NCBI GenBank assembly: GCA_963707275.1
Contig: CAVPPH010000010.1
Span: 44,764-108,763, forward strand
Reading direction: 5' to 3'
Length of the DNA: 64,000 bases
Source of the DNA: an uncultured Chloroflexia bacterium
Lineage (GTDB): Bacteria; Chloroflexota; Anaerolineae; JAAEKA01
In this document: positions 1 to 64,000 of the stretch, one piece after another
Layout of the letters: every line of letters starts with the position of its first letter
How positions within the stretch are numbered: position 1 is the stretch's first letter
Notes under the pieces: generated by a model
Seen by the model: only the letters and a program-made list of their open reading frames with translations
What the model was told of the DNA's origin: nothing
Database searches by the model: none
Translations under genes and position numbers: made by a program

Positions 1-60
1 CCGCACTGCCCATACAGTCCGTCCCGTCCGTGGCGCTCTGACTCGGCCCATTTTACCACA

Positions 61-125
61 ATTATATCGGTTTTGTATCGGTAAAACGCTTGCTTTGCGG
101 CAAATTTGGTTGTTTACTTAAGGAA
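61..125. promoter_or_regulatory. Conserved upstream block A with direct repeat TATATCGGTTTTGTATCGGTAAAAC; ~80% identical to block at 9448-9515
   Basis: Direct sequence comparison within window; shares core TATCGGTTTTG(G)TATCG with sites at 8703, 9448, 18996. Confidence 0.5.
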
Positions 126-198
126 CTTCGGCAACAAGGCATGATTGTTGTCGTAAATACCCATCTTCAGCCGCAAGGCATCTGCAAAGGAGTATCCC

Positions 199-603
199 AT
201 GACCCGCTCGAAATCACGCAGTCTCGTCACGTTGCTCGTTCTGATCATCGCGCTGGTAGCGCTGCCAGCCGCTGCGTCAGCCGCGCCGCCGCAGCCAACC
301 CTGGGTGTGTACATCACGCCTGTCGGCAGTCCTACCTGGAGGCCGGTCGACTTCCACCTGTTCTCGGCGCCGCTCGGCACGGCAAAAAGCGGTTACGTCG
401 AGTTCGGTGAGACGACAGAGGCTCTCTTGCCGCCGCCGAACCATCGTGCCGCACCAGGATCTGGGTATCGGACCGGGCGCGCCGCACACTGGTTACGACA
501 CAGAGATGGCAGCCGGCGTGGCAGCGAATGGCTATCGCGAAACGGTGCGGTTTCGTCCGTCGGAGTTCTCGCAATGGGATGGGCATATGGACGGCGTGGA
601 TGA
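199..603 (+). CDS. Secreted hypothetical protein (signal peptide then AAPPQP motif; N-terminus resembles 19132-19521 protein); downstream frames to ~950 suggest frameshifted longer gene
   Basis: ORF with N-terminal hydrophobic signal LVTLLVLIIALVALPAAASAAPPQP; similar signal+AAPPEP start in ORF 19132-19521; overlapping ORFs in 3 frames to 952. Confidence 0.35.
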   Translation: MTRSKSRSLVTLLVLIIALVALPAAASAAPPQPTLGVYITPVGSPTWRPVDFHLFSAPLGTAKSGYVEFGETTEALLPPPNHRAAPGSGYRTGRAAHWLRHRDGSRRGSEWLSRNGAVSSVGVLAMGWAYGRRG

Positions 604-996
604 ACGTGCCAGATCCGGGAACGACCGGCTCCTCGCCGGACTTCACGTCAGGACCGATCATTCCCAACAGCCTCTTCCCAATCCACGTCACGGCTGTTTC
701 CACCCGCAACGGTGCGCCGTATTCAACGTGTTCGAGGGTGACGTGCCCGCGCTTGATAGCGATCTCGACCCACCTTTCGACGTGGATGGCCACAGCCACT
801 TCCCGTTCTTTCTGGCCGACAACTCCGACTTCGGTCCTCCTCATACGCAGGTGAATGGCAGCTATCGGTGGGACGTTACGATGCGGGACAGTGGTGGCAA
901 CGGCTGGGATATCGAGGTCGATTTCCTTATCGGGGGATGGGGCAACCAATAGGATTCACATGGTCGCTGTCAGTTGACAGCATTTTGTGAAGGCCG

Positions 997-1096
997 AGCC
1001 CCTTCGGGTTTCCGTGTGTTCACCGCGACTCGCGACCCACAACGTCGCATCCATCGCAGGCGAGTCGTGGTGAACCACGAGAAACCCGAAGGGGCT
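997..1096. repeat. Long imperfect inverted repeat (~37-nt arms) forming a stem-loop between secreted-protein ORF and SBP gene
   Basis: AGCCCCTTCGGGTTTCCGTGTGTTCACCGCGACTCGC ... GCGAGTCGTGGTGAACCACGAGAAACCCGAAGGGGCT read directly. Confidence 0.6.
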
Positions 1097-1280
1097 GGCG
1101 GATCAGGTTTTCGCAAGCAGGACTGATCGATGTCCCTCGGTGGACTGACAGTCCTGCTCTATCGTACAAGTTTCCCAACGCGTGTGCAAGTGGCTGTACA
1201 GCCAGACCGGGACTGTCAGTCCTGCCCGAAGGAGGATTGATCCGTGACATTCATTCACTCATTGATCGGAGGAGAAGGTT

Positions 1281-3183
1281 ATGTTTCACAGGAAGTGGGC
1301 CGCACTCTTTGTGGTCGTGATCCTAGCAAGCCTGGCGCTGTCTGCCTGCCAGGCGCCGGCGCCGCCGGCTCAACCGGTGGTTCAGACCGTCGTCGTCCAG
1401 CAGACGGTGGTGCAGACCGTCGTCCAGACAGTCGAGTCGACCGTAGAGACGGTCAAGGAAGTAGTGGTCACCGCGACGCCTGAGGCCGGCGAGAAGGTGA
1501 CGCTCAACATCAATCTCGGCGAGGAGCCGGCGACGCTCGATCCCTCGCTGGTCGCTGACGTCACCTCGGCCGAAGTCGTCGACAACCTGTTCCTGGGCTT
1601 GACCAACATCGGCGCCGATGGCAGCGTCGAGCCGGAGTTGGCCACCGACTGGAGCGTGTCCGACGACCGGCTGACCTACACGTTCAACATGCGCGACGAC
1701 GCGACCTGGGTGACGCTACACACCGTCGGGCGGCATGCAGGAGTTGGGACCGGTCACCGCCTATGACGTGGTCTACGGCGTGCGCCGCACCTGCGACCCG
1801 CGCACGGGATCGACCTACGCCTACATCGACTACATCATCGCCGGCTGCCAGGAGTTGAACACCACCGACCTGAACGGGATGAGTGAGGACGAAATCCAGG
1901 CGCTGGTGGACAGCGTCGGCGTCAGCGCACCCGACAGCTACACCGTCCAGTTCACCGTGGACACGCCGGCTGCCTACTTCCCCGGCATCGCCGGCATGTG
2001 GGGCAACCGGCCGCAGTACCGCGCCGCCATCGAGGCGCACGGCGAGCGCTGGACCGAGCCGGGCTTCATGGTCAGCAACGGCCCCTACACGCTGGTGAGC
2101 TGGTTCCACGGCGACAACATGGCGCTGGAGAAGAACCCCTTCTGGTACGGCTGGGACGAGGCGACCGGCAACATCGAGCGCATCGAGGTGGCCATGGTGC
2201 CGGAAGAGACGACTTCCATTCGCGCTGTACGAGACAGGTGAACTGGACACGGAGTTCGTGCCCGTCGCCGATCGGGAACGTGTCAAGAACGATCCGGTGC
2301 TGAGCCAGGAGTACAGCCGCTGCGCCGCGCGCCTGTACCACCTACGTCGGCTTCACCAACTCCAAGCCGCCCATGGACAACGTACTGGTGCGGCGGGCGC
2401 TGTCGGCCGCCATCGACCGCCAGAGCCTGATCGACAACGTCACTCAAGGACAACCGCATCCCGGCCAACGCCTTTGCGCCGGCTATGATCTTCGGCAACG
2501 CGGCCGGCGACACGGAGATCGCGCCCTGGACGTTGCCTGAAAGCATGGGCGGCTGGGGCTACGAGAAGGCGCTGGCGCAGGCCAAGGAGTGGCTGGCCGA
2601 AGCGGGCTACCCGGACGGGCAGGGCTTCCCGACGATCACCTACATGCACATCAAGAGCGAGAGCGCCAGCCAGATTGCCCAGGCCATCCAGTCGATGTGG
2701 AAGGAGGGACTCGGCATTGATATGCAGATCGAGACGCAGGAGGGCAATGTCGTGCTGAACACGCTCCAACCGACCACGCCTCTGGCAGGAGCGACCGCAC
2801 GCCTGGTTACATGGGCTGGTGCGCCGACTACGCCGACGAGAACAACTGGGTGCACGAGGTGTTCAACAGCGATGAAGGCGCCGAACTGGTTGAGCTGGGA
2901 CGAAAGCGCCAATGCGCCGCTGGGGCCCGGATGGCAAGAGCTTCAACCAGTTGACCAAGGAAGCGCAGTTGACCGAAGATCCGGCCGAACGCCAGGCGCT
3001 ATACCGCGCCGCCGAGAAGATCCTGGTCGACGACGCCGCAGGCTTTGCACCGCTCTACTACCGTCGTGAGCAACGTGAGTAACCAAGCCCTACCTACAGC
3101 GCACCTATCCCAGCATCGGCGGCAACGAGTGGTACAACTGGGTGCTGGATTGGGACGCCAAGCAGAAAGCACTTGGCAACTAG
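1281..3183 (+). pseudogene. ABC transporter substrate-binding protein, family 5 (oligopeptide/dipeptide SBP), lipoprotein signal; broken into >=4 frames
   Basis: ORFs 1281-1766, 1735-2241, 2258-2488, 2485-3069 in different frames align collinearly with intact paralog 9668-11570; TVVQ repeats, LSAC lipobox. Confidence 0.75.
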
Positions 3184-3189
3184 TGCAAG

Positions 3190-5826
3190 TCATGGGGAAG
3201 TCTCTCGATCCTGGACGGCCAGCACTCCTTCCAGGATCGAGACCGGCTTCTGTAATTACTTGGCCGAATGGCTGTCGCTGACCTCGTGTCCACGCAGCAC
3301 CGAAACTTTCCGTGTCAAGATGGGCTTGTGCTGCCTCGATCAGCCGATCGCAGTCGGCTCGGTAGATTGGCCACATGCGATAGTTCTCGTTGTCGGCGGC
3401 ATCAGCCGCGCCAAGCAGGGCAACAGCCAACTCGTACTTGCCCAAGCTCCAGAGCCAGGCTGGCCGGGCCAATGCACCAGAGACTCCATTCATCTCTGTT
3501 GACCGATATTCCTGGCAGACTGGCGCGGTACCAGGGAATTGCGCCTGCGTAATCGCCTTCGTCCTGGACTAACCTCGCTAGGCTAAGGTAGGAGCCACAA
3601 AGATTGGGGTCCTGCTCGTTCCCAAGTTTCTTGAAACGCCGTAGCATCTGGTCTAGAAACGCGTGGGCTGCAACAAAATCCTTCTGTCGAATTGTCGTGA
3701 GAAGTCAGACCAGTAAGTGTTTCCACACTAATGTAGCTTTCCCCGCTTTGCCGCTCGATTGTCATACTTTGTTCGAAGAGCGATCTTGCACGACCGAGAT
3801 CGCCATTTGCATAGGCAACTTCACCCAGCCGGTTCAGTGGCCATGTAAACCCCAGACCTTCCCGTTGCGCAATGGCAAGGTTTTCCTCGCCTAACTCCTG
3901 TGCTCGAACAAAATCACCTCTCACTAAGGCTACTTTTGTGAGGAAAAAGAGAGCCCACGAGACGCCGGAAGGCGATTTAAGTTCTCTGTAACACGCGAGA
4001 GCATTTTCAAGGTACCGATTGGCAGCGGTTGAGTCTTGCAACCACCACAACGCCATTCGTCCCAGAAGCGTCAAGGCATCAGCTTTTCCCTGGTCATATC
4101 CAAAATATGTGCTGATGGCCAGGCATTCTTCAAACATGGTTCGCGCCTGGGCAACCTCTCCCTTGTATAACATGATGATGCCTGCTTCATACAGCACCCT
4201 TGCTCGTGCAATGGTTGGATCTGAGGCACCGGGAAGCGCAAGTATCTTGTCAATCAAATGGATTGCCTCTGCGTAGGGACCTCGCTGACGATACCAACTT
4301 GCAAGATACGCGGTAATGAGCAAGGACGCTTGTCGTTCGTGTTGGATAGCCGAAGCATGGGCTGCACGCATGTTGTGGATTTCGTCATCGATCAGGCGGT
4401 TCGTGCAGTAGGCGTCTAGGATTGGGATCCATTCGATCGGCGTTCTCAACGAGTTGTAAGAAACTGCTGGCATGGCGGGCCCGCAGAGCGTCTTCCTCCC
4501 CGCTGGCAGCCAGCCTCTCCAGGCCGAACTCGCGCACCGTTTCCAGCATTGCATACCGTGTTTCACCGTACAGTCCGATCTCACGCTGCACCAAGTTTCT
4601 TTCTAGAAGCAGGGCGATGCCGCCCAGGACGGTTGCCTCCTGGTTTTCCTGGTCGTTCTTCTCCCCACACACCATCTCGGCGGCCTCCAGCGTGAAGCCG
4701 CCGGCGAAGACCGACAGACGCCGGAACAGCGTCTGCTCGGCCGGCGAGAGCAGGTCGTAGCTCCAGCCGATGGCGCCGCGCAGGGTCTTCTGGCGGGCGG
4801 AGACGTCGCGCAGGCCGTCGGTCGAGAGCAGCCACGGGCCGTGCAGGCGCTGCCAGCAGCTCCTTCGGCGGCAGCAGCTTGACCCGCGCCGCGACCAGCT
4901 CGATGGCCAGCGGCAGGCCGTCCAGCCGGCGGCACAGCTCGGCCACCGCGGCGGCGTTGCCGTCGTCGACGGCGAAGTCGGGCAGCACCGCCTCGGCGCG
5001 GTCGGCGAAGAGTGCTACCGACGGGTAGCGCAGCATGTCGCTGGCCGTGACCACGCTCGCGCCGGCCATCTCGGCCGGCAGCGCCAGCGGCAGGACGTGG
5101 ATCTGCCGTTCGCCGCGCACTCGCAGCGGCTGGCGGCTGGTGACCAGCACGTGCAGCCACGGACAGCGTCGCAGCAGGTCGTCCACCAGCGGCGCGGCGG
5201 CCACGATCTGCTCGAAGTTGTCCAGCACCAGGAGCAGGTGCTTCTCCTCCAGATAGGCGCGCAGTTGCAGTTCCGGCGGGTTGGGACCGCTCATCTGCAA
5301 GCCCAGCGCCTGCGCGATCGCCGCGGCCACCTGGTCGGGGTCGGTGACCGGCGCCAGGCGCACGAAGAAGACGCCGTCGTCGAACTGCTCCAGCACATCC
5401 TCGGCCACGGCCAGGGAGAGCCGCGTCTTGCCGACGCCGGGCGGACCGACGAGGGTGACCAGCCGCGCGCCGTCGCTCAACAGCCGCCGTCGTACCACGG
5501 TGATGTCGTGGGCGCGGCCGATGAGCGGCGTGAGCTGGGCGGGGAGGTTGTTGGGGCGCTGTGGACGCAGCAGGCGCGCGGTGGTCGGTGAAGTCCTCGA
5601 CCGTGCCGCGCGCCAGGGCGATCAGGTCGGGCAGGTCGGCGTCGTCTGCGCCGAGCGCCTGCGCCAGGGACGTGACCAGCGGCGCGGACGGTTGCAGGTC
5701 GCCGCTTTCGATTTTGCGCAGCGTGACCTCGGCGCAGCCCGCCTGCTGCGCCAGCGCTTTCTGTGTCAGCCCCAGCGCCTTGCGCCGTTGTTTGAGCCAG
5801 TGGCCGAAGGTTGTTGTCTTAAGCAT
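3190..5826 (-). pseudogene. STAND-type regulator copy 1: HTH_XRE + NB-ARC (P-loop GPPGVGKT) + TPR; multiple frameshifts
   Basis: ORFs 4603-5826, 4581-5498, 4385-4675, 3583-4584, 3402-3647 (minus) are collinear with intact paralog 16180-18789. Confidence 0.75.
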
Positions 5827-5834
5827 GCCGTGCC

Positions 5835-8504
5835 TCAGGTGCTGCTTGTTCCTCGACGCGCAGCACTTCCTCCAGGATCGAGACCGCCTCCTCTGATCAC
5901 CTGTTCGAATGCGAAGTTCGCGCCCTTCCGTCCACGCAGCATCAAAGCGCTCGACACCCAGGTGGGTGCGGGCGACTGTCGACGAGGCGATTGTAGTCGT
6001 TTCGCTGGAAGGGCATCAGAGCGATAATCTGGCATGTCCGCAGCCTCGATCATGCCTAACAGCTTGGCGGCCAACTCGTGTCGCTCCAAGGCTTCGGCCA
6101 GAGCAGCCAGACCAAGGCCCCAGTCACACCAATCTGTTCTGTCATACCTCACTCCAGGCAGGCCTACTCGTACAACCGACTGCGCCAGCGTAGTCACCTT
6201 CTGACCTGCGCCAGTATCCCCAGAAGCAGGTAGCAATCACAGAGTTGGCGTATTGCCAATAGTAGTTGTTTCCCTTGAGCATGCTATGACCTCATCCAGA
6301 AAGGCATGGGCAGCCGGGAAGTCCCCTGGCGCGTCGCAATCTCTGCCAAATCAACAAGGGTGCTCATGTCAGTGCCTCATCCTTCCGTGTTGCCGCTCAA
6401 TCGACAATGCCTGCTCGTAATAGCGATCGTGCCTCATCAAGGTCACCTTCAGCGTACGCGATGGCCCCCAGATCTTGTAGCGGCCATGGAAACCTGAAGC
6501 CTGCCTGCTGTGCGATGGTGAGCGCTTTCCTCGCTCAGCGCTCGTGCCGCGCGAAAGGCTTCCCGTATGACATGCGATTTCGGCCAGGAATGCACAGAGA
6601 GATAAGGAAATACCGTCGGGGTCGTCCAGCTTTCTGATAGATTGAGAGCGAGCTTGTTCAAGATATTGGACAGCTATACTCTGATCATATCGGCCGTACC
6701 AAGTGAATTTGTCCCAGGCCATAGCAGGGCATCAGCCTCCCCCTTTTCGTATTCCAGTTCCTGGCTGAGAACAAGGCTCTCTTCAGCATAGGCCTGAGCT
6801 TATCGCATTCATTGCTACACGAGCATGAGGATTGCCTGCCTCACGCAGAGCCTTCGCTCGGGGAATCGTATGGGCTGAGGCGTCAGGCAAGGCGAGAACT
6901 TCTTCTATCAAACGCATGCCTTCCGCATATGGACCTCGTTGGCCAAACCAGCGCAAGATAGGGCTGCGGTCAGCAACAACGCGGCCTGAACGTCAGTTCC
7001 ATCGCCCAGGCCAGTGCAGCGCGCACGTTGTGGATTTCGTCGTCGACGAAGTGGCGTACCTGCCAGAAGCCGGAGTCTAGGTCCAGAATGTTCGGCTTTC
7101 TCGACAAGTCGGAGAAGCAACTTACATGCCGTGCGCGTAACACCTCTTCTTGGCTGGCTCGAATTCATCCGTTCCAACCCGTACTCGCGCACCGTCTCGA
7201 GCATGACGTAGCGCGGATCACCGTACATGCCAGTTTCACGGTGCAACAGGCTCTTGTCCAGCAACGAACCGATGCCGTCGAGCACCTGGGCGGCGAGAGG
7301 GGGAGCGGGAGCGGGGAGAGAGGGTTTCTCCGCACAGCAGTTCGGCCGCTTCCAGCGTGAAGCCGCCGACAAAGACGGACAGGTACGTGAACAGCGCCTG
7401 CTCGACCGGCGAGAGCAGGTCATAGCTCCAGCCGATGGCGCCGCGCAGGGTCTTCTGGCGGGCGGAGACGTCGCGCAGGCCGTCGGTCGAGAGCAGCCAC
7501 GGGCCGTGCAGGCGCGCCAGCAACTCGTTCGGCGGCAGCAGCTTGACCCGCGCCGCGACCAGCTCGATGGCCAGCGGCAGGCCGTCCAGCCGGCGGCACA
7601 GCTCGGCCACGGCGGCGGCGTTGCCGTCGTCGACGGCGAAGTCGGGCAGCACCGCCTCGGCGCGGTCGGCGAAGAGGGCCACCGACGGGTAGCGCAGCAT
7701 GTCCTGGGCGGTCACCGCGCTCGGCGGCCGACGCAGCCAGCCGGCAGCGCCAGCGGCTGGACGTGGATCTGCCGTTCGCCGCGCACCCGCAGCGGCTGGC
7801 GGCTGGTCACCAGCACGTGCAGCCACGGACAGCGGCGCAGCAGGTCGTCCACCAGCGGCGCGGCGGCCACGATCTGCTCGAAGTTGTCCAGCACCAGGAG
7901 CAGGTGCTTCTCCTCCAGCCAGGCGCGGCAGTTGCAGCTCCGGCGGGTTGGGGCCGCCCATCTGCAAGCCCAGCGTCTGCGCGATGGCCGCTGCCACTTG
8001 GGCGGGGTCGCTGACCGGCGCCAGGCGCACGAAGAAGACGCCGTCGTCGAACTGTTCCAGCACGTCCTCGGCCACGGCCAGGGAAAGCCGCGTCTTGCCG
8101 ACGCCGGGCGGGCCGAGGAGGGTGACCAGCCGCGCGCCGTCGCTCAACAGCCGCCGTCGCACCACGGTGATGTCGTGGGCGCGGCCGATGAGCGGCGTGA
8201 GTTGGGCGGGCAGGTTGTTGGGGCGCTGTGGACGGAGGAGGCGCGCGGTGGTGGTGAAGTCCTCGACCGTGCCGCGCGCCAGGGCGATCAGGTCGGGTAG
8301 GTCGGCGTCGTCTGCGCCGAGCGCCTGCGCCAGGGACGTGACCAGCGGCGCGGAGGGCTGCAGGTCGCCGCTTTCGATCTTGCGCAGCGTGACCTCGGCG
8401 CAGCCTGCCTGCTGCGCCAGCGCTTTCTGTGTCAGCCCCAGCGCCTTGCGCCGCTGTTTGAGCCAATGACCGAAGTCGCCTGTCCTGGCAACCCTGTCTG
8501 CCAT
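5835..8504 (-). pseudogene. STAND-type regulator copy 2 (tandem to copy 1): HTH_XRE + NB-ARC + degraded TPR; many frameshifts/stops
   Basis: ORFs 7236-8504, 7712-7894, 6908-7423, 6369-6722, 5835-6236 (minus) match successive segments of 16180-18789 protein. Confidence 0.7.
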
Positions 8505-8694
8505 TGTTTCCTCTTTGTCGCCATCAAATCCAAAAGTGTGACCGAATTCACCGTTTTTGTGTGACCCGCTTCATAGCGGGATTTGCAAACATGCGCGATG
8601 ATGTCCTCAACCAACTGGTTCGATCCATTTGGGGCCTACATCTCAATCCCTGTGCTCACATCGTATCTATGTGTCGCCCGGACGGTCGCGGTAT

Positions 8695-8760
8695 TGTATC
8701 ACATTGTTATCGGTATTGGTATCGCAAATCGATTCCAAGAAGGGCACAAATCCGCTTCAA
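8695..8760. promoter_or_regulatory. Conserved divergent-promoter block C (ATTGTATCACATTGTTATCGGTATTGGTATCGCAAAT...GCACAAATCC...TTCAATAATGACAGG)
   Basis: ~85% identical to block 18985-19080; both lie ~200 bp upstream (divergent) of an HTH-NB-ARC-TPR regulator start. Confidence 0.55.
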
Positions 8761-8766
8761 TAATGA

Positions 8767-9008
8767 CAGGTGGCGACAGGGCCGATATTGTCGACGACGC
8801 GGTCCTCCGGGTCTACCCTGACTGGTCCCAGGTCAGGGTAGACGATCTGGAATACCTGGTGACCGATGGGACATACGTTGTCAGCGACGGCTCTGCCCTG
8901 CGCCGGGCGCACTTGTCCGTGATGTATTGGCCGGTCATGCAGCCCCGGCGGGCGGTCTGGCTGGAGGCTCGTCCCCGCAGGACGGTCGATCGCATCAGGT
9001 TGCGATGA
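8767..9008 (+). pseudogene. 5'-truncated remnant of cadherin-like small secreted protein (C-terminal half only)
   Basis: DDAVLRVYPDWSQV...YLVTDGTYVVSDGSA...SVMYWPV aligns with C-terminal halves of paralogs 9023-9415, 20157-20534; no signal peptide, no stop at paralog position. Confidence 0.4.
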
Positions 9009-9022
9009 AAGGAGAATGTGTG

Positions 9023-9415
9023 ATGAACATCCTGTTGATAGTTGTGATCCTGGTTGTCAGCCTGATCCCGCTGCCGGCCAGAGAACGGTATCATGTCCCG
9101 GTTGCCCGGGCCGATGATCGGACGCTGGTGTATCAAATGCCATACGTTGACATTGACGTCGTCAACAACGACTTCGGCCCGGGCCGGAACAGTTTGCACG
9201 TGGTCGCGGTCACGGTCGCTCAAGGCCAGGGGGTGGAGATCATTGACGGGTCAACGGTGCGGGTGTACGTCGATTGGGCCAGCTATTTGGCCGACGCCAC
9301 TGCCAACGATGCTGTGGCGGGCAGAGTAGCCCACGGAACCTACATCGTCAGCAACGGCTACGCCCAGTCGCGGGCGCAGTGGGCGGTGTGGTACGTGCCG
9401 GATATGAAGGTCTGA
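9023..9415 (+). CDS. Small secreted/membrane-anchored single cadherin-like (VCBS/Cadherin_5-like) domain protein, paralog P1
   Basis: N-terminal TM/signal, then VDIDVVNNDFGPG..VVAVTV...YVDW...GTYIVSNG...WAVWYVP; RBS AAAGGAGA 7 nt upstream of ATG 9023. Confidence 0.7.
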   Translation: MNILLIVVILVVSLIPLPARERYHVPVARADDRTLVYQMPYVDIDVVNNDFGPGRNSLHVVAVTVAQGQGVEIIDGSTVRVYVDWASYLADATANDAVAGRVAHGTYIVSNGYAQSRAQWAVWYVPDMKV

Positions 9416-9447
9416 ACCAATCGATACAGCGCGGTTCTCTTGCCACA

Positions 9448-9515
9448 TTTATATCGCTTTTGTATCGGTCAAACCCTTGCGGCGCGGCTGCTTGCGTTGT
9501 TTACTGGAGGAACAG
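9448..9515. promoter_or_regulatory. Conserved upstream block B (TTATATCGCTTTTGTATCGGTCAAAC...TTGTTTACTGGAGGAAC) upstream of SBP2
   Basis: ~80% identity to 61-125. Confidence 0.5.
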
Positions 9516-9667
9516 TGATACCTTGCAGGGTTTACCTGCCGTTGCGAGCGGCGCCGGGCGAGCTGGGTTTGGAGGGTTTTCGTGCCCACTCAGGCTGCTG
9601 AGGATTAAGAGTCCTGCTTGTGAGGTTTCGCTTGATTGACATCGTTCGTATTCCGGAGGTAGAGGAA

Positions 9668-11570
9668 ATGGATGCCATGAAACGTGTCGCACTATTCTTG
9701 TTCATAATTGGGGCTTGCCTATTGCTGGCCGCCTGCCAGGTGCCGCCGGCGGTGCAGATTGAGCAGGTTGCGCCAACTGTTGGCGTTCAGCCGGCGACCG
9801 CTCCGGTCGTCGATCAACCGGCCGCGCCGATTAGCGAGACGGCGTCGGTGAACACTGTTGGCGCTGCGTCGCCTGAGAGCGATCAGACCGTAACGCTCAA
9901 CATGAACCTGCCCTACGGCGATCCGATGAGCCTGGACCCGTCGCTGGCAGCCGATGGGGTCTCAGTTAACCTCGTCGACAACCTCTTTGTGGGGTTGACC
10001 GACATCCGCGCCGATGGCAGCGTTGCGCCGGCGCTGGCTACCGACTGGAGCGTCTCCGACGACCGGCTGACTTACACCTTCAACCTGCGCGACGACGCCA
10101 CCTGGGTGCGCTACACGGCCGCCGCCGGCGTGCAGCAGTTGGGACCGGTCACGGCTTACGACGTCGTCTACGGCGTCAAGCGCACCTGCGATCCGCGCAC
10201 GGCGGCGACGTCAGTCTATCTGGATTACGTCATCGCTGGTTGCCACAAACTGAACGCTGCCGACCCGGCAAGGCTGAGCGAACAAGAGGTTCAGGCGCTG
10301 ATAGACAACGTGGGCGTCAGCGCGCCCGACAGCACCACGGTACAGTTCACGCTGAATACGCAGGCTGTCTATTTTCCGCAGATTGCCGGACTGTGGGTCA
10401 ACCGGCCGCAAAACCGGACCGCGATCGAAGAGAATGGCAACCACTGGACGAATCCGGGCCAGATCGTGACCAACGGCCCCTACCTGTTGGCGCGCTGGTT
10501 TCATTACGATGACATGACGCTGGAGAAGAACCCGTTTTGGTATGGCTGGGACGAGGCGGCTGGCAACATCGAACGCATCGAACTGCGCATGACGACCGAT
10601 CAATCGTTGGCTTTCAAGATGTACAAGTTCGGCACATTGGACACGGACAGCGTGCCCGCGGCTGAAATCGACCACGTCAAGAGCGACCCGGTGCTGAGCC
10701 AGGAGTACGTCCATGCGCCAGAGGCGTGTACCTCCATCGTTGGCTTCACAAATTCCAAGCCGCCGCTGGACAACGTGCTGGTGCGCAAAGCACTGGCGGC
10801 TGCCATCGACCGCCAGAGCCTGATCGACAGCGTGCTCAAGGGTAACGAAATTCCTGCCAACACGTTCGCTCCGGGCATGGTTTTCGGCAGCCCGGCCGGC
10901 GACCCCGATATCGCGCCCTGGGCGCTGCCTGAAAGCATGGGCGGCTGGGGCTACGACAAGTCGCTGGCGCAGGCCAGGGAATGGCTGGCTGAGGCGGGTT
11001 ATCCCGACGGCCAGGGCTTCCCGGCGATCACTTTCATGCATTCCCAATATGTGACGTCCGATCAGGTGATGAGAGCCATCCAGTCCATGTGGGCGGACGG
11101 CCTGGGGATCGAGGTTGCGATCGAGTCCACCGAACACGAAGTGTTCTACGACACGATCGATGCCAATACGCCGTTGGACGAACGGCCAAACGCCTGGACG
11201 CTGGTCTGGTGCGCTGACTACGCCGACGAAAACAACTGGGTGTACGAGGTGTTCAACAGCGACGACGGCACGACCTGGGCGAGTTGGGACGCGACTGCCA
11301 ACGCGCCGCTGGGTCCGCAAGGCATGAACTTCAACCAGTTGACCAAGGATGCGCAGCAAGTGGAGGATCCGACGCAGCGCCTGGCGCTCTACCGCGCCGC
11401 CGAGAAGATTTCTGGTAGACGATGCCACGGCCATCGCGCCGTTGTACTACAGCGTTCGCAATGAGGTGGCCAAGCCCTACTTGCAGCGTACCTACCGCGA
11501 CATCGGCGGCGAACAGTGGTCGACCTGGGTGCTGGACTGGGCCGCCAAGCAAGCCGCGCTTGATCGCTAG
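9668..11570 (+). CDS. ABC transporter substrate-binding protein family 5 (oligopeptide SBP), lipoprotein; one frameshift near 11400
   Basis: 614-aa ORF 9620-11464 with LLLAAC lipobox and SBP_bac_5-like core; C-terminal 70 aa continue in ORF 11349-11570 (KPYLQRTYRDIGGEQWSTWVLDW), matching end of paralog 1281-3183. Confidence 0.8.
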
Positions 11571-11841
11571 GTTGTTCCATCGTGCAGTGACGTGTCATGC
11601 TGAACGGGTTGAACAGCCAACGAACGTGGATGTCCCACCGCAAGTGAAGCATCTCCATTCACGTGAGGCGCGAGACGCTTCACTGGTGGTTCAGGCAGGT
11701 GTTGGTCGTGCTTCAGACCCGTTCAGCGTGACAGCGGCAGCGGGGTTGCCCTGCAAACTTGTGAGGTCATGTGTATCGTCACAGGTTGATCCGGTAGCGA
11801 CCACACAGCTTTCGCTCTTGTAGCAACAGGAAATCGCAGTC

Positions 11842-12858
11842 ATGGAAGAGTCCTTCAGGCATCTCGTTGCAGCCGGCTATCAGGTACGACCGGCCACATA
11901 TGCTGATGTGCCACAGGTCGTTGCGCTGTTCAATGCCTCTGAGGTTGAACTCACCGGCGCCGGCGACTGCACGGTGAAGCGCTATGAGGACGCATGGCGC
12001 GAGTCAGGCATCGATCTGGAGGCCAGCACACGGCTTGTTGTGACTCGCGACGGGTGCATTGTCGGCTGCGTCGAGCTATGGGATCAGCGCAATCCACCCG
12101 CGCGGCCCTATGTGTGGGGCCGCGTGCATCCGCAGTGGCAAGGGTGCGGTATTGGCAGTGCCATGCTGTCGTGGGCGCTGTCTGCATCGCTGCGAGCGCT
12201 GGATCGACTGCCTGCCGATACCCGCCTTGCTGTTCAAGCTGAAGCGCCGGCTAACCACATGCCCAGCATCGAGCTGTTCGAAAGCACGGGAATGACCGCC
12301 TGCCGCTACTTTTGGCAGATGATCACCGACCTCGACAGGTCCATCCCAGAACCGGAATGGCCGGCGGGCTTGAAAATACGCACGCTGCGTTACCCGGAAG
12401 ATCTTGAAGCGGCTTTCATGGCTGAGGAAGATGCATTTCGCGAGCACTGGGGATACGTCGAGCAGCCTTTCGACGAGGCTTTCGAGCGCTGGAAGAAACA
12501 CCGCTTCGGTGCGGTCAAGCTGAAGCCGGATCTCTGGTTCCTGGCACTGGACGGCGAGCAGATCGTCGGCCAGATCAACTCACAGGAAAGTTACGATCTG
12601 GATGCCCGCATGGGCTGGATTGCCACTGTCAGTGTGAGCAAGGCTTACCGGCGGCGCGGTATCGGCCAGGCGCTGTTGCTGCACACCTTTCGCGAGCTGC
12701 AAGCGCGGGGCGTCCCGCGCGTCGGCTTGGGTGTGGACGCCACCAACAAGACCGGCGCCACCGGGCTGTATCAGCGCGTTGGCATGTCGGTCCAGCATGA
12801 GTACACAAACTACGAACTTGAGTTGCGGCCTGGCCGGGAGCTGGCCGTCGTGGACTGA
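11842..12858 (+). CDS. GNAT family N-acetyltransferase with two tandem GNAT domains
   Basis: Two acetyl-CoA motifs (QGCGIGSAML ; RRRGIGQALL) in 338-aa ORF. Confidence 0.7.
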   Translation: MEESFRHLVAAGYQVRPATYADVPQVVALFNASEVELTGAGDCTVKRYEDAWRESGIDLEASTRLVVTRDGCIVGCVELWDQRNPPARPYVWGRVHPQWQGCGIGSAMLSWALSASLRALDRLPADTRLAVQAEAPANHMPSIELFESTGMTACRYFWQMITDLDRSIPEPEWPAGLKIRTLRYPEDLEAAFMAEEDAFREHWGYVEQPFDEAFERWKKHRFGAVKLKPDLWFLALDGEQIVGQINSQESYDLDARMGWIATVSVSKAYRRRGIGQALLLHTFRELQARGVPRVGLGVDATNKTGATGLYQRVGMSVQHEYTNYELELRPGRELAVVD

Positions 12859-12944
12859 CGACAGGCCAGGGCTTATCATCAGTCGCCAACTTCGGCTGTG
12901 AGCACGACGATCAACGTGTTCGCCCTTCAAGAGGAGATTTCACT

Positions 12945-15266
12945 ATGAAGCGTTCAGCAGTGTTGGTATTGTTCGCCCTCGTCATCGTGGGGAGTATCGG
13001 ACTGTGGAACGGTCATCCGGTCAGCGCCGATGGCCACACGCAGGGTCTCTGGATCTTCTCCGACGAGATCAGTTCATTGTCGGCGCGTGATACGTTGGTC
13101 CAGCGCAGCGCGGCCAGCGGCGTGACCGACCTCTACCTCAGCGTCTATCATTCTCCCGCCAACAGCGACGGACGCCTGATGTACGAAGATGGTGACCTTG
13201 CCGATCTGATCGACAAGGCACATCTCAGCGGCCTGGCTGCGTGGGCGGCGTACGGCGACACCGTTTGGCCGGCCCTCGGATGTGATCCGGGCGCGTGGCC
13301 CTTGCAGCGCATGGCCGAGGTCGTCGCCTACAACACCGCCAATCCCGCTGCGCCTTTCGACGGCGTCATCCTCGATGTGGAGCCGCCGGAGCCGCAAAGT
13401 GCGGCTGATTTCCAAAACCTGCTGGCGCTCTACCAATGCACCCGCGACTTTCTGCCCGGCAACTTGAAGCTGGCGGTTGCGATCCGATTCTACTGGGATA
13501 CACCCGTGGCATATCCGGCCGGCGGACCGGTCAAGCCGGTCCACCAGCACATCGTCGATCTCGATCTCGACCAGATCGTGGTGATGGGCTACCGCGACTT
13601 CGCCGGCACGGCTAACTGCAACGATGGCGACGGTCTGATCTGCCTCGACCAGGACGAGATCGCCTATGCAGACGCGGCCCTCAAGCCTGACCTGATACTG
13701 GTTGGTCTTGAGACATCGAACTGCTCGCCCGGCTGCGGCCCTGAGAAGGTAACCTTCTTCGAGGAAGGGCAGGCGGTGCTAAGCAGCGAGGCGCAGGCTG
13801 TCGCGGACCACTTTGCCGCGGCCCCCAGCTTCGGCGGCTTCGCCATCCACCGCTACAACGCCTCCTATCTGTCTGGTCAGCCCGATTGGCCGGCCGAGAA
13901 CCCCCCGCCGCCACAGGGCGTGGTGGTCAGGCTGCTGGACAGCCAGGGCAACGGTCTGGCCGGCGGCACGGTGCAATACTACGCCGGCGGGTGGCAGGCC
14001 ATTCCGGGCACCACCGACGCCAGCGGGACCCTGGTTACCGATATTCCCGTGTCCAGCGGCAACCTGAGCTTCCGCATGACCTACGCCAACGCGTCGCAGC
14101 AACTGTCTCAGAACGTGACCGGCAACCCCACTGTCACGTTCCAGACGACCCACGTCACTGTCGAACTGCGAGACAGCTTCGGCAACCTGATCCCGGACGA
14201 GGCGGGAACCGGCACGGTGCAGTACTACGCGGGCGGCTGGCGTGACTTCGGTGTGACCGTGGGTGGGCAGACCAGCAAGGAGTTGCTGCCGCTGAGCTAC
14301 AGCTTCAGCATGAGCTACGCCTTTGGCCGCCAGCAACTGAACGGTCAGAATGTCGCTGCCAACCCGACCGTCACGTTCCAGACGACCCACGTCACCGTGG
14401 AACTGCGCGACAGCAGCGGCAATCTGATCCCCGACGGTGCGGGAACCGGCGCCGTGCAATACTACGCGGGCGGCTGGCGTGACTTCGGTGTGACCGCCGG
14501 TGGGCAGGCCAGCAGGGAACTGCTGCCGCTGACCTACAGTTTCGCCATGACCTACGCCTTCGGCCGCCAGCAGTTGAACGGCCAAGACGTCGGTGCTAAT
14601 CCCACCGTCACGTTCCAGACGAAACAGGTCACCGTGGAACTGCGCGACAGCGGCGGCAACCTGATCCCCGACGCGGCTGGAACCGGGACCGTGCAGTACT
14701 ACGCGGGCGGCTGGCGCGACTTCGGTGTGACGACCGGAGGGCAGGCCAGCAGGGAACTGCTGCCGCTGACCTACAGTTTCGCCATGACCTACGCCTTCGG
14801 CCGCCAGCAGTTGAACGGCCAGGATGTCGCCGCCAACCCGACCGTCACCTTCCAGACGACCCGCGTCACCGTGGAACTGCGCGACAGCAGCGGCAACCCG
14901 ATCTCCAACGAGGCAGGAACCGGGATGGTGCAGTACTACGCCGGCGGCTGGCGTGACTTTGGCGTAACCGCCGGTGGACAGGCAAGCAGGGAACTGCTGC
15001 CGCTGACCTACAGTTTCGCCATGACCTACGCCTTCGGCCGCCAGCAGCTGAACGGCCAGGACGTCAACGCGAACCCGACCGTCACGTTCCAGACTGGCCA
15101 CGTTCACTCAGACAGCGGGACAGCAGTCCAGTACTACGCCGGTGGCTGGCGCAGCTTCGTGCAGGACATGCAGCTTCTGCCCGCTTCGTACACGTTTCAC
15201 TTCAACGACGGGAGCCCGAACCAGGCATATCCAGTCGTGGGCGGCATGATGAACGCGATCCATTGA
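12945..15266 (+). CDS. Secreted 773-aa protein: signal peptide, putative TIM-barrel glycoside-hydrolase-like N-domain (FDGVILDVE motif), then ~5 tandem 79-aa repeats
   Basis: Signal MKRSAVLVLFALVIVGS; repeats NPTVTFQTTHVTVELRDSSGNLIPD..GTG.VQYYAGGWRDFGVTAGGQASRELLPLTYSFAMTYAFGRQQLNGQDV. Confidence 0.65.
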   Translation: MKRSAVLVLFALVIVGSIGLWNGHPVSADGHTQGLWIFSDEISSLSARDTLVQRSAASGVTDLYLSVYHSPANSDGRLMYEDGDLADLIDKAHLSGLAAWAAYGDTVWPALGCDPGAWPLQRMAEVVAYNTANPAAPFDGVILDVEPPEPQSAADFQNLLALYQCTRDFLPGNLKLAVAIRFYWDTPVAYPAGGPVKPVHQHIVDLDLDQIVVMGYRDFAGTANCNDGDGLICLDQDEIAYADAALKPDLILVGLETSNCSPGCGPEKVTFFEEGQAVLSSEAQAVADHFAAAPSFGGFAIHRYNASYLSGQPDWPAENPPPPQGVVVRLLDSQGNGLAGGTVQYYAGGWQAIPGTTDASGTLVTDIPVSSGNLSFRMTYANASQQLSQNVTGNPTVTFQTTHVTVELRDSFGNLIPDEAGTGTVQYYAGGWRDFGVTVGGQTSKELLPLSYSFSMSYAFGRQQLNGQNVAANPTVTFQTTHVTVELRDSSGNLIPDGAGTGAVQYYAGGWRDFGVTAGGQASRELLPLTYSFAMTYAFGRQQLNGQDVGANPTVTFQTKQVTVELRDSGGNLIPDAAGTGTVQYYAGGWRDFGVTTGGQASRELLPLTYSFAMTYAFGRQQLNGQDVAANPTVTFQTTRVTVELRDSSGNPISNEAGTGMVQYYAGGWRDFGVTAGGQASRELLPLTYSFAMTYAFGRQQLNGQDVNANPTVTFQTGHVHSDSGTAVQYYAGGWRSFVQDMQLLPASYTFHFNDGSPNQAYPVVGGMMNAIH
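14113..15110 (+). repeat. Near-identical 237-bp tandem DNA repeats (x ~4.3) inside CDS 12945-15266
   Basis: Period 237 bp at 14113/14359/14596/14833/15070; copies 2-4 differ by only a few nt. Confidence 0.85.
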
Positions 15267-15380
15267 CAGCAGACGCGAAACGCTTCACTGGCGGTTGGCC
15301 CAGGCCTGGTTGGGTGCTCGATCCGCTCAAGGTGACAACCATTCGGATACTTACGCCCACATGTACTAGGACCGCGTTCT

Positions 15381-16169
15381 ATGCCCGACTTTCGACATTG
15401 GCTACTGACCGCAGATTTGCACGTTGCAACGCTAACACTAAATCGGCCCGAGTCGAAGAACAGCCTGACGCCTGAGGTTTTGAGCGAGTTGCGCGCGATC
15501 ACAGCCGAGCTGGGCGCCAATGTCGAGGTCTGGGCTGTCGTCCTGCAAGGGAACGGAGACCACTTCTCAGTGGGCGTGGATACCGATCTCATTCGCAGCA
15601 TGCTCGATCAGCCGGCCCAGATCGTGCGCGAACAGCTTCGGGAGATGCAAGTAGCGCTGGATGAATTCGAAGCCATCCCCAAGCCCGTACTCGCCAGGCT
15701 GCATGGGTTTTGTATCGGCGGCGGTCTCCTGCTGGCATTGTGTTGCGATTTTCGCATCGCCAGCCAGCGTACCATCTTCGCCCTGCCCGAGGTCAAGCTG
15801 GGCATCCCAATTCTGATGGGCACGCACCGCATCACGCGGGTCACAGGAATTGCTACAGCAAAGGAACTGGTTTTGTTCGGCGAGCGTTTCAACGCCGCAA
15901 CGGCGCATAGATTGGGGCTGTTGCATCGCGTCGTGGCGCCCGATCAACTTGATTCCACCGTGATGACGCTGGCGGACCGCTTTCGCAGACTGCCACCGCG
16001 GACAATCAGTGTCACGAAACGCATCTTCACCGAAGGCTACGGCCTACCTCTGCGCGATAGTCAGGATCTGGAGCTTGAGGCGCTGGCGGAACTGCTTGAC
16101 AGCCACGATCCGCGCGAGGCAATCGAGAGCTTCTTGGTTGGACGTGACCCACATTACACGGGGACATAG
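15381..16169 (+). CDS. Enoyl-CoA hydratase/isomerase (crotonase) family protein
   Basis: LNRPESKNSL...FCIGGGLLLALCCDFRIA...ALPEVKLGI crotonase-fold motifs. Confidence 0.8.
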   Translation: MPDFRHWLLTADLHVATLTLNRPESKNSLTPEVLSELRAITAELGANVEVWAVVLQGNGDHFSVGVDTDLIRSMLDQPAQIVREQLREMQVALDEFEAIPKPVLARLHGFCIGGGLLLALCCDFRIASQRTIFALPEVKLGIPILMGTHRITRVTGIATAKELVLFGERFNAATAHRLGLLHRVVAPDQLDSTVMTLADRFRRLPPRTISVTKRIFTEGYGLPLRDSQDLELEALAELLDSHDPREAIESFLVGRDPHYTGT

Positions 16170-16179
16170 TCTGCAAGAA

Positions 16180-18789
16180 CTAACCAAGTTGCAACGCCTG
16201 CAGGATCGAGACTGCCTCCTCAACCACCTGCTCGAATGGGTGTCGCTGACCTTGCGCCCACGCAGCGTCGAAACTCGCTGTGTTGAGGTGAACTCTTGCA
16301 GTCTCGAAGAGTCGATTGAAGTCGGTACGATAGATCGGCCACATGCGATAGTTCTCGTTGTCTGCGGCATCGGTTGCGCCAAGTAGCACGACAGCCAACT
16401 CGTGCTGGCCAAACGCCAGCGCCAGACCGGCCAGGCCAAGGCTCCAGGAACTCCATTCATCTCGGTCGACTGGGATTCCTGGCAGACTGGCGCGGTACCA
16501 GTGGATGGCGCTAGCGTAGTCGCCTTCTTCCTGGACCAACGTTGCCAGGTACAGGTAACAGCCGCACAGGTTGGGATCCTGGTCGTTGTCGTATCTCTTT
16601 ACGAGTTGTAGCCACTGGTTCATGAATATGTGGGCAGTATCGAAATCCTTCTGACGAATCGCCGTGAGAGAAAGGCCGATAAGGGTTTCCTGGCTAATGT
16701 CGTTTTTCCCGGTTTGACGCTCTACTTTCATACTTTGCTCAAAGCGCGATCTCGCAAGTGCCAAATCGCCATTCGCGTAAGCTATCTCGCCCAGCCTGTT
16801 CAAAGGTAACGAAAACCCCAGACCTTCCCGTTGAGAGATGGCAAGGCTTTCCTCGCCTAACTCTTGAGCTCGAAGGAAGTCACCTCTCAACAGAGAGACT
16901 TTTGTGAGATACATGAGGGCCATTGACATGCCCCCAGGGGAGCGAAGTTCTGTGTAACAGTCGAGCGCCTTTTCCAGGTACTGGATGGCAGCGGCCGAGT
17001 CTTGCAACCACCACAATGACATTCGTCCCAGGAGGATCAATGCGTCGGCTTCCCCTTTGAGATAACCCAGCTTCGTGCTGATGGTCAGGCTCTCCTCGAC
17101 CATTGTCTTTGCACGAGTGGTCTCTCCGCTGTACAACAGAACAATGCCAGCTTCATACAGGACCCTTGCTCGCGGAATGGTTGGATTTGAGGCCCCGGGA
17201 AGTGCAAGTACCTCGTCGATCAAACGGATTGCTTCCACGTAGGGACCTCTCTGATAAAACCAGAACGCCAGATACGCAGTCAACAGTAAGGATATCTGTT
17301 CGTCGTGCTGCACGGACCAGGCAAGAGCAGAGCGCAAATTGTAGAGTTCATCATCGATCAAACGGTTTTGTAGCGTTCGTCTGGGGTTGCCATCCGCTGC
17401 ATTGCCATTCTCCATGATCGTCAGGAAGCAGCCAGCATGCCGCGCCCGCATGATCTCCATTTCGCCGCTGGCAGCTAATCTGTCGAGGCCGAACTCGCGC
17501 ACCGTCTCAAGCATGGCGTAGCGCGTTTCACCGTATAGCCCGGTCTCACGCTGCACGAGGTTCCTTTCCAGAAGCACTGCGACGCCGTCCAGGACGGCTG
17601 CCGCCTGCTCTTCAGCGTTGCCATCTTCCCAGCACACCATCTCAGCCGCCTGCAGTGTGAAGCCGCCTGCGAATACCGACAGACGCCGGAACAGCGTCTG
17701 CTCGGCTGGCGGGAGCAGGTCGTAGCTCCAGCCGATGGCGCCGCGCAGGGTCTTCTGGCGGGCGGACACATCGCGCAGGCCGTCGGTGGAGAGCAGCCAC
17801 GGGCCGTGCAGGCGTGCCAACAATTCGTTGGGTGGAAGGACCTTGACCCGCGCCGCGACCAGTTCGATGGCCAGCGGCAGGCCGTCCAGCCGGCGGCACA
17901 GTTCGGCCACAGCGGCAGCGTTGCCGTCGTCGACAGCGAAGTCGGGCAGCACCGCTTCGGCGCGTTCGGCAAAGAGTTCTACCGACGGATAGCGCAGCAT
18001 GTCGGCGGCTTTGACCGCGCTCGCTCCGGTCATCTCGGCCGGCAACGCTAACGGCAGCACGTGGATCTGGCGCTCGCCGCGCACCCGCAGCGGCTGGCGG
18101 CTGGTGACCAGGACGTGCAGCCATGGACAGCGGCGCAGCAAGTCGTCCACCAGCGGCGCGGCGGCCACGATCTGCTCGAAGTTATCCAGCACCAGGAGCA
18201 GGTGTTTCTCCTCAAGATACGCGCGCAGTTGTAGCTCCGGTGGGTTGGGACCGCTCATTTGCAAGCCCAGCGCCTGGGCGATGGCCGCCGCCACCTGATG
18301 GGGGTCGATGACCGGCGCCAGGCGGACGAAGAAGGCGCCGTCGTCGAACTGTTCCAGCACGTCCTCGGCCACGGCCAGGGAGAGCCGCGTCTTGCCGACG
18401 CCGGGCGGACCAACCAGCGTAACCAGCCGAGCGCCGTCGTCGACCAGCCGTTTACGCACAGCGGTGATGTCGCGCTCGCGGCCGATGAGTGGTGTGAGCT
18501 GGGCGGGGAGGTTGTTAGGATGCTGGGGACGCAGCAGGCGCGCCTTGACCGTGAAGTCGTCTTCGAGACCGCGCGCCAGGGAAACCAGGCCCGGCAGGTC
18601 GGCGTCGTCCACGCCGAGAGCTGTGGCAAGAGACGCAACCAGCGGCGCGGACGGCTGCAGGTTGCCGGCCTCGATCTTGCGCAGCGTCACCTCGGCGCAG
18701 CCCGCCTGCTGTGCCAACACCTTCTGTGTCAGCCCAAGCGCCTTGCGCCGTTGCTTGAGCCACTGACCGAAGTTACCTGTCTGTTGCAT
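16180..18789 (-). CDS. STAND-type regulator copy 3, intact: HTH_XRE N-domain + NB-ARC ATPase + C-terminal TPR
   Basis: 869-aa uninterrupted ORF; GHWLKQRRKALGLTQ HTH; Walker A GPPGVGKT; hhhhD Walker B LLVLDNFEQ; multiple TPR-like repeats. Confidence 0.85.
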   Translation of the reverse strand: MQQTGNFGQWLKQRRKALGLTQKVLAQQAGCAEVTLRKIEAGNLQPSAPLVASLATALGVDDADLPGLVSLARGLEDDFTVKARLLRPQHPNNLPAQLTPLIGRERDITAVRKRLVDDGARLVTLVGPPGVGKTRLSLAVAEDVLEQFDDGAFFVRLAPVIDPHQVAAAIAQALGLQMSGPNPPELQLRAYLEEKHLLLVLDNFEQIVAAAPLVDDLLRRCPWLHVLVTSRQPLRVRGERQIHVLPLALPAEMTGASAVKAADMLRYPSVELFAERAEAVLPDFAVDDGNAAAVAELCRRLDGLPLAIELVAARVKVLPPNELLARLHGPWLLSTDGLRDVSARQKTLRGAIGWSYDLLPPAEQTLFRRLSVFAGGFTLQAAEMVCWEDGNAEEQAAAVLDGVAVLLERNLVQRETGLYGETRYAMLETVREFGLDRLAASGEMEIMRARHAGCFLTIMENGNAADGNPRRTLQNRLIDDELYNLRSALAWSVQHDEQISLLLTAYLAFWFYQRGPYVEAIRLIDEVLALPGASNPTIPRARVLYEAGIVLLYSGETTRAKTMVEESLTISTKLGYLKGEADALILLGRMSLWWLQDSAAAIQYLEKALDCYTELRSPGGMSMALMYLTKVSLLRGDFLRAQELGEESLAISQREGLGFSLPLNRLGEIAYANGDLALARSRFEQSMKVERQTGKNDISQETLIGLSLTAIRQKDFDTAHIFMNQWLQLVKRYDNDQDPNLCGCYLYLATLVQEEGDYASAIHWYRASLPGIPVDRDEWSSWSLGLAGLALAFGQHELAVVLLGATDAADNENYRMWPIYRTDFNRLFETARVHLNTASFDAAWAQGQRHPFEQVVEEAVSILQALQLG

Positions 18790-18984
18790 TTTCTCAAGCT
18801 ACAGCCTTCTCAGCATCAGTTTGCCAGAAAAGTGTGACGGGTTTCACACTTTTTTTGTGAACTACTTCATAGCGAGAATTGCACAATCCTGTTATGATAC
18901 AACCATATCCCAAAAGCCGCTTCAAGTTTCGGGGTTAACCCGTTATCCGCCTGGTTGAGTAGGGACTGCGAGTCGCCGCAAGGG

Positions 18985-19080
18985 TCGCGCATATTGTATC
19001 ACATTGCTATCGGTTTTGGTATCGCAATTTGGTTCTTAACTGCGCACAAATCCTGTTTAATAACAGGTGTTCGGACAAAG
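18985..19080. promoter_or_regulatory. Conserved divergent-promoter block D (ATTGTATCACATTGCTATCGGTTTTGGTATCGCAATT...GCACAAATCC...TTTAATAACAGG)
   Basis: Homologous to 8695-8760; sits between regulator 3 start (18789) and secreted gene 19132. Confidence 0.55.
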
Positions 19081-19131
19081 TGCTGGGGCTCCCAAAGGCC
19101 ACCCATTTGTGATCATTTTGAGGAGGATACC

Positions 19132-19521
19132 ATGAACAAGTTTCTGTCGGTCGTGTTGGCTGCCATGTTGTTGGCCGTCGCGTTCCTGCCGGCGTCGGCC
19201 GCCCCGCCGGAGCCTGTCGATTATCGGATCACGCGAGCCGGTTCGTGTTGGCTGCCTGACGGATCAACCAGGCCGCTCTTGGTCGAGAGCGTGAAGCAGA
19301 ACTTCCACTGGGCAACGCCGATCCGGTTGGTCGCCTTTTGCGCAGGCTACGCGCCAAAAGGCGCCGAGTTGCCAAAGGAGACCTTGGTGCTAGACTACGG
19401 TTCCACCGGACGCCTGTGTAGGATCACTCTCGGTCGGGGCACTTACGTTACAGAGGACTACACTGCAACCGTCTCGCCCAACGGTAGCACCGCCATCACG
19501 TGCATAGTCGATATCGACTGA
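19132..19521 (+). CDS. Small secreted Cys-containing hypothetical protein (AAPPEP family)
   Basis: RBS GAGGAGGA; signal MNKFLSVVLAAMLLAVAFLPASAAPPEP; 4 Cys; N-terminus similar to ORF at 199. Confidence 0.6.
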   Translation: MNKFLSVVLAAMLLAVAFLPASAAPPEPVDYRITRAGSCWLPDGSTRPLLVESVKQNFHWATPIRLVAFCAGYAPKGAELPKETLVLDYGSTGRLCRITLGRGTYVTEDYTATVSPNGSTAITCIVDID

Positions 19522-19742
19522 GGAGCGTAGACGACTCTCTGCGAAAACCGGCGAGCATTCGCTACTTCTGCCGAGACGACGCGTTTCGAATCACCGCTGC
19601 TGACTTGCTGCTTCTCTCGTCCTTGCCGTTTTCCCTAGCAGGGGGCAGGGGGACCGGCGAGGCGCTGAGAGCAGGAAAAACGAGACGAGGAGCCGCCCAA
19701 AGCGGGCGGCTCCTCCCACAAACTACCTGGAGGAACCGTATC

Positions 19743-20123
19743 ATGTCTAACTTGCTTCTGATCTTGATGATGATGGTCACGCTGGTTGCACCCCTTGCCG
19801 GGCCGCGCAATCGGCCGCCGATTGCCAACGACGACATAGTCGTCCTGTTGTATCACCCTGTTCCAGTCGTCGACATTTTTGTCCTGGAAAACGATGTCGA
19901 TCCGGACATGGATCCCCTCTACGTCACAGCGCTGTCGGTCATCGACGGCGGCAAGGCCGAGATTGTCAAAGGCAAGGTCGTCCAGGTGTACATCGACTGG
20001 CCGCAAGACGGCTTTGGAGATCCGCAAGGCCTGATGGCTTACGGGTCATACATCGTCACCGACGGCGCTGCGCAAAGCAAGGCCAACTGGAGCGTCTGGT
20101 ACTGGCCGGAGATTCAGCCTTAG
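19743..20123 (+). CDS. Small secreted single cadherin-like domain protein, paralog P2
   Basis: RBS GGAGGA; signal; PPIANDD...VLENDVDPDMDPLYVTA...YIDW...YGSYIVTDGA...WSVWYWP. Confidence 0.7.
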   Translation: MSNLLLILMMMVTLVAPLAGPRNRPPIANDDIVVLLYHPVPVVDIFVLENDVDPDMDPLYVTALSVIDGGKAEIVKGKVVQVYIDWPQDGFGDPQGLMAYGSYIVTDGAAQSKANWSVWYWPEIQP

Positions 20124-20156
20124 CGGCTGAGAGTCTGGCTCACGGAGGAACGTGCG

Positions 20157-20534
20157 ATGATCACCTTTCTGCTCGCGATACCATTGGTGCTGATGTCTAT
20201 GCTGTCAAGCGGCGTGCCGCACAATCACCCACCCGTGGCGGTCGCAGACCAGTACTTCCTGCTGTTCTACCCGTTGCCGGTTGTCGACATACCGGTGCTG
20301 GAGAACGACACTGATCCCGACGGGGACGTTCTGCACGTGACTGCGTTGCTCGCGACCGAGGGCGGAACGGCCCAGATACTTGATGACGGGAGCGTGCGGG
20401 TAGTCCTTGACTGGTCTCGCGAGGTTTACGAACCGGAAGGTCTGGTTGCGTACGGCACCTACGTCGTCAGCGACGGCGCGGCAGGCAGCACGGCTGTCTG
20501 GTCGGTCTGGTATTGGCCGGTCATGCTGCCATAA
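20157..20534 (+). CDS. Small secreted single cadherin-like domain protein, paralog P3
   Basis: PPVAVADQ...VLENDTDPDGDVLHVTA...VLDW...YGTYVVSDGA...WSVWYWP. Confidence 0.7.
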   Translation: MITFLLAIPLVLMSMLSSGVPHNHPPVAVADQYFLLFYPLPVVDIPVLENDTDPDGDVLHVTALLATEGGTAQILDDGSVRVVLDWSREVYEPEGLVAYGTYVVSDGAAGSTAVWSVWYWPVMLP

Positions 20535-20566
20535 ACCATTGAAGTCGCCTGAAGGAGGAAGTAGCG

Positions 20567-20953
20567 ATGTCTACTATTCTGTCCGTACTCTTGCTGGCGT
20601 GGACCTGCATCTTGTCCGTGCCTGGGCCGCGCAACCTGCCGCCGGTGGCGGTGAACGACGAGGTCATGGTCACCGGCTACACCGACTATCTTGAGATACC
20701 GGTATTCGCCAACGACTACGACCCCGAAGGCCGGCCGATTGACGTGGTTGCCCTGGGAATGGTGGATCGCGGCAAGGCCGAGCTGTTGGAGGGCGATGCG
20801 GTCGGCGTCTACCCCGACTATCCGACGGAGGTCGACTCGACGGGATCCAAGCCAGTGCTCATCGCCCACGGCGCGTACATCATCAGCGACGGTCAACTGA
20901 CGAGCACCGGGCACTGGATCGTCTGGTATCAACCGGCATCGTCTGCTCCGTGA
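20567..20953 (+). CDS. Small secreted single cadherin-like domain protein, paralog P4
   Basis: PPVAVNDE...VFANDYDPEGRPIDVVA...YPDY...HGAYIISDGQ...WIVWYQP. Confidence 0.7.
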   Translation: MSTILSVLLLAWTCILSVPGPRNLPPVAVNDEVMVTGYTDYLEIPVFANDYDPEGRPIDVVALGMVDRGKAELLEGDAVGVYPDYPTEVDSTGSKPVLIAHGAYIISDGQLTSTGHWIVWYQPASSAP

Positions 20954-20980
20954 CCTGAAAGCACAATAACCTTCTTGACC

Positions 20981-21031
20981 GGCGCAGAGACACGAAGAGA
21001 AAGCACCTCTTTGCGTCTCTGCGCTTTTCGT
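20981..21031 (+). terminator. Intrinsic terminator-like hairpin after cadherin-like gene array
   Basis: GCGCAGAGAC-23 nt loop-GTCTCTGCGC followed by TTTTCGTT. Confidence 0.55.
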
Positions 21032-21124
21032 TGACCTTCTTTTGCGCCATTTGCGTGACTGATGTAGAATCCCCGCAGTCTTGATCATCCCCGTCGCTCC
21101 GGCCATTCTGGCCGGGAGGCTGCT

Positions 21125-21532
21125 TTGCCCGACCATCTCTCGTTGACGCTTCTGCCCAGCACGCTGGCCATCTGCCGGCTGAATCGCGCAGCCAGTTTGC
21201 CAGCCTGGGCCACCACCAGCCGTTTCTACGCCGTCACGCGCACCGATGAGGAACTGTCGGTCGTCTGCGAACAACACCTCGTTCCCGCTGACATCACCTG
21301 CCAGCGCGACTGGCGCTGCCTCCAGGTGGCTGGGCCGCTGGACTTCGCACTGACCGGCATCCTGGCGCGGCTGACTGCGCCGCTGGCCAATGCAGGCATC
21401 TCGATCTTCGCTATTTCCACCTACGACACCGACTACCTTCTTGTGCAGGCTGGCCAGCTCGATGCTGCTATCACAGCGCTGCGCGCGGCCGGCCACGCAG
21501 TGTGCTGTGACGCCGCTGGTGTGTTACAATAG
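21125..21532 (+). CDS. ACT domain-containing protein
   Basis: 135-aa ORF with ACT-like pattern (LSVVCEQ...GPLDFALTGILARLTAPLANAGISIFAISTYDTDYLLV). Confidence 0.5.
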   Translation: MPDHLSLTLLPSTLAICRLNRAASLPAWATTSRFYAVTRTDEELSVVCEQHLVPADITCQRDWRCLQVAGPLDFALTGILARLTAPLANAGISIFAISTYDTDYLLVQAGQLDAAITALRAAGHAVCCDAAGVLQ

Positions 21533-21566
21533 GCGCAGACTATTTTTGAAGAGGTAGACACAGCGT

Positions 21567-22253
21567 ATGTCCACATCAGAGCAGACCGCCGGCAAGATCA
21601 GTTTCCTGAGCGGGTTGGAACTGTTTCAGGATCTGTCCGTCAAGGAAATCGAAGAGCTTGAACATCTGATTACTATTACCACCGTCCGCCGCGGCAAGGT
21701 CTTCTATCGTCCCGAAGAGACGGGTGAGGTGCTGTTCGTCTTGCAGGAAGGGCGAGTCCAGTTGTATCGCATCTCGCAGGAGGGCAAGAAGCTGGTGATC
21801 GCGTCGCTGGGGCCAGGTTCATTGTTTGGCGAGATGCCGCTGCTGGGCCAGCAACTACACAAGACGTTTGCCGAAGCGGCCGAGGATTGTGTCATTGGCA
21901 TCATGAGCCGCAAGGATCTGGAGCGGCTTTTCCTCAGCAAGCCGCAGCTTGCCATCCGCGTGCTGGACATGACTGGCCGCCGGCTGCGCGAGGTCGAGGA
22001 CCGGCTGCGCGCGATGGCGTTCAAGGGCATACCGGCCCGGCTGTCCGCGCTGCTGCTGCTGCTGGCTGAGCAAAATGGGGGCCTTGAGGTAATCGGATAC
22101 ACGCATCAGGACCTGGCTGAGACGGCCGGCACCTACCGCGAGACCGCGACTCAGGTGCTCAACGAGCTGAAGACCCAGGGCTTGATCGACATCGGCCGCA
22201 AACGTATCGCCATCCTGGACGCTGAAGGGCTGCGGGCCATCGCCGACGAATAG
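21567..22253 (+). CDS. Crp/Fnr family transcriptional regulator (cNMP-binding domain + C-terminal HTH)
   Basis: [25 protein letters not shown]...GEMPLLG ; C-terminal [33 protein letters not shown]. Confidence 0.85.
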
Positions 22254-22314
22254 TTCGCGCAAGTTGTCCCGAAATGAAACTGCGCTTGTGATTGCCTGCG
22301 CGAGCGTTTTTGTT

Positions 22315-22343
22315 TTGACATTTGCTCACAGTCATTGTACAAT
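22315..22343 (+). promoter_or_regulatory. Sigma70-like promoter TTGACA-17-TACAAT upstream of ferredoxin gene
   Basis: Exact hexamers read at 22315-22320 and 22338-22343. Confidence 0.55.
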
Positions 22344-22515
22344 TTTCGCAACTGCTCAGGTTCGGGCTTCGTTAGCTCCAGCCCTTGCGCCAGGACCGGC
22401 AGGTTCCACCAATGTTCACTTTTCACGCCGCGCCGGCTTGCGGCAACCCCGCTGCTCGTATGGACGCTATCTGGTCGTCGCCACTGCGTGACCTCGTACA
22501 GGAGGCTACTACTTC

Positions 22516-22788
22516 ATGACCCATGTGATCACCGATCTGTGCATCCGCGACGGCGCGTGCGTTGAGGTGTGTCCGGTTGAGTGCATCATCCCCGGCCAGC
22601 CCGAAATGGAATGGCCGTGGTACTACATCGATCCCGACACCTGCATCGACTGCGGCGCGTGCATCCCGGAATGCCCTGTGGAGGCGATCTTCCCCGAGGC
22701 CGATGTTCCCAAGGAATACGAGCCTTCCACCGCGTTCAACGCCGATTTCTTCAAGAGCGGCCCCGGCTACGAAGCCCTCAACATGTAG
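22516..22788 (+). CDS. Ferredoxin (2x CxxCxxCxxxCP cluster motifs)
   Basis: CVEVCPVECI and CIDCGACIPECP motifs; 90 aa. Confidence 0.85.
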   Translation: MTHVITDLCIRDGACVEVCPVECIIPGQPEMEWPWYYIDPDTCIDCGACIPECPVEAIFPEADVPKEYEPSTAFNADFFKSGPGYEALNM

Positions 22789-22902
22789 CAGTCCGGCGCT
22801 TCGTCCAGGCATTTCCCGGATTCGATCCGGCGTCGATAGATTTCAGCCGAGGCACCGCGCTCTGCCGGCCCTCGCAATTTCACCTCATTTCAGGAGACTC
22901 CC

Positions 22903-23256
22903 ATGACTCACATTATTACCGAACTCTGTTTGCGCGATGGCGCCTGTGTCGAAGTGTGCCCGGTCGAGTGCATTATCCCCGGCCAGCCTCAGAGCGAGTG
23001 GCCGTGGTACTACATTGACCCGGACACCTGCATCGACTGTGGCGCTTGCGTGCCCGAGTGCCCGTTCGAAGCGATCTTCCCCGAGGAGGACGTGCCTGAT
23101 GACTATGTGCTCAAGGCAGGCCAGGAATACGTGCCCTTCGACACCAAGGTGAAGACGGTCGCTGCTGGCGGCGAGGAGCGCGACCTGACCACCGGCAACC
23201 AGCCGAACTACGATTTCTTCACCGACGGGCCGGGCTACGACGCGCTGGACATGTAG
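22903..23256 (+). CDS. Ferredoxin paralog with C-terminal extension
   Basis: First 65 aa ~85% identical to 22516-22788 product. Confidence 0.85.
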   Translation: MTHIITELCLRDGACVEVCPVECIIPGQPQSEWPWYYIDPDTCIDCGACVPECPFEAIFPEEDVPDDYVLKAGQEYVPFDTKVKTVAAGGEERDLTTGNQPNYDFFTDGPGYDALDM

Positions 23257-23363
23257 TTCGAGTAGATCCGCGGCGTTCTGCGGAACTGCCAGCGCGGATT
23301 GGAATCGAGACCCAACGAGGGCCTCTGCTTTGTGGCAGAGGCTCTCTGCGTTCATATAGACAG

Positions 23364-23394
23364 GTGACAGTCACTTTCCGAAAGTGACTGTCAC
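23364..23394. promoter_or_regulatory. 31-bp palindrome GTGACAGTCACTTTCCGAAAGTGACTGTCAC upstream of fumC
   Basis: Read directly; near-identical copy at 24837-24869. Confidence 0.6.
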
Positions 23395-23434
23395 CTCATC
23401 CCGACGGCGAGTAATAACTAAGGAACAAGACAAA

Positions 23435-24826
<1,392 letters not shown>

Positions 24827-24836
24827 TTTGCTTTCA

Positions 24837-24869
24837 AGTGACTGTTACTTTCCGAAAGTGACAGTCACT
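24837..24869. promoter_or_regulatory. Second copy of palindrome AGTGACTGTTACTTTCCGAAAGTGACAGTCACT, downstream of fumC / upstream of PRTase gene
   Basis: Read directly. Confidence 0.6.
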
Positions 24870-24875
24870 TCCACG

Positions 24876-25472
24876 CCAATGACTTCACCTTCCTACGACT
24901 ACACCCAGCGCGCCGGCGTCCTGCCCATCTCCTGGAACGACTTCCACGGTCTGTGCAAAGCGCTGGCGCTGGGCGTTCAGTCCTGGCGTCCCGAGCTGAT
25001 CCTGGCAATCGGGCGCGGCGGCTATTACCCCGGTACGTTGCTGGCCCACATGCTGCGCATCGATCTCTGGCCGGTTTACCTGACGCGGCGGGAGCGGGAC
25101 GCGGTCGTGCGCGAGCATCCGCTGTGGATTATCGAGCCGCCGGCCGCGGTGGCGGGCCGGCGCGTGCTGATCGTGGACGAGATCAGCAGCAGCGGCGAGA
25201 CGGTGCGACTGGTACATGAGCGGGCGCTGGAACTGGGCGCGGCCGAGGCGCGCGTTGCCGTTCTCTACGCCCATGGTTGGGGCGTCGAAACCCCTGATTA
25301 CATTGGCCTGGTGTCCGATGCGCTGATTCTCAACCCGTGGGATCGGGAAGTGCTTGGCGAAGCAGGCTGGCACGTGCACCCTGAATACCGGGAGGCCTTG
25401 GAAGAGCAGGGTATCAAACCGGTGGCATCGCTGTTAATCGAAGCCTCGTCGTTCAGCCTAGCCAAAGGGTAG
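24876..25472 (+). CDS. Phosphoribosyltransferase-domain protein
   Basis: PRPP-binding motif VLIVDEISSSGETV. Confidence 0.7.
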   Translation, partial: PMTSPSYDYTQRAGVLPISWNDFHGLCKALALGVQSWRPELILAIGRGGYYPGTLLAHMLRIDLWPVYLTRRERDAVVREHPLWIIEPPAAVAGRRVLIVDEISSSGETVRLVHERALELGAAEARVAVLYAHGWGVETPDYIGLVSDALILNPWDREVLGEAGWHVHPEYREALEEQGIKPVASLLIEASSFSLAKG

Positions 25473-25523
25473 CACGAGACAATCTTGTAATTCCAGCGGA
25501 GTTGGGTTTTGAGGCCGTCCGGT

Positions 25524-25653
25524 CCGTCATTCCGAGCGGCTTTACTCGAAACACTGTAAGTTGCGAGACGTCAGCGAGGAATCTCTCCGGAGAGATTCCT
25601 CGCTGACGTCTCTGTGTTGCAAGGCTGGCTGCCAGACCCGCTCGGAATGACCT
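25524..25653. terminator. Nested perfect palindromes between convergent genes (bidirectional terminator-like structure)
   Basis: 46-bp perfect palindrome 25566-25611 (AGACGTCAGCGAGGAATCTCTCC|GGAGAGATTCCTCGCTGACGTCT) nested inside arms GTCATTCCGAGCGG/CCGCTCGGAATGAC. Confidence 0.6.
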
Positions 25654-25690
25654 GTGAGGCCGGCTTACCAAACTATTATCTCAACCAGCA

Positions 25691-26581
25691 TCAACCGGCG
25701 ACTTTGCCCGCCCAGCGCACAAACTGCCCGTGCTCGATCTCCCGATTCGCGCTGCGATCGCGTGTCACCATCCGTCCCGCCGTCAGGTCGCCGCGGTGAC
25801 CGGCCATCATCGCGGCCAGCGCATCCTGCGTTATGCCGAAGTCTACTGACCGGGTATACAGCGTCGCCACCACCAGCCGCGGCCGGTCGCTCAACACCGC
25901 GCGACAGGCTGTGCACAACTCCCCGAACAACTGCTCGAAACTCCAGACCTCGCCGTTCGGCCCGCGTCCGAAGGCGGGCGGATCCATAATGATACCGTCG
26001 TAACGTGTACCTCGCCTCGTCTCGCGCCGCAGATATTTCAATGCATCCTCGACGATCCAGCGTACCGGCCTGTCCGCCAGCCCCGACAGCGCCTGGTTTT
26101 CCCGCGCCCGGGTGACAGCGCGCTTCGATGCGTCGACATGCGTGACACGCGCGCCGGCGCGTGCTGCTGCCAGCGTCGCCAGCCCGGTGTAGCCGAACAG
26201 GTTGAGCAGGCGCAGCGGACGGCCTGCCGCGGCCACCTGCGTCTCGATCCAGTCCCAGTGGACGGCGTTTTCCGGAAACACGCCGACATGCCGCGATTGG
26301 TCGATCTCAAGCTGGCACTGCAAACCGCGATAGTCGATGACCCAGCGACGTTCGAAGGGGTGTTGCATTGCCCAGCGGCCGCCCTGCTCGCTCTGCCGGT
26401 AGACGGCGTGGGCCGCTTGCCAGTCGCGCGCCGGCAAGGCTGCCCGCCAGCTTGCCTGGGCTTCCGGGCGCACCAGGACGACCGGGCCGAAGCGTTCCAG
26501 CTTCTGGCCGTCGCCGCTGTCCAGCAGATCGTAGTCGGTCCAGCCGGTTGCCCGTAGGGTGGACAGAGCAGACAGGTTCAT
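25691..26581 (-). CDS. Class I SAM-dependent RNA methyltransferase (RlmI/YccW-like small type)
   Basis: LNLFGYTGLATLAAARAGARVTHVDASK SAM-binding motif; DPPAFG. Confidence 0.65.
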   Translation of the reverse strand: MNLSALSTLRATGWTDYDLLDSGDGQKLERFGPVVLVRPEAQASWRAALPARDWQAAHAVYRQSEQGGRWAMQHPFERRWVIDYRGLQCQLEIDQSRHVGVFPENAVHWDWIETQVAAAGRPLRLLNLFGYTGLATLAAARAGARVTHVDASKRAVTRARENQALSGLADRPVRWIVEDALKYLRRETRRGTRYDGIIMDPPAFGRGPNGEVWSFEQLFGELCTACRAVLSDRPRLVVATLYTRSVDFGITQDALAAMMAGHRGDLTAGRMVTRDRSANREIEHGQFVRWAGKVAG

Positions 26582-27492
26582 GTCAGGAAGATCAGGGCGG
26601 TGCCGGTCAGCGCGATCAGCGTGCCGACAATCGCGCGCGAGGTGATCCGTTCGCCAAAGAAGTAGTGCGACAGCGGGATCAGCATCACGGGCGACAACGA
26701 CATCAGCGTCGCGGCGATGCCGACCGGCGCGTTCTGCACCGCGATCATCGAATTCCAGACGCCGAGAAAGGGGCCGGTGAACGCGCCGCCGGCGATCAAG
26801 ACCAGCGCGCGCCGGTCGCGCAGTGCACTGATGGTGGCAGGACCACGGCCGCGCAGCAGCGTGAAAAGCCAGATCGCTGCGGTCGCCACCACCATGCGGA
26901 TCACCGTGGCCGACAGTGGTGGAAAGCCGCCTTCCAGCCCCTTTTTAGAAAGCAGCAGACCGGCAGACTGGCCGGCCGCGCCGCCCAGCGCCAGCAGCAC
27001 GCCGATGAGGTAGATGCGCCGGTTGTCGTCGCCGGCAAAGGAGATGCGGCTGCGGCTGTTGCGCCGCTCTGACACCACCCAGGCAACGCCAAACAGCGTC
27101 AGTGTCATAGCCAGCAACTCGACCGCCGTCAGCGCTTCGTGGAACAGCAGCCATGCCAGCACGGTGCTCATGACCGGGACGGTGGTCATGACGACCTGCG
27201 AGCGCCGCGGGCCGATGGACACATACGCCTGGAACAAAAAGGCGTCGCCGATGGCCAGCCCAACGATGCCCGACAACCCCAGCCAGAACCAGCTTTCCTT
27301 GCCCGCACCCACCGGCCACCACTGGCCTTGCAAGACCAGGTGGGCGATGGACAGGTAAAACACCGCCATCGCCAGCCGCGTCCGGTTGACGACCGCGGAG
27401 CCGACGCGCCGGCCGGCGAAAGTGAACTGGATGCCGGTAAACGACCAGAGGATGGCTGTGGCCAGCGCGGCCAGTTCACCGATGCCAGGCAT
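26578..27492 (-). CDS. EamA/DMT family transporter
   Basis: 10 predicted TM helices, duplicated EamA-like halves. Confidence 0.7.
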   Translation of the reverse strand: MPGIGELAALATAILWSFTGIQFTFAGRRVGSAVVNRTRLAMAVFYLSIAHLVLQGQWWPVGAGKESWFWLGLSGIVGLAIGDAFLFQAYVSIGPRRSQVVMTTVPVMSTVLAWLLFHEALTAVELLAMTLTLFGVAWVVSERRNSRSRISFAGDDNRRIYLIGVLLALGGAAGQSAGLLLSKKGLEGGFPPLSATVIRMVVATAAIWLFTLLRGRGPATISALRDRRALVLIAGGAFTGPFLGVWNSMIAVQNAPVGIAATLMSLSPVMLIPLSHYFFGERITSRAIVGTLIALTGTALIFLT

Positions 27493-27625
27493 GGGGCGTC
27501 AGCCGGTCTGGACGCGGATAAACGCGGATCGGCGCGGATTGCTAACGGCCCCGATTCGGTATCTGATCATTCCGCGTCTTCCGCGTCCAGTTGCGGGCTG
27601 CGAAGGGTTGCTGGAATCGACGCTG

Positions 27626-28045
27626 CTATTCGTCGGCGGCCAGTTGGCCCGCTTCTTCGATCCAGTGCTCCGGCTCGATCTTCTGCCAGTCGGCTGCTGC
27701 CACGGCCGCGCGCACGGTGTCAGGATCGGACGCGGCCAGGTGCGCGTAGGTGTGCAGTCCCGCGGCGCGCAGACGGCTCTGGAATACCGGGCCGATGCCG
27801 TTGATGCGCGTCAGGTCGTCGTTCTGCACCGGCTCGGCAGGCGCGGGCATCACGTCCGCCGCGGGTGGCGCAGTCGAGGCTTCCGTGGCAGCGGACTGGC
27901 GGGCGGTTGCCATCTGGGCGCGGTAGCGGATCGCCTCGTCGCGCGCCTCGCGCAGGCGGTTCTGGTCGGCCACGTTCTCGCGCAGCTTGGCCAGGACGAA
28001 ACCGACCACGACGCCAATGGTGAGTGTGAAAAGAAAACGAAACAT
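27626..28045 (-). CDS. Small membrane-anchored protein with C-terminal helix-hairpin-helix motif
   Basis: N-terminal TM MFRFLFTLTIGVVVGFVLA; LTRINGIGPVFQSRL HhH. Confidence 0.45.
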   Translation of the reverse strand: MFRFLFTLTIGVVVGFVLAKLRENVADQNRLREARDEAIRYRAQMATARQSAATEASTAPPAADVMPAPAEPVQNDDLTRINGIGPVFQSRLRAAGLHTYAHLAASDPDTVRAAVAAADWQKIEPEHWIEEAGQLAADE

Positions 28046-28200
28046 GGGACGCTCCGGGTTGGGGAATGATGAACGATAGACGGCGGCTGAACGGTGAGCA
28101 ATAGCGGCCCACCGTCGAAGACCAGCCCGATTGTAGCATCTTCCCGCCAGCCTGTGAAGTAACGCGTCCTGCCTACCAGCAACGGCACATGAATGCCAGG

Positions 28201-28437
28201 TCAGGCGCTGCCAAAGAGCCGGCACCCGTCTTGCGTCACTCCATCGGGCATGTTCGCGCCGGTCAGGTCGGCCCTGGCCATCTCCGCGCCGGTCAGGTCG
28301 GTGTTGCGCAGGTAGGTGTTGCCAAGATTGGCCCCGCTCAGGTTTGCAAAGCTCAGATCCGCCTCCTGTAGGTTAGGCCAGCTCAGGACCGCCCCATGCA
28401 GGTCGGTGCCACTAAGGCTACGTCGCCTCAGAAATGT
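28201..28437 (-). CDS. Pentapeptide-repeat protein fragment (no ATG/GTG/TTG start in frame)
   Basis: My own minus-strand translation: [60 protein letters not shown]...*; not in ORF track because it lacks a start. Confidence 0.35.
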
Positions 28438-28556
28438 GCGAAACTACCGACATGTTGACACTTCGCGGCTGTTTTGCCGGAAGCGGCGGCAACGGCTACA
28501 ATCGAAAAACGCTGCCCCACGCAGCGCATTCCCGTATACAGTTTGACATAGAAACC

Positions 28557-29682
28557 ATGACCGGATCAACTCCCCAATTCATCCACCAGCGCATCGTCCT
28601 GAAACTGGGCACCAGCGTGCTGACCGCCGGGTCGCCGCGCATCAACCGACCGCGGCTGCTGGACATCGTACGCCAGTGCGCGCGCCTGCGGGCCAGCGGA
28701 GTCGAGGTAGTTGTCGTCAGCTCCGGAGCGATCGGCGCAGGTCGCGAGCGGCTGGGCTTTCGCCAGTTGCCGCGCGCCATGCCCGCCAAGCAAATGCTGG
28801 CCGCGGTCGGCCAAAGCCGGCTGCTGGGCCTCTACGAAGAGTACTTCGCCATCTACGATGTCGTCGTCGGCCAGGTACTGCTGACCCGCGCCGATCTGGA
28901 CAACCGCAGCCGTTACCTCAACGCGCGCGACACGCTGCAAGCCTTGCTGGCCGAGCGCATCGTGCCGGTCATCAACGAAAACGACGCGGTCGCCACCGAG
29001 GAGATCAAGCTGGGCGACAACGACACGCTGTCGGCGCTGGTGTCCAACCTGGTAGAAGCCGATCTGCTATTGATCCTGACCGACCAGCCAGGACTGTTCA
29101 CAGCCGATCCGCGCAACGATCCCGCCGCGCGAACTCATCAGCGAAGTCAGCGTCATCGATGACGACCTGCGCGCCGTCGCTGGCGGTTCCAACAGCGGGC
29201 TGGGCGTCGGCGGCATGACCACCAAGCTGACGGCGGCCGATCTGGCCCGGCGCGGCGGCGCACAGGTCGTCATCGCGGCCGGCAGTGTCGATGACGTGGT
29301 GCTGCGGGTTGCGGCGGGCGAGCGCATCGGCACCCGTTTCGCACCGCTGGCTGGCCGGCTGGAAAGCCGCAAGCGCTGGCTGCTGGGCGGTCTGGCGCCA
29401 ACCGGACGCATCTGGGTAGACGCGGGCGCCGAGCGGGCGCTGCTGGCGCAGGGACGCAGCCTGTTACCGGTCGGCGTGACCCGGGTCGAGGGGCAGTTTC
29501 AGCGCGGCGACACCGTGCGCATCTGCAACGTCGCCGGCCGCGAAGTCGCACGCGGGCTGTCGCGTTACGGCGCAGAGTCGTTGGAGCGGATCATGGGCCG
29601 GCGTTCCGACGAGATCGAGGCAATCCTCGGCTACGAGTACGGCGAGACCGTGGTGCACCGCGACGATCTGGTGGTGCTGTAA
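28557..29682 (+). CDS. proB: Glutamate 5-kinase with PUA domain; single-base frameshift near 29125
   Basis: [21 protein letters not shown] in ORF 28434-29162; C-terminal half+PUA in ORF 29215-29682; shifting one base at GCCGCGCGAACTC restores [24 protein letters not shown]. Confidence 0.8.
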
Positions 29683-29709
29683 GCAAAGTTACTTCAATTT
29701 GGCGTCTGC

Positions 29710-30540
29710 TTACACCGGCGCCAGCGTGCCGGCGAAGATCAGCCAGGCCAGCGTGGTCTTGGCCAGCAGGCTGAGCACGATGTAGATCCGCTCGCCGAAC
29801 AGATAGTTCTGCCAACGCCCCACCTTCTTGTACTGCAAGTACATGTTGATGGCGAAGATGTTGAAGAAGACGAACAGCGTCGGGATGATGATGTAGACGA
29901 AGGCCGGCGGTTTGGCGTCGCCCGAGTTGACGGCCCCCACGAAATAGAGCGTGATCACGATCCAGGGGAAGATGCCGGCGATGCAGCCGTAGATGAAGGA
30001 GGTCCAGTCGGTCTTCTTGGTGGTCTGGTTGTGCAGCTCCATCATCACGCCGAACAGGTTCATCATGGCGTTGACGCCGAAGATCAGGATGATCGCGCCC
30101 AGATCCCAGATCCCCACCAACATACCGATCAGCACGATCATCAGCGACGAGCTGAGGGCATACTCATAGAAGCGGATGGGGTTCATCCCCTTCTTCAGGG
30201 CGGCGACGTAGCGAGGATAGCCGATGGTCGCCAGATAGAAGTGGGCCACGGCCGAGATCAGCAGGAACATGGCGACGGCCGGCCCAAAACGCAGCTCGTA
30301 GAGCAGTTGCGGATTGGGCGCCAGCGAGCGGGTCGCCACGTCGAAGTTGAGAAAGTTGGTGTAGATCGGGTAGGTGGTGGCGTTGCTCAACACGATCATC
30401 AGGATGCCCTGGATCAGGTGCAGAAAGCCCATGATCAGGTTGAAGCGGCGCAGGCTGGTGTAGCTAGCCTCGGATTCGGCAGGCGTGCTCGCCACGGGAG
30501 CAGGCACGCGCTTGGCAGGAGCAGAGCGTTTCTTGGTCAT
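29710..30540 (-). CDS. Heliorhodopsin (7-TM microbial rhodopsin, inverted topology family)
   Basis: Strong match to HeR 48C12 recalled from memory: NPIRFYEYALSSSLMIVLIG, YGCIAGIFPW, YLQYKKVGRWQNYLFGERIYIVLSLLAKTTLAW (Schiff-base Lys in VLSLLAK). Confidence 0.8.
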   Translation of the reverse strand: MTKKRSAPAKRVPAPVASTPAESEASYTSLRRFNLIMGFLHLIQGILMIVLSNATTYPIYTNFLNFDVATRSLAPNPQLLYELRFGPAVAMFLLISAVAHFYLATIGYPRYVAALKKGMNPIRFYEYALSSSLMIVLIGMLVGIWDLGAIILIFGVNAMMNLFGVMMELHNQTTKKTDWTSFIYGCIAGIFPWIVITLYFVGAVNSGDAKPPAFVYIIIPTLFVFFNIFAINMYLQYKKVGRWQNYLFGERIYIVLSLLAKTTLAWLIFAGTLAPV

Positions 30541-30751
30541 CGGTCGATCCTCCTTGGGTCGAACCAGAGCTTGGTTACACCGCGCCAATCGGGTAGCGGG
30601 CGTATGCGGTGGTTCGATTATAGCCGCTAGTGACCAAAGGAGCAAAGGAGGCAAAGCGACACACGCTGCCCACACGGGAAGTACTGTGAGACGCTGCCCG
30701 GTTAGCTCTACCCTCCTGAAAGTTGGTAACCTCACAGAGGGTTTCTGTCGA

Positions 30752-30779
30752 TTGACTCGAACGGCGGTGTGGCTATAAT
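30752..30779 (+). promoter_or_regulatory. Sigma70-like promoter TTGACT-16-TATAAT upstream of proA
   Basis: Hexamers read at 30752-30757 and 30774-30779. Confidence 0.5.
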
Positions 30780-30829
30780 GACCTTCGTTCAATCAACCAT
30801 TATTGACTGCAATTTCCGGGAGTCGCCTC

Positions 30830-32107
30830 ATGACTGAGACCAACCTCAATATCTTGGGCCAGCGCGCCAGGGCTGCCAGCCGGCTGCTGGGTCGGGCTTC
30901 GACGGCTCAGAAGAACGCCGCCTTGCACGCCATTGCCGGCGGGCTAGAACGCAACGCGGCCCAGATTCTGGCCGCCAACGCGTTGGACGTGGCCGACGCG
31001 CAGGCGGCCGGCTTGTCGCCCGCGCTGGTGGACCGCCTGCTGCTGACCGATAAGCGGCTGGCCGGCATGGCCGCCGACACCCGCAGCGTCGCCGTGCTGC
31101 CCGATCCGGTTGGCGAGGAATATGACGGCCAACTGCGGCCCAACGGTCTGCGCATCGCGCGCCGGCGGACGCCGCTGGGTGTGCTGGGCGTGATCTACGA
31201 GGCGCGGCCCAACGTTACTATCGACATCGCCGCGTTGAGCCTCAAGACCGGCAACGCGGCCATTCTGCGCGGCGGCAAGGAAACGCTGCGCAGCAACCTG
31301 GCGCTGGTGGACGTGATCCAGACGGCGCTGGAGCAAGCGGGACTGCCGGGCGACAGCATCCTCTACATCGACAGCCCCGACCGCGCGCTGGTCACAGAGC
31401 TGCTGCGGCTGGATGCATACGTGGACATGATCATCCCGCGCGGCGGTAACGCGCTGCACAAGCTGTGCCGCGAGCAGGCCACGATCCCGGTCATGACCGG
31501 CGGCATCGGCATCTGCCACCTGTTTGTCGACGCGTCGGCCGACCAGACCAAGGCGGTCGAGATCATCCACAACGCCAAGACGCAGCGCCCGACCGTCTGC
31601 AACTCGCTGGACACCGTGCTGGTACACCGCGATGTCGCGGCCGATTTCCTGCCACGCATGGCGGCGCGGCTGGCCGGCGATGCGGTCGAGCTCCGGGCTG
31701 ATCCGATGTCGTACCTGATCCTGGAGCGGTCAGGCGAGGGCAGCGACTGGAAGGTGGAGCCGGCCGGGCCGGATGACTTCGACCAGGAATGGCTGAGCCT
31801 GATTCTGGGCGTCAAAGTGGTGGGTGGGCTGGACGAGGCCATCGACCACATCGCCGCCCACAGCACCGCGCATTCCGACGGCATCCTGACCGAGAGCTAT
31901 AGCCACGCCCAGCGCTTTGTCAACGAGGTCGACTCGGCGGCGGTCTTTGTCAATGCCAGCACCCGCTTCAACGACGGCGGCCAGCTTGGCCTGGGCGCAG
32001 AGGTGGCCGTTAGCACGCAGAAGTTGCACGCCCGCGGGCCGATGGGATTGCAGGAGCTGACGACGTATAAGTGGGTGGTGTTTGGTGAAGGGCAAGTACG
32101 GGAGTGA
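30830..32107 (+). CDS. proA: Gamma-glutamyl phosphate reductase
   Basis: Full-length ALDH-fold ProA pattern ([10 protein letters not shown], catalytic Cys in TVCNSLDT). Confidence 0.85.
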
Positions 32108-32299
32108 AACGTAATGCGTGATACGTACTGCGTAGCTTGTGGGTGGTTTGTCCAGTTGCCAGGCTCACCGATGGTGAAGAAGCATTGGCCCACAGATAGA
32201 AGGAGACGCAGATAGCCTGCGGCGCATTTCGTTACGCAACTCGCAAATCGCAATACGTAATTCGCAATACGTAACACGGAATACGCAATACGAGTTGAC

Positions 32300-33376
32300 A
32301 TGAAACCATCAATCAAGATCGCCGCGTCGTTACTCGGCGTCGGCGCGGTTGCCGCCGCCGGAACGCTGGCCTATGCACGCTGGGTCGAGCGGCTGCGCGT
32401 CGATGTGCGGCGAATGTCAGCCGAGGTCGACGCGCCGGGCTTGCCGGCCGGTGGGCTGCGGATTCTGCATCTGTCGGACATGCATTTCACCGGCAGTGGT
32501 CAGATCGAGCGCTGGAAGATCGACCGCACGCTGAACTTGCTGGCCGGCGAGCAGTTCGACCTGCTGCTGGTAACTGGGGACCTGATCCACGACGACCGTG
32601 GGCTGCCGGCCGCGCTGGAGTTGCTGGCCCGCCTTCCGCAGCCGCGGCTGGGCGCGTTCGCCTGTCTGGGCAACCACGACTACGCAACCTATAGCTGGCT
32701 GGGACCGGCGCGGGTTGCCTGGCGCGAGGCTGAACCGGGGCAGGAACTGCGCGACGCGTCGCTGCGCACCTTCGAGATGATGACGCGCATCTTCCGCAAC
32801 GACAAGCTGTATCTGGGGCAGGAACACAACGACATCGAGGCGCTGAAGCAGGCGCTGGCGGACCAGGGTGTCACGGTTCTTGACAACAGCAGCGTCCGCT
32901 TGACAGGTAATAACGGCGACATCTGGCTTGCAGGCGTAGACGATCTGATGGAAGGCACGCCAGACGTCGAAGCGGCGCTGGCCGGTGCGCCGCTTGACGA
33001 CAGCGACGCGCTGCGCATTTTGCTCTTCCACAACCCGGACCACATGCTTGATCCGCGACTGCAAACGTTCGACCTGGCCTTCGGCGGCCACGTCCACGGC
33101 GGGCAGGTGCTTATCCCCCTGTTGGGCGCACTACATACACAGGGCACCCACGTCTCGCGCCGGCGCACGCACGGCTGGTTTCAGTACGGTGAGGCAAAGA
33201 CCTACATCGGGCGAGGTTTGGGTGAAGGGGTGCGGTTGCGCTTCCGCTGCCGGCCGGAAGTTGCGCTGATCGAAGTCACGCTGTCAGAGTGGGATCGCCC
33301 ACCTCTGGCGATTTCGACGAGTCGTCCCCAGGCTGCCACGAATGGCAGAGCCGCTCGGCCGGCGCGGGCCGGTTGA
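32300..33376 (+). CDS. Membrane-anchored metallophosphoesterase (calcineurin-like)
   Basis: LRILHLSDMHF, LVTGDLIHDD, CLGNHDY, GGHVHGG motifs. Confidence 0.8.
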   Translation: MKPSIKIAASLLGVGAVAAAGTLAYARWVERLRVDVRRMSAEVDAPGLPAGGLRILHLSDMHFTGSGQIERWKIDRTLNLLAGEQFDLLLVTGDLIHDDRGLPAALELLARLPQPRLGAFACLGNHDYATYSWLGPARVAWREAEPGQELRDASLRTFEMMTRIFRNDKLYLGQEHNDIEALKQALADQGVTVLDNSSVRLTGNNGDIWLAGVDDLMEGTPDVEAALAGAPLDDSDALRILLFHNPDHMLDPRLQTFDLAFGGHVHGGQVLIPLLGALHTQGTHVSRRRTHGWFQYGEAKTYIGRGLGEGVRLRFRCRPEVALIEVTLSEWDRPPLAISTSRPQAATNGRAARPARAG

Positions 33377-33611
33377 AGTGCGGCGAGTTTGGCGCGCGGC
33401 AATAGGTGTGCAGCCGGGTGACCTGACCGTCGCCGTTGCTGCGAAAAGCATCGGCAAAGGCACAGTTGTCACACGAGCTGCCGCGCAGGCGCAGCCATAC
33501 AATATGTAATCGAGACATGATACGTTAGCGACCTCATCGGTCAACCGCTTCGACAGGAATTATATCTGCCGTCCCTGGTTTGTCCAGCCATCCAGCCAGA
33601 AGGAGCATCTC

Positions 33612-34808
33612 ATGGCGATCCACAACCTCCAGATCACGCAGCTCGACCCCAACAAAGCCTCGGACCGCAGCCGCCTGGTCAAGTTCGTGTTCAAGCTGTA
33701 CAAGAATGATCCCTACTGGGTGCCCCCGCTGATCGGCGACCGCAAGAAGTTTCTCGACCCACAGAAAAATCCCTCGTTCGAGTATCTCAAGGTCGCCTAT
33801 TTCGTGGCCGAGGCGGTAGTCATCCCCGAGAACAAGCCCAAGGGAACCATCACAGGCGGCATGGAGCAGGATGTGGGCATCATCGCTGCGGTGATCAATC
33901 CGCGCCACAACGAGACGCACGGCGACAAGATCGGTTTCTTTGGCTTGTTCGAGTGCATCAACAGCCACGAGGTGGCCGATGCGCTGTTGGACGCCGCGGC
34001 AGGCTGGCTGCGCGGGCAGGGCCACGTTGCCATGCGCGGTCCGGTGACATTCACCATGACCGACGAAGTCGGCCTGCTGGTGGACGGCTTCAACGACGAG
34101 CCGCGTATCCTGATGCCATACAACCCGCCTTATTATCCTGAGATGCTGGAGGCACACGGGTTGAAGGGAGTTATGGACTTGTACGCCTGGAAATGGGACA
34201 TGGTTGCACAGTACGAAGGCAAGGCCGAGAACCTGCCGCCGAAGCTGGTGCGCGTCATGGAGAAGCTCAAGCAGCGCGGCAACCTGACGCTGCGCAAGAT
34301 GGACATGAAGGACTTCGACAACGAAGTCGAGAAGGTCAAGATCATCTACCGGGCAGCGTGGGAAGCCAATTGGGGTGCGGTGCCGATCACTGACCATGAA
34401 TTGGACCATTACGCGGCCGACATGAAACAGATACTGGACCCCGATCTGGTCTTCTTCGTGGAAATCGAAGGTGAGACCATCGGCATGTCTCTAACCCTGC
34501 CTGATGCCAACTTCGTGCTGAAGAAGATGAAGGGCCATGTCTTCCCCTTTGGCATCATCCAGGCGCTGCGCTACCAGAACAAGATCAACTGGGGACGGGT
34601 CTGGGCGCTGGGCGTGTTGCCCGAGTATCGCCATCTCGGCGCGGACGGCGTCATGATCTATGAGACAGCCAAGTCCGCGATGGAGAAGGGCTACCGCTAC
34701 ATGGAGGCGAGCTGGATTCTTGCCGACAATCTCGACATGAACCGGCTCATCGAGAATCTGGGCGCGCAGCTCTATAAGACCTATCGGGTGTTTGAGATGG
34801 AGTTGTAA
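33612..34808 (+). CDS. ~400-aa GNAT-superfamily acyltransferase-like protein
   Basis: C-terminal GNAT CoA-binding motif VLPEYRHLGADGVM. Confidence 0.45.
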   Translation: MAIHNLQITQLDPNKASDRSRLVKFVFKLYKNDPYWVPPLIGDRKKFLDPQKNPSFEYLKVAYFVAEAVVIPENKPKGTITGGMEQDVGIIAAVINPRHNETHGDKIGFFGLFECINSHEVADALLDAAAGWLRGQGHVAMRGPVTFTMTDEVGLLVDGFNDEPRILMPYNPPYYPEMLEAHGLKGVMDLYAWKWDMVAQYEGKAENLPPKLVRVMEKLKQRGNLTLRKMDMKDFDNEVEKVKIIYRAAWEANWGAVPITDHELDHYAADMKQILDPDLVFFVEIEGETIGMSLTLPDANFVLKKMKGHVFPFGIIQALRYQNKINWGRVWALGVLPEYRHLGADGVMIYETAKSAMEKGYRYMEASWILADNLDMNRLIENLGAQLYKTYRVFEMEL

Positions 34809-34901
34809 GGGAGAGGGAAAGGAAAAGAGGAAACGGAGGGAATGGAAGGAAACCGGATGCCTGTGCTGCCGATTCTTGTGTGCGGGCCTCACGCGTCCGG
34901 C

Positions 34902-35393
34902 TTACGACTGTTCGCGGAGGATTCGTAGCGCTGTCTCGACCGCCCCTGCGGCCGTGGCGGCGTGATGGATTGGCAATGGCTGGCCGCTGCCGTCAACTGC
35001 CTGCCAGGTGTTGATGCCGACCACCGGGCGTCCGAATTTACAGGCGAACGCGATCTCCGACAGCGTGCCATACTCGCCGCCAACCGCGATGACGGCCTGG
35101 GCCGTGCGCATCAGCACGGTATTGCGCGCCTCGCCCAGCCCGGTGACAACCGGCAGCGCCACCCACGGATTGGCATCGCGGGCGTCTTCACCCGGCAGGA
35201 TGCCGACCACAAGTCCGCCAGCTTGCGCCGCGCCACGGCTGGCTGCTTCCATCACCCCGCCGCGCCCGCCGGTCAGCAACACCGCGCCGGCCGATGCCAG
35301 CAGCCGACCCACCTCCTCCGCGATGGTTGCCTCCGTTTCGCTGCACGCCCCGCCGCCGATAACGGCCACCCGCGGCCCGATTGTGACCCTCAT
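34902..35393 (-). CDS. TIGR00725/LOG-family Rossmann-fold protein
   Basis: VAVIGGG...GLVVGILP...PVVTGLGEARN...AVIAVGGEYGTLSE pattern. Confidence 0.65.
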   Translation of the reverse strand: MRVTIGPRVAVIGGGACSETEATIAEEVGRLLASAGAVLLTGGRGGVMEAASRGAAQAGGLVVGILPGEDARDANPWVALPVVTGLGEARNTVLMRTAQAVIAVGGEYGTLSEIAFACKFGRPVVGINTWQAVDGSGQPLPIHHAATAAGAVETALRILREQS

Positions 35394-35983
35394 TCGTCAG
35401 TTCCGCTCAGCCTGGCTCGCGCCAGAGCCGTATGGACTGCGCCACCGGGACGCAGGTCGCTTTGAAACAGGACCACCTCTGCAATAGGTACGGTTCCCAG
35501 CAATCCCACCTCGATTTGAGCAAGCGCGGCAGCCAACTTCTCCCGATCGCCGCTCGAAATATTCTTGTTGACCCGACCTAGCGTCAAGTGTGGCGAGAAG
35601 CGACGCTTTTCCTTTTCATAGTCCAGCCGCGTTAGCTGCAGGTCAACCGCGCGCTGCAAACCGGCCAGCGCCTTCGGCGCGTCCGGCACGCCAACCCATA
35701 GCACGCTGGCGCGCCGCGGGTTAGGAAAGCAGCCGAAGCCCGCGACGGTTAAGCTGAAAGGCGCAAAACCGCCTGCCGCCGTGGCCATCGCCTGCGCGAT
35801 GGGATCGACCCGGTCAGCCGGTGTGTCCCCCAGAAATTTCAACGTCAGGTGAATGCCGTCAGGATTCGTCCAGCGGACTGCCTTCGGCGGCACGACCCGA
35901 CGCAAATCCGCCTGGACGCTGGCCAGAGCCGTGCGCACGTCAGCAGTCAGTTCAATGGCGATAAACAGACGAAGGGACTGCAT
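35390..35983 (-). CDS. thpR: RNA 2',3'-cyclic phosphodiesterase (2H phosphoesterase)
   Basis: Two H-x-T-x motifs: IHLTLKFLG and PHLTLGRV. Confidence 0.8.
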   Translation of the reverse strand: MQSLRLFIAIELTADVRTALASVQADLRRVVPPKAVRWTNPDGIHLTLKFLGDTPADRVDPIAQAMATAAGGFAPFSLTVAGFGCFPNPRRASVLWVGVPDAPKALAGLQRAVDLQLTRLDYEKEKRRFSPHLTLGRVNKNISSGDREKLAAALAQIEVGLLGTVPIAEVVLFQSDLRPGGAVHTALARARLSGTDE

Positions 35984-36009
35984 GACGTATGACGTATGAC
36001 AAGCTACGT

Positions 36010-37221
36010 CTAGGGTTGCCAGACAGGTGAACCGTCACGGAACGGATTGTTTGTCACGTTCTGTTCACTTGTCCCGTCTACCTTCATCACGTAGATATCA
36101 CTCTGGCGGCCATCGTAGTCTACATAGGCGATTCTGGAGCCGTCCGGCGACCAAACGGCGTTTCCCCTCCAGTTTGGCGAAGGTGCGTTCAGGTGAGTCA
36201 GTCCGGAACCGTCGGCATTCATAAGAGCAATGCTTGTAAGAGTATGGCTGCTGCTGAAAGCCGTAAAAGCGATTTGGTCTCCATCTGGCGACCATGCCGG
36301 AAAATCATCCCAACCCAGTCGATGCGTGAGATTCTCTAGCCCGGTTCCATCGGCATTCATGAGACAGATCTCAAAGTCGTCATTGACAAGCGCAACAAAG
36401 ACGATCTTGGTTCCATCTGGCGACCAGGCACTACTGTGGGCTGACACGTAAGCAAAAGGCAGTTCCGCCGTAAGATTGGTGAGTTCACTCCCGTCCGTCT
36501 TAACAACATAGACATAGCTGGCGCTGTCCTGGTAAGAGGAATAGGCCAGTTGGGTACTGTCAGGTGACCAACTGGGCACAGAATTACATGCCGAACCGGT
36601 CGTTAGTCTGGTCAGGGCGGTGCCATCAGCGTTTATGACATAAACATCGCAAACGTCGCCTCCATAGATAAGATCCAAGGCGAGTTTGGTTCCGTCGGGT
36701 GACCATACCAATGTGCCTCCCCATCCTAACCCACCCCTAAGCAGCGTCAGACCTTGGCCTTCAGCTGTCGCAAGGTAGATTGCATAGTCGCGCGTGTCAT
36801 AGTTGTAGGAGGTAAAAGCTACCTTGGTTCCGTCTGGAGACCAGGTAGGATGCAGATCCAGAGCATTAGGGTTATTAGAGAGGTTTGCCAAACCCGTTCC
36901 GTCGACGCGAACGGTGTATATATCCTCGTTGCGATACTGAGGACTGGGACGGTCCGAAACGAAAGCCAGTCGCCTTACAGAAGGTTGCGAGTTTACCACC
37001 GGCATCCACACTGTGAAGACGAAAGTATCCGAGATTGCCGGCCTGGCATTGGAGGAAACTCGAGCACCAGCTTCAGGCAGTTCTTGAAGCAAATTGAAAC
37101 CGCGACGTCCGTCAGACAAGGCACTTCCACCGACGAAAAGATACAGCGCCAGCAGCAAACCAACCGAGAACACGAATGGGCCAATCAATTTGGGACCTGG
37201 TCGAACATGCTGATCTTGCAT
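36010..37221 (-). CDS. TolB-like beta-propeller (PD40/WD40-like repeats) protein with N-terminal TM; lower GC than flanks
   Basis: Repeated WSPDG(T/S)K(L/I/V)AF...IY.(M/I)NADG motifs; local GC ~50% vs ~68%. Confidence 0.7.
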   Translation of the reverse strand: MQDQHVRPGPKLIGPFVFSVGLLLALYLFVGGSALSDGRRGFNLLQELPEAGARVSSNARPAISDTFVFTVWMPVVNSQPSVRRLAFVSDRPSPQYRNEDIYTVRVDGTGLANLSNNPNALDLHPTWSPDGTKVAFTSYNYDTRDYAIYLATAEGQGLTLLRGGLGWGGTLVWSPDGTKLALDLIYGGDVCDVYVINADGTALTRLTTGSACNSVPSWSPDSTQLAYSSYQDSASYVYVVKTDGSELTNLTAELPFAYVSAHSSAWSPDGTKIVFVALVNDDFEICLMNADGTGLENLTHRLGWDDFPAWSPDGDQIAFTAFSSSHTLTSIALMNADGSGLTHLNAPSPNWRGNAVWSPDGSRIAYVDYDGRQSDIYVMKVDGTSEQNVTNNPFRDGSPVWQP

Positions 37222-37407
37222 TGGTACGCCTCAATGGTGGACCATTGTTCGGACAGTCATTCGAACTATCTGAAAACTGGCTTAAGGTGTTCAGTCATCA
37301 ATAGTCCCAGCAACTATATACTAGCACGCAAGCTCTTCGTGCGCAAGGCATTGCGCAGTTCCTTGTAGCGGCGAACACCTGTAGGCGTTTGTGAACCCAA
37401 CCGGATA

Positions 37408-38736
37408 TCATGCGTATCGACTCACATCCGCTCTGGGAAAGGGCACCCGCTGGAACTCGTGCAGCCGCGTGCAACCGTCGGACTGATCCCACGGGATGGT
37501 CGCGTCCAGAGCCATCTTGGCGCTGCGGCTTTTCTGGCCGGGAACGTGGGTCGCCGACGGGTCCAGCGATGATGAAGGTTGGTCCTCCCACAGCATCAGA
37601 TCGCGGTCGGCCTGGAAGCGCGTCGCAATCGCCCACTCCACGTCGTGCGGGTCGTAGAGGTCGATGTCGTCGTCCACCACCACGACATGCTTCAGCGATC
37701 CGTGGCCTTGGAATGCTGCTTCAGCCGCCTTGCGCCCATCGTCAGCGTGCTGCTTGTCGATCTGCACCACAGCATGTAGCCACGACGCGCCGCCCGGTGT
37801 GATGCTGACGTTGCGGCAGGTGCAGACGGCGTTGACCGCGGCATAGATGCTCGGCTCGCGTGGCATGCCCATCAGCAACTTGTGCTCCAGCATTCCCGGC
37901 AGCAGGGCGTGGTAAATGGCGTCGCGGCGGTGGGTGATGCAGTCGATCTCGATCACCGGCTGCTGACGCACGATGTCCCAGGTCTCGGTCAGATCGACAA
38001 ACGGCCCTTCGGCCACGGTGCGATGCGTGATCCGCCCTTCCAGCACGAACTCGGCCTCGGCCGGCACATGCAGGTCGTTAGTAAGACACTGGACCACCGG
38101 CGTTGGCGCCAGCGCGTTGGCGATGGACAGCTCGTCTACACCGGGCGGCGGCGCCATGCTGGCCGCCAGAAGAACGTGCAGCGGCAGGCCGATGCAGATG
38201 GCAACCGGCAGATCGCCGGGCGTCTTCATGCGCGCGCTGTCAGTGCCGCGCCGCTCGACGATTCTTGCGGCGAGGTGGGTCGCGTCCAGCCGCAGGCAGC
38301 GGTGAAAACTGACGTTGGGCCCGCTGTCGGGGTCGTTGACGATGGCGATGGCAGCCGTCGCATACGGTCCGGCGTCGTCCGTGTAGTGTGTCAGGAAAGG
38401 GATGCGTCGCAGGTCCGGCGGCGACATCACCACTTGCTGACAAGGCGCGTCGGAGCCAGCGACCAGCGGCGGCGGCTGTGGAGCTGCGTAGGCGTCAGCG
38501 AGTCGAAAGACCAATTCATCGACCTGACAACCCAGCGCCAGCGCGAAATAGCGCCGATCCGAGCACTGGCCCGACAGCACCCGAAACTCGCTGCCCGCCA
38601 CGTCGTTGAACAGCACCGGCCGCCCGTCCAGCGCCGCAATCACCGGCGCCATCTCCAGCCGCGGATTGACTGCCTTGTCGATCTCTGCCAGAAAGCCCAG
38701 CGTCTGAGATTGGTTGATGAACTCACGTAGTGTCAT
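37408..38736 (-). CDS. UbiD-family (prFMN-dependent) decarboxylase
   Basis: 442-aa ORF with UbiD-family conservation throughout. Confidence 0.8.
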   Translation of the reverse strand: MTLREFINQSQTLGFLAEIDKAVNPRLEMAPVIAALDGRPVLFNDVAGSEFRVLSGQCSDRRYFALALGCQVDELVFRLADAYAAPQPPPLVAGSDAPCQQVVMSPPDLRRIPFLTHYTDDAGPYATAAIAIVNDPDSGPNVSFHRCLRLDATHLAARIVERRGTDSARMKTPGDLPVAICIGLPLHVLLAASMAPPPGVDELSIANALAPTPVVQCLTNDLHVPAEAEFVLEGRITHRTVAEGPFVDLTETWDIVRQQPVIEIDCITHRRDAIYHALLPGMLEHKLLMGMPREPSIYAAVNAVCTCRNVSITPGGASWLHAVVQIDKQHADDGRKAAEAAFQGHGSLKHVVVVDDDIDLYDPHDVEWAIATRFQADRDLMLWEDQPSSSLDPSATHVPGQKSRSAKMALDATIPWDQSDGCTRLHEFQRVPFPRADVSRYA

Positions 38737-38753
38737 GAAGTACCTCGGATGAT

Positions 38754-39774
38754 TGACTCACAGATGGAAAGAAACACAGATGGCTTTCAATGGGTTGTCG
38801 AGTTAGTCGGGTGAGATGCCGTAGATTTGAAGCTGGTTCTTGCCGAAGTTTACAACCACACCCAGCCGCAAGCACAGGTTATTCATGAACGTCTTGGTGC
38901 GGGCGAACTCGTATTTGGGCGGAAACAAGGTCAGTGCACCGACATTGACCAGTACTGTGTCAGCAACCAGCAGGTGATCACCGATGTGCTGGCTCAGCGG
39001 CTCACCATGCAGGCTCGCTTGAAGCTGAACGTCCGAACGACAGGGAATCCCGTTGCATTCCAGTTCCACAGCAAGTGCTCGCCTGAAAGTAGTGGCTGGA
39101 TATCCCAGCTCATGTTGCTGGTAGACCTGAAGAATGCTGTCTCGCACTCTGACAAGAATCGTTCGGTCCCACCTGTTGTGCACTGGTTTGATCTCGTCAT
39201 AGTGCTCAAAAACATCAGGTTCTGGCTCTTGCCACACCACACGCTTGATCTCAGCACTTAACGGCCCAAAATTGACGAGCAATCCGAGCTTCTTTTGCCA
39301 CAGCTTCAGATAACGAATGATCTGGGCAAAGTGTGCTGGAGCAAAGCTGGTAAACGGCAGGACCTTGAGTTCGAGTATGAGGAGGTCCCACAGGATGAGG
39401 TCGCATTCGAACACATCAACGTCAACACCTCGATGCCTTAATGCAAGCCGAGGCTTGGACACGTATGGAATGCTTCTCGCCTCTACCAGGCGAATCAACC
39501 CCTGATGATAGGCCTCTTCGGGCCAACCGATCTTCAATGCGTTATGGGTGTCGAATATCAGCCCTCGCGCCTCGTAGCTCAACTTATTCAGATGCTCATC
39601 GCGCATGGCCCCTCCAAAAACCCATCTGCGAGTCACCTCCGCCTCCAACCGGCCAACGACACGCCCCCTCCAAAAACTCATCTGTGTTTCTTTCCATCTG
39701 TGAGTTAACTCCGCCTCGATCCGGCCAACGACACTACCAAAAGGAAATCAGTGTTTCTTTCCATCTGTGAGTCA
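38754..39774 (-). mobile_element. ~1-kb low-GC insertion bounded by 24-bp inverted repeats, carrying a tandem GxxExxY/PD-(D/E)xK-like gene
   Basis: TGACTCACAGATGGAAAGAAACAC at 38754-38777; reverse complements GTGTTTCTTTCCATCTGTGAGT(T/C)A at 39684-39707 and 39751-39774; three degenerate ~65-bp tandem units at right end; GC drop. Confidence 0.55.
38803..39681 (-). CDS. Tandem GxxExxY-family (PD-(D/E)xK nuclease-like fold) protein
   Basis: Two ~140-aa halves; first with GWPEEAY (GxxExxY) and LLVNFG, second with GYPATTF and VVVNFG. Confidence 0.6.
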   Translation of the reverse strand: MSFWRGRVVGRLEAEVTRRWVFGGAMRDEHLNKLSYEARGLIFDTHNALKIGWPEEAYHQGLIRLVEARSIPYVSKPRLALRHRGVDVDVFECDLILWDLLILELKVLPFTSFAPAHFAQIIRYLKLWQKKLGLLVNFGPLSAEIKRVVWQEPEPDVFEHYDEIKPVHNRWDRTILVRVRDSILQVYQQHELGYPATTFRRALAVELECNGIPCRSDVQLQASLHGEPLSQHIGDHLLVADTVLVNVGALTLFPPKYEFARTKTFMNNLCLRLGVVVNFGKNQLQIYGISPD

Positions 39775-40710
39775 AATCCGCCTCGGCGCAACGACCGTCA
39801 CAACGACTCTGCGCGCGCCAGCAGCCGACAAAGCTGCCACCAGCGGCTCGGCCTCGTCGTCGCGCGCCAGCGCGATCATGTTACCGCCGCGGCCACCGCC
39901 GCTGAGCTTGGCACCCAGCGCGCCGGCTTCTCGCGCCGTGATGCACAGCCGGTCCAGCTCCGGGCTGGAAACGTTCATCTGCTGCAACAGCGCGTGGTTC
40001 TCGTCCATCAAACGGCCCAGCGCGCCGGTGTCGCCGATCTGGATCGCGTCACGGGCTGCCACCACGATATGGCCCACAGCGTCAAACAACGCCTCGTAAC
40101 GCGCCGGCTCAGCCTGCCAGCCGCGGCGCACATCGCCCACAGTGACGCTGGTCGGGCTGGCAATGCCGGTGTCGCCGATCACCAGCGTGACGGGCCGGGC
40201 GACGGCGAACGGCTCCGGCGGCTGGCCGCGCACGAACCAGACCGGCTGCTCGTAAGCCACCACGGTGTTGTCGATGCCGCTGGGCGTGCCGTGAAACAGT
40301 CGCTCACTCTCGAACACCAGCGCCGATATCTCTGAGGCGGTCAGGAACCGGCCCGCGGCAGCAGCGATAGCGCGCACGATCGCGGTGGCCGCCGCCGCGC
40401 CGCTGCCCAGCCCGCTGCTAACCGGAATCGTGCTGCGCAGGATGATATGCCAGTCCGGCGTGGCAATTTCCAGGGCATCCAACGTCGTTCGCGTCACAAG
40501 CGCCAGCGGCTGCATGGTCGGCTCGCCGGTCACCGGCACGGTCTGACCGATGTCGTGCAAATCCAGCACGCAGCCGCTGCCGGGCGTCCCTGGCGTGACT
40601 GTCGCCGTCGCCGTAAGCTGGCTGACCGGCGCAGCGATAGCCGGTCGCCCGTAGACCACCGCGTGCTCGCCGAAGAGAATGATCTTGCCCGGTGCGCTGC
40701 CAGTCTTCAT
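39772..40710 (-). CDS. mvk: Mevalonate kinase (GHMP kinase)
   Basis: GKIILFGEHAVVYG N-terminus; PVSSGLGSGAAAA ATP motif; KLSGGGRGG. Confidence 0.8.
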   Translation of the reverse strand: MKTGSAPGKIILFGEHAVVYGRPAIAAPVSQLTATATVTPGTPGSGCVLDLHDIGQTVPVTGEPTMQPLALVTRTTLDALEIATPDWHIILRSTIPVSSGLGSGAAAATAIVRAIAAAAGRFLTASEISALVFESERLFHGTPSGIDNTVVAYEQPVWFVRGQPPEPFAVARPVTLVIGDTGIASPTSVTVGDVRRGWQAEPARYEALFDAVGHIVVAARDAIQIGDTGALGRLMDENHALLQQMNVSSPELDRLCITAREAGALGAKLSGGGRGGNMIALARDDEAEPLVAALSAAGARRVVVTVVAPRRI

Positions 40711-40887
40711 GCTGCGAGTATAACACAGGAATCACGACTGGCGGAACCAAGGGTGAAGGAGGAGTCAGGCATCCGCAGATGCCAGGCAGCAACAACGTGT
40801 CATTGCCGCGCAGTTACGATGCCGGGTTTGCGGGGGCGATGTCCATCACCGGTCAGGAAGGGCAGATTGAACACCAACGTTCGAGCC

Positions 40888-41448
40888 TCACACAGGTTCA
40901 AGACAGCGGTGCGGCTCCGGCGGAAGCTCGACGCGGATCGAGTTGCCGGCGCGCACGTCGCCGCTGACAATGACGACCGCCATCACGCCCGCCTTGCGAA
41001 CGAGGTTGCCATCCCGGTCGCGATCCAGCACGGCTGCCAACAAGCCAGGTTGGAAATCGTCCAGTTGGTAACAGGGATTGCGCAGGCCGGTGATCTCGAC
41101 GACCGCGGCGTCGCCCAGAGTTAGCCGCGCGCCGGTTGGCAAGGCCAGCAGATCAACGCCCCTGGTCGTGACGTTCTCTCCCATCTGCCCAGGCGCGACC
41201 TGGAAACCCGCCGCGCACAGTTCCTCATGCAGCTCGCTATGGATCAAATGCACCTGGCGCAGGTTGAGTTGCTCTGGATCGCGCGTCATGCGCGACCGAT
41301 GTTTGACCGTCGTGCCTGCGTGTACGTCACCCTCGACACCCAACCCTGCCAGCAGGGCAATACTTGCCCGGTTCGGCTTGCTGAAGGTGTATGAACCGCT
41401 GCTGCTTACCGCAATCACCGTTCCATCCGCCTGTTCATATGCCGTCAT
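40888..41448 (-). CDS. MOSC domain-containing protein
   Basis: GENVTTRG... and overall YiiM-like MOSC pattern. Confidence 0.65.
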   Translation of the reverse strand: MTAYEQADGTVIAVSSSGSYTFSKPNRASIALLAGLGVEGDVHAGTTVKHRSRMTRDPEQLNLRQVHLIHSELHEELCAAGFQVAPGQMGENVTTRGVDLLALPTGARLTLGDAAVVEITGLRNPCYQLDDFQPGLLAAVLDRDRDGNLVRKAGVMAVVIVSGDVRAGNSIRVELPPEPHRCLEPV

Positions 41449-43194
41449 CGGCGTCTCTTTCCAGCGGCAGACCGACCAGCGCCATCAGCTTCAACGCGTT
41501 GGTCGAGGTGGCGATGCCGGGGCGCAGGGTGTAGTCGAAATCCATGGTCGGGCCGTTGGGTCCGTCGGTGAATGATTCGGTCAGATGCACCGGCGCGCTG
41601 GCAACGGCCAGATCGGACGCGTCGGCCAGCGTCAGGTCGTGAGTCGAGACCGCGCCGATTGCGCCACTGCGCAGCAGGTGCAGAATCACCTGGCGGGCGG
41701 CCACGCGCCGCTCGCTGGTGTTGGTGCCCTGTAGAATTTCGTCCAGCAGGTAGAGCAGCGGTCGTGCTTGCCTTGCCTCGGTCTGATCGGCGCGATCGAT
41801 GATAGCTTTCAGCCGGCGCAGTTCTGCCATGAAATAGGAGACGCCCTGGTCGAGCGAGTCCTGGACGCGCATGCTGGAGGCAACCAACACGGGCGGTAAT
41901 TGCATCTCGGCCGCGCTGACCGGCCCGCCCATCTGCGCCAGCGTCGCGTTGACGCCGATGGCACGCAGCAGCGTACTCTTGCCCGACATGTTGGAGCCGG
42001 TAACGAAGAGGAACGTGCCCGGCGGCCCGATCTCGACATCGTTGCCCACGGCCGCGTCGGACGGCAACAGCGGATGCGCCAGATTGCGGGCGGCGAACCT
42101 GGCCCCTCCACCTTCCACGACGGAGGGAAACACCCAATCAGGCTGCTCAAAGCGCAGTGTGGCCAGTGCGATCAACCCCTCTGCTTCGCCAAGGGCTGCC
42201 AGCCAGCCGCGCACGTCCTGCCCCGCTTGTCCCTGCCAGCGCTCCAGCAGCCACAATACGTGAAATGACCAGAGGGTCAGCGCCTGGACGATGAAGAAGA
42301 ACATCGAGCGGCGGATCTCGACCAGCGGCATCAGCCGCGCCAGCCGCCGCAGTTGTCCGCCGGCTGTGTTGTCGCCGGAACCGAGCGCCTGCTGGACGCG
42401 CTGTAGCTCGACTGACTGGAACGGCTGGCGCGCGATCAGATCGAAGATGCCCGCGTACACGCCGAAGACGTTTTGCCGGGCGACTACACGGTCGAGGTCG
42501 GCGCCGGCGCGCAGACCGACCGTGTAGCTGACAGCCAGATTCACCACAATCACGGCAATCAGCGCGGGAAAGGCGGGCAGGCCGGCGATCTGAGCAATCA
42601 GCAGCCCGATGGTCAGCACGGTCAGCAGCCGGGCTATCCACACCAGCCCGCGACGCTTGCTGAGCCAGGGTTCGTCCTCAGCCCAATCGATGAATTGATC
42701 GTAGCCGCCGCCAGACTGGCCCAGCAGCCGGCCTTGCAGCATCACATCCTGGCGCTGTTCGACCAGTGGAGCCAGCTCAGCTACGGCTTCCTGACGAGAT
42801 CGCACGGTTTCGACGGTTGCCGGATTGAGTATCCAGCGGCGCAGCGTTGCTCTGCCGACCGCGGTTCCCGGCGTGTTGAGCAGATGTTCCAGCGAAACAG
42901 CGCCCAGCAGATCCAGATCGGCTGCGGTGCTGGGGTCGATGACGGCATCCGGGTCGCCGGCGCGCGGCAAACTGGGCCGCGGCAGCGCGTTCCAATCGCG
43001 CGCCAGCCGCGCCGTTCCCTCTTCGTTGATCCGCGCCAGCAGGCCGGCACGCTGCGCGGCCGCGCGCGCGGCGGTGAACGATGAAAGACCAGACCGAGCG
43101 CGGCGGTCAGCAGACCGGCCAGCACAAAGAGCGTGGTCGCGTTGTACCACAGCGCCAGGCCCGCGGCGGCCAGTATTGCGACGACCAGCAGCAA
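41435..43194 (-). CDS. MutS-family ATPase (MutS domain V) with N-terminal transmembrane segments; apparent frameshift near 43085
   Basis: Walker A TGSNMSGKSTLLR, DEILQGTNTSER, STHD; TM helices in main ORF; extra N-terminal TM pair MLLVVAILAAAGLALWYNATTLFVLAGLLTAALGLVF in adjacent frame (ORF 42781-43194). Confidence 0.65.
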
Positions 43195-43569
43195 GTTGAG
43201 GTTGCCGAAGCGCCGGCTGCGCTGGTCGTGGGCGTCGCGCTGGCCGGCGAACTCGGCGCGGCGCTGTTGATAGGTTGACTTGTGGGTTGTTGTCCATAAC
43301 AGGCGAGATTATAGCATTGAACGGTAAATTGGGCGGATTTTCACGAGTGTGAGCTGCGACCCTGGAGGAAGGGAGACCCCGCCTAAGGACGATCGAGGGT
43401 CCGTGGGCAACTGCGGCAAGAGAAAGGACGTGCGGGAGCCAGCTTTGGACAGGGGAATCGGGGTCGGGTATACTTTCGGGTGTAACTGAAATCGGTCGAG
43501 CACAGGCCGTTTGAATCACTTCACCCGGGTGCAAACGCACCTAAATCCACGACGAAAGTACCTGACATC

Positions 43570-44730
43570 ATGAACGACGCTGATAAGATCGATGCAATCC
43601 GGCGGGAGTTGCCTGCAACCCTGACCGGTGTGTATCTGAACACCGGGTCGTGCGGGCCGGTTTCGCGCTCGGTGGGTGAGACCATCCGCGCAGTGGCTGA
43701 GCGCGAACTGACCGGTGGACGGATCGCGCCCAATGAGTGGCCGGACTATATGGCAGCGCTGGGCGATCTGCGCGGCAGCTTCGCGCGGCTGCTGGGCGCA
43801 AACGATGACGAGATCGCCCTCACCCACCACACCACCGATGGCATGAACATCGGCATCTGGGGGCTGGACTGGCGGCCGGGCGATGAGCTGATTACCACCA
43901 ACAACGAGCACGAAGGCGGCCTGATCCCGGCCTATGTCGCGGCGCGCCGGCTGGGCGTGGTGGTCAAGGTGGTGGATATCGGGCTGGGCGACGGCGACGT
44001 AGTCGCGCTGCTGCGCGCGGCGATGACGCCACGCACCCGCTTGATCAGCCTCTCGCACGTCAGTTGGATGAGTGGCGCGCTGCTGCCGCTGGAGGAGATC
44101 GTCGCGCTGGCCCATCAGCAGGGCGCGCTGGTGCTGGTGGACGGGGCGCAGTCGGTCGGGGCGATCCCGCTGGATGTCCACGCGCTGGGCGCGGACCTGT
44201 ACACGGCGACCGGACAGAAGTGGCTGTGCGGGCCGGAGGGCGTCGGTGCGCTGTATGTCAGCCGCACGGCGCAGGCGCAGGTGCAGCCGACCTATGCCGG
44301 CTACAGCTCGGTCTACCCTGACATGGACTACGACTATCTGGGCAACTTCAAGCTGGCTGCCGGCGCCAGCCGCTACGAGGTTGGCACTACCTCGCGGCCT
44401 GCCAACCTGGCCATGCTCGCCGGGCTGCGCTGGCTGGAGGAGGAAGTGACGTGGCCGTGGGCGCACGCACGCATCGCGGCGCTGGCCGATCTGGCCGCCG
44501 AAATGTTGAGCGACCTGCCCGGCGTGACGGTGCTGACACCGCCCAGCCATGCCGGCTTGATCAGCTTCACAGTCGAGGGGCAGTCAGCCGAAGCCGTCGT
44601 GGCGCGGGTCGCGGCGCACGGGGTGTGGATACGCTGGCTGCCCAAGCGCGGCTGGCTGCGCGTCAGCACGGGGTTCTTCAACACTGAGGAGGATCTGAAC
44701 GCGCTGTGCGGTGCCCTGCGGGCGGACTGA
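43570..44730 (+). CDS. Class V PLP-dependent aminotransferase (cysteine desulfurase/epimerase-like)
   Basis: LSHVSWMSG, LVDGAQSVG, PLP Lys in TGQKWLCGPEG. Confidence 0.75.
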   Translation: MNDADKIDAIRRELPATLTGVYLNTGSCGPVSRSVGETIRAVAERELTGGRIAPNEWPDYMAALGDLRGSFARLLGANDDEIALTHHTTDGMNIGIWGLDWRPGDELITTNNEHEGGLIPAYVAARRLGVVVKVVDIGLGDGDVVALLRAAMTPRTRLISLSHVSWMSGALLPLEEIVALAHQQGALVLVDGAQSVGAIPLDVHALGADLYTATGQKWLCGPEGVGALYVSRTAQAQVQPTYAGYSSVYPDMDYDYLGNFKLAAGASRYEVGTTSRPANLAMLAGLRWLEEEVTWPWAHARIAALADLAAEMLSDLPGVTVLTPPSHAGLISFTVEGQSAEAVVARVAAHGVWIRWLPKRGWLRVSTGFFNTEEDLNALCGALRAD

Positions 44731-44822
44731 CACACGGCGTTTGTAGTGGCCGAGTTTGTTGTCGCGACTTCAGTCGCTTCCGCTGGCTTCAGAGTGACTG
44801 ATGACGCGACTACGAACCTTGT

Positions 44823-46301
44823 TTAGACTGCGCCGATCAGCGCGATCCCGCTGCGCGGCGGGACGGCGAGGCCGTGCAGGACGCCGTTGTCTACCCGGGC
44901 ATCTTCCGTGCCCCAGACAGCCTGAAAGACGGCGCCGTCGGCCGCAAATCCGCTGGCCGGCACTTCCAGCCGGGCAAAGGCCGCGCCGCTGTTGAGCGCG
45001 ACCACGGCGATCTGCTCCTGCCAGCGGCGGGCATAGACCACGAGATCGTCGGTCGTTTGCAGCACTGCAAAGTTGCCGCGGCTGAAGACCGGATAGCTGC
45101 TGCGCAGCGAGACGGCTCGCCGGGCGTAGTCCAGCAGGTCCTCGTCCCAGCGGGCGTGAGGGCCGGCATGGAAGTCATCCTGCCAGGGGAAACCGCGGCG
45201 ACAGTCGGGATCGCGGCCCCCTTCCATGCCGATCTCGTCGCCGTAGTAGATGCAGGGCGCGCCGGGGATCGTCATCAGGAAGAGCAGCGCCAGCCGGTAA
45301 GCCCGGCCATCGCGGCGGGCCAGCGTGGCGAACCGGGGCGTGTCGTGGCTGCCCAGCAGGTTGAGCTGCGCGTGCGCGATCTCGGCCGGATAGCGTGACA
45401 GCACGTTAACGATGGTCGCGGCGAAGCCCGCCCCGTCCAGCCGCTCGATGTGGCCGTAGCCGGTGCCGAGGGCCGCGTTGTTGTCCAGCGTCTCACGCGC
45501 GAAGAAGCCCAGGCAGGCACGGGTGATCGGGTAGTTCATCACCGCGTCGAATTGGTCACCGCGCAGCCAGCGGTGCGCGTCGCCCCAGATCTCACCGACG
45601 ATGTAGGCATCAGGATTGACACCCTTGACGCGCCGGCGAAACTCGCGCCAGAACTCGTCGTCGTCGATCTCGTTGGGCACGTCCAGCCGCCAACCGTCGA
45701 TCCCCTGCTCGACCCAGTATTGGCCCACGCTTAACAAGAACTCGCGCACGGCCGGGTTGCGGGTGTTGAGCTTCGGCAGCGCGTGGATGTTCCACCAGGC
45801 GGCGTAGTTGGGCGGCTTGTGGCCTTCATAGGCGTGCAGCGGCCAGCCGTTGACGTGGAACCAGTCGAGGTAGGGCGAGGCCTGGCCGTTCTCCAGCAGG
45901 TGGTTGAACTGGTAGAAGCCGCGGCTGGCGTGGTTGAACACGCCGTCCAGCACGACCCGGATGCCGCGCCGGTGCGCTTCGTTCAGCAAGCTGGCAAAGG
46001 CCCGGTTGCCGCCCAGGACCGGATCGACCTGGTAAAAGTCGTGGGTGTGATAGCGGTGGTTGGCGGTGGACTGGAAGATCGGGCAGAAGTAGAGCGCGGT
46101 GACGCCGAGGCTCTGGAGATAGTCCAGGCGCTCGACCACGCCCAGCAAGTCGCCGCCCTTGAACCCGTGCAGGGTTGGCGGGTAATCCCATCGTTCGAGG
46201 TTCGTTGGCTTGGATAGGGAGCGGCTGCGGGCAAAGCGATCGGGAAAGATCTGGTAGAAAATGGCGGATTTGACCCAGTCAGGGGTCCTGGCTTCGACCA
46301 T
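44823..46301 (-). CDS. Glycoside hydrolase family 13 (alpha-amylase family) enzyme
   Basis: [39 protein letters not shown] conserved regions. Confidence 0.8.
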
Positions 46302-46416
46302 GAAGTGGCGTTAACTCCGATGTTGCGATAAATTGTGAATGCAATGGGCGCAATGATACAACAAGTCCGGGAGAGGGCCAAAACAGCCTCTCCCTTCAAA
46401 GAAAGGCAACACACCA

Positions 46417-46962
46417 ATGCTTGAACCATGGACACTGCTGGCGTCGGAGGACGTGTTCCGCAACCGCTGGTTGCATGTCACCGTGGACCGCTTCCGGCTG
46501 CCCAACGATCGCGAATACGAATACACCACCATCCGCCGCGACGCGGCCGGGGTGGGCGTGATGCTGCTGGACGAGCAGAATCGCCTGCTGCTGGAGCGCG
46601 AGTTTCGACCGCCGGTGAATGACGTGCTGCTCCAGATACCAGGCGGCCTGACCAACGGCGACGAGGATCCGGCTGACTGCATCCGCCGCGAGCTGGAGGA
46701 GGAGACCGGCTACCTGGCAGGCGAGATGACCTATCTGGGCGCGTTTTTCAACAACCCTGCCAGCAGCAACAGCCAGTGCATGATCTACCTCTGCCGCGAC
46801 TTTCAAGCCGGCGGCACGGTGAGTCGCGACGCGGCCGAGTTCATGACCTTCGACTGGTACGACCTGGACTGGGTAAAGGCGCGCGTGCTGGACGGCACGA
46901 TCCGCGACCGGGTGGTGATCTGCGGGCTGGCGTATCTGTGGCTGGCGGGTGAGGCAAGCTGA
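46417..46962 (+). CDS. NUDIX hydrolase
   Basis: Nudix box GGLTNGDEDPADCIRRELEEETGY. Confidence 0.8.
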   Translation: MLEPWTLLASEDVFRNRWLHVTVDRFRLPNDREYEYTTIRRDAAGVGVMLLDEQNRLLLEREFRPPVNDVLLQIPGGLTNGDEDPADCIRRELEEETGYLAGEMTYLGAFFNNPASSNSQCMIYLCRDFQAGGTVSRDAAEFMTFDWYDLDWVKARVLDGTIRDRVVICGLAYLWLAGEAS

Positions 46963-46974
46963 GCTGCGGGGACA

Positions 46975-47190
46975 GGGCCGAGCTGGACACGCGGCTGCTG
47001 GCAGCGTCAACGTGACCGGTCGGCAGGCCACGTTGCGTCTGGACGCGGCCAGACTGCCGCGTCGCGCCTGGCGCGATCTGCTCAACGGGGAGCGGTTCGA
47101 CGCGGCCGGTAGTCGTCTGGCCGCGCCGATGGCCGCTTACCGGGTGCGGTGGATGGTGGCAGCCCAGGTCTGGCGCCAGGCCAGCTGAGC
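46975..47190 (+). pseudogene. Short remnant resembling a GH13 C-terminal beta-domain
   Basis: VNVTGRQATLRLDAARLPRRAWRDLLNGERFDAAGSRLAAPMAAYRVRWMVAA resembles typical amylase-family C-termini; no start/N-terminal domains. Confidence 0.25.
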
Positions 47191-47240
47191 GAGAGGGGGT
47201 GGCTATCGCCTGCGCAGCGGAAGTCAGCGGCGAAAAACGG

Positions 47241-47269
47241 TTGACTCTGGATGTGAAGTATCGTACAAT
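47241..47269 (+). promoter_or_regulatory. Sigma70-like promoter TTGACT-17-TACAAT ~410 nt upstream of S8 peptidase start
   Basis: Hexamers read directly. Confidence 0.45.
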
Positions 47270-47485
47270 GGAAGTGGCGTACGATCAGGCAAAGAGCAGG
47301 AAGAGGTTTGTCTCGGGCAGGTAAACCCGCCCAACGATTAGCCAGCGGTTAACCTTAACGCCATCCAAACTCCTCGCTTCGATCTCCTCACTCCTCGCAG
47401 CCATCGACCGTATCGAGTTTGTCCGTTCCATCGGTTGGGAAGCTGGTTGGCATCGTCCCACCGAATGGCCGGAGGAGAGAATCGG

Positions 47486-47554
47486 ATGAACCCCTTAACT
47501 CGGAGTCGGCTGACTATGGCAGCCGGCTTTGTCGCGTTCGGCGTCTTCGTGTAG
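47486..47554 (+). CDS. 22-aa leader/small hydrophobic peptide ORF with strong RBS
   Basis: GGAGGAG-7nt-ATG; MNPLTRSRLTMAAGFVAFGVFV*. Confidence 0.25.
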   Translation: MNPLTRSRLTMAAGFVAFGVFV

Positions 47555-47677
47555 GCCGTCCGTCCCCCGGCGCGTGGATTCCCATAGCGCCGGCTGGCGT
47601 TGCCGGCGGCGCTGCCGGTAGCCGCAAGTCTGGCCGTGACTCTAGGGGACAGCAGTGTCAGAAACAAGGTTGAAACC

Positions 47678-50600
47678 ATGAACAAGAAGTCTGTCGGGCG
47701 CCGTTCATACGGCTGGAGGCTGGCTGCGCCGCTGATGGTTGCGGCGCTCGCTCTGATTGGAAGTTTGCACAGCTTTGCGGCGCCGTTGCCGCAACTTCAA
47801 ACACCTTTCGAGACCACTTCGTTACCAGCGGAGGCGTTATCCTGGACCGCCGATCCGCTGGCCGGCGCGCGGGCAACGCACAATCCCAAGCTCGACTCGG
47901 CCTTGGCAGGCCTGGCTGCAGCGGCCGAGGATTCGCCCCAGGCAGCGACGGCCTGGGCTGAGGCGCAGTCGCTGCGGCTGGTGGGCGACCAAGTGCACGT
48001 GCAGGTGGTCGCCGACGGAACTAGCTTGCCGGGCGCTATCGCCGCGATGACCAATGCCGGCGGTGAGGTGACCAAGGTCGGCAACGACGCGGCTTTGCTC
48101 CAAGGCTGGCTGCCCGTGGACGCGCTAGAGACCGTCGCCGCTGACGAGAACGTCTTCTTCATTCGGCGGCCAGCCGAGCTGGTCCTGCTGGAGGACATGA
48201 GCCGCCGGCAACGCCACCACCGAGGGCTTGAGCGTGATCAACGGCCCGGCCTGGCACACGGCCGGCCAGCAGGGCGCGAGCGTCAAGATCGGCATCATCG
48301 ACGGCGGCTTTCTGGGCTACCCCGGCCTGCTGGGTGTCGATTTGCCGGCGTCGGTCACAGTGAAGAACTTTGTGGACGGCGAGACCGATCTGCAGGTGGA
48401 CGGGACAACCAAGCACGGCACGGCCTGCGCCGAGGTCATCCACGATATCGCGCCGGCCGCCACCCTCTACCTGGCCAAGGTTTCCACCAACCTGGACCTA
48501 CAGGAAGCGGTCACATGGCTGAAGAACACGAATCAGGTAGATATCATCTCCACGTCCATGGGATGGTACAACCTGACGCCGGGCGACGGCACGGGTGAGT
48601 TCGCTGACCTGGTGCAGTCCGCACGCGACGCGGGCATCCTTTGGGCGACGGCGGCCAGCAATGATCGCGAGGCGCACTGGGGCGGGCTGTACTACGATCC
48701 CAACAACACTGGCTACTCACTACTACAACGCTACACAGAACGTCAACTACTTCGGGCCGGGCGACGGCAACGCCTACAACATCCCGGCAGGCAACAGGAT
48801 CAGCTGTCTTCCTGCGTTGGAACGACTGGAGCGCCGTCGACCAGGACTACGATCTGTATCTGCTGCGCTGGAGCGGTACTGCGTGGACCACTATCGCGAG
48901 CGGCGCGAACTACCAGAACGGCGGGGCCGGCCAGACGCCTGTCGAGTATGTCACGGCCGTTGACCAGTGGCAGCGCGACTGCCTACGGTTTTGGCATCAC
49001 GCGCTACAACAGCAACCGGGCCGTCAACTTCGAGGTGTTCGCGCCCGGATCCGGCGCGCGGCTGGACGAGATTCTGCACGCGCGCAGCCTTGCCAACCTA
49101 GCCGACGCGCCCGGTGCACTAACGGTGGCCGCGCTGGATGTGGTCGCGCCCTACCCGCAAGAGTTCGTACAGCTCGCAAGGGCCGACCAACGGGCCGGGC
49201 GGCGCAGGAGACGGGCGGCTTCATCAAGCCGGATCTGGCCGGCTTCGCCAACGTCTCCACCGAAAGCTACGGCGCGACGGGATTCGATGGCACTTCGGCG
49301 GCCACACCGCATGTGGCCGGTGCAGCGGCGCTGGTGAAGGGCGCGTATCCCGCCTACACACCCAGCCCAGGTGCAGAGCTTTCTGGAGGGCGCGCGCGGT
49401 AGACATGGGGACTGCCGGCAAAGACACGGTCTACGGGCATGGCCGGCTCTACCTGGGTGCGCCGCCGGCCGCGGGTTCGACCTCGACGTCCTACCGCCAC
49501 GCCGACCCGAACACCAACGGTCACCGCCACGCCGACCCGAACACCAACAGCTAACACCCACGGGCGATCCGGGCGGTGTCCTGAAGCGCTATCTGCCGCT
49601 GATTCTGACGCCACGGTGCCCGCTGCGCCAACCGACGACGACACCCACGCCAACAAGGACTGCACAGCCTACGCAAACGCCGACGCCCACGGCGACAACG
49701 CAGCCCGGGCGATGGGTGACCAACGGCCCCTATGGCGGCAGCGTTTGCGGATATGGCCATGTCGCTCAGCAATCCCGACGTCCTGTATGCCGTCATGGGC
49801 GGCGCCGGACTGTTCAAAACGATCAACGGCGGCGACAACTGGTCACAGATGGCTTCCCCAGAGGGAAATCTCAGCGCATCTACGTTGCGCCAAACAATCC
49901 CAGTGTGGTGTACGCAGGTACAGGCAATGGCATCTACAAGAGCGTCGATGGCGGCGCTACCTGGACGCACAAAGGGCTGACTGGCATCCTTGTCAAGGCT
50001 ATCGCGATCCATCCATCCAACCCGCAGGTCGTCTATGTAGGTGCCAGAAGTGGAACTTCTACTGGCGTCGTGTTCAAAAGCACCGATGGCGGCGAGACCT
50101 GGCAGCAGAAGTTCTCTGAGGCGAATCTTTGGGTCAATACTCTGCTGATTGACACGACAATTCCCAACAGGATCTATCTCGGCGCGTCGGGCGAACCGCA
50201 GGGGTCTGGGGGTGTACCGCAGGGCCTCCGTATCAGCAGCGACGGCGGCAATTCATGGAACTCGCACAAGGTGACGACTCTCGAGTGGAGAAGCCGTGAC
50301 CGTACTGGCGATGACGCCCATGGGATACACCCCGCCTACGCTGTATGCCGCGGAACGCAGTGCGACGTACAAAAGTACCGACGGCGGTCTGACCTGGATC
50401 AGAGCATGGCAAACAGCCAGTTCTCATAGATGCCCAGTCTCTGGCCGTCGATGCGCAGAACCCACACGTCGTGTACGCCGGTGGAGGGGGTATTCGTGGG
50501 CTGCCGGCTACCCCTACGCCTGACTGGTATCCGCACGATCAGGGTTCCAAATCGAGGCTCTGGCGGAGCGCTGACAACGGGGCGACCTGGGCAGCGCAGG

Positions 50601-51490
50601 GATGCCGGGCTGCCGGGAGAGGTCGCTACGAGCATCGTGATCGATCCCCGCAGCGGCCGCCTGTTCGTCGGCCTGCGCTCGGCCGGGGTGTATCGCTCCA
50701 GCGATGGCGGCGGCAGTTGGCAGCTTGCCAGCCAGGGCATCACTGCGACCAACATCCAAGGCCTGGCAGCCGATCCCGGAGGCTCCGGGCGGGTGATTGC
50801 CGCCATCGAAGGGCCAAGCCACCCATGGCCGTTACAGCCGGCGCGGGCGCGCCATGGCTTTACCTGATAGGCGATGATACGCCAACGAATGTCGGCGCGG
50901 TGGCGGTCGATCCGGCGCATCCATCCACCTGGTACACCGGTGATGGGTTGGTCGGCAACTGGCGATGGGTGTACACGTTCCGGAGCAGCGATGGTGGCAG
51001 TACCTGGACCGCCAATCAGTTGCTTTACAAGACAGATGGACCCGTGGGCCAGGTCGTTTATCATCGCGTGTTTGCCTTGGCAGTAGATCCCGGCGACGCC
51101 AGCACCGTGTTGGCTGCGGTCGCCGAGCAGCGAACAGCGTATGGCGGGGTGTACAAGAGCACCGATGCCGGCGCCAGTTGGTCCCGCACCCTGCCTGATT
51201 GGGCTACAGCGCTGGCGTTTGATCCCACGTCGCCAGGCCGGGTATATGCGGGAGCAGTGCGCTACGGGAAGGTCTTTAGCTCGACTGACAGCGGTACTAC
51301 CTGGACCCAGATCGGCGGCAGCACGTTGGAAGCGCTACGCGTGTACGACATTGCAGTGGCTCCAAACGGACACGTGTATGTGGCGACCAACGGCGGCCTT
51401 CAGAAATGGAACGGCACAGCATGGAGCACGGCGACAGGATTGCCGTCGGTCCCAACCATAGCCCTGGCGATAGATCGCGTCCAGCGACCC
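47678..51490 (+). pseudogene. Secreted S8 (subtilisin-like) peptidase - Pro/Thr-rich linker - BNR/Ycf48-like beta-propeller; many frameshifts
   Basis: Signal MNKKSVGRR..; catalytic motifs GIIDGG (Asp), HGTACAE (His), GTSAATPHVAG (Ser) in different frames; PTATPTRTPTVTATPTRTPT linker; repeated S.DGG.TW BNR motifs across ORFs 49371-50429 and 50471-52051. Confidence 0.65.
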
Positions 51491-52845
51491 CGTCATCAGC
51501 TCTTCTCCGGGTTGACGCGCCAGGACGAGGAGACTGGAGCCATTGTTCCTGACCTGGCTGAGTCATGGACCGTCGCGCCTGACGGCATGAGCGTCACCTT
51601 CAATCTGCGCAGTGGCCTCCGCTGGAGCGATGGCACGCCGCTGACAGCCTCAGACGTGGTGTTTGGCCTGGATCGCGCCAGACAAAACAGCCCTTACAAC
51701 TGGATTCTAGACTGGGTTGGTGTTAGCAACGCAACGGCCCTAACCTCGCGTCTCGTCCGCGTTGATCTTTCGCGGCCACACGGCGGGGCTCTGTTGTCAG
51801 TCATGGCGACATTCTACGCCTTTCCGGTTCCGGAGCACGCAATTGCCGCGTTCGGTTCAGCATGGGCTGACATCAGTCGTATTGTCACCAGCGGACCCTA
51901 TCGATCCGGGGGCGGCGGCCTGCGGCCGCTGATCCTGGAGAGAAACCCGCTCTACCACGATGCCAGCGGTGTCGCTATCGACAGAGTAGAGTTCTATGCC
52001 CACTCCGATGCTGCGGCAGCGACTCATGCTGTACGCCAGAGGTGGTCTTGATACCACCTTCGTCTACGATGACGCTATGGTGAACGCAGATCCTGCTTCT
52101 GCGGAACGAGCGCCGCTCTACAAGCACGTCCTGCAACCTACTACTACGGCTTCACCACAACGAAACCTCCGTTGGACAATCCACTGGTGCGCAAAGCCCT
52201 GATAGCGGCCATCGATCGGGCTGCCCTTGTTGCCAACGCTGTGGGCGCGGGTGTGCCGTCGACCACCTTTGCTCCACCCGGGGTGTTTGGCGCAGTTGCG
52301 CCTGGAAGCGGCATCGGGATTGACTATAACCCGGCGCAAGCACAAGCCTGGCTGACGCAGTCTGGCGTGTCGCTCCCGTTTACGTTGAGGCTGGCTTTTG
52401 CAACCAGTCGTCAAATCAACCAGCAGCGGTTGCGCAGTTCCTTGCCAATTCGTGGGAGACAGTCCTCGGCATCGATGTGGTGATCGAGGAGTGTCCCTGG
52501 GCAGACTATTACCCGTGGATCCATCCAACCACGCCTGTCGAGGAGATGCCCCATGCGTGGGCTCTTGGCTGGTGTGCTGATTACATGCACCAGCATGACT
52601 GGGTCCATGAGTTGTTCAACTCACATGCCAGCTTCAACTTCATCCGCTGGAGCAATGCGGAGTTTGATAGTGTCACCAGCCTGGCGGCAGCTTCCGACGA
52701 TCCCGCTCAACAGGCCGCGTGGTATCGCCGGGCTGAGGAGATCCTCAACGAGGAGCAGGCCGGTATCCTCAGCCTGTACTGGACTACATCGTCGCAGTTG
52801 AGCAAGCCCTATCTACAGCGCACCCAGTGCCCATGCCTGGGCTGA
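51491..52845 (+). pseudogene. N-terminally truncated, frameshifted family-5 SBP remnant fused in-frame to upstream propeller ORF
   Basis: LFSGLTRQDEETGAIVPDLAESWTVAPDGMSVTFNLRSGLRWSDGTPLTASDVVF ... WALGWCADYMHQHDWVHELFNS ... KPYLQRT collinear with SBPs at 1281 and 9668 but lacking first ~90 aa. Confidence 0.6.
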
Positions 52846-53568
52846 GCAGATCCGCAATTGGTCGTTCCGGCCGGGCACAGGGGAGGCGAGCGCAGCCGGC
52901 GGCAGCGTGCAGTCGGCTGATGGCCGTACCGAGGCTGATTTTCCCTCCGGTGCGTTCTCGTGCCGATGTCGATCTGGTGCTCGATCACTTGACCGTTTTG
53001 CCTGGCAGCGCGGGCAGCAAGGTGTCAGCCAACCGGACATTCCAGATCAGCGCCCTCGATGCCTTGACTGGCGATCCTGTGACGCCTGACCCTGCTCATC
53101 CCGCAATGCTGACCATGCAATACACCGATTGGGAAAAGGGCACCATCATCGAAGACACGCTGCGGCTCTACCGCTGGAACGGCAGCGCCTGGCAGCAGGA
53201 GAATGCCGCTTTCGACTATACCAACAACACGGTGAGCGCTTCGCTGCCACACCTGGGCGTGTTTGCCCTGTTAGGCGACACCCATCGACTCTGGCTGCCC
53301 ACGCTTATTCGCCATAGCTCCGTAGGCTACCGGGCATCTGATGGCGGCACATCGTGCGCACTTCAGCGCTTTGGTCGCATGAAGTGCGCACTGTGAAGTG
53401 CGCTAGCGCCGGTAGCTCTTGCGGGTATGCCACTGTCGGAGCCAGCCTCTGCGATCTGCAAGCAGCGCAGAGGCTGGCTTTCTTCATTGAGATCAGCTCG
53501 AACGGAATCGCCCTGAAAGAGGCACGACGTTGTTGCGTGCTCGCGCAACAACGGTGTTGACGGTTGGA

Positions 53569-54313
53569 TTACGTCAGCAATAACAGCAGCGCCGAGATCA
53601 CCAGGAAAATCAGGATTACCGCCTCGAACGTCCGCTGACTGACCCGTATGACGAACATCCGTCCCAGCCAGACGCCCACCGGCACCAGCGGCAGCAACCA
53701 GGCGACGTTGACGATGCGCGCCAGATCGAACAGGCCGGCCGTGTAATAAAAAGGGATCTTGATGTAGTTCAGAATCATGAAGAACAGCGCGGTGGTGCCG
53801 ATAAAGACCCGCGGCTGTAAGTTCTGCATCAGCAGGTAGATGGTGGCCGGGGGACCGCCGGTGTTGGCGATGGCCGATGAGAAGCCCGACACGCCGCCGC
53901 CGATCAGCCCGTGCCACGGCCGCGGCTGGTAGCGGAAGAAACGCATGATGCGCGGCTCCAGCGCCCGATAGAGGGCAAACAACAGGATGAGTATCGCGAG
54001 GAAGGTGCGCAGCACGTCGGGCGACACGTTGGTCAGGAAGAGCGTGCCGATGGCGACACCCACCAGCGCGCCGGGGATCAGCAGCAGCACCTGTCGCCGG
54101 TCCCAGCGCCGCCAGTGGAAGCCGACCGCAAACAGGTCGCCCACCATCAGGAAGGGCAGCATCAGCGGCACCAGCTCAGGCACCGGCATCGTCAACGCCA
54201 GCAGCGGCGTCGCCAGACGCGGCAAAGGAGGAGCCCAAGCCCCCTTTGCCAAGACCGATGATGAGCGCGGTGAGCGCAAAGATCAGGTAGAAGCCGGGAG
54301 ACGGGTTGGTCAT
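53569..54313 (-). CDS. TauE/SafE family sulfite exporter-like permease; frameshift near 54240
   Basis: N-terminus MTNPSPGFYLIFALTALIIGLGKGGLG in another frame (my translation), remainder in ORF 53569-54279. Confidence 0.65.
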
Positions 54314-54481
54314 GGGAAGGGGATGGTCAGAGGTCAGAGGTCAATGGTCAGCGGCGGTATGCCAGCGGACATTATACCTCCGGCGGGCGGATTCAGGGTA
54401 TTTGATGGCCAACGCGACAGCCAGATGGGGCCGAAGCGCGCCGGTGTTGCGCGTTGCGCAATATGATGTATAATCCAACTC

Positions 54482-54760
54482 ATGATCAAGTCGTTCGAGC
54501 ACAAGGGACTGAAGATGTTCTTTGAAACCGGCAACGTGTCGGGGATTGATCCCGCTCATCGACAAAAAATCCGGATTCGGCTGACAGCGCTGGACACTGC
54601 GACCAGCATCGAAGACATGGATTTGCCCGGTTTCCGCTTGCATCCCTTGAAGGGCGACAGACAAGGTGCGTGGGCGATTGATGTCAGCAAGAACTGGCGT
54701 ATCACGTTCGAGTTCTTTAACGGGAATGCCTACGTTGTGAATTATGAGGACTATCACTGA
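54482..54760 (+). CDS. higB: HigB-like toxin (RelE/ParE superfamily)
   Basis: MIKSFEHKGLKMFFETGN...WRITFEFFNGNAYVVNYEDYH typical HigB; 1-nt overlap with downstream antitoxin. Confidence 0.8.
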   Translation: MIKSFEHKGLKMFFETGNVSGIDPAHRQKIRIRLTALDTATSIEDMDLPGFRLHPLKGDRQGAWAIDVSKNWRITFEFFNGNAYVVNYEDYH

Positions 54761-55050
54761 TGAGCATGTATGATCCACCCCACCCAGGCGAATTCATTCG
54801 GGAAGTCTATCTCGAGCCGTTTGAAATCAGCTCGCGCACAGTGGCGGCCAAGCTGAAGGTATCCCCGTCCACGTTGACGCGCTTGCTCAACGGCACGAGC
54901 AGCGTCACACCGGAGATGGCCCTGCGCCTGTCCAAGACCCTGGGCCGCTCACCGGAAAGCTGGCTGGCAATGCAGAACAGTTACGACCTCTGGCAGATGC
55001 GGCAACACTTCGACATCGATCAGGTTGAGAAGCTTGAGTTCGCGTCCTGA
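54760..55050 (+). CDS. higA: HigA antitoxin (HTH_XRE)
   Basis: HPGEFIREVYLEP...SSRTVAAKLKVSPSTLTRLLNG HTH. Confidence 0.8.
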   Translation: MSMYDPPHPGEFIREVYLEPFEISSRTVAAKLKVSPSTLTRLLNGTSSVTPEMALRLSKTLGRSPESWLAMQNSYDLWQMRQHFDIDQVEKLEFAS

Positions 55051-55199
55051 CAGGTTTTGCCTGGCATGACAGACCACCGGAAGAAGAATATCACAGCGCT
55101 CGCTTGATCCGGACGTCGGTCAAGCGAGCAGCCAGAACGAAAACGGAGCCGGCGAGCCGGCTCCGTTTTCGTTCGAGTGAAAATGCTGAAGCAGTTGTC

Positions 55200-56324
55200 T
55201 CAATCCGGAAGCGTAAACCCCGGCAATCGCACAATCGCGCCACCCTGCAACGCCGACTGGTGGGCGCAAATGCCGACGCAGGTCCAGTTGGCGCTGGTGA
55301 CGGCGTTGGGCCAGGGCTCTCTCCCCGCCGTCAGCGCTGACACGAATTCGTTGACCAGATGGGGATGCGAACCGCCATGCCCGGCGCCCTGAATGAACGA
55401 CAGATGCGCGGCGTCCTGGATGGTGGAGGTGAACATCTGGATCTCCTCCGGCAGCCGGTGGGCGTAGTCAGGCACGCTGACTCGCTCGGGGATCTCCGGT
55501 TCCGGCTTCTTGGCCGTGTGGATGACGTGCTCTTCGTCCTCGATCAGCGCCCACTCGAAGCTCTTTTTGGAGCCGTAGACGTCGAAGGACTCGCGATACT
55601 GGCGAGCGGTATCGAAGAGGCACCGCCAGATGTGGGCGGCCACGTCGAAGTCCTTGATCTTGATGTGACAGGACTCGACGGCGAACGAACTGCCCGACTT
55701 CACTGCCAGCCGCTCGTTGATGGTCCCCGATCCGAAGCAGGAGACGTACTCGGCGTGCCCCTTCACCAGCCCCAGCACGGGAGAGACGACGTGGGTGGCG
55801 TAGTGCATCGGTACCATCCGCTCCCAGTACTCCGGCCAGCCTTCCATCTCCTGCGGATGCGACGCCTGCATGTACTGCAGCTTGCCCAGTTCGCCTGCCT
55901 CGTACAGTTCCTGGATGAACAGGAACTCGCGGCTGTAGACGACCGTCTCCGCCATCATGTAGGTCAGGCCGGTCTCCTTGACCAGGCGCACGATCTCCGC
56001 GCACTCCTCGATGGTGGTCGCCATGGGCACGGTGCACATGACGTGCTTGCCGGCCTTGAGCGCCGCAATCGACATCCAGGCGTGGTCACCGATGGGCGAG
56101 TTGATGTGGACGAAATCGACCTGCGGATCGGCCAGCACGTCGTCGTAGTTGGTGTAGCGGGTTTCGACGCCAAAGGCGTCGCCGATCTTGTTCAGCTTCT
56201 CGACGTTGCGCTGGCAGATGGCGTACATCGTGGCGTTGGGGTGCCGCTGGTAGATGGGAATGAACTCCGCGCCAAACCCCAGGCCGATGATGGCCACGTT
56301 GACGGGACGATCGATAGGTGTCAT
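55200..56324 (-). CDS. Gfo/Idh/MocA family oxidoreductase
   Basis: N-terminal Rossmann VAIIGLGFGAEFIP; EKP-like region. Confidence 0.8.
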   Translation of the reverse strand: MTPIDRPVNVAIIGLGFGAEFIPIYQRHPNATMYAICQRNVEKLNKIGDAFGVETRYTNYDDVLADPQVDFVHINSPIGDHAWMSIAALKAGKHVMCTVPMATTIEECAEIVRLVKETGLTYMMAETVVYSREFLFIQELYEAGELGKLQYMQASHPQEMEGWPEYWERMVPMHYATHVVSPVLGLVKGHAEYVSCFGSGTINERLAVKSGSSFAVESCHIKIKDFDVAAHIWRCLFDTARQYRESFDVYGSKKSFEWALIEDEEHVIHTAKKPEPEIPERVSVPDYAHRLPEEIQMFTSTIQDAAHLSFIQGAGHGGSHPHLVNEFVSALTAGREPWPNAVTSANWTCVGICAHQSALQGGAIVRLPGFTLPD

Positions 56325-56438
56325 GGGTGTGCTCCTTGGTTGGCTGGTTTATGGAAACGATTTTGCCGCGAATTGCACGAATTTCACGAAACTGATCCGG
56401 AGAAATTCGAACAATTCGGAAATTCGTGGCTGAATTGC

Positions 56439-57728
56439 TCACGCTATACGAGCGGTTGCCTCGCTCACATAGGGAATAGTCAACGGGCCGTCGGGCATGA
56501 CGCAAATTCTGGCGTATGGGCCGTAGCGTCCTTGCAGATCGGCCACCGTCGCGGCGATGTCGCGGCAGGGGATAAACAGCGCCCGCTCGATCTGTGCGTC
56601 GTTGAGGCCGTCGCTGTAGACGTAGACCTCGGCCCGCTGCTGGATCAGCGCCTGGGTCTGCACCTGCCACTGGTCATGCGCCTGAAAGCCGGGCTGTGCG
56701 ATCAGCTCAAGGATGCCTTGCGGCGAGCCGGCCTGCGCCAGCAATGCGGCGTATTGGCCGTGGTCCGGCAGGCCATCCTCGCAGGCTGCCGCGGCAATGA
56801 TCGCCCCGCCGTCGCGCACCACGCGCGCCGCCACGCTCATCCCCTTCACCGCCTGGTAGAGGTTCTGGTCCAGCGGATAGCCGCTGTTGGTGGTGATCAC
56901 CACGTCGTACGGTTCATCCACCGCCGCCATCGCGCTGGCGCGGACGAACTCGCAGCCGGCCGCGTGCGCCTGCAACATGTCGCCGGCAAAGACGCCGGTG
57001 ATCTGGCGCTCGCTGTTGAGTGTCACGTTGAGCAGAAACGTCGGCTGGGTGCTCAGCGCCACCTCGCGCATCTCTTCCCAGATCGGATTGCCTTCGAGAA
57101 TGCCCCAAGTGGATCGCGGGTCGCCGATCATCTGCACGCCGTGGTTGGTGAAGACGCTCTCTGCGCCGGCCAGCGAGGGCAGGATCGCCTTGGGACCGCC
57201 GCTGAAGCCGGCGAAGAAGTGCGGCTCGATGAAGCCGGTCAGTATCTTGACGTCGGCCGCCATATAGGCGCGGTTGATGCGCACCGGATGGCCGCGACTG
57301 GTCGCTGGCAGGGAAACCAGATTGTCGTCGTCGAAGCAATCGTGCTGCAGGCAGCGGTACGAATCGACGACCGCGTCGCCCAGCATGGCGCGCAGCTCAG
57401 CCTCGGTCTGCTTGCGATGCGTGCCCAGCCCGTTGAGCAGGGTGATGTCATCGCGCTGCACGCCTGCCCCTTCCAACTCAGCCAGCAGCGGCGGCAGGAT
57501 GCGGTCGTTGGGCGTCGCGCGCGTGATGTCGGTGTGCACGATCACCACCGTGTCGCCCGGCTTGACCAGACCAGCCAGCGGCGGCGCCGCGATGGGGTCG
57601 CGCAACGCGGCCAGCAGCGCCGCCTGCTCATCAGGCAGCCCGGCCACAAAGCGCGGCAGGATCACATCCGTCGTGTCGGGCAGATCAACATGGAGGCCGC
57701 TGCGGCCATAGGCCAGTTTCACACGCAT
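56439..57728 (-). CDS. LarA-family (nickel-pincer nucleotide-dependent racemase/epimerase-like; DUF2088) protein
   Basis: 429-aa; VVIVHTDITRATPN N-terminal motif and overall LarA-like pattern. Confidence 0.6.
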   Translation of the reverse strand: MRVKLAYGRSGLHVDLPDTTDVILPRFVAGLPDEQAALLAALRDPIAAPPLAGLVKPGDTVVIVHTDITRATPNDRILPPLLAELEGAGVQRDDITLLNGLGTHRKQTEAELRAMLGDAVVDSYRCLQHDCFDDDNLVSLPATSRGHPVRINRAYMAADVKILTGFIEPHFFAGFSGGPKAILPSLAGAESVFTNHGVQMIGDPRSTWGILEGNPIWEEMREVALSTQPTFLLNVTLNSERQITGVFAGDMLQAHAAGCEFVRASAMAAVDEPYDVVITTNSGYPLDQNLYQAVKGMSVAARVVRDGGAIIAAAACEDGLPDHGQYAALLAQAGSPQGILELIAQPGFQAHDQWQVQTQALIQQRAEVYVYSDGLNDAQIERALFIPCRDIAATVADLQGRYGPYARICVMPDGPLTIPYVSEATARIA

Positions 57729-57731
57729 AAC

Positions 57732-58794
57732 TCACACCATCCAAACGGTTTGTCCCGTCTCGAACGACCGGATCGTGTCCCAGATCATGCGAAACGAGTT
57801 GAGGTTGTCCTGCACAGCGGTCGCCGGACGTTCGCCGCTGCGAACCGCGTGAACAAACTGGTGCAGCAGCAGCGCCTGGCGTTCGCGCGCCATCTTGATC
57901 AGCGGCACGCTCCCAGGCTTTTCGTTCAGGTACTGCGGATAGCCCTGCGGGTCACCGGTTGTGGCAGTGCGCCGCTGCACCGTCACCCGGTCGTCGCGCA
58001 GCAGCAGCACGCCATGCTCGCAGTCGAAGCGCCAGTCGGCGTTCCACGGCGTCTCACGGCCGGTCGCGCACCATGAGCCGGTGTAACTGACCTGCACGCC
58101 GCTGGCGAAGCTGAGCAGCACGCTGGCCGACGAGTCGCCCTTCCACCAGTCCCACGGGGTGCGCCAGGCAGCGACCGTAGATCGACTGCGGTTCACTGCC
58201 CAGGAAGAAGCGCATCATGTCGAAATGGTGGATCGACATATCGACCGTCAGTGGATAGGCCAGCGTGTCGTGGAAGCCGCTGCGGATCAGGCTCTTGAAG
58301 AACTCGACCGTCACCGCGCCCACCGCGCCCAGTTCGCCGGAGGCCAGGATCTGGCGGACGGTCTGCGCCTGGCGCGAGTAGCGGTAGTCCTGCGAAACCA
58401 TGTGCAACACGCCGGTGCGTTCAGCCGCGGCCAGGATCGCCTCACCGGCCTCGATGCTGTCCGCCAGCGGTTTCTCCGACAGGACCGGCACGCCTGCCTC
58501 CAGCGCTGATACCGCCATCTCGCGGTGTGTGGCTGGCGGCGTGACAATCAGCACGCCATCCGGCTGCACGAGGCGTAGCGCATCCACATAGGAAGCGAAA
58601 TGCAGCTTGCTATCCAGGCCATGTTGCTCGAAACGCTCGCGTGCCAGGTCCGGGTTGACCTCGACCGCGGCCACCAGTTCCACCTCGTCAGAGGCGGCGA
58701 TGACGCGCAGCCAGTGGTTGCCCATGCTGCCAAGGCCGGCCAGCAGCAGGCGAAACCGCGGTTGCGCTGGCTCGTGTTGTCTCTTTCTTGCCAT
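57732..58794 (-). CDS. Gfo/Idh/MocA family oxidoreductase; frameshift near 58160
   Basis: N-terminal ORF 58054-58794 (LLAGLGSMGNHW, EKPLA) and C-terminal ORF 57732-58196 collinear in different frames. Confidence 0.65.
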
Positions 58795-58842
58795 CGGATC
58801 ACCTATGACTCATAGCGGGGTTGATGGAATCCGTGAGTCGGC

Positions 58843-59118
58843 GTGTCATAACCGCGGAGTCGGCATCCTCAGATGCCGGGTTCGGGCGCTCACACCGTTC
58901 GCATCGCAGGATGCGAACTCCGCGAAGTGGGCGATCGTTTGATTCGCGGAGTCGGCATCCTTGGATGCCGGGTTCGGGCGTTCACGCCGTTCGCATCGTA
59001 GGATGCGAACTCCGCGGAGTGGGCGATCGTTTGATTCGCGGAGTCGGCATCCTCAGATGCCGGGTTCGGACGCTCACACCGTTCGCATCGGAGGATGCGA
59101 ACTCCGCTGTGGTCCTCA
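58843..59118. repeat. Three tandem copies of a 92-bp structured repeat (internal hairpins CGGCATCC-TCAG-GGATGCCG and GTTCGCATC-GCAG-GATGCGAAC; closing helix CGCGGAGT/ACTCCGCG)
   Basis: Units begin at 58843, 58935, 59027; >90% identical. Confidence 0.85.
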
Positions 59119-60043
59119 GAAGACGCGGTCGATGAACTCGCGATTGTGGACCTCGACCGGGACCTTCTGCAATTCCAGCACGCCTTTGGCAACGTGCTCC
59201 GACAGGCGGCGGAAGGCTTCCTCGCCCTTCTCGCGCGTCGCGCGCATGGGATTGCCGATGGTGCCGCTTTCGATGAACTCGTGGTGGTCCATGGGGAAGG
59301 TGAAGTACTTGTAACCCTGGAACTCCACGTCGGGCATGCCGTCTTTCTTGGCAAAGCTGCGCGGCAGGAAATCAGGGATATGCGCGCGGGTGAAGTCGGC
59401 GCGATCCATGCGCACGTACTTCTCGTTCCAGGCCATGTCCTGCGAGGTCTCCAGCTCGCTGGAATGCCAGCCGGGCGTCTCGTCCAGGGGGTTCTCCATC
59501 AGCCCGGCCAGGATGCCGACGTAGTTCTCCATGTACGGCTTGACGAAGCTGATCAGCGCGCCGGTCTCGTAGCGCAGCTTGCGCAGTACCGGATCGACGA
59601 CCTTGACGTTGCTGCCGTGGCCGTTGACGAAGATGATGCGGTTGAAGCCGTGGTGGATCAGGCTGCGGCCCACATCGTGCAGCAGGTTGAGCAGCGTCGT
59701 GCTGCGGATGGTGATGGTGCCGCGCCCCGACCCCGGCTCGTGCATGTGCTGCGGCGAGTAGCCGGTCCAGATCGGCGGCGCGTGCAGGACACCGATCATC
59801 TCCGCCACCCGCTTGCTGATCTCCACCGCGGTGATGGTGTCGGTGTAGAGCGGCAGGTGCGGCCCGTGCTGCTCGAAGCTGGCCATCGGCACCAGGATCG
59901 TGTCCTTGACCTTCAGATACTCCTGGACATCGACGTAGCTGAGGTTGCCCAGGTCCCAGGAAAGGAACTTGCTGCGAAACTCCTCGTCACCTGCTGGTCA
60001 GGTGCGGGAGGTCTTTGTAATCTCGGCCGTTGTCGGCGATCAT
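59116..60043 (-). CDS. Creatininase-family amidohydrolase; frameshift near 59985
   Basis: EQHGPHLPL, FVNGHGSN motifs; N-terminal 30 aa (MIADNGRDYKDLPHLT..EEFRSKFLSWDLGNLSYVDVQEYLKVKDTILVP) recovered in adjacent frame by own translation. Confidence 0.65.
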
Positions 60044-60088
60044 CGATTCTACTCCTCGTAAATGTATGTCTGATCGACTTGTGCTGTC

Positions 60089-60514
60089 CTATTCCAGAAG
60101 ATGCACCCACGGTAGTGAAGACTGTACTGCCCTGACGAGACGGCCATCTGCTGTCCAGAAGTCAGCGCCAAGTTGTTCGGCGAGAGCCAGATAATGTGCA
60201 TCGTAGGTGGCTTTGAGACCATGCTTGCTGGCAAGCCTCAAGGCGCTGCGATGCAGTTCTTGCCCATCATGTAGTTGAACAGGCAGCGCCAACACGACAT
60301 TCAACGCCTTCAGGACGCCATCCTGGTCCATCTGGCCGACTCTCGTGTATTGATGCAGCGCGTTGGTCACCTCGTAGTACAACACAGTGGGCGCGACCAG
60401 CTGGCGACGCTGGTCAAGCCACGTTTCCATGATCGATTTGGGCGTCCTGTCGTCAAGCGATGTCACCAATCGAACGAGGAAACTGGCGTCAACGCAAACC
60501 AAACTGTTCGGCAT
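60089..60514 (-). CDS. vapC: PIN-domain toxin
   Basis: LVCVDASFLV (first catalytic Asp), TADGRL C-terminal motif. Confidence 0.7.
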   Translation of the reverse strand: MPNSLVCVDASFLVRLVTSLDDRTPKSIMETWLDQRRQLVAPTVLYYEVTNALHQYTRVGQMDQDGVLKALNVVLALPVQLHDGQELHRSALRLASKHGLKATYDAHYLALAEQLGADFWTADGRLVRAVQSSLPWVHLLE

Positions 60515-60794
60515 CGTGTTCTTCCCTTCCCATGCGTACAATCTCATCAGCCGGTATCAGCGTTTGATCTCCCAAAGCAGCGCGGATGTGATCTTGTGCA
60601 TCCTTTAGCAGGTCTCTCCAATCCGGCTCATATTCTTGTGTACGCATTCGATCGTACTGTTCAACCGGCATGATTACCACAACAGGTTTGCCAGAACGTT
60701 CAACCAGCACCGCTTCGTCGTTTTGAACGATACGTTGCAGCAGCTCGCCGAAATGAACACGAGCATCGGTGGCCGTAACGGTATTGAGTGTCAT
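60489..60794 (-). CDS. Phd/YefM-type antitoxin
   Basis: MTLNTVTATDARVHFGELLQRIVQNDEAVLVERSGKPVVVIMPVEQY. Confidence 0.7.
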   Translation of the reverse strand: MTLNTVTATDARVHFGELLQRIVQNDEAVLVERSGKPVVVIMPVEQYDRMRTQEYEPDWRDLLKDAQDHIRAALGDQTLIPADEIVRMGREEHDAEQFGLR

Positions 60795-60814
60795 TGAAAT
60801 GCCTCCTGAACATA

Positions 60815-60848
60815 CAATAATGATCAATTGATCGATCAATCAATATTG
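60815..60848. promoter_or_regulatory. Palindromic operator-like sequence upstream of antitoxin-toxin operon
   Basis: CAATAATGATCAATTGATCGATCAATCAATATTG with core ATTGATCGATCAAT. Confidence 0.55.
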
Positions 60849-60914
60849 TACACGATTGGCCAAAATATGCCAACGCCGAACACGGCAGCGCCTTCGAAAG
60901 TCACGCTTCACGCT

Positions 60915-62143
60915 TCACGTTTCACGCATCATTTCGATAAACAACTCCGCCACCTCGACCCCAAACGCCGGATCGTTGACGTGACGCGGATAGGTCAGCA
61001 CCGGGATGTCGGCGCGGATCTCGCTGCGCAGGGTGTCGAGGAAGGCGCGGTCGGCCTCTGGGTCCCAGAAGACGCCGCCCGGCACGTTGGGGATCGACAG
61101 GCCCTCAGTCGGCACGGCGATCACGACCGGCCCCTGCGCCAGGTTGAGCCGTTCGGCAAAGAGATGGCCCAGCGCGACCATCTCGTCGTGCGTCGCGCGC
61201 ACCAGCGTGTACTCCGGGTTGTGGTCGTAGACGGGGCGGCCCTTGAGCGCGTCGGGGATCGCACCGGCGTGGAAGACGCTGAAGTCGATGCAGCCCGGCA
61301 CGACCACCTGCGGCAGGCCCAGCAGGCCGACCCGCTTCAGCCGGTCCGGCCCGCCGTCGTGGATGCCGCCGGTCATCGGGTCGTAGGTCTCGTTGGTGGT
61401 GAAGTCGATGACGCCGACGAACTGGCCCGCTTCGGCCAGCTCCTCCATGGCCGGCCCGCCGACGCCGTTGGAGTGGAAGATCACCGCCTCGTAGCCGGCC
61501 TCAGCCAGCCGATCCTTGAGCGCCATCACGGCCCTGGTCGTGTTGCCCAGCATGGTCACCGCCACGTAGCGGTCGCCCGGCTGCGGCGGCGGCAGGACGT
61601 GGCCATGCTCCACCAGCCCGGCCAGCGCGGCCGCCACGTTGTCGTAGACCGTGGTCGCGATGGGGTTCAGGCCCAGGATGTCCACGATCGAGTGGACGAC
61701 CATGATGTCGCTGGTGCCGACCAGCGGATCGAAGTAGTGCTTGCCCGACGCGATGGGCGACACCAGCACCTTGGGCACGCCGACCGGCAGCACCATCATC
61801 GCCGCCGCGCCCATCACCGCGCCCTCGGCGCCGCCCATGCTGACGATCGCGTCCAGCCGGCCTGCGGCATAGAGCTGGCGCACCAGCACTGTGAGCGCCT
61901 CGCGCATCCCGTGCACCGCCTTGCCGCGGCTGCCGGCGTTGCGCAGCGCGTCGATGGTCGTGCCGCCAGTACAGCGGCCGCTTCCGCCCGGCTGATGTCC
62001 GGCGTGATGCCCAGCGGCTCGCCCAGGATGCCCGAATCGACCACGGTGGTGGTCAGTCCCAGCGCCTGCAACCGGTCGCGCAGATAGGCGATCTCCGGCC
62101 CCTTGGTGTCCAGGGTGCCGATGACGACGACGTTTTTTCCCAT
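60915..62143 (-). CDS. UPF0261 (Tm-1-like) family protein; frameshift near 61950
   Basis: N-terminus MGKNVVVIGTLDTKGPE in ORF 61814-62143; remainder in ORF 60915-61916. Confidence 0.6.
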
Positions 62144-62238
62144 GAGTGGGGCCTGGGGGGTGGGGCCTGGGGTCTGGGGGCTGGAGCCCGAAAATTGGAT
62201 GGCTCTCCAGTCCCTACGTCCCTAGACCCCAGTACCCA

Positions 62239-63125
62239 CTAGATCAACGGCAGCAGCACCGCGGCGCAGCGACCTACCAGATAGTCGTAGAACGTCTCGC
62301 TGAGCAGGCTGGAGCCGTGGTCCTCGATGAACTTGAGCTGTTCGGCGCTGATGTTGACCGGGTGCTGCTCGATGGCATCCGGGAACGGGTTGGCCGGCGT
62401 GCGGTCGATCGGAGCGACGAACTCGACGGTCAGCGCGCCGTCGTAGCCGATGTCCTTGAGCGTGCGCACGATGGCCGTCCAGTTGAGCGCGCCCATGCCG
62501 CAGGCCAGGCGGTTGTTGTCGGCGACGTGGAAGTCGACCAGCCGGCTGCCGGCCCGGCGGATCGACGCCAGCATGTCGGCCTCTTCGATGTTGAGGTGGA
62601 AGGTGTCGAGGCAGACGCCGCAGTCGGGGCCGACCGCCTCGGCCAGCGCCAGCGCCTGGTCGGCCCGGCTGACGAAGTAGGTCTCGAAGCGGTTGAGCGG
62701 CTCCAGCGCCAGGCGCACGCCAGCCTTCTGGCCATGGTCGTAGACTTCCTTCAGCCCTTCCACTGCCCAGTCCCACTCCTTCTCCGGCGTCGAGTCGGGG
62801 TTGACCTTGCCGACGGTGCCGGGCACGATGGTCATCTCCTGGCCGTCCAGTTCCTTGACCATGGTGATGCAGTCCTTGACGTACTTGACCGTGCGGGCGC
62901 GGGTCGCTTCGTCCGCCGAGGGGAAGCAGAGGCCGGGGAACATCAAGCGTCACCGAGCCCCAGCAGCTCAGACCGTATGTCCTTGAGCAGCCGGCGCACT
63001 TCCTTGGTGTCGTACTTCTCCGGCTCGCCGCTGATCTCGATGCTCTTGTAGCCGTACTTGGCCAGCCGCGCGATGGTGACCTCGATTGGCTCGGCGCGCA
63101 TCCAGTTGTGCATGGAAAGATGCAT
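62239..63125 (-). CDS. Sugar phosphate isomerase/epimerase (xylose isomerase-like TIM barrel); frameshift at ~62945
   Basis: N-terminal ORF 62943-63335 (from MHLSMHNWM) and C-terminal ORF 62239-62946 adjacent in different frames. Confidence 0.55.
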
Positions 63126-63184
63126 GGTGTGTTGTCTCCTGTGGTTTGGTTGATTGGTAAATTGGTGAATTCGTAAACGGTTGA

Positions 63185-64000
63185 TCAGGCCAGATGTTCG
63201 GCCAGCAGTTCGTACAGACCGCGAATGGTCAGGCCGAAACGCGGCGCCTTGGACGACAGCAGCATTCAGCGTGCCGGCGTCTTCGCAGATCAGCACCTGC
63301 GCGCCGACCTGCGCGGGCGTCGCCCAGGCGAGCATAGGTCAGGTGCTCGGCGATCATCGGGTTGGCGAAACGCAGCGAGGTGCTGCCGGCGGGATGGGAG
63401 CGCTCGCGCCGCCAGAAAAGCTCCAGCAGCCGGCGCGGGCATCACGGCTGCCAGCAACTGGCGCGGCGCGGCGTCACGGCCCGTCGACGCGCACCGTGTG
63501 CGCCGGATCGACGTAGGCGTAGGGCGGGCCGCCGCTGCGCGACGCAGGGTCAGTGTCGCCGCGTCCAGCGCGCTCGGCCAGCAGCGTCGTCACTTCCTTG
63601 ACCTCGACGTCGGCCGGGACAGTCGATGCCCAGCCGCTCGTCGTAGAGCTGGCGGAAGGCGTAGGCGTCGCCGGGATTGAGCGTCAGCAGCGTGCTGGCC
63701 TGGCTGGCGTGCAGGTCGGCCAGGTTGGCCTCGGCCAGCCTGCGCGCCGTCTCCGGGAAGCCCAGCGAGCTGGGCAGGTAGCCACTGTTGCGTCCCGCGC
63801 CGATCAGCACCGGGTCGATGCCGACCGCGCGCGAGCAGCGTCAGCGCGGCCGTGCAACGCCGTCCGGCCACAGAGTAGCGCGCCTCGTCGCCGACAAACA
63901 GCGCGTACTCGCCAGTGCCGGCCACCGCGTCCGGCTCCTGCTCCACGTAGGGATTGCCCCAGCGGCTAACTGCCTCATTGAGCGCGATAGAGGCTGACCG
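63185..64000 (-). pseudogene. Partial, multiply frameshifted gene, weakly PdxA-family-like (GTGEYAL vs GHTEYLA; LNPGDAY vs LNPHAGE); truncated by window end
   Basis: Own translation of minus strand; plausible C-terminus ...FGLTIRGLYELLAEHLA*. Confidence 0.25.

Follow-up and report, generated by a model that had tools for sequence, protein, structure and literature searches.

In the window, by which we mean the whole 64-kb stretch of DNA that was analysed, a repeat array sits in a 321-bp spacer between a creatininase-family gene and a Gfo/Idh/MocA oxidoreductase gene. Both genes are on the minus strand; creatininase lies upstream, Gfo/Idh/MocA downstream, and LarA follows. The array was located as originally predicted, between the start of the Gfo/Idh/MocA gene and the 3′ end of the creatininase gene. 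In mRNA sense, it begins 8 nt past the creatininase UGA codon (59116-59118), and 58 nt separate its end from the Gfo/Idh/MocA ATG codon (58792-58794). The creatininase was 96% identical to a protein of a Caldilineae MAG, indicating that the window belongs to Chloroflexota. Neither sigma-70-like promoters nor intrinsic-terminator-like sites were seen on scanning positions 58400-59500. With co-directional genes on either side and no such signals, the array is probably transcribed as part of the operon mRNA.

TRF analysis of the window detected a repeat at 58853-59107 (period 92, 2.8 copies, 92% matches, score 454), in agreement with the three tandem 92-bp repeats noticed earlier. The 255-bp array consists of three tandem 92-bp units starting at 58853, 58945, and 59037. 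Unit 2 was 93% identical to unit 1, and unit 3 was cut off after 71 nt, at 59107. The features are listed below by coordinates in the window; the palindromes are labelled REP 1 to REP 6 (REP, repetitive extragenic palindrome) after the identification proposed further on.

40759..40785, plus strand: second family member in the window, solitary and degenerate, GAGGAGT-CAG-GCATC-CGCA-GATGC-CAG, in the gap between minus-strand ORFs 39772-40710 and 40888-41448
57732..58794, minus strand: Gfo/Idh/MocA oxidoreductase gene, downstream (PF01408); two ORFs through one frameshift near 58170-58196, from alignment to the L121 orthologue
58853..59107, no strand assigned: whole cluster, three 92-bp units (third truncated), six REPs, from TRF, copy register, and six core matches
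58854..58878, plus strand: REP 1, CG type, tag GCGGAGT (58854-58860) and hairpin CGGCATC-CTCA-GATGCCG; ssDNA hairpin -8.1 kcal/mol, z -3.0
58879..58896, no strand assigned: intra-doublet linker, 18 nt, GGTTCGGGCGCTCACACC, seen only in the three units
58897..58923, minus strand: REP 2, TC type, inverted, GCGGAGT-TCGCATC-CTGC-GATGCGA-AC on the minus strand; ssDNA hairpin -9.9 kcal/mol, z -3.5
58924..58945, no strand assigned: inter-doublet spacer, 22 nt, GAAGTGGGCGATCGTTTGATTC
58946..58970, plus strand: REP 3, CG type, loop variant CTTG
58971..58988, no strand assigned: linker copy 2, two substitutions
58989..59015, minus strand: REP 4, TC type, minus-strand loop CTAC
59016..59037, no strand assigned: inter-doublet spacer copy 2
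59038..59062, plus strand: REP 5, CG type, loop CTCA
59063..59080, no strand assigned: linker copy 3, one substitution
59081..59107, minus strand: REP 6, TC type, minus-strand loop CTCC; tag 8 nt past the creatininase stop codon in mRNA sense
59116..60043, minus strand: creatininase-family gene, upstream (PF02633, 178.8 bits); one frameshift near 59992 relative to 308-aa orthologues (tblastn frames)

Each unit contained two related palindromes in opposite orientation, giving the order + - + - + - across the six REPs. On the plus strand, a unit reads GCGGAGT-CGGCATC-CTCA-GATGCCG followed by the 18-nt linker; its second half is the reverse complement of GCGGAGT-TCGCATC-CTNC-GATGCGA-AC, followed by the 22-nt spacer to the next unit. 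The array thus has two subtypes, with a CG stem and a TC/GA stem, both of them perfect. The core consensus of the array palindromes was G-N-GGAG-T-NN-GCATC-CTCA-GATGC-NN-A (~25 nt). This shared core occurred six times in the window (1.14 expected), a number reached by none of 100 shuffles. The palindromes were 25-27 nt long with stems of 7-9 bp and loops of 4 nt, the size and stem-loop form of REPs, and the alternation of the 18-nt linker and 22-nt spacer between alternating palindromes is that of BIMEs and REP clusters. Both hairpins first pointed out in the sequence, CGGCATC/GATGCCG and GTTCGCATC/GATGCGAAC, were present in the units, as was the outer complementarity of CGCGGAGT with ACTCCGCG. 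The differences between copies, which had looked compensatory, turned out to be loop and linker substitutions that preserve no pairing: stems were identical in all three units, and the copies differed in their loops (CTCA vs CTTG; CTGC/CTAC/CTCC on the minus strand) and in three linker substitutions. The solitary member at 40759-40785 lies 18 kb from the array and is the only further copy in the window. Two ORFs traverse the array, at 58821-59135 (plus strand, 104 aa) and 58890-59354 (minus strand, 154 aa); they are almost certainly spurious, though gene callers may annotate them.

Folding analysis was performed on single units. As ssDNA, a unit reached -24.7 and -24.9 kcal/mol on the two strands (z -4.7 and -5.3). 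As RNA, the units reached -40 to -41 kcal/mol, with z of -5.1 to -5.9 relative to shuffled controls. A closing helix containing two hairpins, the fold proposed in the original prediction, was the MFE structure of the unit as ssDNA on both strands and of unit 2 as RNA. The proposal did not extend to the RNA of units 1 and 3, in which a long arm-to-arm hairpin was preferred; this hairpin competes with the three-helix fold.

A family scan of one genome per species with the pattern GCGGAGTNNGCATCNNNNGATGC yielded at least 120 loci; a fuller family consensus for scanning is GNGGAGYN(2,3)GCATCNNNNGATGC. Among the matches listed, at least 111 loci were in Anaerolineae, Caldilineae, Ardenticatenia, Dehalococcoidia, or unclassified Chloroflexota records, with several to at least 13 loci per MAG. 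Copies elsewhere, a count of which had been proposed as a check, are thus numerous: the palindrome core was present at more than 110 Chloroflexota loci among the matches listed. Nine listed loci of other taxa had loops unrelated to the Chloroflexota ones and look like chance matches. The loop was CTCA in 149 of the 231 cores among the matches listed, the remainder being mostly CCCT, CCCA, and CTCC. The tag abutted the stem, as GCGGAGT in 159 of the listed cores and otherwise as variants such as GAGGAGT and GTGGAGT.

Several architectures were found among the matches listed: isolated tagged hairpins (85 of 178), full palindromes with a tag on both sides (13), tags-outside doublets (17, with gaps of 7-26 nt), and several head-to-tail arrays. 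Tags-outside doublets of 51-70 nt occurred at about 16 other genomic loci among these matches. Tandem arrays in the family had periods of 83-112 bp and were found in L070 (104 bp, about 25 units), L015, L129, L131, and L163/L184 (91 bp, 4 units). We also scanned metagenomes for the doublet type of the window, i.e., CG hairpin, linker, and TC hairpin. A pattern with the exact linker ends of the window (GGTT...ACC) gave zero matches, indicating that this linker is lineage-specific. With the relaxed pattern, 55 loci were found, including two 4-unit tandem arrays with a 91-bp period. Their linkers were semi-conserved, and more than 45 flanks differed, which marks more than 45 distinct sites in one metagenome series.

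By crude ORF calling, 75 of 104 clusters among the matches listed were intergenic (53 unidirectional, 11 convergent, 11 divergent), and 29 were "inside" an ORF, most of them at the end of the ORF or in a short ORF of doubtful status. The copies in related genomes are thus dispersed, mainly extragenic, and placed in unidirectional or convergent contexts, as REPs are. In the survey by Di Nocera et al. 2013 (PMC3733652), REP dimers recur in tandem together with the DNA that flanks them and lie mostly between unidirectional or convergent ORFs; our listed counts agree with this preference. Of 64 family clusters among the matches listed, 21 were within 20 nt of a stop codon, a weak statistic since short spacers force proximity.

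Covariation was analysed in 132 unique cores, in which two stem positions are free. These positions were TC/GA in 26 cores, GC/GC in 18, CC/GG in 12, CG/CG in 7, CT/AG in 2, and TT/AA in 1, i.e., six Watson-Crick combinations, the complementary substitutions that are typical of REPs. The commonest subtype of the family was a GA/GA tandem mismatch (31 of the 132). The stem covariation indicates that the hairpin is under selection; the stem is kept up by compensatory changes. The closing helix is formed by two inverted tags with one variable position, which had a Watson-Crick pair in 25 of 105 doublets (36.9 ± 4.6 expected by shuffling). Pairing below chance indicates that what is conserved in the tags is a sequence motif (G-N-GGAG), not a helix. 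When copies were collected, as the original prediction had advised, covariation was therefore evident in the hairpin stems and absent from the closing helix.

A search of Rfam, also advised at the outset, matched no family: there was no match at the gathering threshold in the whole window, and a permissive E-value gave only implausible sub-threshold matches (plant miRNA models and radC), the best of which was a plant miRNA (34.6 bits vs 268). As a possible sign of function at the RNA level, orientation bias was tested in isolated copies flanked by co-directional genes: 24 had the same orientation as transcription and 15 the opposite, a bias that was not significant (p=0.2).

Four relatives (L121-L124) share the gene order of the window and differ in the creatininase-Gfo spacer, as follows.

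L124: creatininase-Gfo spacer of 12 bp, no element
L121, L122: one perfect palindrome with a 14-bp stem, beginning 8 nt past the stop codon
L123 (identical creatininase protein): doublet with a 17-nt linker; contig ends inside the doublet
Window: three doublets (six palindromes) in the same spacer

The site is insertion- and expansion-polymorphic, with 0, 1, 2, or 6 palindromes. This pattern is the one expected from insertion followed by local amplification, not from a conserved operon regulator. The possibility that the repeats form a multi-site regulatory array was not supported, since close relatives lack the element in this spacer or have a single palindrome there.

Other differences were observed in this gene neighbourhood. 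The window has one frameshift each in the Gfo/Idh/MocA (57732-58794), creatininase (59116-60043), and UPF0261 (60918-62143) genes, all on the minus strand, relative to orthologues 71-96% identical; these reflect either indel errors of long-read assembly or a decaying operon. A PIN-domain ORF (PF01850; 60089-60547, minus strand) is present in the ~870-bp spacer between UPF0261 and creatininase, which is ~96 bp long in L121; it may be an inserted toxin-antitoxin module. An AP_endonuc_2 gene (xylose isomerase-like TIM barrel) lies between Gfo and LarA in L121 (8122-8967) and L125. It is absent from the window, where the corresponding region is 57728-57732 and tblastn gave no match, and is seemingly absent in L124 as well.

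A candidate enzyme for the family was found in L070. An ORF with HUH (HMHLVL) and YLHYNPV motifs was located between two arrays of a 104-bp unit, and this unit consists of two inverted palindromes of the same REP family. The protein scored 130.3 bits against NCBIfam NF047646 REP_Tyr_transpos (cutoff 80), also matched Pfam Y1_Tnp, and scored 27 bits against NF033573 (IS200 transposase; cutoff 55). It aligned to the E. coli TnpArep structure 4ER8 over the HUH and Tyr motifs (E=1.5e-10). Its homologues (335 at E<=1e-10) measured about 179 aa and were for the most part encoded on contigs of roughly 1 kb, which is expected if repeat arrays flank the gene. Four independent loci (L070, L128, L129, and L131/L132) had palindromes to either side of a gene for a REP-associated tyrosine transposase (RAYT), an HUH/Y1 nuclease. 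Six further RAYT loci were examined: in L128, L129, and L131/L132 there was a palindrome on each side of the gene within 13-160 nt, and in the remaining two (L127 and L130) no flanking palindrome of this core was detected; REPs there may be diverged or absent. A cognate RAYT gene flanked by the same REPs, the arrangement that defines REPIN-RAYT systems, was thus found in related genomes, L127 and L130 excepted. The RAYT loci had no tnpB-like partner, and their flanks were REP arrays, not defined left and right ends. In the 64-kb window, no RAYT gene was found by a HUH/Tyr regular expression or by tblastn with eight RAYT queries (E<=1). By analogy with the related genomes, the REPs in the window's own genome would likewise depend on a RAYT.

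Two further features were seen in these contigs. L075 contains a RAYT-like ORF (2626-3447, plus strand; 274 aa) with a long N-terminal extension, scoring 74.9 bits against the cutoff of 80; it has no adjacent palindromes, and the nearest doublet is 2.2 kb off. In L070, at a distance of 2 kb from the RAYT gene and REP arrays, there is a tandem repeat unrelated to REP (1501-1717, 95 bp x 2.3).

These findings make it very probable that the array is a locally amplified REP/BIME-type cluster in a Caldilineae operon and not an operon-specific structured RNA. Of the readings offered in the original prediction, that of a REP-like element is the one that stood: the unit of the array is a doublet in which a tagged palindrome is paired with its inverted counterpart, and this palindrome is scattered through Chloroflexota genomes, has a BIME/REPIN-like layout, and flanks RAYT genes in relatives. 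Membership of a known REP or MITE family had been named as evidence against a new element, and such a match exists at the level of kind. The family with the GGAG tag itself seems to be an undescribed member of the known REP kind, and its palindrome sequence was not found in the searchable literature.

In organisation, the closest known system is E. coli BIME-2 (y and z2 REP types; Bachellier; Ton-Hoang et al. 2012, PMC3333891). Both have two subtypes of tagged palindrome in inverted arrangement, two alternating spacers (a short linker and a second, flanking one), tandem repetition, an intergenic position within operons, and a cognate Y1/HUH TnpA-REP gene with these elements on either side, in our case in related genomes. 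They differ in the tag (G-N-GGAG here, GTAG in E. coli) and in the host (Chloroflexota, not Enterobacteria), and the hairpin described here is shorter (7-9 bp stem, 4-nt loop CTCA). E. coli TnpA-REP recognises the REP hairpin and 5′ GTAG on single-stranded DNA, needs non-complementary stem bases, and can cleave and join strands, adding BIME units (PMC3333891). In contrast to BIME-2, the subtypes in the window have perfect stems, whereas the commonest subtype of the family has the tandem G-A mismatch. Binding and cleavage of the GGAG-tagged hairpin by the RAYT, in the manner of E. coli TnpA-REP, are putative. The array also resembles REPIN-RAYT systems (Bertels & Rainey 2011, PMC3116915; PMC3337134), in which two inverted REPs separated by a short spacer are able to form a single long hairpin, slightly differing doublets occur at many loci, and the RAYT gene is flanked by repeats. 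However, those systems are mainly from Pseudomonas and other Proteobacteria, and the present family has many singletons and linkers that differ strongly between genomes.

The REP super-families described in the 2013 survey carry GTAG or CGTC tags, and GGAG is not among the GTAG degenerations listed there (GYAG, GYRG, GTRG, GTMG, GTGG; PMC3733652). In that survey, the only Chloroflexi REPs are those of GTAG-23, from Thermomicrobium roseum and Roseiflexus castenholzii (PMC3733652). GTAG-23 shares with the present family the phylum and a strong clustering or grouping of elements. It differs in its GTAG tag, in an apparently different GC-rich stem, judged here via the peptides that the survey text reports it to encode inside ORFs (GAAQPRTY, DEAALHPY), and in its hosts, which are Thermomicrobia and Chloroflexia there and Anaerolineae/Caldilineae here. 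We tentatively propose, as a reading with somewhat less than even chances, that the GGAG-tagged GCATC-CTCA-GATGC palindrome and the ~179-aa RAYT constitute an undescribed REP/REPIN-RAYT system whose tag, stem, and loop are almost unchanged across Anaerolineae, Caldilineae, and Ardenticatenia. If so, GGAG would be a third tag class beside GTAG and CGTC, and REP conservation would be unusually deep, which would imply that repeat and enzyme have long been inherited together, vertically, outside Proteobacteria.

An alternative at the RNA level is a structured cis-regulatory or noncoding RNA, a three-helix junction in three copies that regulates the creatininase/Gfo/LarA operon. Folding of the RNA units far below shuffled controls (-40 to -41 kcal/mol), the position between co-directional genes, where transcription is probable, and stem covariation across the family are what such an RNA would show. 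However, relatives with a 96%-identical creatininase lack the element (L124) or have a single palindrome (L121/L122), the same element occurs beside unrelated genes at more than 100 unrelated loci among the matches listed, and at the variable position of the closing helix, pairs are fewer than chance would give. Together with the lack of an Rfam match, the non-significant 24:15 orientation, the competition between two folds, and copy differences that are not compensatory, this makes a regulatory RNA very unlikely; it is largely refuted by the polymorphism and the missing closing-helix covariation, and the undescribed repetitive ncRNA considered originally falls with it. A REP cluster co-opted by the host is compatible with the REP/BIME interpretation. 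By analogy with E. coli, the hairpins might stabilise mRNA or act as a decay barrier that sets the creatininase:Gfo ratio, or the array might bind nucleoid protein or gyrase, a role suggested for BIMEs in E. coli. REPs of that species shield the mRNA upstream of them from 3′ exonucleases and, when they lie within about 15 nt of a stop codon, reduce translation. The hairpins here are very stable, the array starts 8 nt past a stop codon within an operon, a third of family members are within 20 nt of a stop codon, and unidirectional contexts are preferred. On the other hand, a range of 0 to 6 palindromes at the site among close relatives argues against strongly selected dosage, closeness to stop codons is weak evidence where spacers are short, and with three neighbouring genes each frameshifted in the assembly the operon is maybe not intact. 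We regard co-option as unlikely.

The doublet is a ~70-nt inverted repeat and in this respect MITE-like, and IS200/IS605 Y1 transposases also recognise subterminal hairpins. The elements could on these grounds be MITEs of a conventional (DDE) insertion sequence or IS200/IS605 ends, and the L070 protein does match NF033573 weakly. The combination of an ssDNA hairpin, an adjacent short guide or tag, and an HUH/Y1 enzyme is one the family appears to share with IS200/IS605. However, there is no IS body and no tnpB, copies far outnumber the enzyme gene, and the protein scores as a RAYT: 130 bits against a cutoff of 80 for the RAYT equivalog, compared with 27 against 55 for the IS200 transposase. 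The RAYT loci are flanked by REP arrays, not by defined ends; single 25-nt hairpins, too short for a MITE, make up 85 of 178 members among the matches listed; and a non-exhaustive search found no DDE transposase recurring beside copies. An insertion-sequence origin of either type is scarcely credible. Palindromic repeats at regular spacing could also suggest a CRISPR-like or other spacer-acquiring array, but the linker and the inter-doublet "spacer" each keep one sequence throughout the array, successive repeats are oppositely oriented, and there are no adjacent cas genes; the probability of such an array is negligible. The CRISPR and DDE-MITE readings were both rejected on anatomy.

For the REP/BIME-type cluster, the following origin may be proposed. 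A REP or REP doublet would have arrived 8 nt downstream of the creatininase stop codon, probably through a RAYT of the host lineage that seeded the site by acting on single-stranded DNA hairpins, with the GGAG tag in the role of E. coli GTAG. Three units would then have arisen from the doublet and 22 nt of adjacent sequence by local amplification, for which the RAYT, through cleavage and strand transfer, is one possible agent and slippage or unequal recombination among units another. As the units are still 93% identical, the amplification was probably recent. In the operon mRNA, the stable hairpins could, purely by analogy with what REPs do in E. coli, form a barrier to 3′ exonucleases, or interfere with termination 8 nt upstream or with re-initiation. 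Any such effect would be a side effect and not the reason the element exists.

For the window, the result has annotation value: the 255-bp array is best annotated as a repeat cluster and not as a gene, riboswitch, or small RNA. Anaerolineae and Caldilineae, in which the family is abundant, rank among the major bacteria of wastewater, sediments, and hot springs, and almost all that is known of them comes from MAGs. RAYT genes lie mostly on ~1-kb contigs and the L123 contig ends inside a doublet; the repeats evidently break assemblies, and in Chloroflexota metagenomes the family seems often to be responsible for such breaks. A defined consensus should be of use in assembly and strain typing and in following how REPIN-RAYT systems evolve outside Proteobacteria. 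The 0, 1, 2, or 6 palindromes behind one stop codon form a natural allelic series for REP effects on operon expression.

Other tandem repeats were present in the window. A repeat at 14119-15094 (237 bp, 4.1 copies, 87% matches) has a period divisible by three and probably encodes repeated protein domains. Two heptamer arrays were also found, TACGCAA x8.6 at 32233-32292 and TGGGGCC x6 at 62146-62188.
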